A DNA stretch of 64,000 nucleotides from Podospora anserina. Its lineage: Eukaryota. The notes under the pieces were generated by a model. It ran no database searches. It worked only from the letters and a program-made list of their open reading frames with translations, and had not been told where the DNA came from. The position numbers and the translations under genes are program-made. Position 1 is the stretch's first letter; each line of letters begins with the position of its first letter. The stretch spans positions 4,464,001 through 4,528,000 of the forward strand of contig CM030336.1 in assembly GCA_017654855.1 (NCBI GenBank), written 5' to 3'. Positions 1 to 64,000 of the stretch are shown here, piece by piece.

Positions 1-531
1 GTCGTTGGCTTTGACGAGGAGAAACTTCGAAGTCAGCTCGACGCTCTCGTCCGCAGCACCAACTACCGCGGCAGCGTCTGCATCACCTTCCCGGTCAAGG
101 ACGAATATGTATTCATCTACAACGACTGCTGGATCAACAGGTGGCGCTACACGAACTGGATCCGCTGGATCTTCTATCTCACCTTCCTGTGGATCTTCTC
201 CTGGCCATTCTTATACTTCTTCACCAAGACCTTCGAGGTTGTGACGGCCGATTGGGACTTTGCCAGGCCGCAGGAAAATGGCAGACTGGCCTATGTCAGC
301 ATGTCGGAGGATCATATCTACAACACCTGGGCGAGGGCCATCAGCCGTGCTGTTTTGGGGAAGAGGCAGACGTGTCTGGACCACAATGATCTTGTTGCGT
401 CTCACACTGATGGGCCGGATGTTGTGGCTGACGTTATGGACGCGGTCCATGCTCCGAGCTTTGTGAGACGAGGTGTCACGGCCATTGCGCATGTCAACCG
501 TCAGCTTGGATGGGGTTCGGACTGGTCGTGA
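1..531 (+). CDS. 3' part of a conserved fungal hypothetical membrane-associated protein (runs off the window start)
   Basis: Frame 1 is open from base 1: VVGFDEEKLRSQLDALVRSTNYRG...WINRWRYTNWIRWIFYLTFLWIFSWPFLYFFTK...GWGSDWS*. It has an aromatic hydrophobic segment and a stop at 529-531. Confidence 0.75.
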   Translation, partial: VVGFDEEKLRSQLDALVRSTNYRGSVCITFPVKDEYVFIYNDCWINRWRYTNWIRWIFYLTFLWIFSWPFLYFFTKTFEVVTADWDFARPQENGRLAYVSMSEDHIYNTWARAISRAVLGKRQTCLDHNDLVASHTDGPDVVADVMDAVHAPSFVRRGVTAIAHVNRQLGWGSDWS

Positions 532-1221
532 TGCGGTTCTTTTGTCTTTACCCGTTGTTTCCTTTTAGCGATTAGGTTCATTCATACCCCCTAGTTTATC
601 TCGTTCCCCCATAAAATTGAAAACAGTTTCTGGACACCACCAAGACACATTGCCATGGACGAGGACCACCCCCTAATTCCCGAGACCGAGCACCGTATGT
701 GGTGTGACACGTTCAGCCAACATCTCTCTGCCGAATATGACCGTCCCTTTCAAGACATTCGTAATTCCTCTTATCTGCTGCATCTTAGCGCGGTGAAAGC
801 GCAGATGCGGAAAAGTTGACCGCATTGAGCAGCACATTTGGCTGGTCTGGTGGTTAGTCGGGGACCCACCCGTCCGCATCGGCCGCACCGCCCGCAAATG
901 CCCCACCCGCTGCCGTCCGCATGGACCCACCCACACCTCCGCAGCCTCCGCTCCGGGGTGTGTATCCGCTCCGGCCGGACGACATTCCGCTGCATTGTGT
1001 CTGACGAACCTGTGAGATGGGGGTTGTACTCGGAGATACTGAGACATTCGTGAGCCCGGGAGTCCCCTGAGTATTGAGTGATTGTACGATGGAGCGTTCA
1101 TGTATAAAGATGCTGTTGTCTCCTTCATCTCATCTTGTAAATCATCATCATCACGAGTACAAGTTCCAATAACAACTACCACATAACCACTCCAACGCAA
1201 CCCTATCGACACCAACACAAA

Positions 1222-2246
1222 ATGTCCTCCCCCAAGACCTACCTCATAACCGGCACCACCTCCGGCATCGGCCTCGCCTTAGTCCAACACCTCCTCTCCC
1301 AATCTCAAAACGTCATCGCCACGGGGAGAAACATCGTCTCCCGTTTCCCCTCCGACCTCGTCACCTCCCACCCCGACAACCTCAAGTTGTTAGAACTAGA
1401 CATCGCCTCCCCCCTCCCCCACCTCCAATCCATCGCCGCCCAAGCCTGGGACCTCTTCCCAGGCGGCATCGACGTCCTATTCAACAACGCAGGCATGTCA
1501 GCCATGAAACCCTTCGAAGAAGCCTCGTACGTCCCCCCTTATCCCCTTTCCCGTTTCCCAACCCCCCGCTAACCCCAGACATCAGCGAAGAATACATCTC
1601 CCAAATCTACACCGTCAACCTCTTCGGCCCCATGCGCCTCACCCAAGCATTTTTACCTCTCTTCCGGAACAACCGTAAGGGCGTAACAATAGCCTTCACC
1701 TCCTCCTCATCAACCTACACCCCCCTCCCCTTCATGTCCCACTACTCCGCCTCCAAATCCGCCCTCTCCACCACAATCACCTCCCTCGCGAAGGAACTCC
1801 TCCCCTTCCACATCTCCGTCCTGGCCTTCGAATGCGGTGGCACAGTCACCAACCTTGGCCAACCGCGCCAATCATCCCCCTCCCCCTCCCCCTCCCCCTC
1901 CCCCTCCTCCCTCTTATCACCACCACCACCACCACCAGAAACACCCTACGCCCAAGGAATAACCTCCCTGATAACCATGTTCACCCGTGATCCGCCAGCT
2001 TACATGCCCGGGTCCCCCTCCAAAATGGCAAAAACCATGGTCTCAGTCATCAACAAGATCCAAAAGGGCGAAAAAGTACCCGTCAGGTTGGTCTTAGGGA
2101 GCGATGCCTGGGAGAGCGTGAACCAAAACCTGGACGAGACGCAGCAAGTCCTGCAGGAGTGGAAACACGTCAGCTGGGAGACCGATCGGGACGGGGTCAA
2201 GGGGGGCGCGGAGGGGGATTACCTTCGTGCTGTTAGTATCTTGTGA
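1222..2246 (+). CDS. Short-chain dehydrogenase/reductase, 2 exons (intron 1527-1585)
   Basis: Rossmann motif LITGTTSGIG, IDVLFNNAG and catalytic YSASK. The GTACGT...GCTAAC...CAG intron joins the two ORFs in frame (...EEAS/EEYISQIYTVNLFGPMRLTQ). Confidence 0.92.
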
Positions 2247-2780
2247 GAGCGATGATGGTTTCGTCGTAAGGGATAGAGGTGTTTGGTTCTAAGTCGTCGA
2301 TGAGCAGAATATACAACAAGTCGATCATGTAACACACAACAATAACACAACCCTTTCACCCATCTCCATAGAATCTTTGATGTTAAATAGGGGCAAATAC
2401 ACACAGCAGTAGTTTATTCGTAACCAAAGAAAAAGTTCAGCCCCACGTCAAAGTCCCAAAACTCCAGCCCATGAATACCTCAAGTCTCTTATCGCGCAAC
2501 ACACAAAGAGAGAGAGATCTTGAAACCTAGTAGCAGCCCAGCACCCAACCCCATCACCAAAATGAGGATACTGAGAATAAAAAATAGTAATAAAAACAAA
2601 GGCAAGAATTTCCACGCGCTGGCAACACATATTTTTCCGTTTTGCCCAGGTATCCCCACCATCCGCAACGCGCTGTTGTCCCGAAAAAAAGAAAAAGAAA
2701 GAAAGAATGCAAGAGCATAATTCCACAAGGATGAAGGGTTGATACAAATATTTTCCACCTAGCACCAACCAACCACCAGC

Positions 2781-5236
2781 CTACTCCCTGCTCGCCTTGC
2801 CAGCCACCGTCGCAATAAAGCTTTGGTACTGCGCATCTTCGTCGGCTGCCTCCACACCATTATACACCAACCCCCTCGACCGTGAGGCCAGCTCCTGCAT
2901 TTCCACCTTGGGGTGCTTGCCGCTACCCCTAGACCGTGAGCTCAGCTCAGTCATCTCGATCTTGGGCGGGTTGGTGGCCCACAAAACCTGCGGGGCAGAC
3001 GGGGTTTGGTGTGCCGGCTTCTTTTCCCTTTCTTCCATCTCGGCCTCCTTGTCCTTGGCGGCCCCGTTGGTTATTCCGCCCATCTCGGTATCTTCTGTCT
3101 CTGTGCCGTCGCGCCTCGGCAGCCGCATGGCCAGCAGAACATACTCTGACCTCGTCATCGTCTCCATTATCCCCTCCATATAGCGCCGAACCTCTTCCTG
3201 AGGAGCCACAACTCGAAAGAGATTCTCGAGGTGGCGACCGCTGGGGGCAAAGAGCCTCACGGTGAGGGGCTCGTAATAATCTTGGTCGGGGTCCGCCTGC
3301 GGATACTCTGACTTGCTGCCCCGGCGGACTACCAGGAAAGACGCCACGACTTGCTGTCCCGCTCCGGGAGACATTGACATCTGTTCCAGAATGCTGAATT
3401 TCGGAAACATGTATCGATCACCATTGCCACCAGCAAACTCAAAAAGGACAGCCGAATAATCTGGCTTGGGAGGCGGTGGTGGTCCTTTGGATCGAAGGGC
3501 TTGCTGTGGCTGAGGCGCCGTTTGTGGGACTGGTGTAGAGGAGGCCGAATTGTTGCCACTGCCATTCACTCCGTTGGTGTGCTTGGCTACTGTAGGTGTC
3601 GTTGCCGACGCTGGCGTCTTCGGGGGGTGGGCTTCCTTCTCCTTCAACGCGGTCCGCAGCTGATCGATTATCAGCTTCAGGTCAGTAGCGTCTGAGAACT
3701 GGGTCTTGTTCTCCGATACACGTCGGACCATTTCCCTCGTCTTAATGTCATCCAGGGCCTTTTTGACCAAGGCCACAATGAGCGGATCGCACCCATTCGG
3801 CGCTCTCAAATCCGCAGATGTTTGCTTGGCATTAGAGGTCAAGACAATGTCCAGGATGGCCTTGACTTCATCCGCAAAGTACTTCACTGTACGGCCGTCT
3901 ACCAGTAGCCTTTCAGCTGAAGGCCCAGCGGTGCTACCGCTGCGCTTATTCTCCGCTGTGATGGCATCAATGATGGCCTGGAATCGGGCAAGCTCTTGTT
4001 TGGCAGCTTCGCCATTGGCGACACGCTTCATTAGATCTCGCAGCTCGGCATCAGTCCCTGCTCTAGAGGCCAGCATCAAGATGATCGGATCTGTTCCCGG
4101 CGCCGGTTTTCCTTGCGCAGGTGTCCCTGGGGCCGCCGGAGCACCATTCATCGGAGGTTTAGCCAGCGCGGGGCTTTGCCCTGCAGGGAAAGCCGCAGCG
4201 CCTGCGCCCGCCACCATGGTGGGATTGGGCGAAGGTGGAAGTCGTGGCGGCTGGGTGCCAAACGGGGGCGTGATATGTGGCCTCGCTGGTGGTTGCGGGG
4301 TGACTGTTCCTGGAGACAGGACTGATTCCATGCCTCGTGGAGAGGCAACTGGTCTAGGCAGAGCTGCAGGTATGGTGGGCGTCATGCGCGATACTTCTGG
4401 AGCCGGCGGTTGGTTGGAAGTTGGCGGCTGACCCGGTCCTTGCGAATTTACCCCAGCTGGCTGCGCCGCCGGAAGAGTGGGAGTCTGGGTCGGTGTCTGG
4501 GTTTGCGGTCGCGCCTGACTTGGTGCTTTCGTCTGTGTCTGAGCTTGACTTGGAGGTTGAGTCGCTGGCGCGGGAGCAGGAGACGGCCGCTCGGCAGATT
4601 GTGTCACTTTTGGGGTAGCCGGTGGGGGCATGACCCCATTCGGGGGACCATATTGCAGAACTGGTCGCTGGGTGATCGGTGGAGGCGGAGGCGGTTTTGG
4701 GTCCTTGACAGCATACATGGTTGCCTCGAAACTGTGCGGCTCCACGATAATGGTCACATTTCCCAGCTTCACCATGCTGTCCTTTGGCGGGTTGTTCGGT
4801 TCCTCAATGATTTGTCCCTTCTTCTTGACCGGTTTGGACCAATACTTTGGGAATATGGCTTCCGACATCCATTGCTGCCGTGATCGTGCGAGAGACTCAG
4901 AAAGGACACCACTGGAAAGAATATGTCAGCATTTCGCCCTGCCACAGCATGACAAGCCAAGGGAGCGCACCTTTCTGTCACCGACTGATAATCCTTATTT
5001 GAGAGATCGTTTGGTTGTGGCGAGTCGACGGTTGGCAGGGGCTTGCTAGCACTGATCGATTTCGGTAACGGCGTTGGAACCTCTTCAACCGGGGCAGGTT
5101 CTGGTTCTGGAGCCGGGGCAGGTGTCGGCGTCGCAGATTTGGAGACGGACTTTGGTGTCGAATCGGTATGCCTCCGTTTGGCAGCCTGCTCAACCCGGGC
5201 GGCAGCGCGTGCTGGAAGCTTCCTCTTCTTCTCCAT
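2781..5236 (-). CDS. SWC3: SWR1 chromatin-remodelling complex subunit Swc3-like, 2 exons (intron 4912-4970)
   Basis: MEKKRKLPAR N-terminus; PLPTV...DYQSVTE/SGVLSESLARSRQQW...IFPKYWSK; DPIILMLASRA...LRDLMKRVA; FEFAGGNGDRYMFPKFSILE. These blocks are typical of filamentous-fungal Swc3, and a canonical intron restores the frame. Confidence 0.8.
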
Positions 5237-6299
5237 CTCGCAAACTATTCAAGCCCGACGTGTAGAGTTGGTAAGTAGCTCGTCATAAGCACATCGGGAT
5301 CGATCGAGATGTCGAGCTGGAGCGTCGATGGCGAGCAAGACAAGCAATTCGATGTTGATGGCGGGAGGGAGATTTATCTAGACGGATGAGGTTAATTAAA
5401 AAAAAAAAAAAGAACCCCCAACGAAGCAAAGAAGAGCGCGCGAGTGCGCGTGGGCAATTGAAGGGTAATCAGTCCCAAGACGTGCTGCTGATGGCAGAAT
5501 GCAGCTGGAAAAGAAGGGACCGAGACCGTGACGAAGGCACCAGCAGTTCCAAGCCCCAAAAGAAAATGGGTCCAACTGGGATTTGGGAAGCAGCACCTTA
5601 GCAAGCATCGGCAAAAGCTGGGGGATGGATGCTGCTCGATTTATCAAGCACGCATTTCCTGTGCGCTAAACTATATCTGGACCCATCTCCTGCCGTCTGA
5701 TTGGCCCTAGCTAAATCACAGGCCATGAATGCGCCGCTGTAATTAATTGGGGATGCAGGATTGCTCCACAAGCACCTCGCCTCACAAATGGTTCTCTTCT
5801 TCTTACTCCTGCTGTATCTTGAGGTTTGGTAAAGTGCAGCAGAGTAATCCATCTCTTACATATCCCAACATGTGTCCCCTCACAATGCGCTCCGTGTTTT
5901 CCAGAGCAAAGTCCTGCTGATGATGAGTTGTTGGACAGTGCGGCTGACCGGGATATCTGGTGGGGATCAACTAAGCCGCATGATCACAGTTACCGCTACT
6001 AACAGAGTGTCACGCATTTCATGCAGTGTTCTAATAGCACCACTATCAGCTCACAAGGTCAACTGCATGTCCCTGTCCAAGCTCAGCAGCCACACATCTT
6101 GACGACGTAACACGGGCCGTTTCCAAGCTTCAAGCCACCATCTTATAAGTCAGCAAAGGCGTTTTTCAGGGGCGTTGGCATGCTCATACTTGTTTCGTTT
6201 TGATTCATTGCAAAAACATCCTCCTATATAGACGGACATCTTCTCATGTCCCTGAAACGACTCACTCAGGCTGCTTTATCCCGGAGCTCTGCATCAAGG

Positions 6300-7663
6300 A
6301 TGCTGGACCCGGCTGCTATCTCCGGCCTCTTCGTGGGGCTTGTTCTCGGTGTTCCTGTTGCCGTATATGCTCTGTTTCTTGGGTTGAGCTCGATACCATT
6401 CTTTCAGCGCCAGTATGACTTGGCATCTTTCATCTCTTACAGCTTACTGTTCTTTAAAAAGCTGACTGCAATGCACGTCCCAGGTTCTTATATGCCCACA
6501 ATATCCACAGCCTGTGGTGGCCAGGCGCTCGAAAGAGAACCAACCAGCCCCAACGATACGGCTTCGCAAGTCAGTCTCCTGCCCACTTTCTCATGAACCT
6601 CATCACACTGACCATCCCCCAGAAAACCAAGCAACCCCCTTCCTCCTCGGCACCCCTGACAACGAGTCCCTCTACGCCTGGCACGTCCTCCCCCTAACCC
6701 TCTACAGCAAACATTCCCCCACCCTTATCTCGCGCCCCGACGAGGGCACATGCCACAAAGACTTCACCAAAACCCTGCAGTACGACCTCCTCCTCAACGA
6801 CCCCGACGTCAAAGTGGTCGTATCCTTCCACGGCAACGCCGGCCACCTCCTCCAATCCCACCGCCCCCGAGTCTACCACACCCTTTCTCTCAATCACCAC
6901 CTCTTCACCCTCTCCTACCGTGGCTTCGGCCTCTCCACCGGCTCCCCCACCGAAGACGGCCTCAAAACCGACGCCATCTCCCTTCTCAACTTCCTCCTCA
7001 ACGAATGCCGCGTCCCACCTCAGCGCATCGCTTTACTCGGGCAATCCCTCGGCACGGCTGTCGTCGCCGCAGTGACGCATCATTTTGCTGTTAACCACCA
7101 AATCGACTTTGCTGGCTCGGTTATTGTCGCTGGATTTAGCTCGTTGCCCTCTATGCTGAGCGGGTATCGCATCGCGGGCTTCATCCCCGTGTTGAGGCCG
7201 CTGTCTTGGTGGCCTTGGTTGTTGAGGGTGGTGATGGGTAGGGTGGTGGATAAGTGGGATAGTGCCGCTCGCTGGCAGGAAACCACGCGTGAGGTGAAGG
7301 GAAGGGGGGGTAGGTTGAGGTTGGAGATGGTGCATGCGAAGAATGATTGGGATATTCCTGCGGATGAGGATGACAAGGTGTTTAGGGCTGCGGTGGGGGG
7401 GCTGGTGGGGGATAAGTTGACGGAGGGTGATATTGACAGGTTGAAGGGGGAGAGGGTGGTGGGGGATGAGAATCAGGGGTTTGTGGCCGAGTGGATGGAG
7501 CAGGGGGTGGTGGTAAGGCAGGAGTTGGTTCCTTTTGGAGGTGAGTAATGTCAACATGAAGGTGATGAAAGGTTGCTGACAGACTGCAGGACACAACGAT
7601 GTCACGTTTTATGCGCCAACGCTGTTGGCTATCATGAGGTCATTTGAAGGGGTGGAAGAGTGA
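6300..7663 (+). CDS. Membrane-anchored alpha/beta hydrolase (ABHD12/BEM46-like), 4 exons (introns 6413-6483, 6570-6622, 7541-7589)
   Basis: N-terminal TM helix, FHGNAG, YRGFGLSTGSPTEDGL, nucleophile elbow GQSLG, HAKNDWDIP and catalytic GGHN formed across intron 3. All introns are canonical. Confidence 0.88.
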
Positions 7664-7947
7664 GATGCGAGGCTGTGGAGAGTGGTAGTGAGTGAGTTTA
7701 ATGTTTATACTCTGCATAGAGACTTACGAAGTAACTTTTATTGCTCATCATTCCATAAGGTGCATTCCCATCTTGTGGTTTATTTTTACGATGTGATTAC
7801 CCATCCCATCACTTGTCATGGTGCTACATTTGACCAATACTCAAGCCAATAAATGGAACAGCTCAGACTACTACATACTAAGCTTAGACAAGGTGTCTGG
7901 TTAGAGCACAACTCGGTCTGTTGAAGAAAGGGCTGGGATTGACAGAA

Positions 7948-8212
7948 TGTAAGCTCGACTTAGGTACCCAGGTAGACTGGTAAATGCAGAGGCTTAAGCT
8001 GGGAGAGCAGTTAGCTGAGGCTAGGGGAGGTAAACAGTTGGAAGCTTGGAAGGTTTGAATTATGAAAGAAAATTCATATCTATTATGAAAGCATGCACTG
8101 TGAGCTTGAGAGGTAAGCTCGGGGGAGGATCACGACATATTGGTTCGTCACTCCATAAGATTACACGTCACAACTCCATATATCGGGCCTCAAACCAGTG
8201 TTGAATCTAACA
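7948..8212. mobile_element. Possible solo LTR / RIP-degraded repeat (265 bp)
   Basis: Begins TGTAAG and ends CTAACA (imperfect TGT...ACA inverted termini). It has no ORF, is rich in TpA (taag, ttag, ctag) and is more AT-rich than the flanking gene. No target-site duplication was found (cagaa vs atgac). Confidence 0.35.
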
Positions 8213-8483
8213 ATGACTCAGCCCCCTGGACGATACCCCTGATTCAACGATTGACTATCTAAGCCTTACCAATTAGCTACCTATGTAATCTCCAAACAAG
8301 TGTGGAGAAACGCAAGTCTTGATGCAGTAGATGGACAGGGAAGATTGAACACCTAGTTCGACTCAGGCAAGGTGGGAAGGTGACATAGATGGGTATGGTA
8401 TCCTCGTTTGGATTGTTTGCTTTTGTCAGAGGATACCATCATTTTCAATCACAGGCTTCAAATCAGCTGTCTGGGTTCCAAGC

Positions 8484-9008
8484 TCAACAACAACCGCCTA
8501 AATGAACCCCCTGAATGAAGCCCAGATTGAGCCCCTGATTGATTGATCCGGACCATTCTGTAAAGGCCTCTCCATCTTAGACCGCAGGTTCCATACCATG
8601 GTCATCTAACTATCCGGCAAATGTTATGGGTGTTTGATAGAAGCCACCAGCATCAGTCTTTCCCTGACCCGAACTCCCCACCTTGCCATCGTCTCCAACC
8701 TTCTCACATCCCTTGTATTTTCCTTTCTTGTCATTTACCGAACTTTTGGGATTTCGAAAGAAGTCTGTACGCGTGGCTGACCCGGCACCGGAATCGTCAC
8801 ACAGGAGAGGTGCGTAACCGCGAAAGTTTCGGTCCTGAGCTTGGTCTCAGAGCATATCCTTCCAGGGCTATGCCCTTGAGTCGGCTGCTTCTTTGGTGTC
8901 TTGTTCTTGAACCCAATTTGATTGTCCACTTGACGAAGTGCATGGCTTCCGTCGGGTCTTCGGCGAAGCTTCTGGGGGTTGGATAGGGGCTGACGTTTGA
9001 GTGGACAT
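8484..9008 (-). pseudogene. Degenerate SesA-like effector with a C-terminal PP-like amyloid signalling motif
   Basis: From ATG 9008 the frame has several stops (TAG, TGA, TAG, TAA). Frame-shifted pieces PRSFAE..HFVKWTI, KYK/DVRRL/GDDGKVGS and MEPAV*D resemble SesA motifs (LPxAFxEV..LPLVxxTL, RYxxAVRxLGKGGRVE, EPSxxD). The C-terminus reads WSGSINQGLNLGF(.)SGG. Confidence 0.45.
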
Positions 9009-9697
9009 AATAGTCAGGTGGTTTCTGGTAATAGAAGTACTGAATCCGCTGGATACAGTTTGAGGTAAGCTGAGAGTGATGGGGAAAAGCTTGGAAGATG
9101 TATGAAAGGAGCAAATGAATAATTATACATACATACCGTAATTCACCTAGCTATTTTACCTCACCATTGCTACCTAGGTGAGTCATCCGGGGATGCTCCG
9201 AAACTCTTAGATGATTGATCTACACAACCACATGCACATTATTGACCCCAGCCAGGATTGCTATAGCATTGCATCCTTCTAAAGTTGACCGTCAAGTGTT
9301 TCTGGTTGATTTCCATCTCTATACGTGACCTCAAGATGCTTCACTGCGGTTACATTAGCTGACTGTTGTCTGACAACACATCCTTAGTGATATTGAGCCG
9401 TCCAACCCATATGCAGCGCAAACTATGCGAGGTAATAATGTTATCAGCCGTAAATCTAAACATCTGACGTGTTGAGCGCAGACTTTGCTTATTTGCCCTC
9501 GGTCATTGAGCATGAAAGCTTTCCTTGTCATCGTTGTGTCACAGACTTGTCGGATGTACCTCTAGTCACCGATCACAGGGCTGTTGGTGACGAGGTAAGA
9601 CATTAGAGATGTACCCCTCTTGATTTCCCCAGGGTCAGATCCACTATTCTTTTGAGATGGCCTTACTTCTTTTGATGCTTGGTCTTGGTTGTGTGTG

Positions 9698-10044
9698 GAC
9701 TTCCAAATCGAACGACCTTTCAGTGTATTGGCTGCGTTTGACCTTCAAATGAACGGGGCAATCCTGCTATGGGGACGACCAATATGAAGTGGGGGAGGGG
9801 CCAAAGCTTCGAAAAGGTCATTGACCTTCGAAAGCTGCCGCAACAGCCCAGCCAAAGGTCCCAAGACGTTAATCACTGGCTTGACCATGATGGCTTTTCC
9901 TTCTTCTACTCTCCCACAACACTGGTAGCATCTGACTGGAAGAATCGACATGTGGTGGATGAAGTGTATCTTCCCAGCATGGCAGGCCTTTTGAAGACAC
10001 TGGTAGCTGGGGCCGACCGGAACAATTGTTCGCTCTTGATTTGA
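9698..10044 (+). pseudogene. 5' fragment of an AsaB/CmcJ-like oxidoreductase gene
   Basis: DFQIERPF (EKP[FY]-like), then a frameshift, then TTN...VIDLR...WLDHDGFSF...TTL..SDW....VDEVYLPSMAGLLKTLVAGADR. This matches the family pattern TN..IxDxR..LDxxGF..YxP..LLK..GAxR. It is truncated immediately after this block. Confidence 0.6.
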
Positions 10045-10110
10045 GAACCATCGCTAGAAGTAACTTACTTCTATGGAGTTGTGATGTCATTAGCTGCGGA
10101 GCTATGGGCT

Positions 10111-10179
10111 GGGTCAGGCGCTTGGTCAGGCGCTTGATCAGGCGCTTGGCCAGGGGCCCGGCCAGGGTCTTGACCTGGG
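10111..10179. repeat. 12-bp minisatellite (~6 degenerate copies of TGGTCAGGCGCT)
   Basis: gggtcaggcgct tggtcaggcgct tgatcaggcgct tggccaggggcc cggccagggtct tgacctggg; it encodes PGQD/PGRA/PGQA/PDQA repeats on the minus strand. Confidence 0.85.
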
Positions 10180-10690
10180 TATGCAAGGTATTGGTGTATG
10201 ACTTGTACCCATCTGGAGAACTGATTTTGGATGTCGTGCTCCAGTGACAGCCAGAACACATGCGAGTATTTATGCCTGGCTCGATAGGCGTACTCGAGCG
10301 CCAGTTGGCTTTTTCCCACACCAGCGCGCCCATGTATTACACAGATCCGGGTCGTCGTTGTAGCCTCGTACTCGTCGTGATCAAAGATGCCATATATCTG
10401 TTCTAACTGAGCTGAGCGCCCGATGAAATTGTCGTTGCGGGCGGGTACAGTCCATTGGGGCGGGGTATGGGAGTCGCCAAAAGACCGAGGAGGGTCATCG
10501 CCACATGCCGCAAAACCGCACTCGAGGGCTGTGAGGGCTACAGTCTTCCCTTCAAAACGGAGACGGTGATGTATCGTGATGGCGCGCAAACGGATCATGC
10601 CAAGCAGTTTTTCTCGAAGACGATGTACGATTGGAACTGGCCATGGAAGAGATCAGCCTTGACGTTGTCTAACAAATGCCCACCCGCCAT

Positions 10691-10778
10691 GGGGGAAGGG
10701 GAGGAGAGAGAGGGGAGGGGAGAGAGGGGAGGGGAGAGAGGGGAGGGGAGAGAGGGGAGGGGAGAGAGGAGAGGGGGT
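10691..10778. repeat. Polypurine (GGGGA/GGAGA) low-complexity tract
   Basis: About 88 bp almost entirely G/A on the plus strand. Confidence 0.9.
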
Positions 10779-12757
10779 GAAATAAGCTTAATTGACCACA
10801 CTCCAGCGACAATCTCGAATATGCCACGCCGCATGGATTCGGGGGGGAACAGCCGTTCATACAGCCAGTTCATGGTTGTGGTAGCCATGGCGATCTGAGT
10901 TGGGCACGTGTTCTATGTCGCTGTCGTGTTCTTGTTCTCTATAACTGCAGGAGAGACTGGGTTGACGACGAGCGGCACGGTTGTATATAGTGTGTTTGTC
11001 TTGAAGACGGTGAAGAGGGGAGGGGGAAATCTCACGTCACGAGCTGAGGCCACGCGGCACAAAGAGAGAGGGATCAGGACATATTGCATCATGAGCAAAT
11101 TATGGACCGGATGGGATTGAAGTCATACCGAGGGACCAGAGCACTGCAGGCCGACGTCGGCCCAGTCCACTCATCATGCAAATTCAGTATCAAGCCGCAC
11201 AGGACACCAAAAAGTGAGGAGATAAACAACATCAATTGTCTATGTAACTTGTCCCAAGAGGCCTCAACCGGTTCACCAAGCCCAAGCTTAAATCTTTCGA
11301 AAAAAAACCCGCTCAGTCAGAAAACCCATCAAATCCTCCCAGAGCTCCCCAAAAAAAATATCTTTTCCTGTTTTCTGTGTTGTTTTTTGTCAAGTCCTCC
11401 AAACCCTCCTCAATCGTATTTGTTGTCGATGGCTGATCATGATCTCCCAGATACCAAGAAGATCGCCGAAGAGAGGTGATGACTTGTTCCAAAATTGCTT
11501 TGACAAGAGATAGAGTCTCTGCCAAACACCAAAGATATGCCAGAGTCGCTGTGAAAATACAACCAACCAGTCCGCCGGACAAGGGCTAAGATGGCCGTTG
11601 CAAATCCGAGCGCTGCCGACCTGTTCCCTTCCAATTCCAAATCTGCTGGGACTCAACATGATCCCCCAGACTATCGTGAGCCTGTAAACAGTCCGTTGTC
11701 CTTGATGGGCGTGTGAGAACACCATCCCACCACCGCCGTGAGCGCAAGTCGACTCTCTGCGCAATACCACCGTGACCCCAGCACCGAGCCAACGCCGAAA
11801 ACGCAGCCGCATACACTCATTCCCTCCAAGCCCAGCCGGAAAAAAAATGACAAGGAAATCATCGAACGCCTCCAGGAGCACGAGGGAAAATATGGGTACA
11901 ACTCCATGCCTTTTCCCCAACCAGGCAAACGCCAACTGCCCGAACCTCCAGTTCCCATATACGCCGATTCCCAGTTAAGCCAGACCCGTGAAATGACCCA
12001 AACGCCGTTGTATATGAACCATCTCGCCGGAAAACCCATTACCCAGGCTCATACCACCTTCTTCCCAGCCCAACCGTCTCCTCGAGGGCTCCAACCAACC
12101 ATGCAAAGTCCATGCGCGCGCCATTTGATACTTTTGTGAAGGAAAAATTGCATTTCCCAGGGGCATCTTGGCCCAACTCGTCCTATCCTTGAAGAAGAAA
12201 TTGTGTCCCAGTCGAAAACAGGGGCTGGGCCTCTGCAAACGTGATGAAAAGACCGAATAACGCGAGGACCTGAGCGGAAAAAACAGCCAAAAAATGAACG
12301 AGTACATCGCAATACAATGTTACAAGACTTCAAACCACCCGCGTGCTAACCCTGACGCTCGCTGCGAATTTCCAGTCGTCGAGGAAGAAGCTGACTGTAA
12401 CGCGATGACGACGAAAGATGTTCGAGATTAAGCCCGAGGGCAAGAAGAGAAATTAGTTGTTGTGATGTATGATACAGCCGATCTTGCTCGAGATCGTGTG
12501 ATGAGGCGCCATAAAAAATGCTTGGTAGCCTAGGCGCTGTTGCTGTGTGAGAGTGCTGGTGCAGATGCAGGTGTCCTCGAAGAAATCAGTCGCGAAAGGT
12601 AGGGTCGACGGTTGAAGCCGCCGGGGCCGTTGGGAGTTGACGGACCAGAGGCGCAGAGAATATGTACAATGCCAAAAGGAAAATCAACAGAAGAAACACG
12701 TAACGCCATGCTCATGGTGTCCCACCTGCGTCACGTAGAGGAAAGAGTTTCAGCACC

Positions 12758-14530
12758 TTAGTTGGGCCCAGAAGGGGGCTGCTGAATAGGGGTTTGCCCC
12801 TGACCACCACGACCACCGCGGGTCGGATAGCGGGAAGGCTGGGTTTGCTGGAACCCACCGCGGCCTCGGCCATTGCCCCGGTGACCGCCGGGGTTTCCAC
12901 GAGACTGGTACCCTCCGCGGGGCGCAAAACCAGTGTTGGTTGCCCGGCCGCCTTGGTCCGGGAACTGCTGGAAGCTGTTTGACGCCTGATTGCCTTCAAT
13001 CTGCTGGGGAGCCCGTCCCTGCCAGTTTCCCGAAGCACCTCCCGGGCGGGGACCAGCGGGTTGAGCCTGGTGAGTTGGTGGGTTCATTGGCTGCTGTTGA
13101 CCCTGCTGCTGGTTACCAGCAGGCCTGAAGTTGGAAATGGGCCGAGGAATCGACTCGGGATTCTCGTAGACGTAGAGACTCTTGTCAATGGTGGCAGGAA
13201 TGGGCTGGATTTCAGTGCCCAAGTCACGTTCAATGTTGTAGAGGTTGAACCTGTCATCCCAGTTGATCAGGTTGATGGCCAAACCAAGATGGCCGTAACG
13301 GCCCGAGCGACCGATACGATGAAGATATGTCTCGGCATTCTTTGGGAAGTCAAAGTTGATCACCACATTGACAGCCTGAATGTCGATACCACGCGTGAGA
13401 AGATCCGAGCAGACGAGGTTGCGGCAAACACCGTTCCTAAAGTCGTGGAAGACACGGTTGCGAGCGTGCTGCTGCATCTTGGCGTGACTGTAGAAACACG
13501 AGTAGCCCAACTCGGTGATCTTCTTGGCCAAAAGCTCGACACGGTTGGTCGAGTTGCAGAAAATAATGGACTGGTTGATCTGCAGCTTTGAAAAGAGGGT
13601 GTTCAGGCAGTGCACTTTTTGCTTCTCCTCGACGTAGGCGTAGTACTGGGTGATGCCGCGCAGAGTGAGCTCGTCCATGAGGTTGATCTCGTAAGGTTCT
13701 TTCATGTTCTTATCAGAGAAATCCTTGACCGAAATAGGGAAGGTGGCTGAGAACAGCATGACCTGGCGATCCTTGGGGTGGAACTGGAGAAGTTGTTCGA
13801 TGACGGGGGTGAACTCGGCCGAGAGAAGCTTGTCAGCTTCGTCCATGATGAACATGGGGCATTCACTCAAATCCGCCACCTGCTTTCCAGCCAAATCGAG
13901 GATTCTGCCCGGGGTGCCGACCACAATATGGACGGGGTCCTGGAGACGGACAATGTCATCGCGGAGGCCTGTGCCACCAGTGGTAACCATGACGTTGACG
14001 CCGAGGTGCTTTCCAAGCGTCTTGCAAACCTGGGATGTCTGCATGGCGAGTTCTCTGGTCGGGACCAGGATAAGACACTGGATCTTGTTGATTTTGGGGT
14101 TGATCTTTTGGAGAGCGGGGATGACGAAGGCAGCTGTTTTGCCGGTTCCGTTCTTGGCGCGCGCAAGAATATCACGCCCGGTGAGCGCAACTGGAATGCT
14201 TTCTTCTTGGATGGGCGAGGGCTTCTCGAAACCAGCTTCGAAAATGCCCATCAGTAAGGATCGCTTGAGTCCGAAGTCCTCAAACTCCATGCCCTTGGTG
14301 TTGGTGACATCCTGCGCAACAAAGGAGTGTTAGCAAATCTGGTCAGCAACAAGCATGAGGGGGACAAACCTCGGTCTGTTGTCTGTTGTCTTTCGTGGGA
14401 ATGTTCAAGTTCTTCTTCCACTCGTCATCACTGATCTGTTAGCCACCACGGTTCATGGGGTCGAGAGCAAGATGTCCGCCACATACTTCAAGCTTGTCGC
14501 CTGGAGCTTGTCCGCGAGACTGTCGGTCAT
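12758..14530 (-). CDS. DHH1: DEAD-box RNA helicase Dhh1/DDX6, 3 exons (introns 14431-14486, 14312-14369)
   Basis: Q motif [30 protein letters not shown] and HRIGRSGR; Dhh1-specific DNRQQTEDVT and [21 protein letters not shown]-rich tail; canonical introns. Confidence 0.97.
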
Positions 14531-15383
14531 TTTGGCAGCAAAAGGAGGGAATCTTGGGAAAAGAGAGGTAAGTCGGTCGGATTCGGTGGCCCGGAGGTAT
14601 CCCGTCCGTCTTGTTCGAGTGAGGTCTTGTGGTCGGTCGTGGTCGTGTCAGAGACGCAAGACTGGCTCTTCCAGATTGCGAATCGAGGTGGATGTCGTGC
14701 GGTCGGTGGGTTGTGGGTTGAGAAGTGCTATACCCGTCGCGGCATATGTTGGGGATCGAGTTGTGGGTTTGATTTGGTCGACCGATATGTCGTGGAAGCT
14801 GTGGAGCTAGCTGCTCGTCTGGTGGTCTGGTGGTGTGGTGATCTGGTGAGGCTTGCTTCGGTGGTTCGGGGAGTGGGAAGTCGGGATAGAGAAAATGGTG
14901 CGGTTCTCTGCGAATGGGATGTGGGTGGTGGGGGACAGTGAATAGATTGTTGGGGGCTCGAAGTGGTTCGTGTGTTGCTCGAGAAGTCGGTGTAGAGCCG
15001 GGAAAGTGATCTGGAGTCGTCGATGCGGGGCAGAAAGATGAGGCAGGCAGGGCTGAACAATTCTCTGCAGCAACCACTCGAAAAGTTCGGGACGATGATG
15101 GTTTCCTCGTCACGTGCCCAACAACGGTGCTTTCTCCTAGAACAGGGGCGGTGCTTTGGCAGCGATAAGATAACCGGCTGTGGGGTTGATCCACACTGTA
15201 GAAAGGCCAAGACGCCGATGGTCCCGTCCCCTCCATCGTCCCAGATCCCGCATCTTCCCTTTTGCACTTCAACCAGACACTAGTATCCGCCACTGACGCG
15301 AGCACGAGTTGTTCTTGTGTTGCCGGCGCCATGGTCCTTTTCCTTCCTTCAAGCCCTGAAACCATGATCCTGTCAACTTCACC

Positions 15384-16208
15384 ATGATGCTGCTCAAAAG
15401 ACATACCGTTACACCATTTCCCTTGACCACTTTTGTGCTGCCATCAGCTTCGATAACGTCATCGTGTCAGCTACCGCGCTGCCATCTCCAGAAGCGCTCA
15501 TACGCCTCGGTTCAGGACAAGCCACCGAAATGGCCTACTTCTGCAAGCCCCACTCCGTATGAGGTCTTCGGACTTACCAAAGACGATGTATACACCAAAG
15601 CACGGTTCAACCAGTTGGTCAAACTCTATCATCCCGATCTCCACCATCACTCGGCCCACGATGGCATCCCCCATGTGACGAAGCTCGAGAGATATCGCCT
15701 CGTCATTGCGGCCAATGACATCCTCAGCAATCCTCAGAAGCGTCGACTCTACGACCTCCACCGAATTGGCTGGGGAAATCACACCGACCCACATGTTGAA
15801 CATCGGGCGGCAGGGAGGTCATGGAGGAAGGAGCCTGGGAACGCCAGCCAGAACGCCACTTGGGAAGACTGGGAGCAATGGTACCAGGAGAGGGATGGCA
15901 AGAAGCAAGAGCCGGTCTTCATGTCCAACTTTGGCTTCGCCACCATCTTGGCATGCTGTGCTGTTGTTGGTGTCTGGACCCAGGTGGCATATGCCGAGAA
16001 GAAGTCGGCAAGCATCTTGAACCTGCAAGCCCAGCAACAGGCCGTCATCACCAGAGAGATGATGTCGCGCGAGAGAGCGAAAGCGGCCATGAGCCGCGAG
16101 GGTAGGGTCGAGACATTCTTGTTGTCACGAGAGCTTGGAAAGTCGGAATATGATTTACCAGGACACGGAGCCTCAGACGGTGGAGGTGGTGAGGCCGAGG
16201 CGCCATGA
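15384..16208 (+). CDS. J-domain (DnaJ) protein, Jid1-like, probably mitochondrial membrane
   Basis: Presequence-like N-terminus (..RSYAS), PTPYEVF, LVKLYHPD (HPD), ANDILS..KRRLYD, NATWEDWEQW and a C-terminal TM segment. Confidence 0.85.
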   Translation: MMLLKRHTVTPFPLTTFVLPSASITSSCQLPRCHLQKRSYASVQDKPPKWPTSASPTPYEVFGLTKDDVYTKARFNQLVKLYHPDLHHHSAHDGIPHVTKLERYRLVIAANDILSNPQKRRLYDLHRIGWGNHTDPHVEHRAAGRSWRKEPGNASQNATWEDWEQWYQERDGKKQEPVFMSNFGFATILACCAVVGVWTQVAYAEKKSASILNLQAQQQAVITREMMSRERAKAAMSREGRVETFLLSRELGKSEYDLPGHGASDGGGGEAEAP

Positions 16209-17360
16209 AGTCGGTCGGGTTGTATTCGGTGATTTCTGTCAGCGAGTCGCATAGTCGGTCATCATAGACTGTAAACAGACCTGTACTGTTTTGTGATGGT
16301 GCCTGTTGCTTGATTCAAGCCAGAGAGACACTGATTGTATTGGAGTGACCGGCCCTCTTGTCGTGGTGGTTGTTTCGTTGCCGCTGGCGAAAGAAAAGAA
16401 GAAGAGAAAACCCCAGATTCTCTGCGGCAACTCGAGAAGGACGGTGTCTGCCCACTTCCAAAGTAGGTTCAACAAGTCGCTTGCACGTGGCGGGGTCAAA
16501 CAGGAGCTATCGAAGGCTTATCGGGGCACGATCACGTGGAGAACCGGATAATGGAATATCTGAAGACTTTGTCAGAGTTCGGTCTATCACTGTGTTGTGC
16601 GTCTCGGACGTTGAGGCTGCTTAGGGCATTGTCTATGTGCACGGGCCATATCCCTCATCCATCGGTGTCTTGTTCTTTCCTCTTGTCCCCGAGCCATTAT
16701 CTGTGAGAAATGGTGGCTGGGACGAGGCTGCGGAAGACCTGGGAACCGAGTTGAAGAAGATGAGAAGGTGATGGAGCTTAATTCCACTGGAGTAATACCT
16801 CTCCTCACACAATGGTGGCCATAGTCCGAGATCCCATATCTATTTCGTCATGGGAAAGGGCATCTTTCATCCTCATGTTAAGTATGATTCACGGAGCTTG
16901 CATGACTGTTAAAAACAGAGACTCGATTTTAATGTGTCTGATATGACCTTCTTACCTGAAAATAGAATTCATTGGCCAGCAGAGCCTCATGAGGAGGCTA
17001 TTAGACCAGATGATATAAAGCCGAGGTCAGGCAATGGAGATGGATCACGAACTTTGACAACATACATCAAGCGCAGATGCTTCAATTGTGTTGACAGGCT
17101 TCCATCGATGGGGACAAGATGTTGGCGAAAGGCACCAACATCCCCTGCCTCTGCAATGGGTAAAACTTCAGGGGTTGGCATGCCAACACTTCTTCACAAC
17201 ACGCATAGTAGGTACCGAACACCAAGTCTCGAAATCACCGTGTTTATTCCCACTCTACCAACCAAGCATATGGCCTCTAACTACAAAAGAAACCTCTTGA
17301 TGCCCCTTTCCAGCCCAGGTCAAACCCCAAATTCCGATAACCTAGAGACCGATATCTAAT

Positions 17361-18669
17361 CTAGATGCCACTGACCGGCAGCAAGATCTTGTAAGCCATT
17401 GCCTGCCTCTTCCCCAGCGGAGTCCGAAAGATCCTCCGGAGATCCATCGGAGTCGCGTCCTTGTCCTGCGTCAGCTGCCTATGAACCTCCTTGATCAGCT
17501 CCCTGACCTCCCTGACAACATCAAGGTCCATACGCCGGGCCTCATCGCTAGGAAGCATGAGGAAGCGGTCGACATCGATGTAGGTCTTGTCGGCGTCGTG
17601 GAACAGGGTGAGCCAGTCTTCAGGTTGGCCCTTGATGCGGCGCTGTTCATGGTAAGCTTGTCAAGGGTCAGGTCAGTAGCAGATCGTGATTAAATTGTGA
17701 TGAGACGGGAGGCCAAGACTCACTGGTAGAAAACCACCTCCTATAAATCTCCAACCGCTCCCTATCCTCCCTGCTTCCCTTCGGAACCTGCACGACAAAG
17801 TACAAAACTTCCAACCCCGGCATCGAGTCGATAAACCCCGCCACCTCATCCGGACACATGGTCCAGTCCCCATGAGGCACGATGCTCCCGTCAACATGGA
17901 TGCAGCACTGAAAAACAGTGTTTTGCTTCGCGCAAGTGCGCTGAGAACTCTGCTTGTACACAACACCCACCTTCTTCAAATCAGCCATCCCACCCGGAGT
18001 CTCCGTCCCAAAAACAGACTTCTTGTTCTTCTCCCCCTCATCCCTAAGCCTGGATCTCCCCGCGGGAAAAGACAGCTCAGGATCAAAGTAAGGCACGAAA
18101 AACTGGTTATTAACATGAAAGTAGCGAAAGTCAGACTTGGGGTTTGACGTCGCGCCGGCGAGGAAGTCGAGCACGACAAGGTCGTGGTTTGTGTCCATGG
18201 GTCCCCAGGCGCGAGAGAAGGGGAGGTTGCCCGGGTTTTTTGTGGCGAGAACAACAGCCTGCCGGGCTGCGCGGCTGACGGAGCCCATGTCCTTGTTGAT
18301 ACGATAGCCTGAGCCGTCGGTGCTTTTGGATTTGGGGTAGTAGGTCAGATGCCAGGTGGAGTCGACCCAGTTGCCTTTGTCGTTGGTGTAGCCGGGGATG
18401 ACGGCTTTCTCGACATTCATGAAGTGAATGCTGGGTTTGCGGAGGGCTTGGGTGAAGATCTCTTGCTGGATCTCGAGGGGGAAACACTTGAACTGGGGGA
18501 ATTTGACGAGGCTGTCGTCGTTGTCCTTGGAGGCCTTGGAGGCGGCATGGGTTTTCTTGGTTGAGGTGGTCGCGGTGGCCTTGCCTTTGGTGCTTTCGGT
18601 GCTGCTGGCCTTGAGGCGACCCTTGGGGGTGGCCTTTATGATCAAGGCCTTCTTCTTTTTGGGAGGCAT
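17361..18669 (-). CDS. 2EXR-like domain orphan protein, 2 exons (intron 17657-17723)
   Basis: K-rich N-terminus, then FPQFKCFPLEIQQEIF and VSRAARQA (2EXR-like pattern). A GTGAGT...CTGAC...AAG intron joins to the 17361 ORF in frame. Confidence 0.75.
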
Positions 18670-20180
18670 GGTGGCGGTCGTCTGATGCTGTGGGAGAGAT
18701 TTCGGCGAGGGAGAGAAACCGAAATTCTTGGGGGAGAAGATATTTGGGAGAATAAAAACAACCTCCTTACCAACCTCACTGTCCTGGACTGTCAGGGAAG
18801 GAACGATGGGTCACGAGGGCGGCGAGCAGGTGATAAGGAGCGATAAAGGCCCGATAAGAAAGGCAGGAAGAAGCTCAGATGTTTGGCGGTGTATCCTCTA
18901 GTGGTTATGGAGGCCAGGGCAATGTTGAGCTATCTCTAACAGATCCTCATATCGTGTAGAAGCTGCCGGTGTGTAGATCGTATCGCCATTGTTCATCGAA
19001 AGTCTTTGAAAGCTTGAGAGTACAATGGCCCTCCTGTGCTTCCGCTGCTCGGGATGATTGCTCTCTCGACTTCCACGGAAGCCTGATAACGAGCATGACA
19101 ATGAATGGCAAAGCCCCGCGGCAAAGACCGAGAGCAATAGCCCGCCGGAGGGTTTTAATGCAGTATCGACAAGACTGCTTTTGGTGTGTTGTTGAATTAG
19201 GAAGCTTGTTGATATTTAATTTGCACTGGAACTTAGAACTTGCAGTGTGGTATTATGCCTACCTAAGTCCGCATCACTCAGCTATTTGGGCCTATTGGCC
19301 ACATTGGACCACAAAGAAAGCAAACTACAAGACTGCGTGGGTATGCAAGAGTACCAAGGTTCAAAAGTTAGGACGGAGTCGTTGAGTGAGCTGGACACAT
19401 CATTTGCCATTACGAGACACAGGATGTTCTTGCCCACCTAGCTGATTGATGTAAGCACCAAACTGTGTTCATACAACTATACAAGATCTCGTCACCTTAA
19501 CACAGGAATTTACAGAAAGAATTTTAGTCAAATTTACAGACAGAATATTGGTAAGGGCTTGTGTAACGTCCTTTGAAGCTATAATTGTGCATTGTTGTAG
19601 CCGGAAAGATGAGGAGCAACATCACAAACAAGATATTGCTAAAATGCCTCTGCACTGGATTGTAGACCATATTGGTCAACATGACAAACACCTGATTGGT
19701 TTGAAAATACCATTCTGTTCTTCTCAAGATCCAATCAACATTTTCCCCTGCATCCATGCCCTATGCGCTGTCACCCAACATGCAGTTTTCGGTCGACATT
19801 CCAACATTCCCTACGTCACTCACGTCAAATACCATCGCTTGACACCTTACCACGTGGCACGACGCGTGCAAGAATGCAACAAGTCGCGAGGGTGACTCAA
19901 TCAATTAAAAATCGCAGGGAGGGTTCCCAGCAAATTGTGCTTGATTGGGTCGCGGTCGCGTTCCCCTGGGCCCACTTTTACCCCGAAAAGGGAAAGTAAA
20001 TAAACATGCCTGATTGCGTGCAGGCTGCAGCTGTGGGGGCAACCGCAGTGGCGATCAGGGTTGGGCTTTTCGTTGGGTACAAAATCTGAGGATTGCCTTT
20101 TCTTTGAGTTTGATATCCACTGATGCTTGTATGTGACTGGGACATTTCGGAAGACTATTCTTCTTCTTGGTTGATAAACA

Positions 20181-22334
20181 ATGGCGGATTCAGATGTTCC
20201 CATTGCGCTTCGGCGCACGCCGAGGAGGACGGCGGCGAGTGTTCGGTTTCAGGCTTCGTCAAAAACTTCAACAAAGGGACAATCTTCATCACGAACAGCC
20301 CCACCTAAAACATCAGATTCGGCAGTTGCAACGACGCCGAGGAGGAAGACAACAAGAAAACGCGTGAGATTTTCGGATCCGGGACCGGTTATTGGGAATG
20401 GAGCAACACAAGTGGAAGATGAGGTGTCGACGTCTTGGACGGGCCTGACACCCATGATATCCCGGACTCGTCTGGCCACAGGCACCCCTAAGCGCCGACA
20501 CTCTTCAGCACCAGTCTACTCAGCCGCAAATACCAGTTATGAAAGCGAAGAAATCACCTTCCTTCCCCTCCGCCAAGTTCTCGATGGCCGGGTTAAACGC
20601 CGCATCAGACGGAATGGGCTCAGCGAGGAGATGAACACCATTTTCGCCGAACGAAAGACCAAGGCAAAGCAGACAAAAGAGGAGATGAACCGTCTGAGGC
20701 AGGAATTAGAGGAAAAGGACGAGGCGATCATGAGATTACAGGAGGAGACGGTGATGGTGGACACGGACCGGGTATGGGAGCTGGAAAGGAAGGTATCACG
20801 GTTAAGGAGGCAGTTGAGCCAGATGTCAGGGGCAACATCATCACCCTCTAGGCCGTCAACGGCAGCAAGCAGCAGCCCCCCACAGCAAGACTGGACAGAC
20901 GCCGCTCGTGATCCCTTCTCAAAGGATGCCTACTCCATGGATCTGGGCATGGACGACGACCTCCCAGACAACGACACAGACGAGGAGATATTTGGCGATT
21001 CCACCATGGCCGAACTAGCATGCAGCACGCCCACCCGAAAGCCAACCGCCACAGTCCACCACACCTCTGCCTCCTTCCGGTCGTCATTCCCCACCCCGCC
21101 ATCAACCAGCCCAGCTCGACAATTCAACACCACCGACGACCCCTTAACCCCCTGCTCGTCCAAACCCCGCACCACAACAACAACAACAACAACAACAACA
21201 ACAGCCACCTCAATAGCAATCCAAACCTCCCTCCCCGACCCCGCCATCCCCCATCTCCAAACCAAACTATCAACCCTCCAACGCGACCTCGACATCTTCA
21301 AAAACCAGTTAACCTCGCACCTCTCCCTCCCAACCGGCACCGCCCCCTCGGACATATTATCCTCCCTCTCCCAAACCCTCACGTCCCTATCCGACAAGAC
21401 CCACGCGTTGACAACCCTGAACAAATCCCTCTCCTCCCTCGGGTTTGCCCCCTCTAGCACTCCAAACCCAGACGCGCTGGATATAATAACCGGCATATCC
21501 TCCACCTTGCGCTCTTGCCGCCTAGAACTGGAGTACTTATCCCCCGGGGAACTAACCCTCCCCTTGTCTGGTTCGGGGGGACAAGTTATCAAGATGATGG
21601 TGCAAAAACTGCAGGAGCTGGACAAGAGGAGTAAAGACGCGGGGGAAGTGATTGAGGAGTTGAGGGAGCGGGAAAGGGGGTTAAAGGGGGAGTTGAGTGC
21701 CAGGGTTGACTTCACTGATCACTTACAGGAGAGGTTGGCGAAGGAGCAAAACGACAAAAAAAAGTTGGAGGCCAAGGTGGAGGAGTTGAGGGAGGCGGTG
21801 GATAAATACACCAATGGCATTTCCAAGCTGGAAACCCTCATCAACGATCTGGAGGAGAGGTTGGAACGGGAGAGTATTGAGCAGCAGCTTCACGTCACGG
21901 CGCTGGAGCGGTGGTATAAAGACCAGTTGGCGGAGGTGAAGACGAGGTATGAGGAGGAATTAAACGGGAGGGAGGAGGCTATTTTGGGATGGCGGGCTGA
22001 GATTGAACGGGTGAGGGGGGAGTTGAGAGAGACGGGGGAGTTGGTGGGGAGGTTGAAGGGTGAGGTGGCGAGGGTGGGTGGGGAGAATGATGCGCTCAAG
22101 GCGGAGAATGCGGTTATTGCTCAAAAGTATGAGGCTGAGAAGAAAAGGGGGAAGAGAATCGTCGGGGAGTTGGGACGGGTGCTGGCTTTGGCTCGTGGGG
22201 AGGAGAGTGAAGATGAGGAAGTTGTGCCGTCGGCTGGTATGGAAAAGGGGACGAAAAAGAGGAGGTATGACGGTCGGATGGGGTTCACGAATGAGACTGA
22301 AGCCGAAGAGGTTGAAGCCGTTGGGGTTGTGTGA
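20181..22334 (+). CDS. Conserved fungal coiled-coil protein of unknown function (717 aa)
   Basis: Long intronless ORF with motifs PIALRR, RVRFSDPGP and FLPLRQVLDGRVKRRIRRNGLSEEMN, and an extensive heptad E/K/R-rich C-terminal half. Confidence 0.8.
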   Translation: MADSDVPIALRRTPRRTAASVRFQASSKTSTKGQSSSRTAPPKTSDSAVATTPRRKTTRKRVRFSDPGPVIGNGATQVEDEVSTSWTGLTPMISRTRLATGTPKRRHSSAPVYSAANTSYESEEITFLPLRQVLDGRVKRRIRRNGLSEEMNTIFAERKTKAKQTKEEMNRLRQELEEKDEAIMRLQEETVMVDTDRVWELERKVSRLRRQLSQMSGATSSPSRPSTAASSSPPQQDWTDAARDPFSKDAYSMDLGMDDDLPDNDTDEEIFGDSTMAELACSTPTRKPTATVHHTSASFRSSFPTPPSTSPARQFNTTDDPLTPCSSKPRTTTTTTTTTTTATSIAIQTSLPDPAIPHLQTKLSTLQRDLDIFKNQLTSHLSLPTGTAPSDILSSLSQTLTSLSDKTHALTTLNKSLSSLGFAPSSTPNPDALDIITGISSTLRSCRLELEYLSPGELTLPLSGSGGQVIKMMVQKLQELDKRSKDAGEVIEELRERERGLKGELSARVDFTDHLQERLAKEQNDKKKLEAKVEELREAVDKYTNGISKLETLINDLEERLERESIEQQLHVTALERWYKDQLAEVKTRYEEELNGREEAILGWRAEIERVRGELRETGELVGRLKGEVARVGGENDALKAENAVIAQKYEAEKKRGKRIVGELGRVLALARGEESEDEEVVPSAGMEKGTKKRRYDGRMGFTNETEAEEVEAVGVV
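21173..21202 (+). repeat. (ACA)n trinucleotide microsatellite encoding poly-Thr
   Basis: acaacaacaaca... run inside the 20181 CDS. Confidence 0.9.
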
Positions 22335-22684
22335 CTTCTTGGGTATTGTATTTCTCCTACATTTATTGGTTGTTGGTGATCAGGGTCTAATCATGTAACA
22401 TTGTCTCATTTGTATGCTATGACGGGGGCTCACACTTTGGCGTTGATGCTATCAATTCTGTGGAATATCTATCTGTTCTGTTACACCCACTGTTCTCGTC
22501 ATGGACGGACCGACCATCTTCTGTCGCTGGGTTGTCCTCCTGGATTATCTTATTTTGCCAGGAAGGATTCTGTAACCTCATCATTTGTGTCATCCACCTG
22601 TACTTCGCTGTAGGCCCACACCATATCGGGCAAGAGTGGCAAAATGTTGGGTAGTTGAGGGTGTTTGTGCCATCCTTTGGGTTT

Positions 22685-23723
22685 TCAGACCCTGGTTTGA
22701 CCATGTAACCTCCATTGCAACTTCACCACCGGTACCAGCGCCTCCGGGTTCACATCATCACAAAGCCTGATCCAGTTCTCCCTTCTTTGTTGAAACATGA
22801 CGGGTGGAGGCGTGGCAGGAGGCAGATGCACAACGCCAACAGATCCGTTACCTAGCCAGTGTATAAGTCAACAACCCATTCATAGCAGAATCCTGGCTTG
22901 ACGAACCGGCTTGGCTTGCCAAAGCCCTCCTCGTTTCCTGATCAAACCATGTTGAACTGGTTTGTGCCATTGACGAAACCCTCTCACGCCACTCATTCAC
23001 AGAGTCAACCACCAGACACCCAACTTCCACGCCATCATCCGACCGGTTGGCAAAGCTGAGAGATAGTGCTCGCCATATCGCGTGACCACGCTGCAGCTGG
23101 GAGGTGCCCAGGAACTTATCCGGGCGGGAATAGGCAATATCTCCTGGCTCGGCGAAAGGCCCCCAGAGCCCAGTCGACAGGGTCTCATCCCGGGTCAGGT
23201 GCAAGTCACTCTCCATGACGACCACCTGCAAGCATCGGGTCTGGGCGGCTTCTTTGAGCTGTCTCCAAAGCTCATGGGGCGTGCGGTCGTCAGGGCAGTC
23301 CTCCCATATTTTCCAGTCGGAGAGGAGGCGGTGATGGAAACTTATAGTGATGCCCGAAGAGAAGAGCCATTCGAGTAAAGCTTTGGCATCTAAAGATAAG
23401 GCGTTGTCTTCGTAGGAATCAGGTGGCTGGATGTAGAGGGTATCGGTGCTGTGATTGAGCCACTGAATGGGGTTGAAAGCGTGGCTGAGGGCGGGTTCGA
23501 CGGGTTTTCGATGGAAAACAGCTTCATGCAAGGCGTCGTAGCACACTCTGGCGATGGGTTGGGTGATATCGCGGAGAGGCCACAGGTTGACGTATGTCCA
23601 CCAGTGGTCCCTCCTGTAGCCAATCGATATAGTGCGCTGTCGAAAACAGTACCTCCAGATTTGGCAGCGTATCTCGGCAGGAAACTGCTGAAACTGGGGG
23701 AAAGTGGTGGTGTTGGAGGTCAT
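22685..23723 (-). CDS. 2EXR domain protein, 2 exons (intron 22852-22906)
   Basis: TTFPQFQQFPAEIRCQIW, PIARVCYDA and WLNHSTDTLY. A GTTCGT...TTGAC...TAG intron extends the ORF to ...EALVPVVKLQWRLHGQTRV*. Confidence 0.8.
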
Positions 23724-24495
23724 CCCGACGTTTGGAGATGCAGGGAGGAATTGTCTCCCCACCAGGCAGCAAACCCGCCAGACGACGTTGGATATTTATT
23801 TAACCTCAAAGTTCAGGCTGACGAACCGGGAAGACCAATGCCCCGCCTGCTGAGCCCCCCAACTTGGAGCTACCCTAACCCTAAGCCAAGCCGACCGTAT
23901 TTTTGCTCAAGCCAAGCCCTAGGGTTTTCTTTTGAGGCTTTTTCAAGCACTAAAAAAGTGGTGATACCTGGGTTTTTGGTGGTGAGGGTGCTTCCCGAAC
24001 CTAGCTTAGGGGGTCCCCGGCTAACCCGGCTACCTAGGGCACCTGGGTGGGTGAGGGTTCTGGCCCGACACTGATGAGTACTGGGTAGGTATTTATACTA
24101 AAAATACCGTGGCTGGAACAGCTATGGAAGGCTTATCAACTAGTTAAATCAGATGAGCCGGGATAGCTTCAAGCTAAGCCGAAGGTTCCCTCCTCCGAAT
24201 TTTGTTGAGGGAGAAGGCATGGAAACATAGTCGATGACCAGTTTCTATCCACCTCGACTGCTGCCACCCAAAGGCTGTGTGCAAACTCTCCTCTTCGAAA
24301 ACTCTGATATTAGCTTTTGGGTTTGGTGCAGTGAGCAGGGCCACTGTTGAAGCGTATCTTGTGGTTTTTTTTTTCTTTGACTCAAATCAAATTACTATTA
24401 AAACCCCTTTACCAGCGGATTGCTCCTGGTTTTCTTTGCTTTCTCTTCCTCCCACAAGTTGGTATTTTGCTCTCGCCCTTTGTTTGTTCGTCGAC

Positions 24496-26050
24496 ATGAG
24501 AAGCACTACCACAACACCTTCTATCAGCGACGACTGGTCAGACATTGATGCTGACAGCGATGATAGCTATTCCATGGTTGAAGCCCCCTCCGACTCGGGC
24601 TTCAACTCTGGTGCTGGCACCGGCCTGGCACCGGCAACCACGACGGTACCTACACCCACCAACCTACCTGCCCCAGGCCCTTTCAACGGCTCTCACATCA
24701 CTGCCGGCCCTGGCACCGGCCCTGATAACGAAGAGATATCGACAATCCCTGACACAGAAGAGGCTGATGATGCTCAGTTTCTCTCCGAGACAGTGACGGA
24801 CGACACCATCGAAGCCTCCTCAGAGGCACATGGGGAGGACGCTTCGGCATCTGAGTCCGAGGAGGAGGAGGAGGAGGCTCGGGCGCAGCTTCTGTCGTAC
24901 CCTTTCCACGGGGACAAGGCAAGAGGTATATCTTCACAACTTCTGGACTGCAGGCAGGCCATGTTACAAATTAGGGACCACCCGGCCGTGCACAGCAGGG
25001 TTCATGGTGTAATCTTGGGTGCCTTGAACCACGTCCTTGAGTCTACGTGCGGCCCTGGACCGCACTTGAACAAATTCATTGCGGGATCGCATGACTACCA
25101 TGCGTTCCTGGTTCGTGACACCTCGGGATATTCGATTGAACACAGCCCATGTTTGCACGAACCAATCGTGGCGGCATGCCTGGAATTGAGAAACAAGTTG
25201 GATGGACCAGATGGTCCTCAGGACATCGTTGGAGCAGTTGGATCGCTGGGTGATTTGTTGATGACATGGACAAAGTAAGCACATCGTCTTGCCGGGTGTG
25301 TGGCACACATCGCATCTTACTGACTCTTTCAGAAAATTGTCGCACGTTAGCGAAGCACCGTTTCGGAGCGTCTACCTCTGGGCCACTTTGATGGACCTGC
25401 GACCCGTCATCTACACCACGGCCCAGCACCTTCTGGCCATCCGTGAGACCATCAACACAAGCTTGGCGAGAATGGAAGGCGGCGCCCCCGATATCTGCTT
25501 GAATGGTATGCGCAACATCAATCATTTCTGCGTCTTTGGCATCTCGTCCTGCGATCGTCTCCTCCGGGCGATCGCCAGGCGACTAATGCCGGATAAGCAT
25601 TTGTGGCGGTCGGGAGGGCAGTCGAGAGGGCTGAGGAGGAGCATGAGCGAGAAGGAAGCAGTTGAATTCAGCCAGTACTACGCTGGTCTGGACGTTACAA
25701 AGCTGGCCCATTTTCGGACCGATATCAGGCTTCTCGAGACCAAGCTTGATCGTTCAACCAGGTACACGGCTGCTGGGGCAGAGTGGCGAGACGTTGTTGT
25801 GTGCAATGACCAGGTGGGAGAAGACAACTGGGCACGGCCAGCAAGCCTCTGGCTGGCTCTCTTCCAGGAGAACACCTGGGCACGGCAAGCAAGCCCCTGG
25901 CTGGCTCTCTCCCAGGAGAGAGAGAAGAAGGCATGGCGGAGCTTCTACCTGAACTTGGCTGCGACGGTGAATCTGGGAGAGCTTAGTAGGGCCTTCAGTG
26001 CGATTCCACGGCTGACCAGCTGCCTGGAAGCATACCGACGTAGTGTCTGA
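24496..26050 (+). CDS. Orphan protein with acidic N-terminus, 2 exons (intron 25275-25332)
   Basis: A GTAAGC...CTGAC...CAG intron joins the two long ORFs in frame. No recognisable domain. Confidence 0.7.
25828..25919 (+). repeat. 48-bp in-frame tandem duplication
   Basis: ctgggcacggccagcaagcctctggctggctctcttccaggagaacac followed by ctgggcacggcaagcaagcccctggctggctctctcccaggaga, encoding WARPASLWLALFQE and WARQASPWLALSQE. Confidence 0.9.
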
Positions 26051-26323
26051 GTTTGAAATTTGGAATGGAGATTAAGGTAGTGCAGGTAGTTTTACAATAA
26101 GAGAAAAAAAGAAAAAAAAGAAGCACTGGCTGCGAGTTTGAAACACCGTGTGTTTGGTACACACTCACACAGTGTGGCACTGCACTGTGGTGAAATCAGA
26201 AATCACGGATTGGTCGGGCACCTCTCCGTCATCATTGCGGGCAACTACCTTACCTACTGCTGGCCACCACATCACGCCTGGAAAAATCTGGGACAGGCCG
26301 CATGAGACAAAGACCTGGCCAGC

Positions 26324-27823
26324 ATGGGCGGCTTTAAAAGACTTCAGCCCATCATTCTGGATGGTTTCTCCCACGGCATTCAGATCGGCCAGCCTTTCGA
26401 CACGTCATGGGGCGCTGCCTGGTTGACAAGCGTCTACACCGACATAGACCACGACCTGTTCCGAAACATGGACCCAATAGCCTTTCGCAGGATAAGATAT
26501 GGGAACAATGTTGCTGTTCTCTTTGGCGCGTTGGTGGAATGCGCCGAGTTCTACGAGCTTCCCTCGTTCTGGCATGTCATCTCTCAAGGCTTCAGCGCCA
26601 ACGCAGACGCAGTGAAGTCGATAGTAACAGTCCTCGTCGCCGCCCGCAAGGCTGTCAAGGACAGATACCCAACCAGTGCCTCATCCCAAACAGCAAGGTC
26701 GGCCGACGAGTGGATCGACATTTTGGATCACCGAGGACGGAACACTTCGCTTTTCCAGTTTGCGCCTAGCAAGGAAGCAGACCTTCGAGCTCGCGCTGCT
26801 GCCTTTTTCAAGTCCCAGCAGAAACAATGGCTGAATGCAGCTTGGGTCCCTCTGAAGGACCAGCCTATTTCAACACAGTCCCAGCTCTCGAGCAAGAGCT
26901 CAAGGAACGACCGACCAGCTTCGCCTGGCAACCAATCTGCCTATCGAGCTGGCAGCACTAGTCGGTATAATCCACGCAAGCGGTCTGCCTCGCCGCCACC
27001 TGAACGCAGCTCAAAACAAGCCAGGATGACGTCGACTTCAGCCACCAACCATACAATTCCAGTCGAAGCCCAGACCAAAGTCCCTCTTCCAGAGTCGACA
27101 AACACGCCACAGGCATCCCAGCACCTGGTAGGCATCAAACTACCCTCTGCTCCAGGCGGAGAACCCTCGCCGAGATCCTCCTGGCTGCTCAAAGCCGGCA
27201 GCCACATCCCCAGCAGATCCCCATCAATCGCAGACCTTGTCCCGCTCTCAGACTCGTCCGAACACGAAGGGGTGGTCAAACTCCGCAATCAGATTTCCAT
27301 CCTGGAGGCAGAGCTCGCCAACGCCAAAGCCGAACGCCCACCCCCCTCAAAACCTAATGACTTTGACCCCCAAGAGTTGAAGAGCACGCTTTCGACTATC
27401 ACGAATGCGGTTTCGACGCTGATGGAATCATCTCATCACATTGTGGACGGGTTGCAGAGTCTGCAGAATGATATCCTTTCCCGGCCGCAGCCACAAGCAC
27501 AGCAGCTTTTGACGCCTGATCCGCCGGCGTTTGAGGCGAAACTGGATGCTCAGCATGATTTGCTGCTTGCGCTGACGAAGCAGATGGCGGCGGGGAAGGA
27601 GGAGCCGGAGACGGTGGAGGAGGCGCTCGGGTTGGTGGAGAGGGATGTTAGGGGGCATCGGGAGAGGTTGTTGAGGTTGTATCACAAGATGGATATGGAT
27701 GGGGGGGAGGAAGGGGGGAAGGTTGATTGGGTTGCGGGGATATTGGCGGGGATGGAGGATTTGGAACGGAGGATAGGGGAGGGGGTACCAAGGGGGTGGT
27801 TGAGTAAGGGAAAAGGAACGTGA
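26324..27823 (+). CDS. Orphan protein (499 aa): helical N-domain, S/P-rich linker, coiled-coil C-terminus
   Basis: Long intronless ORF with gene-like codon usage and a G-rich 3' end like neighbouring genes. Confidence 0.7.
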   Translation: MGGFKRLQPIILDGFSHGIQIGQPFDTSWGAAWLTSVYTDIDHDLFRNMDPIAFRRIRYGNNVAVLFGALVECAEFYELPSFWHVISQGFSANADAVKSIVTVLVAARKAVKDRYPTSASSQTARSADEWIDILDHRGRNTSLFQFAPSKEADLRARAAAFFKSQQKQWLNAAWVPLKDQPISTQSQLSSKSSRNDRPASPGNQSAYRAGSTSRYNPRKRSASPPPERSSKQARMTSTSATNHTIPVEAQTKVPLPESTNTPQASQHLVGIKLPSAPGGEPSPRSSWLLKAGSHIPSRSPSIADLVPLSDSSEHEGVVKLRNQISILEAELANAKAERPPPSKPNDFDPQELKSTLSTITNAVSTLMESSHHIVDGLQSLQNDILSRPQPQAQQLLTPDPPAFEAKLDAQHDLLLALTKQMAAGKEEPETVEEALGLVERDVRGHRERLLRLYHKMDMDGGEEGGKVDWVAGILAGMEDLERRIGEGVPRGWLSKGKGT

Positions 27824-28825
27824 GATGAGTTTATGGAGGAAATGGGCGCGGTTAAATATATTTACCTAGGTATTTTTATGCTTAGGTGGGGGAAAATGGT
27901 GTCGGGCGATCTTGTATGGTCAATCTTTGAGGAGGTGAATGGCGATTCTTTGGGCATGATATATGTGTTATGGTATGGTGTGAATTGACAAAGTGCTACA
28001 CAGGCACAGGAATAAAACTACCATGGCCATGCAGGCCCAGAATATAACCACCAGGGAGCAACGAGAATGGTGGCCCCACATATCCCCAGGCACAGTATAT
28101 ACTGTGACAATATGGGAATGTGAAAGATGATATATGCGCCTGCTTGTCAACAGAGCTCAGACGACGTTACTTCCCCCTAATCTCTTCCCCGCCCCCACAA
28201 CCTTCTTGTTCGTCTTGCCATGCGCCCCTTGGCAAGCACAGCCTCAATGCCGTGGTCGCAACCATCAAATGTCCAGCGGTGATCCAGGTTCTTTGTGTGA
28301 CCTGCGCCTTTGAATTCCAGGGCGAAGAGGTGGTATCACGATATGGCACTGGTGAAGGCTAGCTCGGTCACCGGTGCTAACTAGTGTGCACTAGGCTCAT
28401 ACACAAAAGATGTAAAGCCAAAACCCGCTTGGAATCCGGAACACCGTCCTCAGCTGTTCAGCGCCGGCTGTCATGAGAATGGAACTCGCTTCTCCGAACA
28501 AGCACGACCGAGGGTAACAGCTAAAGTTCCGAATGTCGTTCACTCTAGGTGCCTACATTATCCAGGAATAAAAACGGAAATCAAGCAGGAATACCCCAAC
28601 TCTCATCCCTCAAGCCCCCCCAAACAGTAGCCAGAAGAAGCCTGTAGTATCCAATCAAAGCTCCAGTTAATACCGCTGTGTTTGTCCAGCTTTTGGCAAC
28701 CCAGCAAATGCAAGACACCCATTCCATCATAACCATGATTCATTGCAATGTCCTTTCATCTCGTCATAACACACACCCCTTGGTGGCAGCCTTGACTAGT
28801 GCTGAAACTCTTATCATCATCCAGA

Positions 28826-30079
28826 TCAGAGAGTGTACCACCTCAGGTTCTGTCTCATCATGGATGGCTCGGCATTGCCATCCGTGACACTGCTGCCTTC
28901 CTCGCTGATCTTGGAAAGGGGCCTAGTGTCACCCGAGTCAAAGGCGGTGTTGATGGTGTGGACAAAACCAGTGTTTGACAAAGTAGGGGTGGGGATGGTG
29001 GTTGTGATAACCAAGGGCTCCCCAGGCTTGGGTAGTTTGGAGCAAGGGTTGGCTAGAGAGTGGGGGGGTGGATTGTTCGATTGACCTGGCCGTTGCCTCT
29101 GCGGCCATGGAGGCGGCGGTGTAAAACTGAAGGACCGGTGGCGGTGATGACATCCTTATCGTCGAGAGTAACCTTCTTCACAGTGTTATGGTTGGTGATG
29201 GGTGGCTTTGTCGGGTCAGTCTCAACATCAAGCCTCGGCCTTCCCCTCGGCTGATCAGTCCACGAGGAGCCATCCCCAGTGCGAGCGCTACCGGGAGCTC
29301 CAAGAGTTCCCAAAGGAGAAGGGTTCACAAGGGAGACCGGCGGTGGTGGCGTAGGCTTCTCCATGATGGTAGCATCAGTAGAAGATGACTTTTTCTCCCG
29401 GCTCGCACCACCATCATCCATTTTGTCCTCGTCATTATTTTTTTTCTTCTTTGACCTCTTCTTGCCTAGCAGGAGCTGCATCGGCTTCCTTCTGGCCATC
29501 AGGGATGGCAACTCGCGGGGCACCACACCTCGTGTAGATGTCGATGCAGGTAATGCCGAGAATCATGGCTGGCATGAACGCCACGATGGCCCAGATGACA
29601 AATGCGTGACCGGTATTTTTATCGGTGTACCAGATCCTTTTTTTCTTTCGCAGCCTGAAGCGGATCCTTATTAGCGAGTGCACATGGACGGATAGATTGA
29701 AACCGGAGAACTTGAACAATACCATAACAGGCGGATGGGGGTTTTCAACCACGGTAGTACCCGAGGGGTCAGGGGTCAAGGGAATGATGGACGACGCGGT
29801 CAGCGTTGAGACGATGAGTGTCGAGGTAACCGACGTGGATGTCGGGATCAGCATAGGATGGGTCGGGGACGGGAGTGCCACCCGGAGGCGGGGAGTAGCG
29901 GGTGAGAGGGGTACTGAACGAGAGATGGCATCGTCAATCTCGTCGGGAGTCCGTGGCATGGGCTCCATCACCACACGATAGTCAGCTTCATAGTACGGGT
30001 GCGGGTAGTTCTGGAGTTGACGACGCTGGTGGAGGCGGCCTCGCACCGGCTCCTTGTGCTCAGAAAAGGGAAGACGCAT
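28826..30079 (-). pseudogene. Orphan membrane-protein gene broken by two homopolymer frameshifts (or assembly errors)
   Basis: ORFs 29435-30118, 29053-29526 and 28826-29014 join into one reading frame if the T8 run at 29438-29445 loses one base and the G7 run at 29062-29068 gains one. It contains a TM segment AFVIWAIVAFMPAMILGITCI. Confidence 0.55.
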
Positions 30080-30979
30080 CTTTTCGGCTTGTCTGTATCT
30101 TTGGGATTGTAAGATCAACGGGGAAAGAGGGCAAGAAAGCTGTCAACGAAACAATGAGGAGAGAATGAGAGCCGGGTGAGCGGACAGGACAGGACGGAGC
30201 CTTGAAGCAACTACGAGGTTTTCTAAATGGCATCGTTTTCGGTTGGATTTGTTTGTGGCCTCGTGGGAGGGATGCCGCAACCCTAAAAGGGGAGATATTG
30301 AGAGTGTTGAGGATTTTTGAGGGCCGTGTGCGTTCATGATATGGTCGGCAAGCCATGTGTGTGGTTAACTAAGGTAACCGATGATAAGCTCGCCTCGCAG
30401 AGAAAGTAAAATTCTTAAAAAAAAAAAAGGGGAAGAAACCAAATACCTGTTTCGGACTTGAACTTGAAGCCTTTCCCAAGGAAAAAAGATGTCTGTCTAG
30501 GCATCCACGGTCCCCAAATCATAATTGGCTAGAACACCAAAACCACGTGTCCGAAGACATTTGGGACTGTCGGAATTCGTTCCTATAAACCACGTTTAGG
30601 GTGGTAGACGGCAGGTAAGGCCTGTAGTGGGGGATTCGCACAGGTGGCAGGACAACACCCTCAACTGATGGACATTTTTGCCGCGAATTGAACGGCGGCT
30701 GGTGGCAGTACAAAGTGTTAGTTATAATAGAGGCACCAGCGCCGAGTCTCGGTTGGTTTTGTGCCATTATGATATCAGGTACTTGGGATAGACGTAAAGG
30801 ACGTTTTCTGTTTCATCCAATCACACACAGCCAGGCACGCATACGTCATCCAAGCCCAACAGAACAGGGCCCACCTGCGATAGACACACCAACACAAATT
30901 CATTATGGATTATTTCTTATCCATGAAAATAAACACCATACTTGTGTTATGGAGCGGTTGACAATTGCACAACCAAATC

Positions 30980-32593
30980 ATGATCAGCCACTCGCTTACC
31001 AACCTCATTTTCATCCGCATCTGCATTTTTCTCCTTGAATATGCTCTCTTCATCGAGCTCTCACTTCTCATTCTCACTTCACTCTTTTTCGGGCCTCAAC
31101 CAACATCGGGCTCCCCCACAGCAATAGCCCTCAAACTATTCATCCTCACCCTCTGCATCCTCGAGATATCCTCCCTCCTCTTCCTCTATCTCCCCCACAA
31201 AGAACGCCTGCTCAAAAGCAAGGCCATCTACCCCTCCCCACCACTTACCCGCTCTCAACGTCAAGCGCTCTTCCAACAATGCACCGCCAACGTCCCCGAC
31301 TGGCACCGTTACCTCCAACTCTGGTTCCTCAACGCCCCCCTCACTGAGATAAAACGCGACAACATCCGTGACTTCATCCTCTGGGGCTTCTTCGACACCG
31401 ACTCAACCGCCCCTCTCACCCCTGAAATCGAACCCGAAATCGACAGCTACATCTCCCACATCGAGACCCTTTCCAATCGTAAATTCCCTCCCGGCCGCGG
31501 CAACTCCACCACCGCCCTCCGCCTTACCTTTGATCCGATCCAAACCCGCTACAGAAGTATCATCTGGTATCTCCTCGTCTGTGCCGTCGACGCCTTCACC
31601 CACCTCACCCTCTACCGAAACAACTTCTCCCACCACCGCCCCTATTTCCCTCCTCCCCAAACCACAGCAACTGTCGTCTCTCCCAAAATATTCCACTCCT
31701 TCCCACCCCCAGTCCTATCCCACCTCTTCCCCCACCGCCCCCCCTCCCCGGCAAACCACCTCTCTTACTACCTCCGCCCTCACCGATCCCCAACCCACAA
31801 ACCGGTAATCTTCCTCCACGGAATAGGCATAGGCCTCTACCCCTACCCACCCCTCCTCCTCTCCCTCCCCAAGGAAATCGGCATCCTCATCCTGGAAAAC
31901 CTCCCCTTTTCCTCCCGCTTAACATGCCCCCCATTGTCCAAAACCCTCTTCCTCCAAGAACTATCCTCCATCCTCTCCCACTTACCGCCCTGCTGGGAGG
32001 AATTCACCCTCGTAACCCACAGCTACGGCTCCGTCCTCGCAACCCACATCCTATCCGACACCACCCTCTCACCGCGCGTCACCAGCCTGGTGCTAATCGA
32101 CCCCGTGACCATCCTGCTCCACCTCCCAGATGTGGCCTACAACTTCACCCGCCGCCAACCCGCCAAAGCAAACGAATGGCAGCTGTGGTACTTTGCCAGC
32201 ACAGACCTCGGGGTAGGGGAGGGGCTGGGGCGGTATTTCTTCTGGAGGGAGAATATCCTCTGGAGGGAGGACTTGACGACCACGACGACCCAAAGGAGAA
32301 AAGTGGCGGTTGTGCTGAGCGGGAGGGATCTGATAGTTGATACCGGGACGGTGGCCAAGTACCTTGCTTGTGAAGAGGGGGATTGGACAAAGGAAAAGGA
32401 TCACAGGTGGACAACAACAACAGCAACAACTGACGTGCCAGCAAAAAAAACACACAAAACACGGGACGGGATAGAAATCATCTGGTTCCCCGAGCTAGAC
32501 CACGCGCAGGTTTTTGAACAGAAAAAAGACTATCAACTTGTTGCTGAGGTGGTGGAGAGTTATTCTGGTCACAAAAAGGAGGACGGAAAATAA
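30980..32593 (+). CDS. Membrane-anchored alpha/beta-hydrolase-fold protein
   Basis: N-terminal TM helices, IKRDNIRDFILWGFF, PVIFLHGIGIGL, nucleophile motif THSYG, LVLIDPV, DVAYNF, DLIV and LDHA. Confidence 0.85.
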   Translation: MISHSLTNLIFIRICIFLLEYALFIELSLLILTSLFFGPQPTSGSPTAIALKLFILTLCILEISSLLFLYLPHKERLLKSKAIYPSPPLTRSQRQALFQQCTANVPDWHRYLQLWFLNAPLTEIKRDNIRDFILWGFFDTDSTAPLTPEIEPEIDSYISHIETLSNRKFPPGRGNSTTALRLTFDPIQTRYRSIIWYLLVCAVDAFTHLTLYRNNFSHHRPYFPPPQTTATVVSPKIFHSFPPPVLSHLFPHRPPSPANHLSYYLRPHRSPTHKPVIFLHGIGIGLYPYPPLLLSLPKEIGILILENLPFSSRLTCPPLSKTLFLQELSSILSHLPPCWEEFTLVTHSYGSVLATHILSDTTLSPRVTSLVLIDPVTILLHLPDVAYNFTRRQPAKANEWQLWYFASTDLGVGEGLGRYFFWRENILWREDLTTTTTQRRKVAVVLSGRDLIVDTGTVAKYLACEEGDWTKEKDHRWTTTTATTDVPAKKTHKTRDGIEIIWFPELDHAQVFEQKKDYQLVAEVVESYSGHKKEDGK

Positions 32594-32682
32594 CATGGTA
32601 AATAGGTTAGATATTTCCTATATATGCGTAGATATTTTCCATTTATATGTCAATAAATAAATAAAAAACAAAAACACCCAAG

Positions 32683-33571
32683 TCATGACCTCCCCTCCTT
32701 CACCTCCGCTCCGCCCCAACTCCTCAAGTTAACCTCCACAGGCGCCGACCCGCTCCGCACCACCACCATCACCAAATCCTCCACCTCCGACTCGTTAACA
32801 GCCTGATGCTCGAGCCACGCAGGAATATACGCAAAGTCCCCCTTTCCGAGCACGTGGCGTTCGGGGTGCTGCTCGTCTTCGTCTTTTGGCTGGGCGAGGA
32901 GGACGCCCGTGCCGGATGTCACGTAGATGATTGTTTCTTTGAGGGTGAGGTATATCAGGGTCATGGATCATTGCATGGTACAACACTTTCTAGGATATGT
33001 ATCAAGTTGAAAAGGAAAGAAACAGAAAAAAAACGTACCTTGCTCTCCGTTGTGGTGTATTAAAGAGGATGATCGGGGCTTCACAATGAGGACTGGCAAA
33101 GCGGGATATTGGTTGGTAGCATGCTCATCAAGCTCAACAGCTAGCTAAATGGTGGTGGGTGTTGGGAAGGGATGGATGGATGGATGGCCTTCCCACCCTC
33201 AGCCAGCCAACCGGTGCTTTCCATGCGTGGGCAAACCACGGTAACCCACTGATCATGGGGGCCCGGGAACAAGTAGGGGACATCGGAACTTAAAACTCAC
33301 CTGTCGCGCACATGCTCTCCGCCTGCCCAACTATGGCGTCCCTGCTGATAACCCGCGGCCCTTCTGCCGCTGGCGCTGGAGTTGGTGCTGGAGTCGGCGC
33401 TGCTGCTGGTATCACCGTTTTCGGGGATACATCTGTCCGGTCATCGGCTTGTTGGTCACCTGATGTGTGGTGCTCCGAGGGGGGGAGTATATCGGCGGAT
33501 CTGGTCACAGATATGGATGCCGGCATGATCATGGGCAGGACCTCCTGGACGATTGGGATCAAGGACGCCAT
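32683..33571 (-). CDS. Cupin-domain protein, 3 exons (introns 33093-33300, 32937-33038)
   Basis: The spliced product gives cupin motif 1 IHHNGEQETIIYVTSGTG and motif 2 GDFAYIPAWLEHQAVN. Splice sites are canonical. Confidence 0.85.
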
Positions 33572-34843
33572 CGTGTGGAATAGTTCACGCGCGTCCGGGA
33601 TGTACATCCGTAGAGGTGTGGCTATGACAAAGTAGGAAGGCGACTATGACGGACAGGACTTGGCCTGCGAGGTTGGCAATGGCACATGAGATGCGATGCT
33701 GAATGGAGGTGGTGACTGTAACGGTGATGTTTTGAGAGTGGTTCCGTTTAAGATTTTATCGTCGTCGGGTTCTGCTGAGGGATGGGTGAGTTGGCACAGT
33801 TGACGGTTGGGTATCAGGGGTCGGCCCCGGTGGTCGCCAGTAGCCCAAAAGAATAATTCGCTGGTTTCTCGTCTTTAGATGCGGCCTGCTTTGAAGTCCA
33901 ACACTGAAAGTCACACAATGCGCATCGGATGGTAATTGGGAGTCGTCTTCTGCCACCTTCCGTGTTGGTGAGCTAGCTGTCAACTGGCCCGTCCAGATCG
34001 ATACCTGAGATCAGGAAACCTGCGGCGCAATCAGAATCGGGAGTGTTTGGTCCAATCGACAAAAGAGGGAGGACGTCGATGATGTCTTGATGATATTGGG
34101 TGAAGTAAATAACAAATGTGATTGAGTCGATGTCTGATGTTTCACTCTCATCCCGGAAGGTGAGGTGAGGATTGCGGTCAAGTCAGTGGAGCTGTGCTGT
34201 CCGTTGGGCTGCTTGATAAGGAAGGCGATAAGAAAGGTACTTCGTTGTATGTACAATTTGGGTGCAGTCTTGAAGTACCGCCTGTGACCCCACTCGAGCG
34301 TCACTGCCGGACCGGGGATGGCGGGCTTGAAGCTCCGACCGAGCAGCTCCGACCGAGCAGCCCCTGCCGTCGCCACTAGCTTCGGTACTCAGTCCGGTGT
34401 CATATACACCTGCCCTATCTGGACCGTGATGGGATCTGCACATGTGTCCCCTCCGCAATGGTGGCCGTCTTAATCACAGATCAGATACCCGAGCGCCGGT
34501 CCCGGGCAGCAGCTCGAACCCTGCCCCTCGTGGTTGTGTGACATGTGGGGGGAAGGAGGGGTTCCAGGGTGTGGTCGCGCGATATCTTGGGGATAAATGA
34601 CGAGGGTCATGTCGATGATGCAAAACCTCATGCTAGCTGCCCTGTCGCTTTGTCTCCAACTTTGCCTTCTGCATCTGGTGGTGCGGGGTAGCTCTCTCCC
34701 TCCCGATGTCTCCTGCCACCTCAGCTAAAAGTCCACCTGCCATTTTTTCTTGATAAAGACGGGGAAAGAGCACCTTGATGGCAGAGGTGGAGTGAACCCC
34801 GCCTTTTCCCCATCTTTGACATCTCGAGGAAACGCCGGCTGAA

Positions 34844-36554
34844 ATGAGCCATCTTGAACACGACGCCGCAGTGGTGATGGGAGCCGAAGAACTCTCCAGG
34901 CTGGAGCTGCTCCCCCCTGAGCTGGTATACAGCATCTTGTCTCACCTCTCACCCTTTGACCTTGTCGCTGTCTCGGCGACATCCCGCACCCTCTACACCC
35001 GTGCCAGCGCCGATCACCTCTGGCAAGCTCTGATTCAAGAAAACGTCCCTGGTATCCAAGTCAGGACTCCAGCACCATGCCGGAGCTTCAAAGCTCTCTA
35101 CCGGGCCCATGATCCCTACTGGTACCTGCCAAAATACAAGATATGGTTCGCAGATGTCAACCTCACCGGCAGACTCATCATCGTCCGCTACGACCCCCGA
35201 AGGGGCTGCATCGAAGGCTACCAACTCGTCGCCGCAAACCGAAGTCGCACCTTTCAACCCTGGGAAGCCAACCGCAACGTCTCGATTCACCACTTTGACC
35301 CTGTCGTTCAACTTCACATGGACAAGACCGTGATCCAGCTGGACGCCGTCGACTCTGCCGACTCTCTTGCCTTCGACTCGGACAGTCCAGCTTGGGCCCG
35401 TTTCAACACCATCAACCTCCGCCTTGTCCGTTCTCGCACCTCCTCGATGGAAGGCAACTTCTCTCGCTCACCCTCCCCAGCTTCAGTCGCTCCGCCTAAA
35501 CCCTCACGTCTCCTCTCCGAGCGTCAAATGCAAAATTACACCGACTCGATGTATGCAACCATCTTCCACACCCGCGTCCTTTCCTCCGACGAGATCTCCT
35601 TCTGCGCCTCCCCCAAGTTTCCCTACGGCTTCATCTGGCCACCCCCCGCCATCCCCTCGGGCCACCGCGTCTTCGGAACAGCCGCCAAGCTCTCCAGTGG
35701 ACGGCACTTCAAACCAGAGACCCGCCCCTCCTCCCGTTCCGACCTCTCCGACAAGGCCTTTGTGATCAAAACATGGCTTGCCACGCGCATCCCCGGCCGA
35801 GCTGTTTATAATATGTCCGTCATCGCAGATCCGTTAGCCGTAAGCATGATGAACCTGCCCCTTGCCGTCCGGGGAGACGACGCCGTAGACGACGCCCTAG
35901 ACGACGACGTCTCCATCCGGATGCAGATAGGGCAGGAACTCGCTACTTATGCCACACTGGACCCGAAACTGTACACTCCGACAAAAGAAAAGCCGTTTAG
36001 GGGGATCTGGGTAGGTGATTACTCGGGTCACGGGTGTGAATTTCTTCTTGTCACGCAACCAGATGATGAGACGCCTTTTGATGCCGAGAGTATCCAACCC
36101 CGTGAGGAAGAGTCACCCGACGAGTTTGAGAAGCGAAAACACGACGAAACTGTCTATCGTGGTCCGCTGGAGGCGGTTAAACTTACGGGTGACCCTAACG
36201 TTCCCCGAGGGGAAGTAACCTTTCGAGCTGCGGACCTAGGAGAAAGGGGGCTCATCAATATCTGCCAATATGAACCGTTTGAGGGGGTGAGGATTGTGAA
36301 GAGCCAGGGACATGTGGGCTCGACGGGATTTGTCAATGGTGAGTTCTTCTTCGATCTATCTACCTGTGGCGGGAGGGACGAGGATGATGGCTGACAGACC
36401 CCATAAATTTATTTGGGATGGCGCGACAGATAGCTTTATTGAGTCGCAGTTGTTGCTGATCAGCCACGATAGGCTGGCGCAGTATTGGTCTGAGTTTGGC
36501 CATGTGAGTTTCCTTCAGAGGGTGGATATTGATGGGTTCTTGGCTCCGGCGTAG
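34844..36554 (+). CDS. F-box protein (FBXO31-like C-terminal domain), 2 exons (intron 36339-36429)
   Basis: F-box LELLPPELVYSILSHL..DLVAVSATSR..DHLW; C-terminal GIWVGDYSGHGCEFL and EAVKLTGDPNVPRGEVTF; last exon DSFIESQLLLISHDRLAQYW. Confidence 0.9.
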
Positions 36555-36750
36555 AGAGCTTTTTTGGGGTTGTGATGGTGGTGAGATAACAGATTGGCTA
36601 TTTGCATAGAGCGGCTTGCTCCGAGGTGTAAATCATGATCAGATTAATGTATTAGGACCAAATAATTGGCGTTTTCCTATTTTAGGCGCCATGATACCTC
36701 AGATATATCCCCAAACGCCATATCTACCAGACCGTCCCCAGCCAGCACCG

Positions 36751-38808
36751 TCACTTGCCATTCCCAGTACTCTCAGAAGCAGCCCTCATCCCCTCCCTAA
36801 CCTCTTCCGCCTCTTTCCTGAACCCACACCCATACGTCTCCCCCGTATTCCACACCAACCCTCCCTTACCCCCGTTCCCCTTGGTGCACTCGGGACAAAT
36901 CTTTACCCTATGCCACGCCGTCGCCAGGTTGCCCCGGACATTATATATCCCCTTGTGGCTCTCCGGCTGGGTATTGTAACTCTCGTCCGTGGCCTTGACA
37001 ATAAGCGTGGTGCACTGCTTCTTAGGCAACTGTCCCATCAAGCTCACCGACCGGCCGAATCCATCCTCGCAGTCCTGCCCAACCTTTGCCAGGGCCGGGG
37101 GTAAGGGGACAGTGGGTGGGAGGGAGAGGACGGGAAGAGTACCGTTGTATCTCCACCTTGTCCACCCCCAGCTCTTGTTCCCATAGCACGGCGTGGCTGG
37201 GTTGGAGCAGTCGTCCACGAGCTGGGCCTGGTCCCACGTCGCGCCGCCGTCGAGGGAGACATCAACGCGCGTGATTTTTCTGCCCCCGCCAGAGTAGGCG
37301 TATCCCTGGAGGGCAATGGGTTCATTGTCCGGTGTTGTTTCCGGACAGGGGGTATTGCCGTCAGAAGAGGTCGGTTTGGGGGTGAAGCCCACCTTTTGCG
37401 GTGTAGCCGCCATATCAATCGTTCTCCCCCCCCCATTCACCCTCTCCCCACTCCCAATACCTCCCCCCGGCATCCAAGAAACTTTCTTGACACACTCCCC
37501 CACCCAGACCCCCGTTATCGCGCTCGTCACCGGCATCTCCTGTATGCTCGGCGCCTTGTCCCAATCCTCCTTGCCCCCTTCGTTCGGCCCAAAGCTCTTG
37601 TAATCCCTCCTCTGCCACTGACTCGTCGCCTCCTCGTCCGAGATGACAATCCTGCTCAGCCACTTTACGCTCCTGGCAGCCACATTCCCCGGCACCACCA
37701 CCCTGAGTGGGAACCCGTGATCCCTCGGGAGTGTTTCTCCGTTCATCCCCCACGCGAGCAGCACGTCCCCGTTTTGGTCGGTCGCTTTCGGGAGCGGTAT
37801 ACTAGCCGAGTAAGCCTCCCTGCCGACAAACCAAGCGTGCATATCTTTTTCGTTCTCTTGTTGTTCCAACTCGAGCCCAGCATCTTTTAGGAGATCTTTC
37901 AGCTTCACGCCCTCCCAAACCGCGTTACTTATCGCGCCGACCCCCCACTGCAACCCGTTCGTTTTCCCTGCGTGTCGGGTCATGTCGTTCCTCCTGTTTC
38001 CACTGCACTGCAACGTTGCCGTAACTCTCTCCGTTTTAAATCTCTTTTTCAGCTCCCCAATCGTATACCTCCTCTCCTCCCCATCAGGCAACTCCACCAC
38101 CAACTCCCCCCCATCCTCTTCAGGAACCCACATATGATGCCGCACATAAAACATCCCATTCTCGGTGTAAAACCCCTTATCCAGCTCCTGGTTAGGCGGC
38201 TCCGCGTTCCTAGGCTTGTAAGTGTGCGTTATAAGTCTTTTGTCCCGCACCGGATCGTTTACGAATGGGTCTTCGATGCTCGTGGCGGGTGGTTTCCCGT
38301 CTGGACCGAGGTCGGAGGGGTGGATGTACCCGATTAGATACTCTTCTAGGATCTCTTTGACGTGAGGGGAGTTGTGGATGGTGAAAATTTCCCAGTAGGG
38401 CTCTAGGGAGCCGCCGGCGGCGCGGAGGATGACGTCCCCGCCTGGGTGGGCGGGGAGCCAGGAGGTGATGTTGTAGACTTTGTTGTTGAGGGTTACCCAT
38501 GGTTCGGGGGAGGTGGGACCGTGAGACTGGTGGATTTCGGAGAGGTGGTAGAGCGGGAGGGAGGGGGAGGGGGAAGGGTCGAGGGAGGAGGTTTCGGATT
38601 TGGATAGGAGAGGGAGGGTGAGGAGGAGGGAGGTGGTTAGGAGGAGGCTGGCGAGGTGGGAGGCTTTGGGGGGTGGTTTTGGGTGATGGGGTGGGCTGGT
38701 GGTGTGTAGTGGTCGAGGGAGAAGTCGGAGGTTGATCGGGGGGGCGCGTCGGGGCCGGCTATGGTTGAGGAGGGAGGTGATGGCTATTCGGGGGATGCGT
38801 GTCGCCAT
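36751..38808 (-). CDS. Mitochondrial sulfite oxidase (cytochrome b5 + molybdopterin + dimerisation domains)
   Basis: Presequence; b5 motif VYNITSW..HPGG; NAEPP and FYVRHH; Mo-ligand TLQCSGNRR; DHGFPLRVVVPG..ARSVKWL; GYAYSGGGRKITRVDVSLDGG; KATDESYNTQPE. Confidence 0.93.
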   Translation of the reverse strand: MATRIPRIAITSLLNHSRPRRAPPINLRLLPRPLHTTSPPHHPKPPPKASHLASLLLTTSLLLTLPLLSKSETSSLDPSPSPSLPLYHLSEIHQSHGPTSPEPWVTLNNKVYNITSWLPAHPGGDVILRAAGGSLEPYWEIFTIHNSPHVKEILEEYLIGYIHPSDLGPDGKPPATSIEDPFVNDPVRDKRLITHTYKPRNAEPPNQELDKGFYTENGMFYVRHHMWVPEEDGGELVVELPDGEERRYTIGELKKRFKTERVTATLQCSGNRRNDMTRHAGKTNGLQWGVGAISNAVWEGVKLKDLLKDAGLELEQQENEKDMHAWFVGREAYSASIPLPKATDQNGDVLLAWGMNGETLPRDHGFPLRVVVPGNVAARSVKWLSRIVISDEEATSQWQRRDYKSFGPNEGGKEDWDKAPSIQEMPVTSAITGVWVGECVKKVSWMPGGGIGSGERVNGGGRTIDMAATPQKVGFTPKPTSSDGNTPCPETTPDNEPIALQGYAYSGGGRKITRVDVSLDGGATWDQAQLVDDCSNPATPCYGNKSWGWTRWRYNGTLPVLSLPPTVPLPPALAKVGQDCEDGFGRSVSLMGQLPKKQCTTLIVKATDESYNTQPESHKGIYNVRGNLATAWHRVKICPECTKGNGGKGGLVWNTGETYGCGFRKEAEEVREGMRAASESTGNGK

Positions 38809-39509
38809 GGATGGTGGAGGCTGTGTGTGTGTAGATTTGGTAAGCTTTGTGCAAATGTCAGGAAGGAGTTTAGATAAAAGAATACAAACCGGTCCAGAGA
38901 TATCTTCACGTTTTCTCTCCACAAACCCAACAGGATGGAAGGGTCATCTGATCGCCTTGTTGTACAGGGAACAACATAAGACACGGGCGTCGGAAGCGGC
39001 TGCGGAAGCGAACACGGCGTTGGGGGCGGTCGGACACCTACTAGCAGTCATCCAATCTCTGCCCACCACGCAGCGGCCGCGCTGTTCACCGCCAGACGAA
39101 CACGATAGGAAGCCATACCAGAGCAAGATTCAGTTGGGCAGCCGATGGTTGCCGTCGATAGAAAGAAGTTGTTACGTCAGGGTCCGGCCAAGCTGCACGT
39201 CGGGAGCGTTCCGATGCGAAAACACCTCCTGTGATTGGCCAACCGACAGCTTCACAAGCCCGCCTGGAGCCCGCGCCAGCGCGGCGCTGCGCCGCTGTGG
39301 AGCAGAAGCTTTTCCCCGGATTTTCAGCGGCTTCGACGGCGCCTTGGCTCTGAAACTAGCCCTGTCTTGGCGGTGCAACTACAGTCCACACTTCTCATCA
39401 AAGGCAAAGAGAGAAAAAAAAACACTGGTACCTATCCAATTCCAACTACCTTATTTTGCTGTGAGATTTTGTAACAAGAAAAAGCAACAAAAAAGGAAAC
39501 CCTCTCCAT

Positions 39510-42500
39510 CTACTGATTGCCCAACCACTCTTCGTAGCTATATGCCTCAGGTTCTTGAGGCTCATCATACTCATCTCCATACCCATACCCACCATCCCCA
39601 TACAGGTCATCCTCCCCCGTGGCCCCGAGAACATGTCCGTACGGATACAAGCCGTCGTCATCTTGATCGGCCTGTCCCATGAGATCCATGTACCACGCCC
39701 ACGGGTGCTCAGCCTGCTCAGCCTGCTCCGCACTTCCCGTCCTCTTCAAAGCCGACGGGATGGCGCCCTGGTGCTGCCTCGGCGGCGACTGTCCCCTCTC
39801 CAACGGCTCCCTGAAACTAATGTTCCTCGCCCTCTTCCCAAGAGTTTGTATAGGGATCGCTCGCCTGTCAGCCTCAGCCTTCACCTCTTCATTTTCGTTT
39901 TCCAATCGCGTCGTTCTAAGGTAGGTCATGTCAGTATCTCATGCGATCACACGTCCCAGATAATGAATGGAGACACTTACAGGCGCCTATACTCCTTCTC
40001 AGACCTCGCCAACTTGCCCAATTCGGCTTTGATCTCTTTCCATCTCCTCTCATCGTGTCTATTTCCCATCTGTGTTAGCGCTACCTCATAATGGGGGAAT
40101 ACTAGGCGTCGAAAAACTTACTTGCTCATCTCTCCATTCGCGCTATTCTTCTTCTTATCCCTCAACACATTCAACCGATCCCTCTGCTCCTCCTTCTTCC
40201 TCACCGTCTGACTAACAAGAGCTAGCAATCGTTGCCACTGATTGACCGGCCCGTCCCCAATCATCTGCTTCACTTCATCATCCCACTCGGCAATAGCCTT
40301 GAACTCCTCCTCCAGCACCTTATCCTCTTGGGCGATCTGCTGTTCCGTTTCCTTGTCAGGCTTGTACGTGCCGTCCTCGGAGTCTCTTCTCTGTCTCTTC
40401 CCCGGGGGCTGCTTCGTGGCACTGGTATCTGGCGGCAGCTTTCGTTTCCCAGGCTGGTTCACCGCGGGGGTCTCCTCATCCTCATCAGAGACAACGAGGA
40501 ACTCGTCGGATGATTCGGACGTCTCGCCGGTGGGGACATAGTCGGGATCCTCCTCTCGTTGCTGACGCCTTCGCCTCTTTTCCTCTTTTTCCCTTATTCT
40601 TTGCTTTTGTTCCTCGGTCAGCGGACGACGTGCAGTCGGTTTCTTGCTGGACGTTGTAGGCTGTGGAGCTACTGGAGGCTGTGGAACCACTGGAGGTTGC
40701 GGAGGTTGTGGAGGATCAGGACCCCCCGTTGGTGGTTCAGTCTGCTGAGTACCACCACCACCACCATCACCATCGTTTTCATTGTCGCTAACTGGAAAAT
40801 CGTCAACCTCACCCAGACCAACACGGCCTGGTCTAATCCTCGTCGTCCTCAGTCCCCACTGGTTCCCATCATGTCCCAGTCCCTCCATGATCTCCTTGTA
40901 CTGCCACGGTTTCAACCCCTGTGGAAGCCCTCTCATCCCGATCCGTCTTTCGATCTGCCCCACCATGTGTCTCTGACTGACAGTCCGCATGTTCTCCCGC
41001 ATGGTCCTAGGGCTGAAGCGCTGCCCCGGAGCCCTATACGGTCCTTCATCCGGAAATTCAAACCGATCGGGCTCGTCTCCCGAGTTGTCGTCCTGTGACG
41101 AGTGATAATCTTCCAGGGCACCCTCCTCATCCTCATCTGCCTCCTCCTCCTCCTCCTCCTCCTCTGTCGAGCTGCTCACCTGCACCGGCGTGGTCTGAGT
41201 CCCAGCCGAGACACCGGTACGTCTCTCAGGTGTATCCCTAGCCCCATCAAACCCCATCCCATCTACCTCATCATCATAACCCCCCCCCACCGACACCAAA
41301 GTACTATTCCCCTCCCCAACCCCAATACCCAACCCCGGCGTCCTCCCAATCTGAGCCATATACCTACTCCACTTCCTCGGACTCCTCTTCCTAATCTCAC
41401 TTACCGGGACCCCCCCTTCCCAACTCCCCCTCGAAGCCGCCACCAGCCCAGCCATGCCATCATCCTCATCAAACCACGCCGGTCTAGCCCGCACATTCGG
41501 CATGTCAGGATCAAACGGGGTCTCCCACTCAAACCCCGTCAGATCCTCCGCCGGGATCCCCTCGTCGGTAAAAACCCCCAGCTTGAGCGGTTTCCCGACA
41601 TGGTTGGTGCACCACTTCTCCAACCACTCGACATGTATCTCATCCCCGTAGTGCTCGTCCCATTTGGCGGCATCCCAGCCCTGGCCGACGAAGTCCATGC
41701 AGATGGGGCATGGCTCACGCTTGTGCACTTTGCGGAAGTGGTCGACTGCCGTCTCGGGGGTGCGCAAAACAGGGAGGTAGCACTGGAAGAAGGGACAGTT
41801 TCTCGTCTGGAGAGCCAGGTCTTGAATGGCCCTCGCGCGGAGTTCTTCCGGGATGGGTGGCGGGCGGAGGGTGTAAGGTTGGATGCCTACTTTGGAGATG
41901 AGGTTAGGGGACATGTTGGGTTTGTGGGCGGTGACCACCTCGCTGATGACGGGTGGATCTTCCAGGGGAGGGTCGGTAGGGTCGATTGTGGGGGGTGCTC
42001 CGGGGGGGAGCTTGGTGGTGTACAGCAGCTTTGCCTTTGTCAGCGTGTCCAACGCCTTGATGTCCTCCAGGGTGGAGTAAGGTGGTTTGGGAGGGGAAGC
42101 TGGCTTCTTGTTTTCCGCGCCGGGACGCGGGGGACGGGGGGTGGTGTCTGTTGGGTCGAACTTGGAGGCGTCACGCTTGCCGGGAGGATAGGGGGTGGCA
42201 GGACTGGTGCTGGCAGGAGCGGGTGGGGTGGGATCGCTTTCGCCGGTGAGTTCTTGGATCCTCTTCCTGTATACTTGGTCTAAGGTTTCCTTGTTCTTGT
42301 AGCCGGCTGCTTCTGCCTCGTTGTTGGCGTGGACTTGGTTCCAGTAGTTTTCCTTTGCCGTGATATCTGGGAGACCAACCCCGGGCTTGGTGGTTGGCCA
42401 CTTTCTAATCCAGTATCCAGGGCGGTTTGGATTTTCTACCCAATGCTGGGGGTCTGGTGGAATCACACCCGTCTTTGCCGGGCTCTTCTTTGCTGGCTTG

Positions 42501-45500
42501 GTCGTGGGGGTTGGTTCCTTTGTTGGCTCTTTGGGAGCCCTCTTCGCTGCCCGTCCTGCAAAGGCCTGGGCGATACGGGGGTCGACAGCACCCTTGGGCT
42601 TACGGGGGGCTGTGAGTGGTTTCGGAGATCCCCTGGGCTTTTGGGGTGTCCTGATTCTAGAACGTGCGACGGGTTTGACCGGTTTGACCCGGGGTGTAGT
42701 ATAATGGCCTAGCGTTGGCGTTCCCGTCTCGGTGGGAAGGGTCACTCTCCGCCTCTTGTGACGGGTCGGACTGGGAGTCGGTTGCATACGGGGCTTTTCT
42801 TTAGGCTGCTCCTGTTGAACAGGCGCGACGCTCAGATGCAGCGGCCGCGTGAGCGGAGGTGGCTCGGATTGTTCCGCCAACTCTGGCTTGTCCTTCGGTA
42901 TCTTCACGAGTTGAAAATTATCTGGAAGGAAATCTAGCACCGGAACTTTCAACTGTTTCTCCCAAGGCTGCCACGTCCCCAAGTCTTCAATCGGTGTCGC
43001 ACGATACAATTGCCAGTCAAAGTTGTGCGTAACCGGCGGCGGTTTGTATCTGCCCCATAGCTTTTTCTGTGGAGTTTCGGTGTAGATGTCGCGATATCCG
43101 AACGGCTGATGCTCATAGATGCCCTCAAAAACCGGCAACGATTGCTCATCCACCTTGTTGATCCGCAGGTAAGGGTGGACAATGAGCCTCCGGGCCACTT
43201 CCCATTCAGTCTCAGTCATGGATGGACTAACAAGAATGTCAGGGAGGTCGGGGTCAAAGCCTTGGGTGATGCTGAAGTGGTCCGTCTTGCTGTCAAACGG
43301 CCCCCCATTTGCCATCACTTTGCCCACGAACTCTCGGAGTTTGTCAAGTGAGATCTCCCACAGAGACAGTGGGCACTCATGCACCAAAGCCCCGTCGTAG
43401 GAGGCATCCTGGAAACTATACCTCCTCCAGACCGGTCGTGACACGATAAACTGAGGGAACAGGCTGAGTGGGCTGGGTGCTTTAACACCCTTCGGGTAGA
43501 TCGCTTCTTTTGTCAGCTTCTCTATCTTCGTCATCAACTCGGCAAACGCCTCAACAAGAGGCGTAAAGGCTCTGCTTAATGCCGGGGCGAACTCTGCATC
43601 CGGGCAACTCGTATCGAGTACGTCGGCAAGGCTTATGTAGAGGGATGGAGGTGTACCCGTTTCGTCAGCAACAGGGTATTTTCCAAAGTGTGGCCCGAGC
43701 CAGTTCTCGCCAGGAAAGAAAACCTCCAGGTAGGTCAGCCCAGCGAAAGGGACCCCTTCTGCTGTCTTCCAGATTTCACTCGCAAGGATCGGTCTGAGCA
43801 ACCTCTCGGCAACAATCGAGGGAGCCGTCAGTTCCAAGTGCGTCAGATACCAGTCGTCAGACGCGCTGTCATATGGCTTTGTTTGGCCAAGGGCCAAAAT
43901 GTGCCATCGATCGGAAACCTGCCCCGACCCCCCTGGAGCGAATGCCCGAAGCGTTACCGCGTAAGTGTATTTCTTCGCGTTAACTACGTCGAGTTGCGCC
44001 GCAATTACCTCCCAGTTTGACTTGAGAAAGGCCAAACCTCCATATGTTACCGGAGCTTGGGTTGGATTGCCCTGCTCGTCGGTGGTGAAGGCATTTATCA
44101 GCGCAGCTGGGATCGCTGGGCGGCCTGGACGGTCGCGGATAGCTCCCGGTACCAACACACGGCATACTTGTTGCATCCAGAGGCTGTACTGATTCGTGAA
44201 GAAGGCAGTGGCAGGAGCATCGTCCCCGGCGGGCAACGGCAACCGAAGGTAAGCAACGTCTGGTCTACCTCTCCCTTTCAACTGTGGCCAGTCCAAGGTG
44301 ACCTTTCCAACATGGTGTCTGGCTCCCGGCTCCCACTTCCAGGGAATGGGGTCATGTGGACCTGCCACGAAGGGGATCAGCTTCCCAAAGTACGCGCTGT
44401 CTCCTGGACGGTATTGCTTGTCGATCTGCTGGCAAAGCCAGTTGAATGCGACGCGGTCCTTGGCAAGGGCACCTACCCCAGCACACTGCACGCGGCAGGC
44501 ATGCTGGTTGATATCAGCGAGAAATGCGTCCTTCTCCTCTTGCAACTCATAATCCTTGCTGGGATCCATGATGTAGAGGTTGTAAGTCACTGCAGCTCTG
44601 CTGTCAAGGCCAAGCAGACGGTCAACGGCGTCCACAAAGCTGTTAAAAATCCCACGACGGAACCAGACAACACCCTGGTACCCATGAAGCGGGATCATCA
44701 GGCTCTTTCCAGGCTGGAAACCAGTTTCCTTGGCGAACTGCTTCTCCAACTGACCAACCTTGGTTTTGAACGTCGGCGCCCTTTTCTCGTCCAGTGACCA
44801 TCTATCCGAGGCATTGTCGAGGGTCGACGGCGGTGGATATTTTGCTAGATTCCTCCACTGCTTACTTTTCGGAGGTTCTTCATCTGCCATGCCACCTCTG
44901 ATGTGCAGATCGTCGTCGCTCTCGTCCTCTTCCTCTTCCATATCCCAATCGTCATCCAAACCTCCACCGCGAAGGTCTATCTCGTTTGTTTCCATCATGT
45001 CGAGATAGGCGTTCACGTCCAAATCACCTTCGCGCGAGGCGAGGTCCTCCAGCGCCCACATGTCCACATCGGAGCCTTCCTTGGTGCTCTCCTCATCAGA
45101 CACGAGGTCATGCTCTTCCCCCATCACCATATCTGACCCACCGTCTGAGCTCACCTCCACCGCCTCGAACCATGTCTCCTCGAGCTCGTCCTCCCACTCA
45201 TCTTCTTCCAGTTCTTCGAGATCATTCTCACCTCCTCGAAGCCCTGCATCGACCTGGAGCCGGCGCATCCAGGGCGGCGGTTTGAGCTGCCAATTCCCCT
45301 CGTCATCAGCGTAAACATCCAGGTCATTCTCATGATAAGGCCTCCGTTTCATCCCCGCAAGCGACGGGGGCTTCCCTATAAAACCAGATGACCTCCCTCT
45401 GAACCCAACCGGCCCATCATAGTAAGGCCCATACCGCTTTTCTTCTTTCCTCCTCGTCAACAACAGTCTCCTCCCACCACCCATCCTTTTGGGTACTGGC

Positions 45501-46520
45501 GAGGCGGTGACATTATTCAGGGCTATTTAACATGTCAGTAGGAAACCCCAAAACAAAGGAGGAGGCCGAAAGAAGAAACATACCCTTCGCAGGCTCCGGA
45601 ATATACTTCTTGAAGTCATTCAAAAAGTAATACCTATCCTCAAAGTACTGCTCCCGAAACTCTTTCGACCCCGGCTCGAACATATTGCCCTGCACCTCAG
45701 CCCCCGGCGCCGGGATGGGCACCCCAATATAAAACGCCGCCAGTCTCGACGGCAAATCCCACGCCTCATCCTCAGCATCATACCCCAACACCTTGCCAAT
45801 CTGAGGCCTCAACCTCTGATACCCAAGCATATCCACCTCCTGAATCAGTGCCTCAGCCCGGTTGCTGCTGTACGCGACAGGGATCAAAGGCCAAATCTTG
45901 GCCAGCTGCTGCGTCGTAAAGTTGGCCTCGAGAAACATCCTCAGCGTGGTGTTAACATCCTTCCCATTGACAATCTCCCTAACAGCATTCCTAAACTGCT
46001 TGGTAATATACCCAAACCGGTCCTTTGTCCGCGCATCCGGGTTCAGCCGCGGATCCAGATTGTAATCCTCCCGTTCATGGTCCGGCATGAACGGGTCGTC
46101 GATCCGATAGAACCTGGGCACCTCCCGTTTCCCCACCCAGTCCTTTTCGTTTTCCTTTGCCTCCCTCGCGGCCTCCTCCACGTCCCAGAATCTTTCGGGA
46201 ACCTTGTCAAAGTTCTCGACCGACGTGAGCTCGCTCGTGGGATCGAGCGGATGGTAATCTTTTCTTTCCGCTGCGAGCTTGTTCCATGCGTAGGGCGAGG
46301 TTTTTTTCGCGCTCCGGTGGCCGAACTTGGGTGCTTTCCATTTGCCGTAAACGGGACGTCGATACGGTGGGGTCTTTGCCGGCGTGACGGGCCAGGCGCC
46401 TGGGGTCTCGGGGGTGGCCATCAGTTTCCAGTCTTGTCGTGTCCCGGCCATCCGCTGCTCAGACGTGTCTAACCAGCCGGCGTTGAGAAAGTTCCAAATC
46501 CTTTGAAACATGTGGGCCAT
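39510..46520 (-). CDS. Giant orphan protein (~2273 aa), 4 exons (introns 45523-45583, 40059-40121, 39916-39980), with (L/I)RGG motifs and a C2H2-like zinc-finger pair
   Basis: Three canonical introns (GTATGT/GTAAGT donors, CTGAC/CTAAC branch points, TAG acceptors) join ORFs 45513-46520, 40118-45484, a 78-nt exon and 39510-39929 in frame. It contains CPFFQC..HFRKVH and CPIC..HYGDEIH, P/K-rich and acidic regions, and NLS-like stretches. Confidence 0.8.
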
Positions 46521-47177
46521 CTTGGAAAGGACTTGGTTGTGGCGACAGTTTGTTTAGGTCGGGTGGTGGTGGGGGAGAAGGTGAGACGCCGATGGGGCGG
46601 GTTGGAAGCTTCATGGTGGTGGAAATATTCGAGGCTTGGGGACAAAGCGTGGTCAGTAAACAAGCTGGTGTGTTGTGTGGGGAGAGCTGCGTGCTATTTT
46701 CTTTGTTCTTCGAGTCAAAATACGGACTGGAAATCACGACCGCCATTGGGTCGAGGGGCAACAAACAAAGGCAACAGGGCTGCTTGCGAACATGGAAATT
46801 TCTGCGGATTGTGTCCGGAAGGGGTAATGCAAATAACAAAGGTTTGTGTTGACCTAACATTCAGACTCAATGATGGCGATGGGATTGAGTTTTTTTGCTG
46901 ACGGCTGCGCGCCTTTGAGCCTGTCAATCGTTCTCTGGGCGAGTTGCAGAGCAAGCAATGCTTTTTGACCTAACAATGGCATTCATTGAGTGATGAGGTT
47001 TGGTGCGGGGGGTACCATGTGACCTCTCATCCCTCTGACCTCGATGACGAAATTCGACAACATATCAACTTGCACAAATGCAATGGTTGTATTCAGTTAT
47101 ATTATACATTATGCCCTCAATCACCCCAACATCTCTTGAGTTGTCGCTCCTCAAGTTCGACCATACACCCGCCTCGA

Positions 47178-47641
47178 TTACCCGCAACGGAACGAGCTGA
47201 TACGGTTATCGAACCTTCCATTCCCATCGCTAAGGTTGGCGTCGTCTTGGTTCTGGTACACCAGCCCCTGGCAGTTGGCGTGTCTGCAATGATGGTTAGA
47301 ACAATGTGAACTCCTTTGATTGGGGGCTGGTGCTGTGACTTACTCCCACCACTGGCAATGCCATCCTTTTCCAGAGTGGCGTATCGAACTGATGACATCG
47401 TTCCAGCTGCCAGAGAAGTTTACTGGAGGACTTTGTTAACCCTTGGTTACTCAGAGAGAAGGAAGAAAGGTTGCTTACCGCACTCGTTGCGGCCGCCATA
47501 AAAGGTCCGGCATTGACCACCCCACCAGGGGTCCTTGCAGGCATAAACACTGATCCGCTCTTGACCCCCGTTCGACTGGGAGGCCGTAACTGACAGGACG
47601 CCAAGTGCCACAAGGACCGCAAGAGACTTGACGTTGAGCAT
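47178..47641 (-). CDS. Small secreted Cys-rich beta/gamma-crystallin-like protein (115 aa), 3 exons (introns 47423-47478, 47284-47343)
   Basis: Signal peptide; spliced product ..VYACKDPWWGGQC..ECVNFSGSWNDVISSIR..CQWWEHANCQG..GRFDNRISSFRCG with two Greek-key ND/DNxISS signatures and 6 Cys. Confidence 0.85.
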
Positions 47642-48902
47642 CTGGATGGTGTCGAGAGCCACGAGAAAAAGGCTCCAAGGGTGATGTTCGAGGGTGAAAG
47701 AGCAGTAGGTCGTTGTTTGTGAGCCGGGCGGCCTTATTTTCTTATGTTTTTTCAGGGTCCTTCCCCCCCCCGATCCTTCGGCGACCCGTCAAGCGATCGG
47801 CAGTCATGAAGTTGGGGTGATTCAGATGAGATCCAGGATCATGATCCACTATTCAGGGTCCAAGATGATCTCCCGAGCTCCCCTAGACGCTAGTGCTTCC
47901 GCCTAGCTGGTACTATCGCATCCTATATTTGATCCTAGATTAGCACGGATATCAGGGTGGCCTCCAGTCAGCAACGCGACAGGTCCGGATCTGCTTCCCG
48001 AGTCTCACGTTCTGTTAGCTGAGGTGAGATGGCAGGGGTCCAACCCAACAGTGGAGTGCAACGGCAACAGCCTCCGGATCGACAATCTGGTTCTGGTGTT
48101 GGCTGCCGTTATTCTCGCTGTCTTAGCACGGTCCGTGTTGTTGATCCAGGCCGTACTAATGCCTAGCCGTCCTCCAAGTCGTTTGCCACGTGACACTTAC
48201 GTGTTATGATCTCTTTGCAGCTGGTGAAAGCTTTCACAGCCGCACCACCGCAACGATCGCACTATCAGATCACGGCCAATGTCGTCTTTTCATGAAGTCT
48301 TGGTTAAGACAGCCTCCCCATGGTCAAATCACACTTCCAGGCAACATCCCATCCAATCGAGTGGAAGAGAACTCAACCTCACCAACCCGCCAAGCCAATG
48401 ATTCGAACCTCGCGATGCTAAACTTGACGCGGCCTGTTTACCCCTCACACTAAAAGAACATCTTCAACTCGTTTCAACTCTCTCGAAGCCACAATGGACA
48501 AACTGACCTCAACCGACGGGAGTCAACTGGAACCTCTCTGCTCTGGATGGGCGGCGAGGGACATCAGAGTTCTTCCCCCAAGTTGATCGCCATCAGCGGC
48601 TCTGTGGCACTTGGCTTAGTGTTGATGGCACCCATTGCATGGTTGGCGGTCATTATTTATTTCACATCACTTGCCTGGATGGAGCAGCTACTTTACGATA
48701 TTGGGGTTTCCCCAAAGTGATAGCCTCGATATTTATCCCGTCGAGGTGCCTTGCAAGGAACTGTTATGGGCCGATTCATATTTTGACAAAATCTTGTGGT
48801 TGGGCTAAACGGAGAACAACGCGAGTCACGATGCCTCCCAGTATATGTACCCAGCAGATGATATGTACACGTCTCATGTCATTAATATACCTTCATTACA
48901 CC

Positions 48903-50243
48903 CTACTCGATGCAAACCTTCCCTTCAAAGAAGCTTCCATCCCAAGCCTCAGCCACCTCCTCAGCAACCAACCGGTTAATCTCAATCCCCGGGTGGTAAT
49001 CATTAAACCACAAGCACGAAACCCCATCCCCATTCCAGCACTTGGCATCCGGCGAGCCATACTCAGTCGGGTTATCCAACGCCTCATTGAACGCAACCCC
49101 CGTGTCGACAATCTTGATCACCGACCCAGCATTCGCCGCCTGAAAAGTCGCGGCCCGGGAAGCGATAGCAGCGTTGTACTTGGCGATAGCGGCAGCCTCG
49201 GTTTCCTGAGCCCACTCTGTCTCCTCGACCATGACAGGAGTGCGATGAATCGCTTTTCATAAAGTCAGCACGAAATTCTCCGAAGGAACAGGAAAAAGGA
49301 AAGCTTACGCGGCACACCCAAAGCAACAAACTGCCTCGCCCCCGCATCATACAACACCTGCAGCTGCCCAAAATACGTATCCATAATCTCGCTCAGCAGC
49401 TGGTCATACTCCTCCTTCCACCAGCTGTTCCCCACGTCGTTCACGCCAATCCAGATGCCGAAGAGAGCGTTCTCTGCTGTCCAGGGGGCGTAGGATGGCT
49501 TGGAGGCGATGGTGTCGGTGAACTGCTGGACTTGGTCGATCAAGCTCAGGACGTCCTCTCTCCAGGGCTGGACGAGGCTGGCGTTGGTGGTGGCGCCGCC
49601 GTAGGCGAAGTTGTAGGTGAGGAGGGTGGAGGCGTTGTACTGGGAGGTGAGGAAGCCAACCCAGTTTAGGCCGCCGGAGGCTGTCCAGCCGGGGAGGGGT
49701 GGGTTGCCAAAGGGGTTGGAGGGGGAGGGTTTGGTGGAGAGGGGGTCGAAGCCTGTTTGGGAGTAGGAGTCGCCGCTGAGGGGTGGTGTTAATCTCCATC
49801 GAGCTGAAAGGAGGCAACAGGGACAACATGGAGGGGCTTACAAGTTGATGAAGTACTTGGCGGCGGAGGTTGGGCTGGAGGATGGGGCGGCACTTGTGCT
49901 GGTCGACTGGACAGAGCTGGTGCTGGTGCTGGTGGTAGGGACGACTGTCGGGGCGGCAGTGGTGCTTATTGTCTGAGAGCCTGGCACACACTGGTCTTGA
50001 TGGTTGTCAGTCACAATGCTATGAGAGCTATCTGTTGTCAGGAACAGGATTGGGAGACGTACGATACCAGTCGTTGTAAGCCGTGCAAACAGCACCAGAA
50101 ACGCACACCTTCGACCCCTGATATCCAATCCCACCACACTGTCCCCAAAGATTCACAGCGTTTTGACGTCTAGTAACAGCAGCTAACCCGGGCGCCGCAC
50201 TCAACAGAGCCACCAAACCGGCCTTGACAATTTGACCACCCAT
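48903..50243 (-). CDS. Secreted CBM1 + SGNH/GDSL acetylesterase (CE16-like), multi-exon
   Basis: Signal peptide, CBM1 [27 protein letters not shown] linker, FGDSY formed across an intron, [15 protein letters not shown] and WFNDYHP. Confidence 0.92.
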
Positions 50244-50762
50244 TATTTCTTCGGTTCTCAACAGGGGACAGAGAAGATGAGGCTCGAACTGAGATGAGAT
50301 CAGCTGGAGAACAACAGCATCCTGATCAAAGCAACAACGGGAGATCGCACCTTATATTAACTCTTTCCCGCCCTGTCATTATCCCAAATATGGCCTGGTT
50401 CCGGCTCGCCGGGCTCATGGTGGTAAAAACACTCCATCGCACGTGTTCGGCTGTGGGAAGGGTGTAAGATGATTGGTGGATTCATGCTGAGCAAGGGGTA
50501 AAGTGGAGGTCCCGAATGCAGGAGGGCGGAGGGAGAAGATGCGGAATACCACCCCGAACAGCCGAATGTCTTGAAAACACGAGGTGATGTTGCCATGGAG
50601 AGGCGGACGGTGGAGGAGGCAGCTCCATCAGGGTAAGGTAGTAGGCTAAAGTTTGCTTCCCGAGGTTATCGACAGGGATCGAAACTTGGTTCGGGAGCAG
50701 CGGTGCATGGCCGGCCGAGATCTTGTGAATCTTTGAGTTTGACGACCTGTACGTCAGACATA

Positions 50763-53700
50763 TTAGGAGATCATGCCTCCAGTCCGGTCTGGACACTCCT
50801 GAAGAACTTCGAGTACAGCATTTTTGGCTGCAACTACAGTTTTATAAGACCGTACGCTCATGCACCAACAACCCTCAGAACTTTCTTTCACCACATCAAC
50901 ACAAGATCGATCCCGTTGATCGCGAGCGCGCACATCAGAACCCTGCTGCAAAGGAAACGAATGGCTTCCAGCAAACAACAATCCTTCCTACAGGCCATCA
51001 GCAGGGGAGTTTCACCCTTTTGGTTTCGTGCGTCGATTATTGCACCATGTGCCAACAGCTTTTGAAATAGACGCTTTCGAGTGATACCGCCAAACCTCAA
51101 CTTCTCCGTACTATCTAGCGACAAGTCCGACATTGAACTGCTTGAAGAGAGGCGGCTCATTGGTGGACTTGTTGAAGAAGCCGTTTCTGACCCCTCAGTA
51201 TAAATCTCGCAGGCAATGTGAGGTGGTACATTTCCGGCCAAGTCTGCCAAGTTGACGTGTGGGCCTCTCCTAAGGAGCAAATCCAGGATAGACTGGGCGT
51301 TTCCCCAAGGCCATCGTGAGCGTGACTCTACCAAATGCTTCCGAATAACTTGATGCAGTAAAGGAGCACGAAGTGATGGCAGCTCCTGATCATATGTCAT
51401 GGCGTCGATATCGGCTCCAAAGTCAAGCAAGACACGGATGATTGAGTCATTTACTGACCCAAGCCAGTCTATCACCTTCTCAATAGTGTATTCTAATGGA
51501 GTGCGAGCAAAGGTTCTCTTGGTGACGTCCGCACCGGCCATCAGGAGGAAAACCAGACTCCAAAACACTCTGTGCTGAATTGCAGTCCATAGAGCTCCAC
51601 TGTTCGATAGATCGCTACCATGATCACGCAGAAACTTTATCGAGCTCTTTCCAATAGCATCAATCAATACTTTGGAGTCCTTGAGTGCTTTGAAATTGAA
51701 GTCTGGCTCAAACGGCTCTGCTGGATACTCACGGAACCGCAAGTGAGTCTCCAATAGTGCTGCCACATCCAGCGGGTCCAGCCTGTGCGTATTTGGCCGG
51801 TGACAAGCTACACCGCCGACGACGAGGTATTTGGTATCTTTCAGAACGCGGTGGGAATGTGAGCGACGATACCTGAAGCCCCGACCACGATCGATGTGCG
51901 ACCACAGTTTGCTCGTATGATGGTCTAGAACCGTCCAGCCAAGACCACAATTTGCGTGAATGTCGAAACCCATTTGAGCCACTGTTTTCAGGTAACCTGG
52001 GATGTTGGATTCACGTCGCCAGATTGACACGCTGCCTCCTCTCTCGGCCACTATGTGCAAAGGGGTCCTGCAAAGACCATCCCTCGCTGATAGCAACGTA
52101 GCCGGGTCCATGGACAGCACTATCCTGAGCGCCTCCAAATCCCTCATCGCTGCAGCAAAAAATAATGCTTGGACCAATCCCTTCTTGGTAGCGCCACAGA
52201 GATGTGCTCACATCTTTTCTCACAATCCTCTGTCGTCCCAGCTTCAAAGCCTTCCTCACTCCGTCCAGCCATTATGTCGGCCTCTTGTTGTAGAACGGTT
52301 CGTAAATGGAAGCGATGTTTGAGAAAGACCACAATGGAAGCTGCTGAGACCGCAGCGTAACCGTTGAATGGTGTTGGCTTAGTGGCCGGAAACATGGGAT
52401 AGGAAAATCGGTACCGAGATCTTCATATAATTCAGGATCCTGAGGACAGTTGCTGCGATGACGGGGTTGCAAAGGGGCGGCTGATGGCTGAACAGCTCCA
52501 AATACCAGTATGAATACCGAGGATGAGTTGGTCGTTTTGGATCATCCTCCTCCGCCTTTCTCACGTGTTGTGACCAGTTTGACAGAGAGTAAGCCAGAAA
52601 CACTTGTTCTTTTGGGCACTTAGTGTTATTCCACTCCGTATGCCGTCGCGGAACCTCCGACGTATTTATTGCTGTGAGAGCTCGGTATGCGGCAAGAATA
52701 AAGTGGAAAAGAACTCGGAAATGTGGAAGCTCTTGTGACCGAACCTATTGCAGCAGTTTGTCGTATGCGTAAAACACTGTAGATGTTGTCTCCTTGTTGA
52801 GGCTTCTCCGCGCTTGAGGTCTGTCGTCGAAGTTCTTCTCAAGCACTTGGAAGACTAAACCAATCCACAGATATGTGCGCTGTTGTGCGTCGACATCCTC
52901 GAGTGCCTCGCGAATGGCCAACTGGCGTTCCTCAGACACACGGCGTTTCTTTGCCAATGTTCTTAGACGATGGTCAATGACGAATTTAATTTCGTTTTGT
53001 ATTTGATCTTTCTCATTCCTCGAGTTCCCCGAAAGATGGACACAACTCATGTCGGAATCCCAGAATAGGTCCAAAATCTTTAGGTAGCCTCTTGTTGTGA
53101 GTAGGAATTTTACAGACGGTTGTCTGTCAGGCTTCAACTCATCATGCGGTGGCAGGAGTCGTCGTAGAAGCTTTACCAGAATGTGGAGTTGTTCTGGGTT
53201 ACATTCATCTAGCGCGTCCACTACGCAGATGATCTGGCAGGTCATGCTATGGCTAGCCGCTCCTTGAAAGAGAGAAGCAAGCGATGTAGGATCTGACACA
53301 AGATTGCGACCTTGAGCCTCAGTGCTGCCTTCAAGGTCATCAGCAACCACACCATGTTCGTAAAACAGTCCATGTAATAGAGAACAGACGGTAGAATCTA
53401 AGCCTCGTTGCTCTGGGGTGTCTGAAGAAAAAATAGCAAACAGTCGCCTCAGGCTGCTCAGCTGGGAGAATATTTGAGCCAGTTGCCGTGACAACAGATT
53501 TTCCACATCCTGGGTCGGCCGACACGAGCAACAACCCGCGCGGCTCTTTCAACCATCGCTCAAATTTCTCATGTCGTTGAAACCATTCGCACGTGCCGGG
53601 AATACGCTCTGGACTGAGCATCATCCGCTCTTCATAACTCGTTGTTTTAAAACCGCCTGTAATCTTACTCTGCATTCTCCTTCGCTCTGCTTTTATCGCG

Positions 53701-54776
53701 TTGAAGCTGGTCGCGCCGCTGGTTCCGAAGTTGTTGAACGATCTCTCGATTGTCGTATTGTAAGTTGCAACGAGAGAAATCACCTTCCAACTGTTTAATA
53801 GCATCGGTGCGTTCCTCCCAGTTATTGAAGCCAAGCAATGTCTTCAGAGGTCGAGTGAAAGGCCTATCCTTCAGACAGTAGGCCCCGCTCATCATCTCAT
53901 ACTCCATCGAGGTCGCGTAATTCTCGATGATAGAGACTTGGGGCGTCTTTCGCAGCTCAGATATCATCGCGTTATCCTCTCAGCTGCCTTCAAGAATAAC
54001 CTCGGATAGTTTCATGTACCACACCATCCGAGAGATGATGTAGTTTAAGCCCTCCACCATCTCTGCGTCTGCCATGAGTGGCTGGACAAGAACCCGCACC
54101 CCAGTGTTGGCAAATTTCATTGCAGTGTAACCTGGGCAACGCCTCTCACAGAGTGTGTGGTTTCCAACATACCGGAAGCACAGCGCAAATACCAGCCCAT
54201 GCCAGCCCCGCAGGCGGGAAAGCCCCCGCTATAGGACCGACCGCGCCTCCTATGGCCTTGAAGAATGTAACAGCATCGATCACCACCGTCTTTGCGTCCT
54301 CCTGCTTCGTTGCCTTCGCAATGGATCGCTGCGCAGAGGAGAGAAGCAGACCAAAACGAGCTTGTTCCTTCAACGCTCCTGCAAGTCCCCCAGGTGCAAA
54401 TACTGTTCCTGAGAATCCTTGTACTGGTGCCTGCTCACTCACAACAGCCTCATACCCATCGACCAGCTCTTCGTCCTTTTCCATGATGTTTTCGTAGGCC
54501 CGACTGCACAACTGAAGGGATATCGAGTTCTCCGCTTGACTAGAAATCTCTGTTGGATGAGTTGGCTCTTCGGCGGTTGGTTGGTTAGGTGTCGGCTCGT
54601 CGGCGGTCGACTTTGTGGCGGTTGAAGCTGTGACGATGTTCATTTGTTCGGGTTTCGGGCTGTGGGTGGGACGAAGAGAAAAAAGCGGTCAAAAACGACA
54701 ACGTTCCAGCACTGCCCGATGAAGCCGCAACTCCATCTTTCTGACGCCCGATTCGAAATAGTCCTTTCAGTCCCAT
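50763..54776 (-). pseudogene. NLR pseudogene: NWD-NACHT-N-like N-terminal domain + NACHT + ankyrin repeats
   Basis: SRAYE..DEELVDGYE and AGLAWAGICAVLP; RIPGTCEWF, P-loop SADPGCGKS, CYFFF, Walker B VVDALDEC, KFLLTTR and TYLWI; ankyrin TPLHIVA, TPLE and GETPLLMAC. There are in-frame stops (53980-53982, 53665-53667, 52745-52747) and several frameshifts. Confidence 0.88.
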
Positions 54777-55119
54777 TCTGGCCTTGTTTGTCGCGCAGAT
54801 GCTTTTATTGCTTTGGCTGACTTCATGTCGGTCGTCTCGAAGTGCACTGATGATAGTGATACATGCATCGATGCTCTGGAGCAGAAGCTGAAAAGCAACG
54901 TGTTGCGCCCGGCAGTCCAAGGCCGCAGGCATCCCAGAGTGCTCATTGATTGAAGGTGCATGCAATCATCGCAGTGCGCGAGGCACTCTCGCGAGGGGTA
55001 AAACGCAGAAGATGGAAGCAGACACCTCTCTTTCCCAATAAACTCAATGTAGATAATGGAATAGCATAATAGAGGAACTGTAGCTGAACATGGTGTACAA
55101 ACTGCCAACCGTTGGTTTA

Positions 55120-55203
55120 ACCCCACTGCCATACCCCCTGAGCCCCCCAACCCCATAAGCCCCCCAACCCCATAATCCCCTGAAGTCCCCCTGAACCCCT
55201 GAG
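55120..55203. repeat. C-run tandem repeat including an exact 17-bp duplication
   Basis: agccccccaaccccata twice (55141-55174), followed by cccctga-type units. Confidence 0.8.
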
Positions 55204-55230
55204 TCACGTGCCAGGGAAGACGTCAACATG

Positions 55231-56022
55231 CTATGCAACAAACATCTGAAGTCTTCCGATGATGCTCAGAATACCTAGATATGACAGCTTATTTACTTGA
55301 CAAAGTGAGCATTGCCAAACAAACACGATGAATTGCAACCGACCTGGCAATGTCCCTGTTGTCCTGTTTCCATCACCTGAGGCAGTGGTGGATTGTACAA
55401 CACCCGCCGTTGAGGTCGAAGCAGTCATTTCGAGTGTATTTGTAGACGAAACCTGCCAGCCTGGTGATACCAGATCAAATGTTGTCGAATCGACAGCTAT
55501 CGTAGCAGGTAGTGCGTTGCTCCTAGATGGCACATTAATATCACGCTTCAGTTGACGCCTTATTCCTTGATTGTTGGGCCTCAACTTACACGCTCGAGCA
55601 TATCGCACTTGCCTCGCTCAGCAAAGCTATATGGACACGTCAATAACCGTCCCAGGAATGGTCACAGGTGAGAGATTTCACTTACTTTCAACTGGACCTA
55701 TACCACAAGAGGCCACCGCGCAGTTGAGGGCTTCAGAGACGAAGGCAGTATTGCCACATGCACACTGTACACCTGTGGGCATGGGTTTGCCGATGCATTC
55801 TTGAAGATTGGAGACCAATGTCGTGCAGGATGTCTTTGATTATACGTGTCAGGGGCCATCTAATGCTCAGGATAGCTATCAGGATGATGGATCAGTCAAG
55901 GGGTATCGTAGAAGACAGTCAGGAAGCCCGGGAATGACTATCAATCTGGGCGGCTCGGATGTCGCTGCCGTCTCGGGTATAGAAGCGAACCCGGTAAAGC
56001 TGATTGTTGCACTGACGTCCAT
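55231..56022 (-). pseudogene. CFEM-domain gene with S/T-rich tail and a defective first splice donor (introns 55834-55911, 55627-55685, 55523-55589)
   Basis: The spliced reconstruction gives the 8-Cys CFEM pattern PDCL/TSC-x9-C-x10-CAC-x11-C-x4-C-x15-C. Introns 2 and 3 are canonical (GTAAGT..TAG). Intron 1 starts CTACGA instead of GT and contains an in-frame TGA. Confidence 0.75.
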
Positions 56023-56723
56023 TGATCAAGCTCGAGTATCTAGGCGTTTGACAATTGATCGTTGGGGGAACTTGCCAGATGCTTTCTCGGTGGGAGGCAC
56101 CACCAAACCTTTATATGACCTCGTCCTTTGGGGGCCTTTCAAACAAGCCGGCCTTTGTCTTGCTCGGCCTCAACAAAATCCGAACCCAAGTTGATTTCGT
56201 AGAAAGCAGGCACATGGTCTGGTATTACCGGAGTCCCATACGTCCAATCAAATTGGAAGGTGCCTGGTTGCAGATAGTGTTGTATTACACTTGCCTGATA
56301 CCATTATCTCGATAGATTAGGATGCAACCCCCACCAGCCTTTCAGATAGGTTTGCAAGGTTTGAGCCCGGTAGTAATTTGAGGCACAGCCTCGGGTATAA
56401 CGGCGACCCATCACAGTTGGGGGCGATATGCAGCATGAATGGAACAGTATCCCAAACAGTGATATCACTCTGGCGAATTAGAGCAGGATGTTGGGGTAAC
56501 CATCGGGAAATTTCCCACATGTAGGCAGGGTATCCGATATCCGTACGTCTTCACGTATACCCGGTGGTATCATCAGGCGATGAATATCATAAAGTGCGTG
56601 GAATTCGTGCGTAACAGACAGAGCTCTCCAGCCATCAGCAGATGGCCCCCCGTTCTATGATGGCGAGGTGCTGGTTTTCCTTCCCCGACATGCACGAGGC
56701 GTCCTTTTCCACATACCTACCAG

Positions 56724-58439
56724 ATGGCTGATCCTGAAGCCAGAACTGGGGGATCGAATTGTCCAAATGGCGTCACGGCATCTTTCCAACGTCTATTCAA
56801 ATTGCCATGGACCACCATAGCGTTGATCTCGCACGCCATCCTGTACATCACTCTTACACTCGTGATGCTGCTCGTTGTGGACAACTACAAAGCCTACGAT
56901 GGCGCTGATACAACCACAAACACAGCCTCACAAACAGAGTCAAGGCTTCGTTCAGACGACATCATCACCGCTGTTTCCGCGTCTACTGTTGCGGTTCAAT
57001 GGGTCGCCGGCGTCTGGGTGACGAACGTTCTCACCAAAAGCGGGTACATCGTATGGATGAAGACTCGACAAACCCACAGCAAGGAGAAAATCATCGACAA
57101 AATCCGATGGGCCATGGAATATCGATTTCCCATCAAACTAGGTCTCCGAACAGATTACAATTTGATTCGAATATCAATATTTCTCGTTCTTCCAGCGCTC
57201 CTAGCATCACCCATCCTTGAGGGTGCGTTGAGCTGGAAATCTTCTTATGAAGCAGCTGGCTCTGCCACAGCCAGATCAGGGAATCCAGCAGCACAATTCT
57301 ACAGTTGGAACTTCATCACATCTGCCGAGGGCAAGGTGGGACATGACCTTATTTGGAACGCAGCATCGCTTGCTGGCATTGCTTGGGAGAACGGAACATC
57401 AACAAGCACAGACCTGAAAGAGACCAAGAGCCAGAAGTGCCGCCATGTCACAACGCACGACCAGTTCCCAGCTGGGACAAAGCTACACAACGCTACCATT
57501 CCCTGTATTGTGGTCCACAGCATATCTTGGCCGAAGAAGCCCATGCCGCAGAGCGTGGAAAATGTCTTTAACAATTCCGAGGTCATCACCGCAGCAGGCC
57601 GACCTCCCATTCTCCGAACTCAACCTGGCACAGTACTAGTATTTGACCCAACTAACAAGACGCTGCCAACGCCGCCCGTCATGACGACCAAAAATGGCAA
57701 CTTCAACATCACCAGGGAAACGGTCTACGTCAACCAGCCACCCTACCCAGCGCCCTTCATCTGGGCCGGTTCCATGACGGCTATCGTTTATCTTACACAG
57801 CAGGTGGCCTTCCCTCCATATGTCGTGGATGTATTTGGGGTTGAGGAGCCGAACAATGAAGTTGCGCTCGGAGCAACAGTCGTCTGGGCAAAGGGAGAAG
57901 TGAAGCCTCAGCAGACTTTCACTTATCTCGAGATCAACTTCACCGCCGGCATCATTAACCCTGCTACAAGCACATACGTGAAGCAGAATGTCATTGAAGC
58001 GGATGACAACGACCTGGACGGAAAAGATATTGTGGAAGGGCCATGGGTTAGAGAGGCACTATATCTGACTTCCGATATCATGTCCTGTTTGGCCATTTCG
58101 AACTCAACTGGAATATCTTCGTGGCAGAGCTTGGAGAGTTACACAGAAACCATGATTCGGTTCTCGTACATGGCAGCCTGGAGTCTGCTGCAGAGGAGCT
58201 ATGAGCCGAACAGCACACTACTCACCGTGGATTTGTACGAGGCGAGGATACAGGCTGTTGTTTCACAGTGGAGGGTCATCAGTTGGCTCGGGATTAATGT
58301 GGCCTTTTCACTGTCTTGGATCACAGCCACAGTATTAATGAAAAGGAGCAAAGAGTTGGCGGGGGTTGACACAGTTCCTGATTTTATCTTGCGGTTGTAT
58401 ACCCACTTTGAACATCTCGCACAGCAAGAAAATACATGA
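56724..58439 (+). CDS. Intronless multi-pass membrane glycoprotein of unknown function (571 aa)
   Basis: About 3 N-terminal hydrophobic helices, a large lumenal region with many NxS/T sequons, and a C-terminal TM helix. Confidence 0.8.
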   Translation: MADPEARTGGSNCPNGVTASFQRLFKLPWTTIALISHAILYITLTLVMLLVVDNYKAYDGADTTTNTASQTESRLRSDDIITAVSASTVAVQWVAGVWVTNVLTKSGYIVWMKTRQTHSKEKIIDKIRWAMEYRFPIKLGLRTDYNLIRISIFLVLPALLASPILEGALSWKSSYEAAGSATARSGNPAAQFYSWNFITSAEGKVGHDLIWNAASLAGIAWENGTSTSTDLKETKSQKCRHVTTHDQFPAGTKLHNATIPCIVVHSISWPKKPMPQSVENVFNNSEVITAAGRPPILRTQPGTVLVFDPTNKTLPTPPVMTTKNGNFNITRETVYVNQPPYPAPFIWAGSMTAIVYLTQQVAFPPYVVDVFGVEEPNNEVALGATVVWAKGEVKPQQTFTYLEINFTAGIINPATSTYVKQNVIEADDNDLDGKDIVEGPWVREALYLTSDIMSCLAISNSTGISSWQSLESYTETMIRFSYMAAWSLLQRSYEPNSTLLTVDLYEARIQAVVSQWRVISWLGINVAFSLSWITATVLMKRSKELAGVDTVPDFILRLYTHFEHLAQQENT

Positions 58440-59477
58440 GTAAATAAAGCATGAGATCTATATCAATACCCATGCAACCATCAAGCGACCGAACCGCATG
58501 AACGTGGGTAGGTATTCCGATCCATTACCTAACCGGAAACTCAGGGACTTAACCCCCATATCTTAGCCCTACCACCCATCGTCACAACAGCCTTCATGCA
58601 GCCGCATTATAACCCCCAAGAGCAACAGAGAGCGAACAGCCCCATCAGCAGTGAATTCTTCGGTTATTTGGACACTGTGATAGGAGCATGTGAACCCAAC
58701 CAATCTCAGCGCCCGGACCAAAGAGCGACTCGGACAATTGCGCCATCTTGGTGAATACAAAGCTTCGGCAACATGTATTTGTTGTTACCCAGCAAGAGCT
58801 ACACAAGGTTGGCCACATGCTGTGATGGTTGTCCTGATAGCTTTTGCGATAGTGTATTATTTTGGGAGGCGGAAAAAGAAGGCTTTATAAGCAACACTAT
58901 ACTGCTGAGACACCACAGCTGTACCTGTGCATCATTACTGGGTTCGTCATCATGCCCAACAAAAGAGGAGACAAATAAATAGTCGCTCAGATACCAGGTA
59001 CTAAGAGCTGGAGCTTCATGCCTGTCCTGGAGGACGAAACAACAATAGCAAACTTCATATACATCACTGGAGTACCACTATCCACGAAATCAACATTCTT
59101 TGATACCTGGTATCAAGGCTTCTGAACATTGTCAAAACATGCATTCGGAACCAGATGAAATCTTGGTTTTTACCTAGGTAAACATTTTTACTTGAGTTAG
59201 TATTCTCATGCTTCATAACCTTATGCTGGATTATGCAGTGCTCCACTAGATTATGAAGGAAATGAATCATAATAAATCATGCCTGGATTTCTTTCGGTCA
59301 TCCAATCATCTTGAAGGTAGCACTGACACTAAAAAACTCATCTGGAGGGCAACATGGAACTCTATGGCGGATCTATCCTCATCCATCCTCCAATGGCACA
59401 TAAAGTCGTGATGATGTTGCTGTTTTTTTCATTCCCATGCAGCCAGCCGTCACTACAAACTCGCATGAACCCACGGC

Positions 59478-61029
59478 ATGTTGACCCAGCTGTTCATTTG
59501 GACGGCTGTTGCCATTTTAGCCGGCGCGTTCCTCCTACGCCCCAAACGAACCCCATTCCCTATTGTCAACAAATATCCCTACGATTTTCTCGGTCGCAGA
59601 GCAGCACGTGAAGCTCAGCAGAACGCCCGGAAACTCATCACCGAAGGCCTCGCAAAACACCAAGGCCCCATCACCATCAATCTTCTCCATGGACAAAAAA
59701 TCATCCTACCAGCTTCGTCAGCTGGTTGGGTGAAATCCAACAAGGATCTTGATCACAAGCAGCTCGTCAAGGACGACTACTTCGCCAGTGTTCCCGGATT
59801 TGAGGCCCAGTCTGTGCTGCATGGAGATGACGAGACTGCCAAGCGCCTCATCACGACCAAAATGGGCCAAAACGACAGCACGATAGGTGCAATGAATGAC
59901 AGTCTTGCACGTGCCTTCCGGGTCCATTGGGGTGAGGATAAGGAGTGGCATTCCATCAACTGGCATGGAGACACAATGGGCATCATCGCCCGCGCGGCGT
60001 CGTCGGTTTTCGTGGGTCCCGAGCTGGGCGATGATCCCACTTGGCTGTGCCTTATTCAGGGCTATGTGATGTCCTACTTCATGGCTGTGTACGACTTGCA
60101 TGCGTACCCGCCTTGGTCGAGGTCCATTGTTCATTGGTTTCTTCCCAATGCCAAAGCCTGCCGGAATATGGTGCCCCAAGCGCGCGCCATTGTCAATAGT
60201 GTCCTTCGGAAACGACAAGAAGAGACAGAGCGGGCGATGAAGGAAGGAAGTAGTGCACCGGAGTACAATGATGCACTTGCATGGGCTCAGGCTTCCTCGA
60301 ACGGAAAGATTGAACCAGGAGACCTGCAACTCTCTTTGGCCATGGCCGCTCTCTTCACCACAACGGAGTTGTTCCGGACGATTTTGATCGACATTGTCCG
60401 TCACCTAGAGCTTGTTGAGCCACTCAGAGAGGAGGTTTCGGAACAAATCTCGAAACACGGAATCTCGGTGGCTGCTACGAACAACATGCTGTTGCTTGAC
60501 AGCTTCATGAAGGAGTCGCAGAGGTTGAGCGCCGGCTTAGGTTTGTACTCCTGCTGTCATTTCCATTACCGAAAGCTAACCTCTTTATGCAGTCGTCCTC
60601 GAACGTGCAGTGCTCAGAGACACAGCCCTCCCAGATGGCAGGATTTTACCGCGTGGTTCCCAGATCGTGGTTGACTCGACCAACATTTGCGATCCCACTT
60701 TTTACCCCAACCCAGACCAGTTCGACGGATACCGGTTTTTGCACAAACGTGAAGCCGGTGACGCAACCAGTCAGTTTGTCCAAAGCAGCCAGGAGTTTTA
60801 TGTGTTTGGTGGAGGCCGGCATGTTTGTCCTGGACGGTTCTTCGCCAGCATTGAACTGAAGCTCGCACTGGCTCATATCCTCTTGAAGTACGACATGCGC
60901 TTCGCAGAAGGTTGTGATCCCAAGCCCATGATGAATGGCCTTTATGCGATGGTTGATCCGACTGTTCAGCTCGAGGTGAGGAGGAGGAGAGATGGCGCGG
61001 TGGTGAATATTTTGGGTGAAAAGTTGTGA
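59478..61029 (+). CDS. Cytochrome P450 (ent-kaurene-oxidase-like secondary-metabolism type), 2 exons (intron 60541-60592)
   Basis: N-terminal anchor, I-helix AALFTT, LLDSFMKESQR (ExxR), FDGYRF and heme motif FGGGRHVCPGRFFA. A canonical intron restores the frame. Confidence 0.95.
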
Positions 61030-62719
61030 TTTGAACGGTTAGACCTCTAGGGAAGAATTATCACAGGTAGAAGCGGTGTGGAATTGATAATTCGTATAAA
61101 GATAGTGTGTCATTAGGTCAATACGTTAGTTTCGATGTAGGGTAACGACAGTTTTGTGACTCAGACATGTTAATGCACCTGCTGTGGCTGGTGACAACTG
61201 CTGTCTTATGGTGGTCTGCATGTGACGCCTGTCGCCCGGTGCATCATTTCTCCGACATCGACATCCGCCTACAACCTGGAAGGCAACAGCCGTCCTGGGT
61301 TGTCAGCTGCCGATATATTTACCTTTCCTATTACTCTATTTCACAGTGCAGCAGGCCAACAACCATGGATAGCAGCCTGTGTTTGGTGCAGCAAAGTCCA
61401 GTTTGATGACTCTCTCGTCAAATGCAAACACACCACAGAGGAGCAGTACCATGACCATAAAAGGCTATTTGGAAGCCTCCTTATGGTTGACAGGGGAATG
61501 TGGATCTTCCCCGCCGACTTGACCATTTATGACACTTTCCCGATTTACCAGCTCCAACAAGAGCAACTTGGTTAGTATGTCCCGGCTTAAGTCTTTTGGA
61601 TCAAATGACAGAAGAAAGAAAAAAGACGACAATCATCTAGGTAGGTACCTGCCTAGGTAGTGCCTGGTCGGTTCGCAATTTCGATTCAACTACCTACTCC
61701 ATATTCATCCAACACTCGGCACCCGCCATCTTCCACTCATCGTCTTCCTATTGACTTAGTTGAGAGTCACGCTTACCGAATCACCCAGATTGCATATTCA
61801 TACTTTCAAACACGTGCATAGAGAAATGCCCATTCGCCTAGGACCTTTCAGAACATGGAACGGACTCTGGGTGATGTCGGATGAAGCACATTGGAAGCGT
61901 TCAGCTGGTAGTTTGGGCTAGCGACACCTTGGCAAACGTGCCAGTCATATTGATACTCTTTCTCCTTTATTCGAGCAAACAAGTTGAGCAACAAATGTTG
62001 AGACTTGGGTGACCAAGACAGTATCTCGCCATACTTGCCTCCATACTTGGGGAGTCGGGATTACAGAGGGTTGTCGAAACAGCGTTACATCGGCTTCCCG
62101 TTTGGGATCGGATCGTGCAAAAACCTCTGCCGAAGCCATAACGGGTGAGTTATCCGGCAACACTTACTCATAAATGGACACGGAGGCAAGTCTCATTGGC
62201 CTGTTAAATCATCATTGGAGCGCATCTAGACTCGCCCGGAAATTCTCTGGCCCACCAAGCGGCTAGCATCTCGCTGCATGATCTTCCCCAGTTTCTTGGC
62301 CTCGAAAGGCGAGGCTGTAACGGCTACGCGAACGCCCGCCAACCTGGTTTTATCGTGCATACGGGCATTTTGGCAGTGAAGTGTGGAGTCTGAACGTAAC
62401 ATCGTGAGGTTTCTGTTGACAAGTGATCTTCATCTCATCTCGGGCGCTAGAGCGTACTTGGGCAAGTCCTGAGACAAGGGAAATCATAATGGCGAGAGAG
62501 AGGATTCGGCAGTTGTATCCACAGTCAAGTTCTTCTTTGCGCTTTGTTGACGGAGAAATATGCCCGATGTGGCTTGAGGCCGTGACAGCTGTAGCCCAGG
62601 GCCGATCCCAGGTTGACAATGGCTTATTTCAAGTATATAAGCCAGGTCACCTTCGTTGGACGCTCCTCGGGTTCACCTGCCAGGCATCCAGTCTCTTGTC
62701 TGATCATCAAGTCGCTAAG

Positions 62720-63963
62720 ATGAGAATCAACTCCAGCGTTCTCAGCCCAACGGCACTGGCAGCCCTGTCTCTCCTCGGATTCGCAATCCCTGGAGCTGAT
62801 GCTGCCTGCAGCTTGCCAACCTCGTACAGGTGGAGAGACTCTGGCATTCTCGCACAGCCAAAGTCGGGCTGGGTCTCCCTCAAGGACTTCACCCATGTCC
62901 CCTACAACGGCCAAAACCTCGTCTATGGCACATACCACGACGGCCGCAACTATGGCTCCATGAACTTCGGCCTCTTCACCAACTGGTCCGACATGGGCCG
63001 CGCCAGCCAGAACCAAATGAACAACGCCGCCGTCGCCCCGACCCTGTTCTACTTCCGCCCCAAGAACATCTGGGTCCTCGCCTACCAATGGGGTCCGACA
63101 GCCTTCTCCTACCGCACCTCCACCGACCCGACCAACCCCAACGGCTGGTCCTCCGCCCAGCCCTTGTTCTCGGGCACCATCGCCAACTCGGACACCGGCC
63201 CGATCGATCAGACCCTCATCGCCGACGACAAGAACATGTACCTCTTCTTCGCCGGCGACAACGGCCGCATCTACCGCTCCGTCATGCCCCTCAACAACTT
63301 CCCCGGCAACTTTGGCACTTCCACCACCATCATCTTCAACGGCGCCAAGAACGACTTCTTCGAGGCTGTTCAGGTGTACACCCTCAAGGACTCCTCCCCC
63401 ACGACCTACCTCATGATCATCGAGTCGATCGGTGCCCAGGGCCGCTACTTCCGTTCCTACACCACCACCAACCTCGGCGGTTCGTGGACACCCAACGCCG
63501 CGAGCGAGAGCAACTCCTTTGCTGGCAAGGCCAACAGCGGCACGACGTGGTCGAACGATATCAGCCACGGTGACTTGGTCCGGTCGAGCAACGATGAGAG
63601 GTTCGAGGTTGACCCGTGCAACTTGCAGTTGTTGTACCAGGGGAGGTCGGGGAACAGCAACGAGTATAACCTATTGCCGTACAGGCCTGGTCTGTTGACG
63701 TTGACGAACCCGGTCGGATCGCCTAATCCTAACCCTGCTCCTGGGCCGACGTCGACTGCTCAGACGACGCCGCAGCCGACGGGGGGGAATGGGGCGACGG
63801 TGCCGAGGTGGGGACAGTGTGGTGGGCAGGGGTATACCGGGCCAACGAGGTGTGAGGCTCCGTATACGTGCACGGTTTCTAACCAATGTGAGTTTGCTTG
63901 TTGCTCTGAGGATGAGGGATGATATGCTAATGAGATACGCCAGGGTACTCCCAATGCTTGTAA
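62720..63963 (+). CDS. Secreted GH62 alpha-L-arabinofuranosidase with C-terminal CBM1, 2 exons (intron 63888-63943)
   Basis: Signal peptide; [48 protein letters not shown] and [11 protein letters not shown]1 WGQCGG..SNQ/WYSQCL*. Confidence 0.96.
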
Positions 63964-64000
63964 ACAGACACCACAATACAAGAGTGACGTGCAAGAAGGA

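What the first reader, a model, noticed from the sequence alone, without database searches (positions are those of the whole stretch)
44888..45500. Cluster of ubiquitin-tail (L/I)RGG motifs in a giant orphan: candidate deubiquitinase-processed polyprotein
Seen: in the spliced ~2273-aa protein, a ~120-residue acidic low-complexity linker carries DAGLRGG|E (nt 45230-45241, aa ~407-410), IDLRGG|G (44963-44974, aa ~496-499) and LHIRGG|M (44891-44902, aa ~520-523). A weaker PKRMGG lies just upstream. I saw no other (L/I)RGG in the remaining ~2100 residues. The last site is followed directly by MADEEPPK, a natural-looking new N-terminus. Established: LRGG is the ubiquitin C-terminus recognised by deubiquitinases; ubiquitin fusions and S. 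pombe Sde2 are matured by cleavage after GG, and coronavirus PLpro cleaves LxGG. Inference: the gene encodes a polyprotein that host DUBs cut, with no ubiquitin fold present. The products would be an N-terminal ~410-aa protein, two acidic peptides ending in GG (potential C-degrons, DUB decoys or conjugatable tags) and a ~1750-aa zinc-finger nuclear protein. These are basic motifs embedded in D/E tracts, so they are unlike RNA-binding RGG boxes.
Basis: partly seen in the sequence, partly recalled or inferred. Interest (0 to 1): 0.8.

Follow-up and report, generated by a model that had tools for sequence, protein, structure and literature searches.

The report
Ubiquitin-tail motifs in fungal giant protein
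A 2273-residue Podospora protein from an unstudied family found across one class of fungi carries copies of ubiquitin's tail (L-x-L-R-G-G) in a floppy acidic linker, and nearly every relative keeps them, which suggests but does not prove that ubiquitin-type proteases cut the protein there.

Summary
LRGG, LRGG and IRGG lie at the stated nucleotides (aa 407, 496, 520), and they are the only RGGs in the protein. None of 20000 shuffles gave three or more.

The gene is Podospora anserina Pa_5_11300. It is not an orphan: a profile search found 264 relatives, and all named ones are Sordariomycetes.

Of 60 relatives that keep the N-domain, 58 have [LIVM]RGG downstream, while the flanks are at random identity. 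The consensus is hydrophobic-[S/G]-L-R-G-G, like the ubiquitin/NEDD8 tail. Proline never follows GG (0 of 167).

AlphaFold puts the motifs in disorder, between a small helical N-domain and a folded region that resembles tandem ubiquitin-like modules. So no ubiquitin fold lies upstream, but such folds appear downstream.

Cleavage was not tested. The third site is specific to the Podospora lineage and is lost in P. comata.

My best reading, at 0.4, is a processing site for a ubiquitin- or NEDD8-specific protease. An earlier scan note (e1-3036548) describes the same family in another genome.

The parts
45584..46520 (-). Exon 1 (aa 1-312 plus first base of codon 313). It encodes the N-terminal region, the diverged counterpart of the family's helical N-domain.
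   Evidence: ORF and splice model. The spliced product is identical to P0003. Joint 45522>45584 is present in contigs of runs X1 and X2.
45523..45583 (-). Intron 1 (61 nt, GTATGT..TAG)
40122..45522 (-). Exon 2. It encodes the linker, the central folded region, Pro/Lys-rich disorder, the zinc fingers and an acidic/basic tail.
   Evidence: Contig X2 record 13 is continuous over 41342..45522.
44732..45520 (-). Disordered linker, aa 314-576; it is strongly acidic between the motifs
   Evidence: AlphaFold2 gives pLDDT below 50 over most of model residues 1-263.
45230..45247 (-). Site 1: A-G-L-R-G-G (aa 405-410). This is the family-wide conserved copy.
   Evidence: L407, R408, G409 and G410 are each conserved in at least 90% of 24 aligned orthologues. 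The site is kept in 5 of 5 Podospora species.
44963..44980 (-). Site 2: I-D-L-R-G-G (aa 494-499)
   Evidence: The site is kept in 5 of 5 Podospora species and in the Cercophora samala and Triangularia setosa proteins.
44891..44908 (-). Site 3: L-H-I-R-G-G (aa 518-523), followed by MADEEPPK
   Evidence: MAFFT aligns it with the second LRGG of most Sordariales orthologues. In P. comata it reads RDG.
45476..45493 (-).
   Evidence: It is not conserved outside Podospora in alignment A1.
42941..44713 (-). Central folded region, aa ~583-1173. It opens with PLHGYQGVVWF and is read as tandem beta-grasp (ubiquitin-like) modules.
   Evidence: AF2 pTM is 0.71, with most 10-residue blocks at pLDDT 75-92. 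The orthologue model has pLDDT above 90 over most of this region. The top Foldseek hits are the USP7 HUBL array and linear tetra-ubiquitin, at E about 2e-4.
43136..43429 (-). Best-supported single beta-grasp module, aa 1011-1108
   Evidence: VIA-align gives Z 5.9 to ELMO2, with USP7 UBL, PB1 domains and the TBK1 ULD close behind. The same module in the orthologue model gives Z 6.4 to a PB1 domain and about 5 to whole ubiquitin or NEDD8 over 73-77 residues.
41633..41797 (-). Two C2H2-type zinc fingers (aa 1555-1579 and 1584-1609)
   Evidence: Sequence pattern is. C1555, C1560 and H1574 are invariant, and H1579, C1584 and C1587 are at least 90% conserved. No Pfam hit reached threshold.
40059..40121 (-). 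Intron 2 (63 nt, GTAAGT..TAG). It contains the stop codon of the deposited 2113-aa model.
   Evidence: Joint 40058>40122 is present in 4 of 4 runs.
39981..40058 (-). Exon 3 (78 nt)
39916..39980 (-). Intron 3 (65 nt, GTAAGT..TAG)
   Evidence: Joint 39915>39981 is present in 4 of 4 runs.
39510..39915 (-). Exon 4 through the stop codon; C-terminal 135 aa ending ...EEWLGNQ
   Evidence: It matches the C-terminal extension in the sister-species models.

Best explanation
The gene (P. anserina Pa_5_11300, 2273 aa) belongs to an undescribed Sordariomycete family. Its layout is: a small helical N-domain; a disordered acidic linker with one to three copies of hydrophobic-x-L-R-G-G; a large folded region of ubiquitin-like (beta-grasp) modules; Pro/Lys-rich disorder; C2H2 zinc fingers; and a charged tail.

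Shown here: the motif is a short linear motif under very strong purifying selection, and it copies the last six residues of ubiquitin/NEDD8.

Inferred: it is an endoproteolytic processing site. A ubiquitin- or NEDD8-specific cysteine protease (a USP or UCH deubiquitinase, or a DEN1-type deneddylase) would cut after Gly-Gly. This would detach the N-terminal region from the nuclear UBL-array/zinc-finger part. In Podospora it would also release acidic peptides of 89 and 24 residues, each ending in GG.

The likely purpose is to activate or relocalise a latent regulator. One Fusarium protein that a paper lists as the orthologue of the Neurospora member is needed for fruiting-body and ascospore formation.
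For: Motif is real and non-random:
-.

Conservation:
- 22 of 23 non-self homologues have LRGG upstream of the central region, and 16 of 23 have two or more. The exception, P0015, starts after the linker.
- 58 of 60 family proteins that keep the N-domain anchor have [LIVM]RGG within 400 aa downstream. The other two have LRGA and PRGG.
- In alignment A5, 35 sequences were aligned; the full list had failed. L-R-G-G are 4 of its 15 invariant or nearly invariant columns.
- Around 101 first motifs, flank identity is 0.05-0.09 per column. The motif columns score 0.96-1.00, position -2 scores 0.32 and P1' scores 0.28.

Likeness to the ubiquitin tail beyond LRGG (167 instances):
- Position -2 is hydrophobic in 145 of 167, the place of ubiquitin L71.
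- Position -1 is S (57), G (39), T (11) or A (8), and R in only 9. This is the place of residue 72, which is Arg in ubiquitin and Ala in NEDD8. The abstract of PMC3731359 says the two tails differ by one residue.
- P1' is never Pro (0 of 167), although Pro makes up 7.4% of the flanks.

Accessibility:
- The motifs lie in disorder (pLDDT about 30) in two independent AF2 models.
- They are present in unspliced-through mRNA contigs.

Precedent that activated cellular USPs can cut a bare tail:
- USP1-UAF1 hydrolyses LRGG-AMC. USP12-UAF1 needs WDR20 to do so (passages of PMC8024992).
- USP1 cuts itself at an internal G670/G671 in an inserted region (passages of PMC4326527).

Context in the ubiquitin system:
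- Ubiquitin-like modules lie directly downstream.

Biology:
- FGSG_13162 is listed as the orthologue of the family member NCU06930. Its knockout gives small perithecia and no asci or ascospores, and its expression depends on MAT (passages of PMC5509106 and PMC4559316).
- Deneddylases control fungal multicellular development (abstract of PMC3567183).
Against: - No cleavage product has been observed; all evidence is conservation and resemblance.
- Most cellular deubiquitinases take most of their binding energy from the ubiquitin body (recalled, not from a call). That body is missing upstream of the motifs in both models.
- No family member carries a protease or ubiquitin domain by Pfam. The scans covered 136 representatives and 11 members.
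- No natural form ending at LRGG was found among 23 short relatives.
- The invariant Arg and both Gly would also fit a protease with Arg at P1, or a pure binding site.
- The new N-termini (G, A, E, D, S...) follow no single degron rule.
- The N. crassa knockout of NCU06930 is listed as wild type.
- I did not see the FGSG_13162 sequence. Its place in the family rests on that paper's table, and on the shared misnomer 'transaldolase' with family member P0116.
Confidence: 0.4

Rival explanations
1. The motif is a docking site that is not cut. It would be a ubiquitin/NEDD8-tail mimic that occupies the tail-binding cleft of a ubiquitin-system enzyme: a deubiquitinase, a deneddylase or the COP9 signalosome, or an E1. 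It would act as a recruiter or pseudo-substrate, perhaps with the downstream ubiquitin-like modules supplying the 'body'.
For: It rests on the same conservation and tail likeness as the main reading. Ubiquitin-like modules lie just downstream. No protease domain or processed natural form was found.
Against: The complete absence of Pro after GG (0 of 167) and the strict Gly-Gly are most simply explained by a scissile bond. Having one to three independent copies fits sites better than a single docking surface. AF2 shows no intramolecular docking, though this is weak evidence.
Confidence: 0.2
2. The motif is a cleavage site for an unrelated protease that cuts after Arg (L-R|G-G), such as a metacaspase or another Arg-specific endopeptidase.
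For: Arg is invariant and is followed by small residues. Hydrophobic residues sit at P2 and P4. The site lies in an exposed, disordered stretch.
Against: It does not explain why both glycines are invariant, nor why the whole hexapeptide equals the ubiquitin/NEDD8 tail. As far as I recall (not from a call), Arg-specific fungal proteases are not known to need Gly-Gly at P1'-P2'.
Confidence: 0.12
3. The motif is an RGG site for arginine methylation, or for RNA or protein binding.
For: RGG is the classical PRMT1-type target. This is recalled, not from a call.
Against: There are only three RGGs in 2273 aa, and the flanks are acidic rather than Gly/Arg-rich. The invariant Leu and the hydrophobic residue at -2 are not part of RGG-box rules. 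One or two isolated copies per protein is the norm in the family.
Confidence: 0.08
4. The motif has some other, unforeseen role. Examples are a strand that completes a partner's or its own beta-grasp module, a sorting signal, or a constraint at the RNA level.
For: Nothing measured here excludes it. The codons of site 1 form a donor-like AG|GTGAGA.
Against: No splice joint occurs anywhere in the linker in contigs of 4 runs. Conservation is at the amino-acid level across five orders, with diverged flanks. AF2 gives no strand complementation.
Confidence: 0.2

Closest known systems
Ubiquitin and NEDD8/Rub1 precursors and natural ubiquitin fusions, matured by UCH/USP enzymes or DEN1
   Same: They share the six-residue tail pattern hydrophobic-x-L-R-G-G. 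Any residue but Pro follows GG here (0 of 167 Pro). Position 72 is mostly small, as in NEDD8, rather than Arg, as in ubiquitin.
   Different: No beta-grasp body lies directly upstream: the motif sits in an acidic disordered linker. The ubiquitin-like modules lie on the wrong (C-terminal) side.
Sde2 (S. pombe and human): a ubiquitin-like domain followed by GG, cut by deubiquitinases (USP5 in the title and abstract of PMC13572447, seen in the listing)
   Same: Both would be internal, GG-directed maturation of a nuclear regulator.
   Different: Sde2 cleavage is directed by its own ubiquitin-like fold upstream of GG. Here the upstream part is a helical domain plus disorder.
USP1 autocleavage at the internal G670/G671 diglycine (PMC4326527, passages)
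   Same: A GG site in a flexible insert, with no ubiquitin fold before it, is cut by a USP-type enzyme.
   Different: USP1 cuts itself in cis with its own catalytic domain. No protease domain was found in this family.
Coronavirus PLpro LXGG polyprotein sites
   Same: Both have LxGG in linkers between domains of a very large protein, with several sites per chain.
   Different: There the protease is encoded in the polyprotein. Here Arg at P3 and the hydrophobic residue at P6 are also conserved, and the protein is a cellular one conserved across a fungal class.
USP7 C-terminal HUBL array (five tandem ubiquitin-like domains)
   Same: It is the top Foldseek match for the central region in two independent models, with 420-550 aligned columns and E about 2e-4.
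   Different: TM-scores are only 0.1-0.2 and sequence identity is 8-11%. No USP catalytic domain is present. The evidence is fold resemblance only.
Latent fungal zinc-finger regulators activated by endoproteolysis (PacC/Rim101, Stp1/Stp2; recalled, not from a call)
   Same: The logic is the same: cut off a regulatory part to release a zinc-finger nuclear protein.
   Different: The proteases and site motifs differ, there is no sequence relation, and activation is not shown here.

Membership tests
Ubiquitin-like modifier precursor / ubiquitin-fusion protein | Beta-grasp fold ending directly in the tail | tested here: not met
   The residues before all three motifs are disordered (pLDDT about 25-43). 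The same holds in the orthologue model (pLDDT about 30 over residues 174-330).
Ubiquitin-like modifier precursor / ubiquitin-fusion protein | Tail L-x-L-R-G-G with a non-Pro residue after GG | tested here: met
   The logo of 167 instances shows position -2 hydrophobic in 145 of 167, L or I at position 0 by selection, and P1' Pro in 0 of 167. In alignments, L-R-G-G are at least 90% conserved.
Ubiquitin-like modifier precursor / ubiquitin-fusion protein | Cleavage after GG by a deubiquitinase or UBL protease | not testable with these tools
   This needs protein-level data.
Unnamed Sordariomycete family (includes N. crassa NCU06930 and T. terrestris THITE_2145404) | Central folded region opening with PLYGYQGxVWF...FVDAVDRLLGLD | tested here: met
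   E-values run from 2.8e-240 to 9.8e-26 to 23 homologues. There are 38 invariant columns in the aligned region.
Unnamed Sordariomycete family (includes N. crassa NCU06930 and T. terrestris THITE_2145404) | LRGG in the linker between the N-domain and the central region | tested here: met
Unnamed Sordariomycete family (includes N. crassa NCU06930 and T. terrestris THITE_2145404) | N-domain with the ...LYFGLPVxP anchor | tested here: inconclusive
   The Podospora protein did not match my anchor pattern. MAFFT aligns its exon 1 to the N-domain, but identity is low.
Unnamed Sordariomycete family (includes N. crassa NCU06930 and T. terrestris THITE_2145404) | C-terminal C2H2 zinc fingers | tested here: met
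   C1555, C1560 and H1574 are invariant. H1579, C1584 and C1587 are at least 90% conserved.
Tandem ubiquitin-like array (USP7 HUBL-like) | Several consecutive beta-grasp modules | tested here: inconclusive
   The top Foldseek hits are USP7 HUBL and linear poly-ubiquitin, but at E about 2e-4, probability about 0.6 and TM at most 0.24. VIA-align supports one module at Z 5.9 and 6.4, which the tool itself rates as middling. The beta-beta-alpha-beta pattern repeats in the DSSP strings.
RGG-box RNA-binding region | Clustered RGG/RG repeats in a Gly/Arg-rich stretch | tested here: not met
   There are three RGGs in 2273 aa. The 109 aa between sites 1 and 3 hold 48 D+E and 3 K+R.
Self-processing polyprotein with its own protease (PLpro or USP1 type) | A protease domain in the same chain | tested here: inconclusive
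   There is no Pfam hit in the window protein, in 11 members or in 136 representatives. No Cys is invariant in the central region. The fold of the helical N-domain was not searched on its own.

The most novel reading that the evidence does not exclude
A ubiquitin/NEDD8 tail that works without a ubiquitin body. The bare hexapeptide in a disordered linker is cut by a UBL-specific protease, with the first downstream ubiquitin-like module perhaps filling the enzyme's ubiquitin-binding site, so that body and tail are supplied separately. The GG-ended products (the helical N-domain, and in Podospora two acidic peptides) would then be functional species. They could be read by GG-end receptors or even conjugated to targets. 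That would make this a new kind of GG-ended modifier or signal controlling sexual development in Sordariomycetes.
Probability: 0.07. Interest if true: 0.95.

Novelty: new variant of a known kind. Interest (0 to 1): 0.65.

Why it matters
If the sites are cut, this would be the first cellular protein family I know of in which a bare ubiquitin/NEDD8 tail, with no ubiquitin fold before it, is a conserved processing signal. It would widen what counts as a deubiquitinase or deneddylase substrate.

It would also give a function to a large family that has no Pfam domain and spans five orders of Sordariomycetes. One reported Fusarium orthologue is needed for fruiting bodies and ascospores.

The idea is directly testable in tractable, harmless model fungi (Podospora, Neurospora, Sordaria) with tags and GG-to-AA alleles.

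Even if the sites are not cut, an almost invariant six-residue motif in an otherwise unalignable linker is a clean new short linear motif tied to the ubiquitin system.

Tried and rejected
- Whole-genome or proteome scan for clustered LRGG: not possible, because no genome is held for this window.
- ESM Atlas look-up of the N-terminal 312 aa: no usable hit.
- PDB sequence-profile searches with A1 and A5: nothing significant. The best hit was E 0.008 in a low-complexity stretch.
- Search for fusions to a deubiquitinase, ubiquitin or a peptidase. Pfam on 136 representatives gave only three things: two sub-threshold zf-Di19 hits; one low-complexity hit; and one model (P0135) merged with a sulfite-oxidase-like gene.
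- Search for natural forms ending at LRGG. The 23 short relatives of the N-domain are exon-1 ORF calls that end in an intron after ...RNWGKDxLxG, and none ends at the motif.
- Gene neighbourhood: none of the 27 large window ORFs I scanned, of 46 listed outside the gene, encodes a deubiquitinase.
- AF2 did not dock the LRGG stretches on any domain in either model. I treat this as no evidence either way.
- The look-up of sequencing runs listed no holder on record as RNA. The runs I laid are labelled RNA only as a guess; their spliced joints are what I rely on.
- Invariant Y-G-G-L inside the central region (aa 806-809): it looked like a second tail, but it lies in a well-ordered strand region of the orthologue model, so I dropped it.
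- Earlier scan notes by place and by sequence: nothing.
- A first alignment of 67 sequences failed internally and was redone with 35.
- Complex prediction was not used. No fungal deubiquitinase sequence was available, and the report makes no binding claim.
- Literature searches: 'Pa_5_11300' gave 0 papers. 'NCU06930' gave 2. 'FGSG_13162' gave 3. 'LRGG motif' gave 47, of which I saw 30 titles, all on ISG15, PLpro or deubiquitinases. None describes this motif in this family. Supplements were not opened.
Full report
**1. Observation**

The minus strand of 44700-45700 reads, in one frame...QVDAGLRGGENDLEE......NEIDLRGGGLDDD... and ...DDLHIRGGMADEEPPK....

Joining the upstream ORF across a GTATGT..TAG intron (45523-45583) gives a 2113-aa protein with [LI]RGG at aa 407, 496 and 520 and no other RGG.

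Composition predicts 0.078 such tetrapeptides. None of 20000 shuffles of the protein gave three or more; 51 gave two. None of 20000 shuffles of the linker alone gave three or more. The other ORFs of at least 100 aa in the window (33,909 residues) hold none.

**2. Gene model**

The 2113-aa product is identical to the deposited Podospora anserina S protein (CDP30202.1, 'Putative protein of unknown function'). A cluster member bears the locus tag PODANS_5_11300. Four sister species have models of 2251-2276 aa with a C-terminal extension of about 160 aa.

I laid contigs of four public runs on 39400-46700. Their kind is only guessed as RNA, but they are spliced. They carry joints that skip 45523-45583 (2 of 4 runs), 40059-40121 (4 of 4) and 39916-39980 (4 of 4), all GT..AG on the minus strand.

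The second of these introns contains the stop codon of the deposited model.

Long contigs run unbroken through the linker (41342..45522 in X2; 42033..45367 in X1). The motifs are therefore in the mRNA, and the donor-like AG|GTGAGA formed by the codons of site 1 is not used.

**3. Not an orphan**

A word-indexed search found 23 homologues in Sordariales, including N. crassa NCU06930 and T. terrestris THITE_2145404.

A profile search of 1.84 billion representatives found 264 proteins at E <= 1e-3, of which 80 were at <= 1e-30. I saw the best 150.

I looked up 20 representatives and 14 carry names. They are from Fusarium, Stylonectria, Cladobotryum, Stachybotrys, Colletotrichum, Xylaria and relatives, Monosporascus and Ophiostoma. 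With Sordariales, this makes five orders in three subclasses of Sordariomycetes. I checked the lineage of five of these names; the order of the others is from recall.

Pfam finds nothing in the window protein, in 11 members or in 136 representatives. The exceptions are two sub-threshold zf-Di19 hits, one low-complexity hit and one merged gene model.

**4.

In the alignment of 24 orthologues, L407, R408, G409 and G410 are each conserved in at least 90% of sequences. The text around them cannot be aligned.

- Of the 23 non-self homologues, 22 have LRGG before the central region and 16 have two or more. The exception is a model that starts after the linker.
- Across the wider family, I dropped the redundant Podospora cluster members P0027-P0040 and P0177. 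Of the 60 remaining proteins that keep the N-domain anchor, 58 have [LIVM]RGG within 400 aa downstream. The other two read LRGA and PRGG.
- In an alignment of 35 diverse members, only 15 columns of the whole protein are invariant or nearly so, and four of them are L-R-G-G.
- Anchored on 101 first motifs, pairwise identity per column is 0.05-0.09 in the flanks. It is 0.32 at -2, 0.21 at -1, 0.96-1.00 in the motif and 0.28 at the next residue, with a mild D/E enrichment after that.

The test passes, and far beyond Sordariales.

**5. Shape of the motif**

Over 167 instances in 113 of 160 family proteins (most of the others look like fragments that lack the N-terminal part; I did not check them one by one), the pattern is:

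| Position | Residues seen (of 167) |
|---|---|
| -2 | hydrophobic in 145 (L 90, V 19, I 12, M 9, ...) |
| -1 | S 57, G 39, T 11, R 9, A 8 |
| 0 to +3 | L/I-R-G-G (selected on) |
| P1' | G 73, A 31, E 17, D 11, S 11; Pro 0 |

Pro makes up 7.4% of the flanks.

This pattern is that of the last six residues of ubiquitin (L-R-L-R-G-G) and NEDD8 (L-A-L-R-G-G); both tails are recalled. The abstract of PMC3731359 states that the two tails differ by one residue. The small residue at -1 makes the motif closer to NEDD8.

The absence of Pro is what a scissile bond after GG would need, since ubiquitin-Pro bonds are poorly cut (recalled). The instances are related sequences, so these counts are not independent trials.

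**6. Structural context**

AlphaFold2 on aa 314-1185 with 24 aligned sequences gives a linker with pLDDT below 50. The three motifs sit at about 25-30. A folded region follows from aa ~583 to ~1173 (pTM 0.71).

A second model, of an 868-aa orthologue (P0045) with 35 aligned sequences, has three parts:

- a small helical N-domain (residues ~55-173, pLDDT above 90) that ends in the FGLPVAP anchor;
- a disordered stretch (174-330) that holds both of its LRGGs;
- the central region, at pLDDT above 90 over most of its length.

So no fold lies directly before any motif.

For both models, the best Foldseek hits in the PDB are the five-domain ubiquitin-like array of USP7 and linear tetra-ubiquitin. 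They align over 420-550 columns at E about 2e-4, but with TM-scores of only 0.1-0.2.

VIA-align supports one module: Podospora aa 1011-1108, Z 5.9; the orthologue's residues 744-857, Z 6.4 to a PB1 domain and about 5 to whole ubiquitin and NEDD8 over 73-77 residues. The tool itself rates these Z values as middling.

I read the central region as tandem beta-grasp modules, with moderate confidence. I had reached mine before reading it. I could not test its 'UBZ finger' idea.

**7. What is special to Podospora**

- Three sites occur only in Podospora and in the Cercophora samala and Triangularia setosa proteins. Most relatives have one or two.
- Sites 1 and 2 are kept in 5 of 5 Podospora species. 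Site 3 reads RDG in P. comata.
- The Met after site 3 and the PKRMGG further upstream are not conserved.

**8. Mechanism**

Shown:

- The motif is a short linear motif that copies the ubiquitin/NEDD8 tail.
- It is under strong selection.
- It lies exposed in disorder.
- It sits between a helical N-domain and a ubiquitin-like array that is followed by zinc fingers.

Inferred (0.4): it is a processing site cut after GG by a ubiquitin- or NEDD8-specific cysteine protease, freeing the N-terminal part from a nuclear zinc-finger protein.

Two papers make this plausible. USP1-UAF1 hydrolyses the bare peptide LRGG-AMC, and USP12-UAF1 needs WDR20 to do so (PMC8024992, passages). USP1 also cuts its own chain at an internal diglycine in an inserted region (PMC4326527, passages).

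Against this:

- No product has been seen.
- The ubiquitin body that most deubiquitinases grip is missing upstream.
- No protease domain, ubiquitin fusion or natural LRGG-ended form exists in the family.

Rivals: a tail-mimic docking site that is not cut (0.2); a protease cutting after Arg (0.12); an arginine-methylation or RGG-type site (0.08); something else (0.2).

**9. Biology from papers**

[quoted passage not shown] It carries a unique frameshift in a male-barren strain (PMC3276140, passage).
- A table lists its knockout as wild type. The same table lists the knockout of its stated F. graminearum orthologue FGSG_13162 (pdv-1) as giving small perithecia and no asci (PMC5509106, passage).
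- The same Fusarium gene gives smaller perithecia and no ascospores, and it is down-regulated in MAT deletion strains (PMC4559316, passages).
- I did not see the sequence of FGSG_13162. Its annotation as 'transaldolase' (PMC5310905) matches the misnomer on family member P0116.
- Deneddylases control fungal multicellular development (PMC3567183, abstract).
- I found no paper on the motif in this family.

**10. Verdict**

- Right: the motif, its likeness to ubiquitin's tail, its conservation and the gene model.
- Wrong: 'orphan'. 'No ubiquitin fold' is only half right.
- Open: the cleavage.

The finding is a new variant of a known kind, GG-directed processing or recognition, in an undescribed family, and it is readily testable.

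Noticed in passing
window 40059-40121 and 39510-40058: The deposited P. anserina model (2113 aa) is truncated. Its stop codon lies in an intron that spliced contigs of 4 of 4 runs remove, and two more exons add 160 aa, as in the sister-species models.
   Followed up: yes
window 46471: Contigs of three runs (X1, X2, X5) read G where the window has A. On the gene's strand this is T>C in codon 17 of exon 1. It is probably a strain difference. It is not an A-to-I pattern for this transcript, because the change is on the other strand.
   Followed up: no
window 36754-38943 (-) and protein P0135: The next gene downstream encodes a cytochrome-b5 / molybdopterin sulfite-oxidase-like protein. One family member from the profile search (P0135, 2281 aa) is a model fused to the same three domains. 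The two genes are therefore probably neighbours in that species too, and were merged by the annotator.
   Followed up: partly
proteins P0178-P0199 (relatives of the N-domain): In Hypocreales- and Glomerellales-type members, an intron lies about 20-30 codons before LRGG. ORF-based gene calls of exon 1 all stop just after ...RNWGKDxLxG. In Colletotrichum spinosum the two halves carry adjacent locus tags on the same contig, as separate gene models.
   Followed up: partly
window 44891-44902 compared with P. comata protein P0028: P. comata has LHIRDG instead of LHIRGG. The third site is therefore dispensable or recently lost within the species complex.
   Followed up: yes
window 43033-43044 region (aa 806-809): Y-G-G-L is invariant or nearly invariant across the family inside the central folded region. 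In the orthologue model it is part of an ordered strand region, not a tail.
   Followed up: partly
window 50891-54688 (-): ORFs with NACHT_N (NWD type), NPHP3_N, DUF7069 and ankyrin repeats look like a fungal NLR-type gene.
   Followed up: no
window 34820-36391 (+): An ORF with an F-box and a Cyclin_D1_bind domain encodes a ubiquitin-ligase substrate adaptor, two genes away. I draw no link from it.
   Followed up: no
window 45230-45236: The codons of LRGGE at site 1 form a consensus-like 5' splice donor (AG|GTGAGA). No spliced contig uses it.
   Followed up: yes
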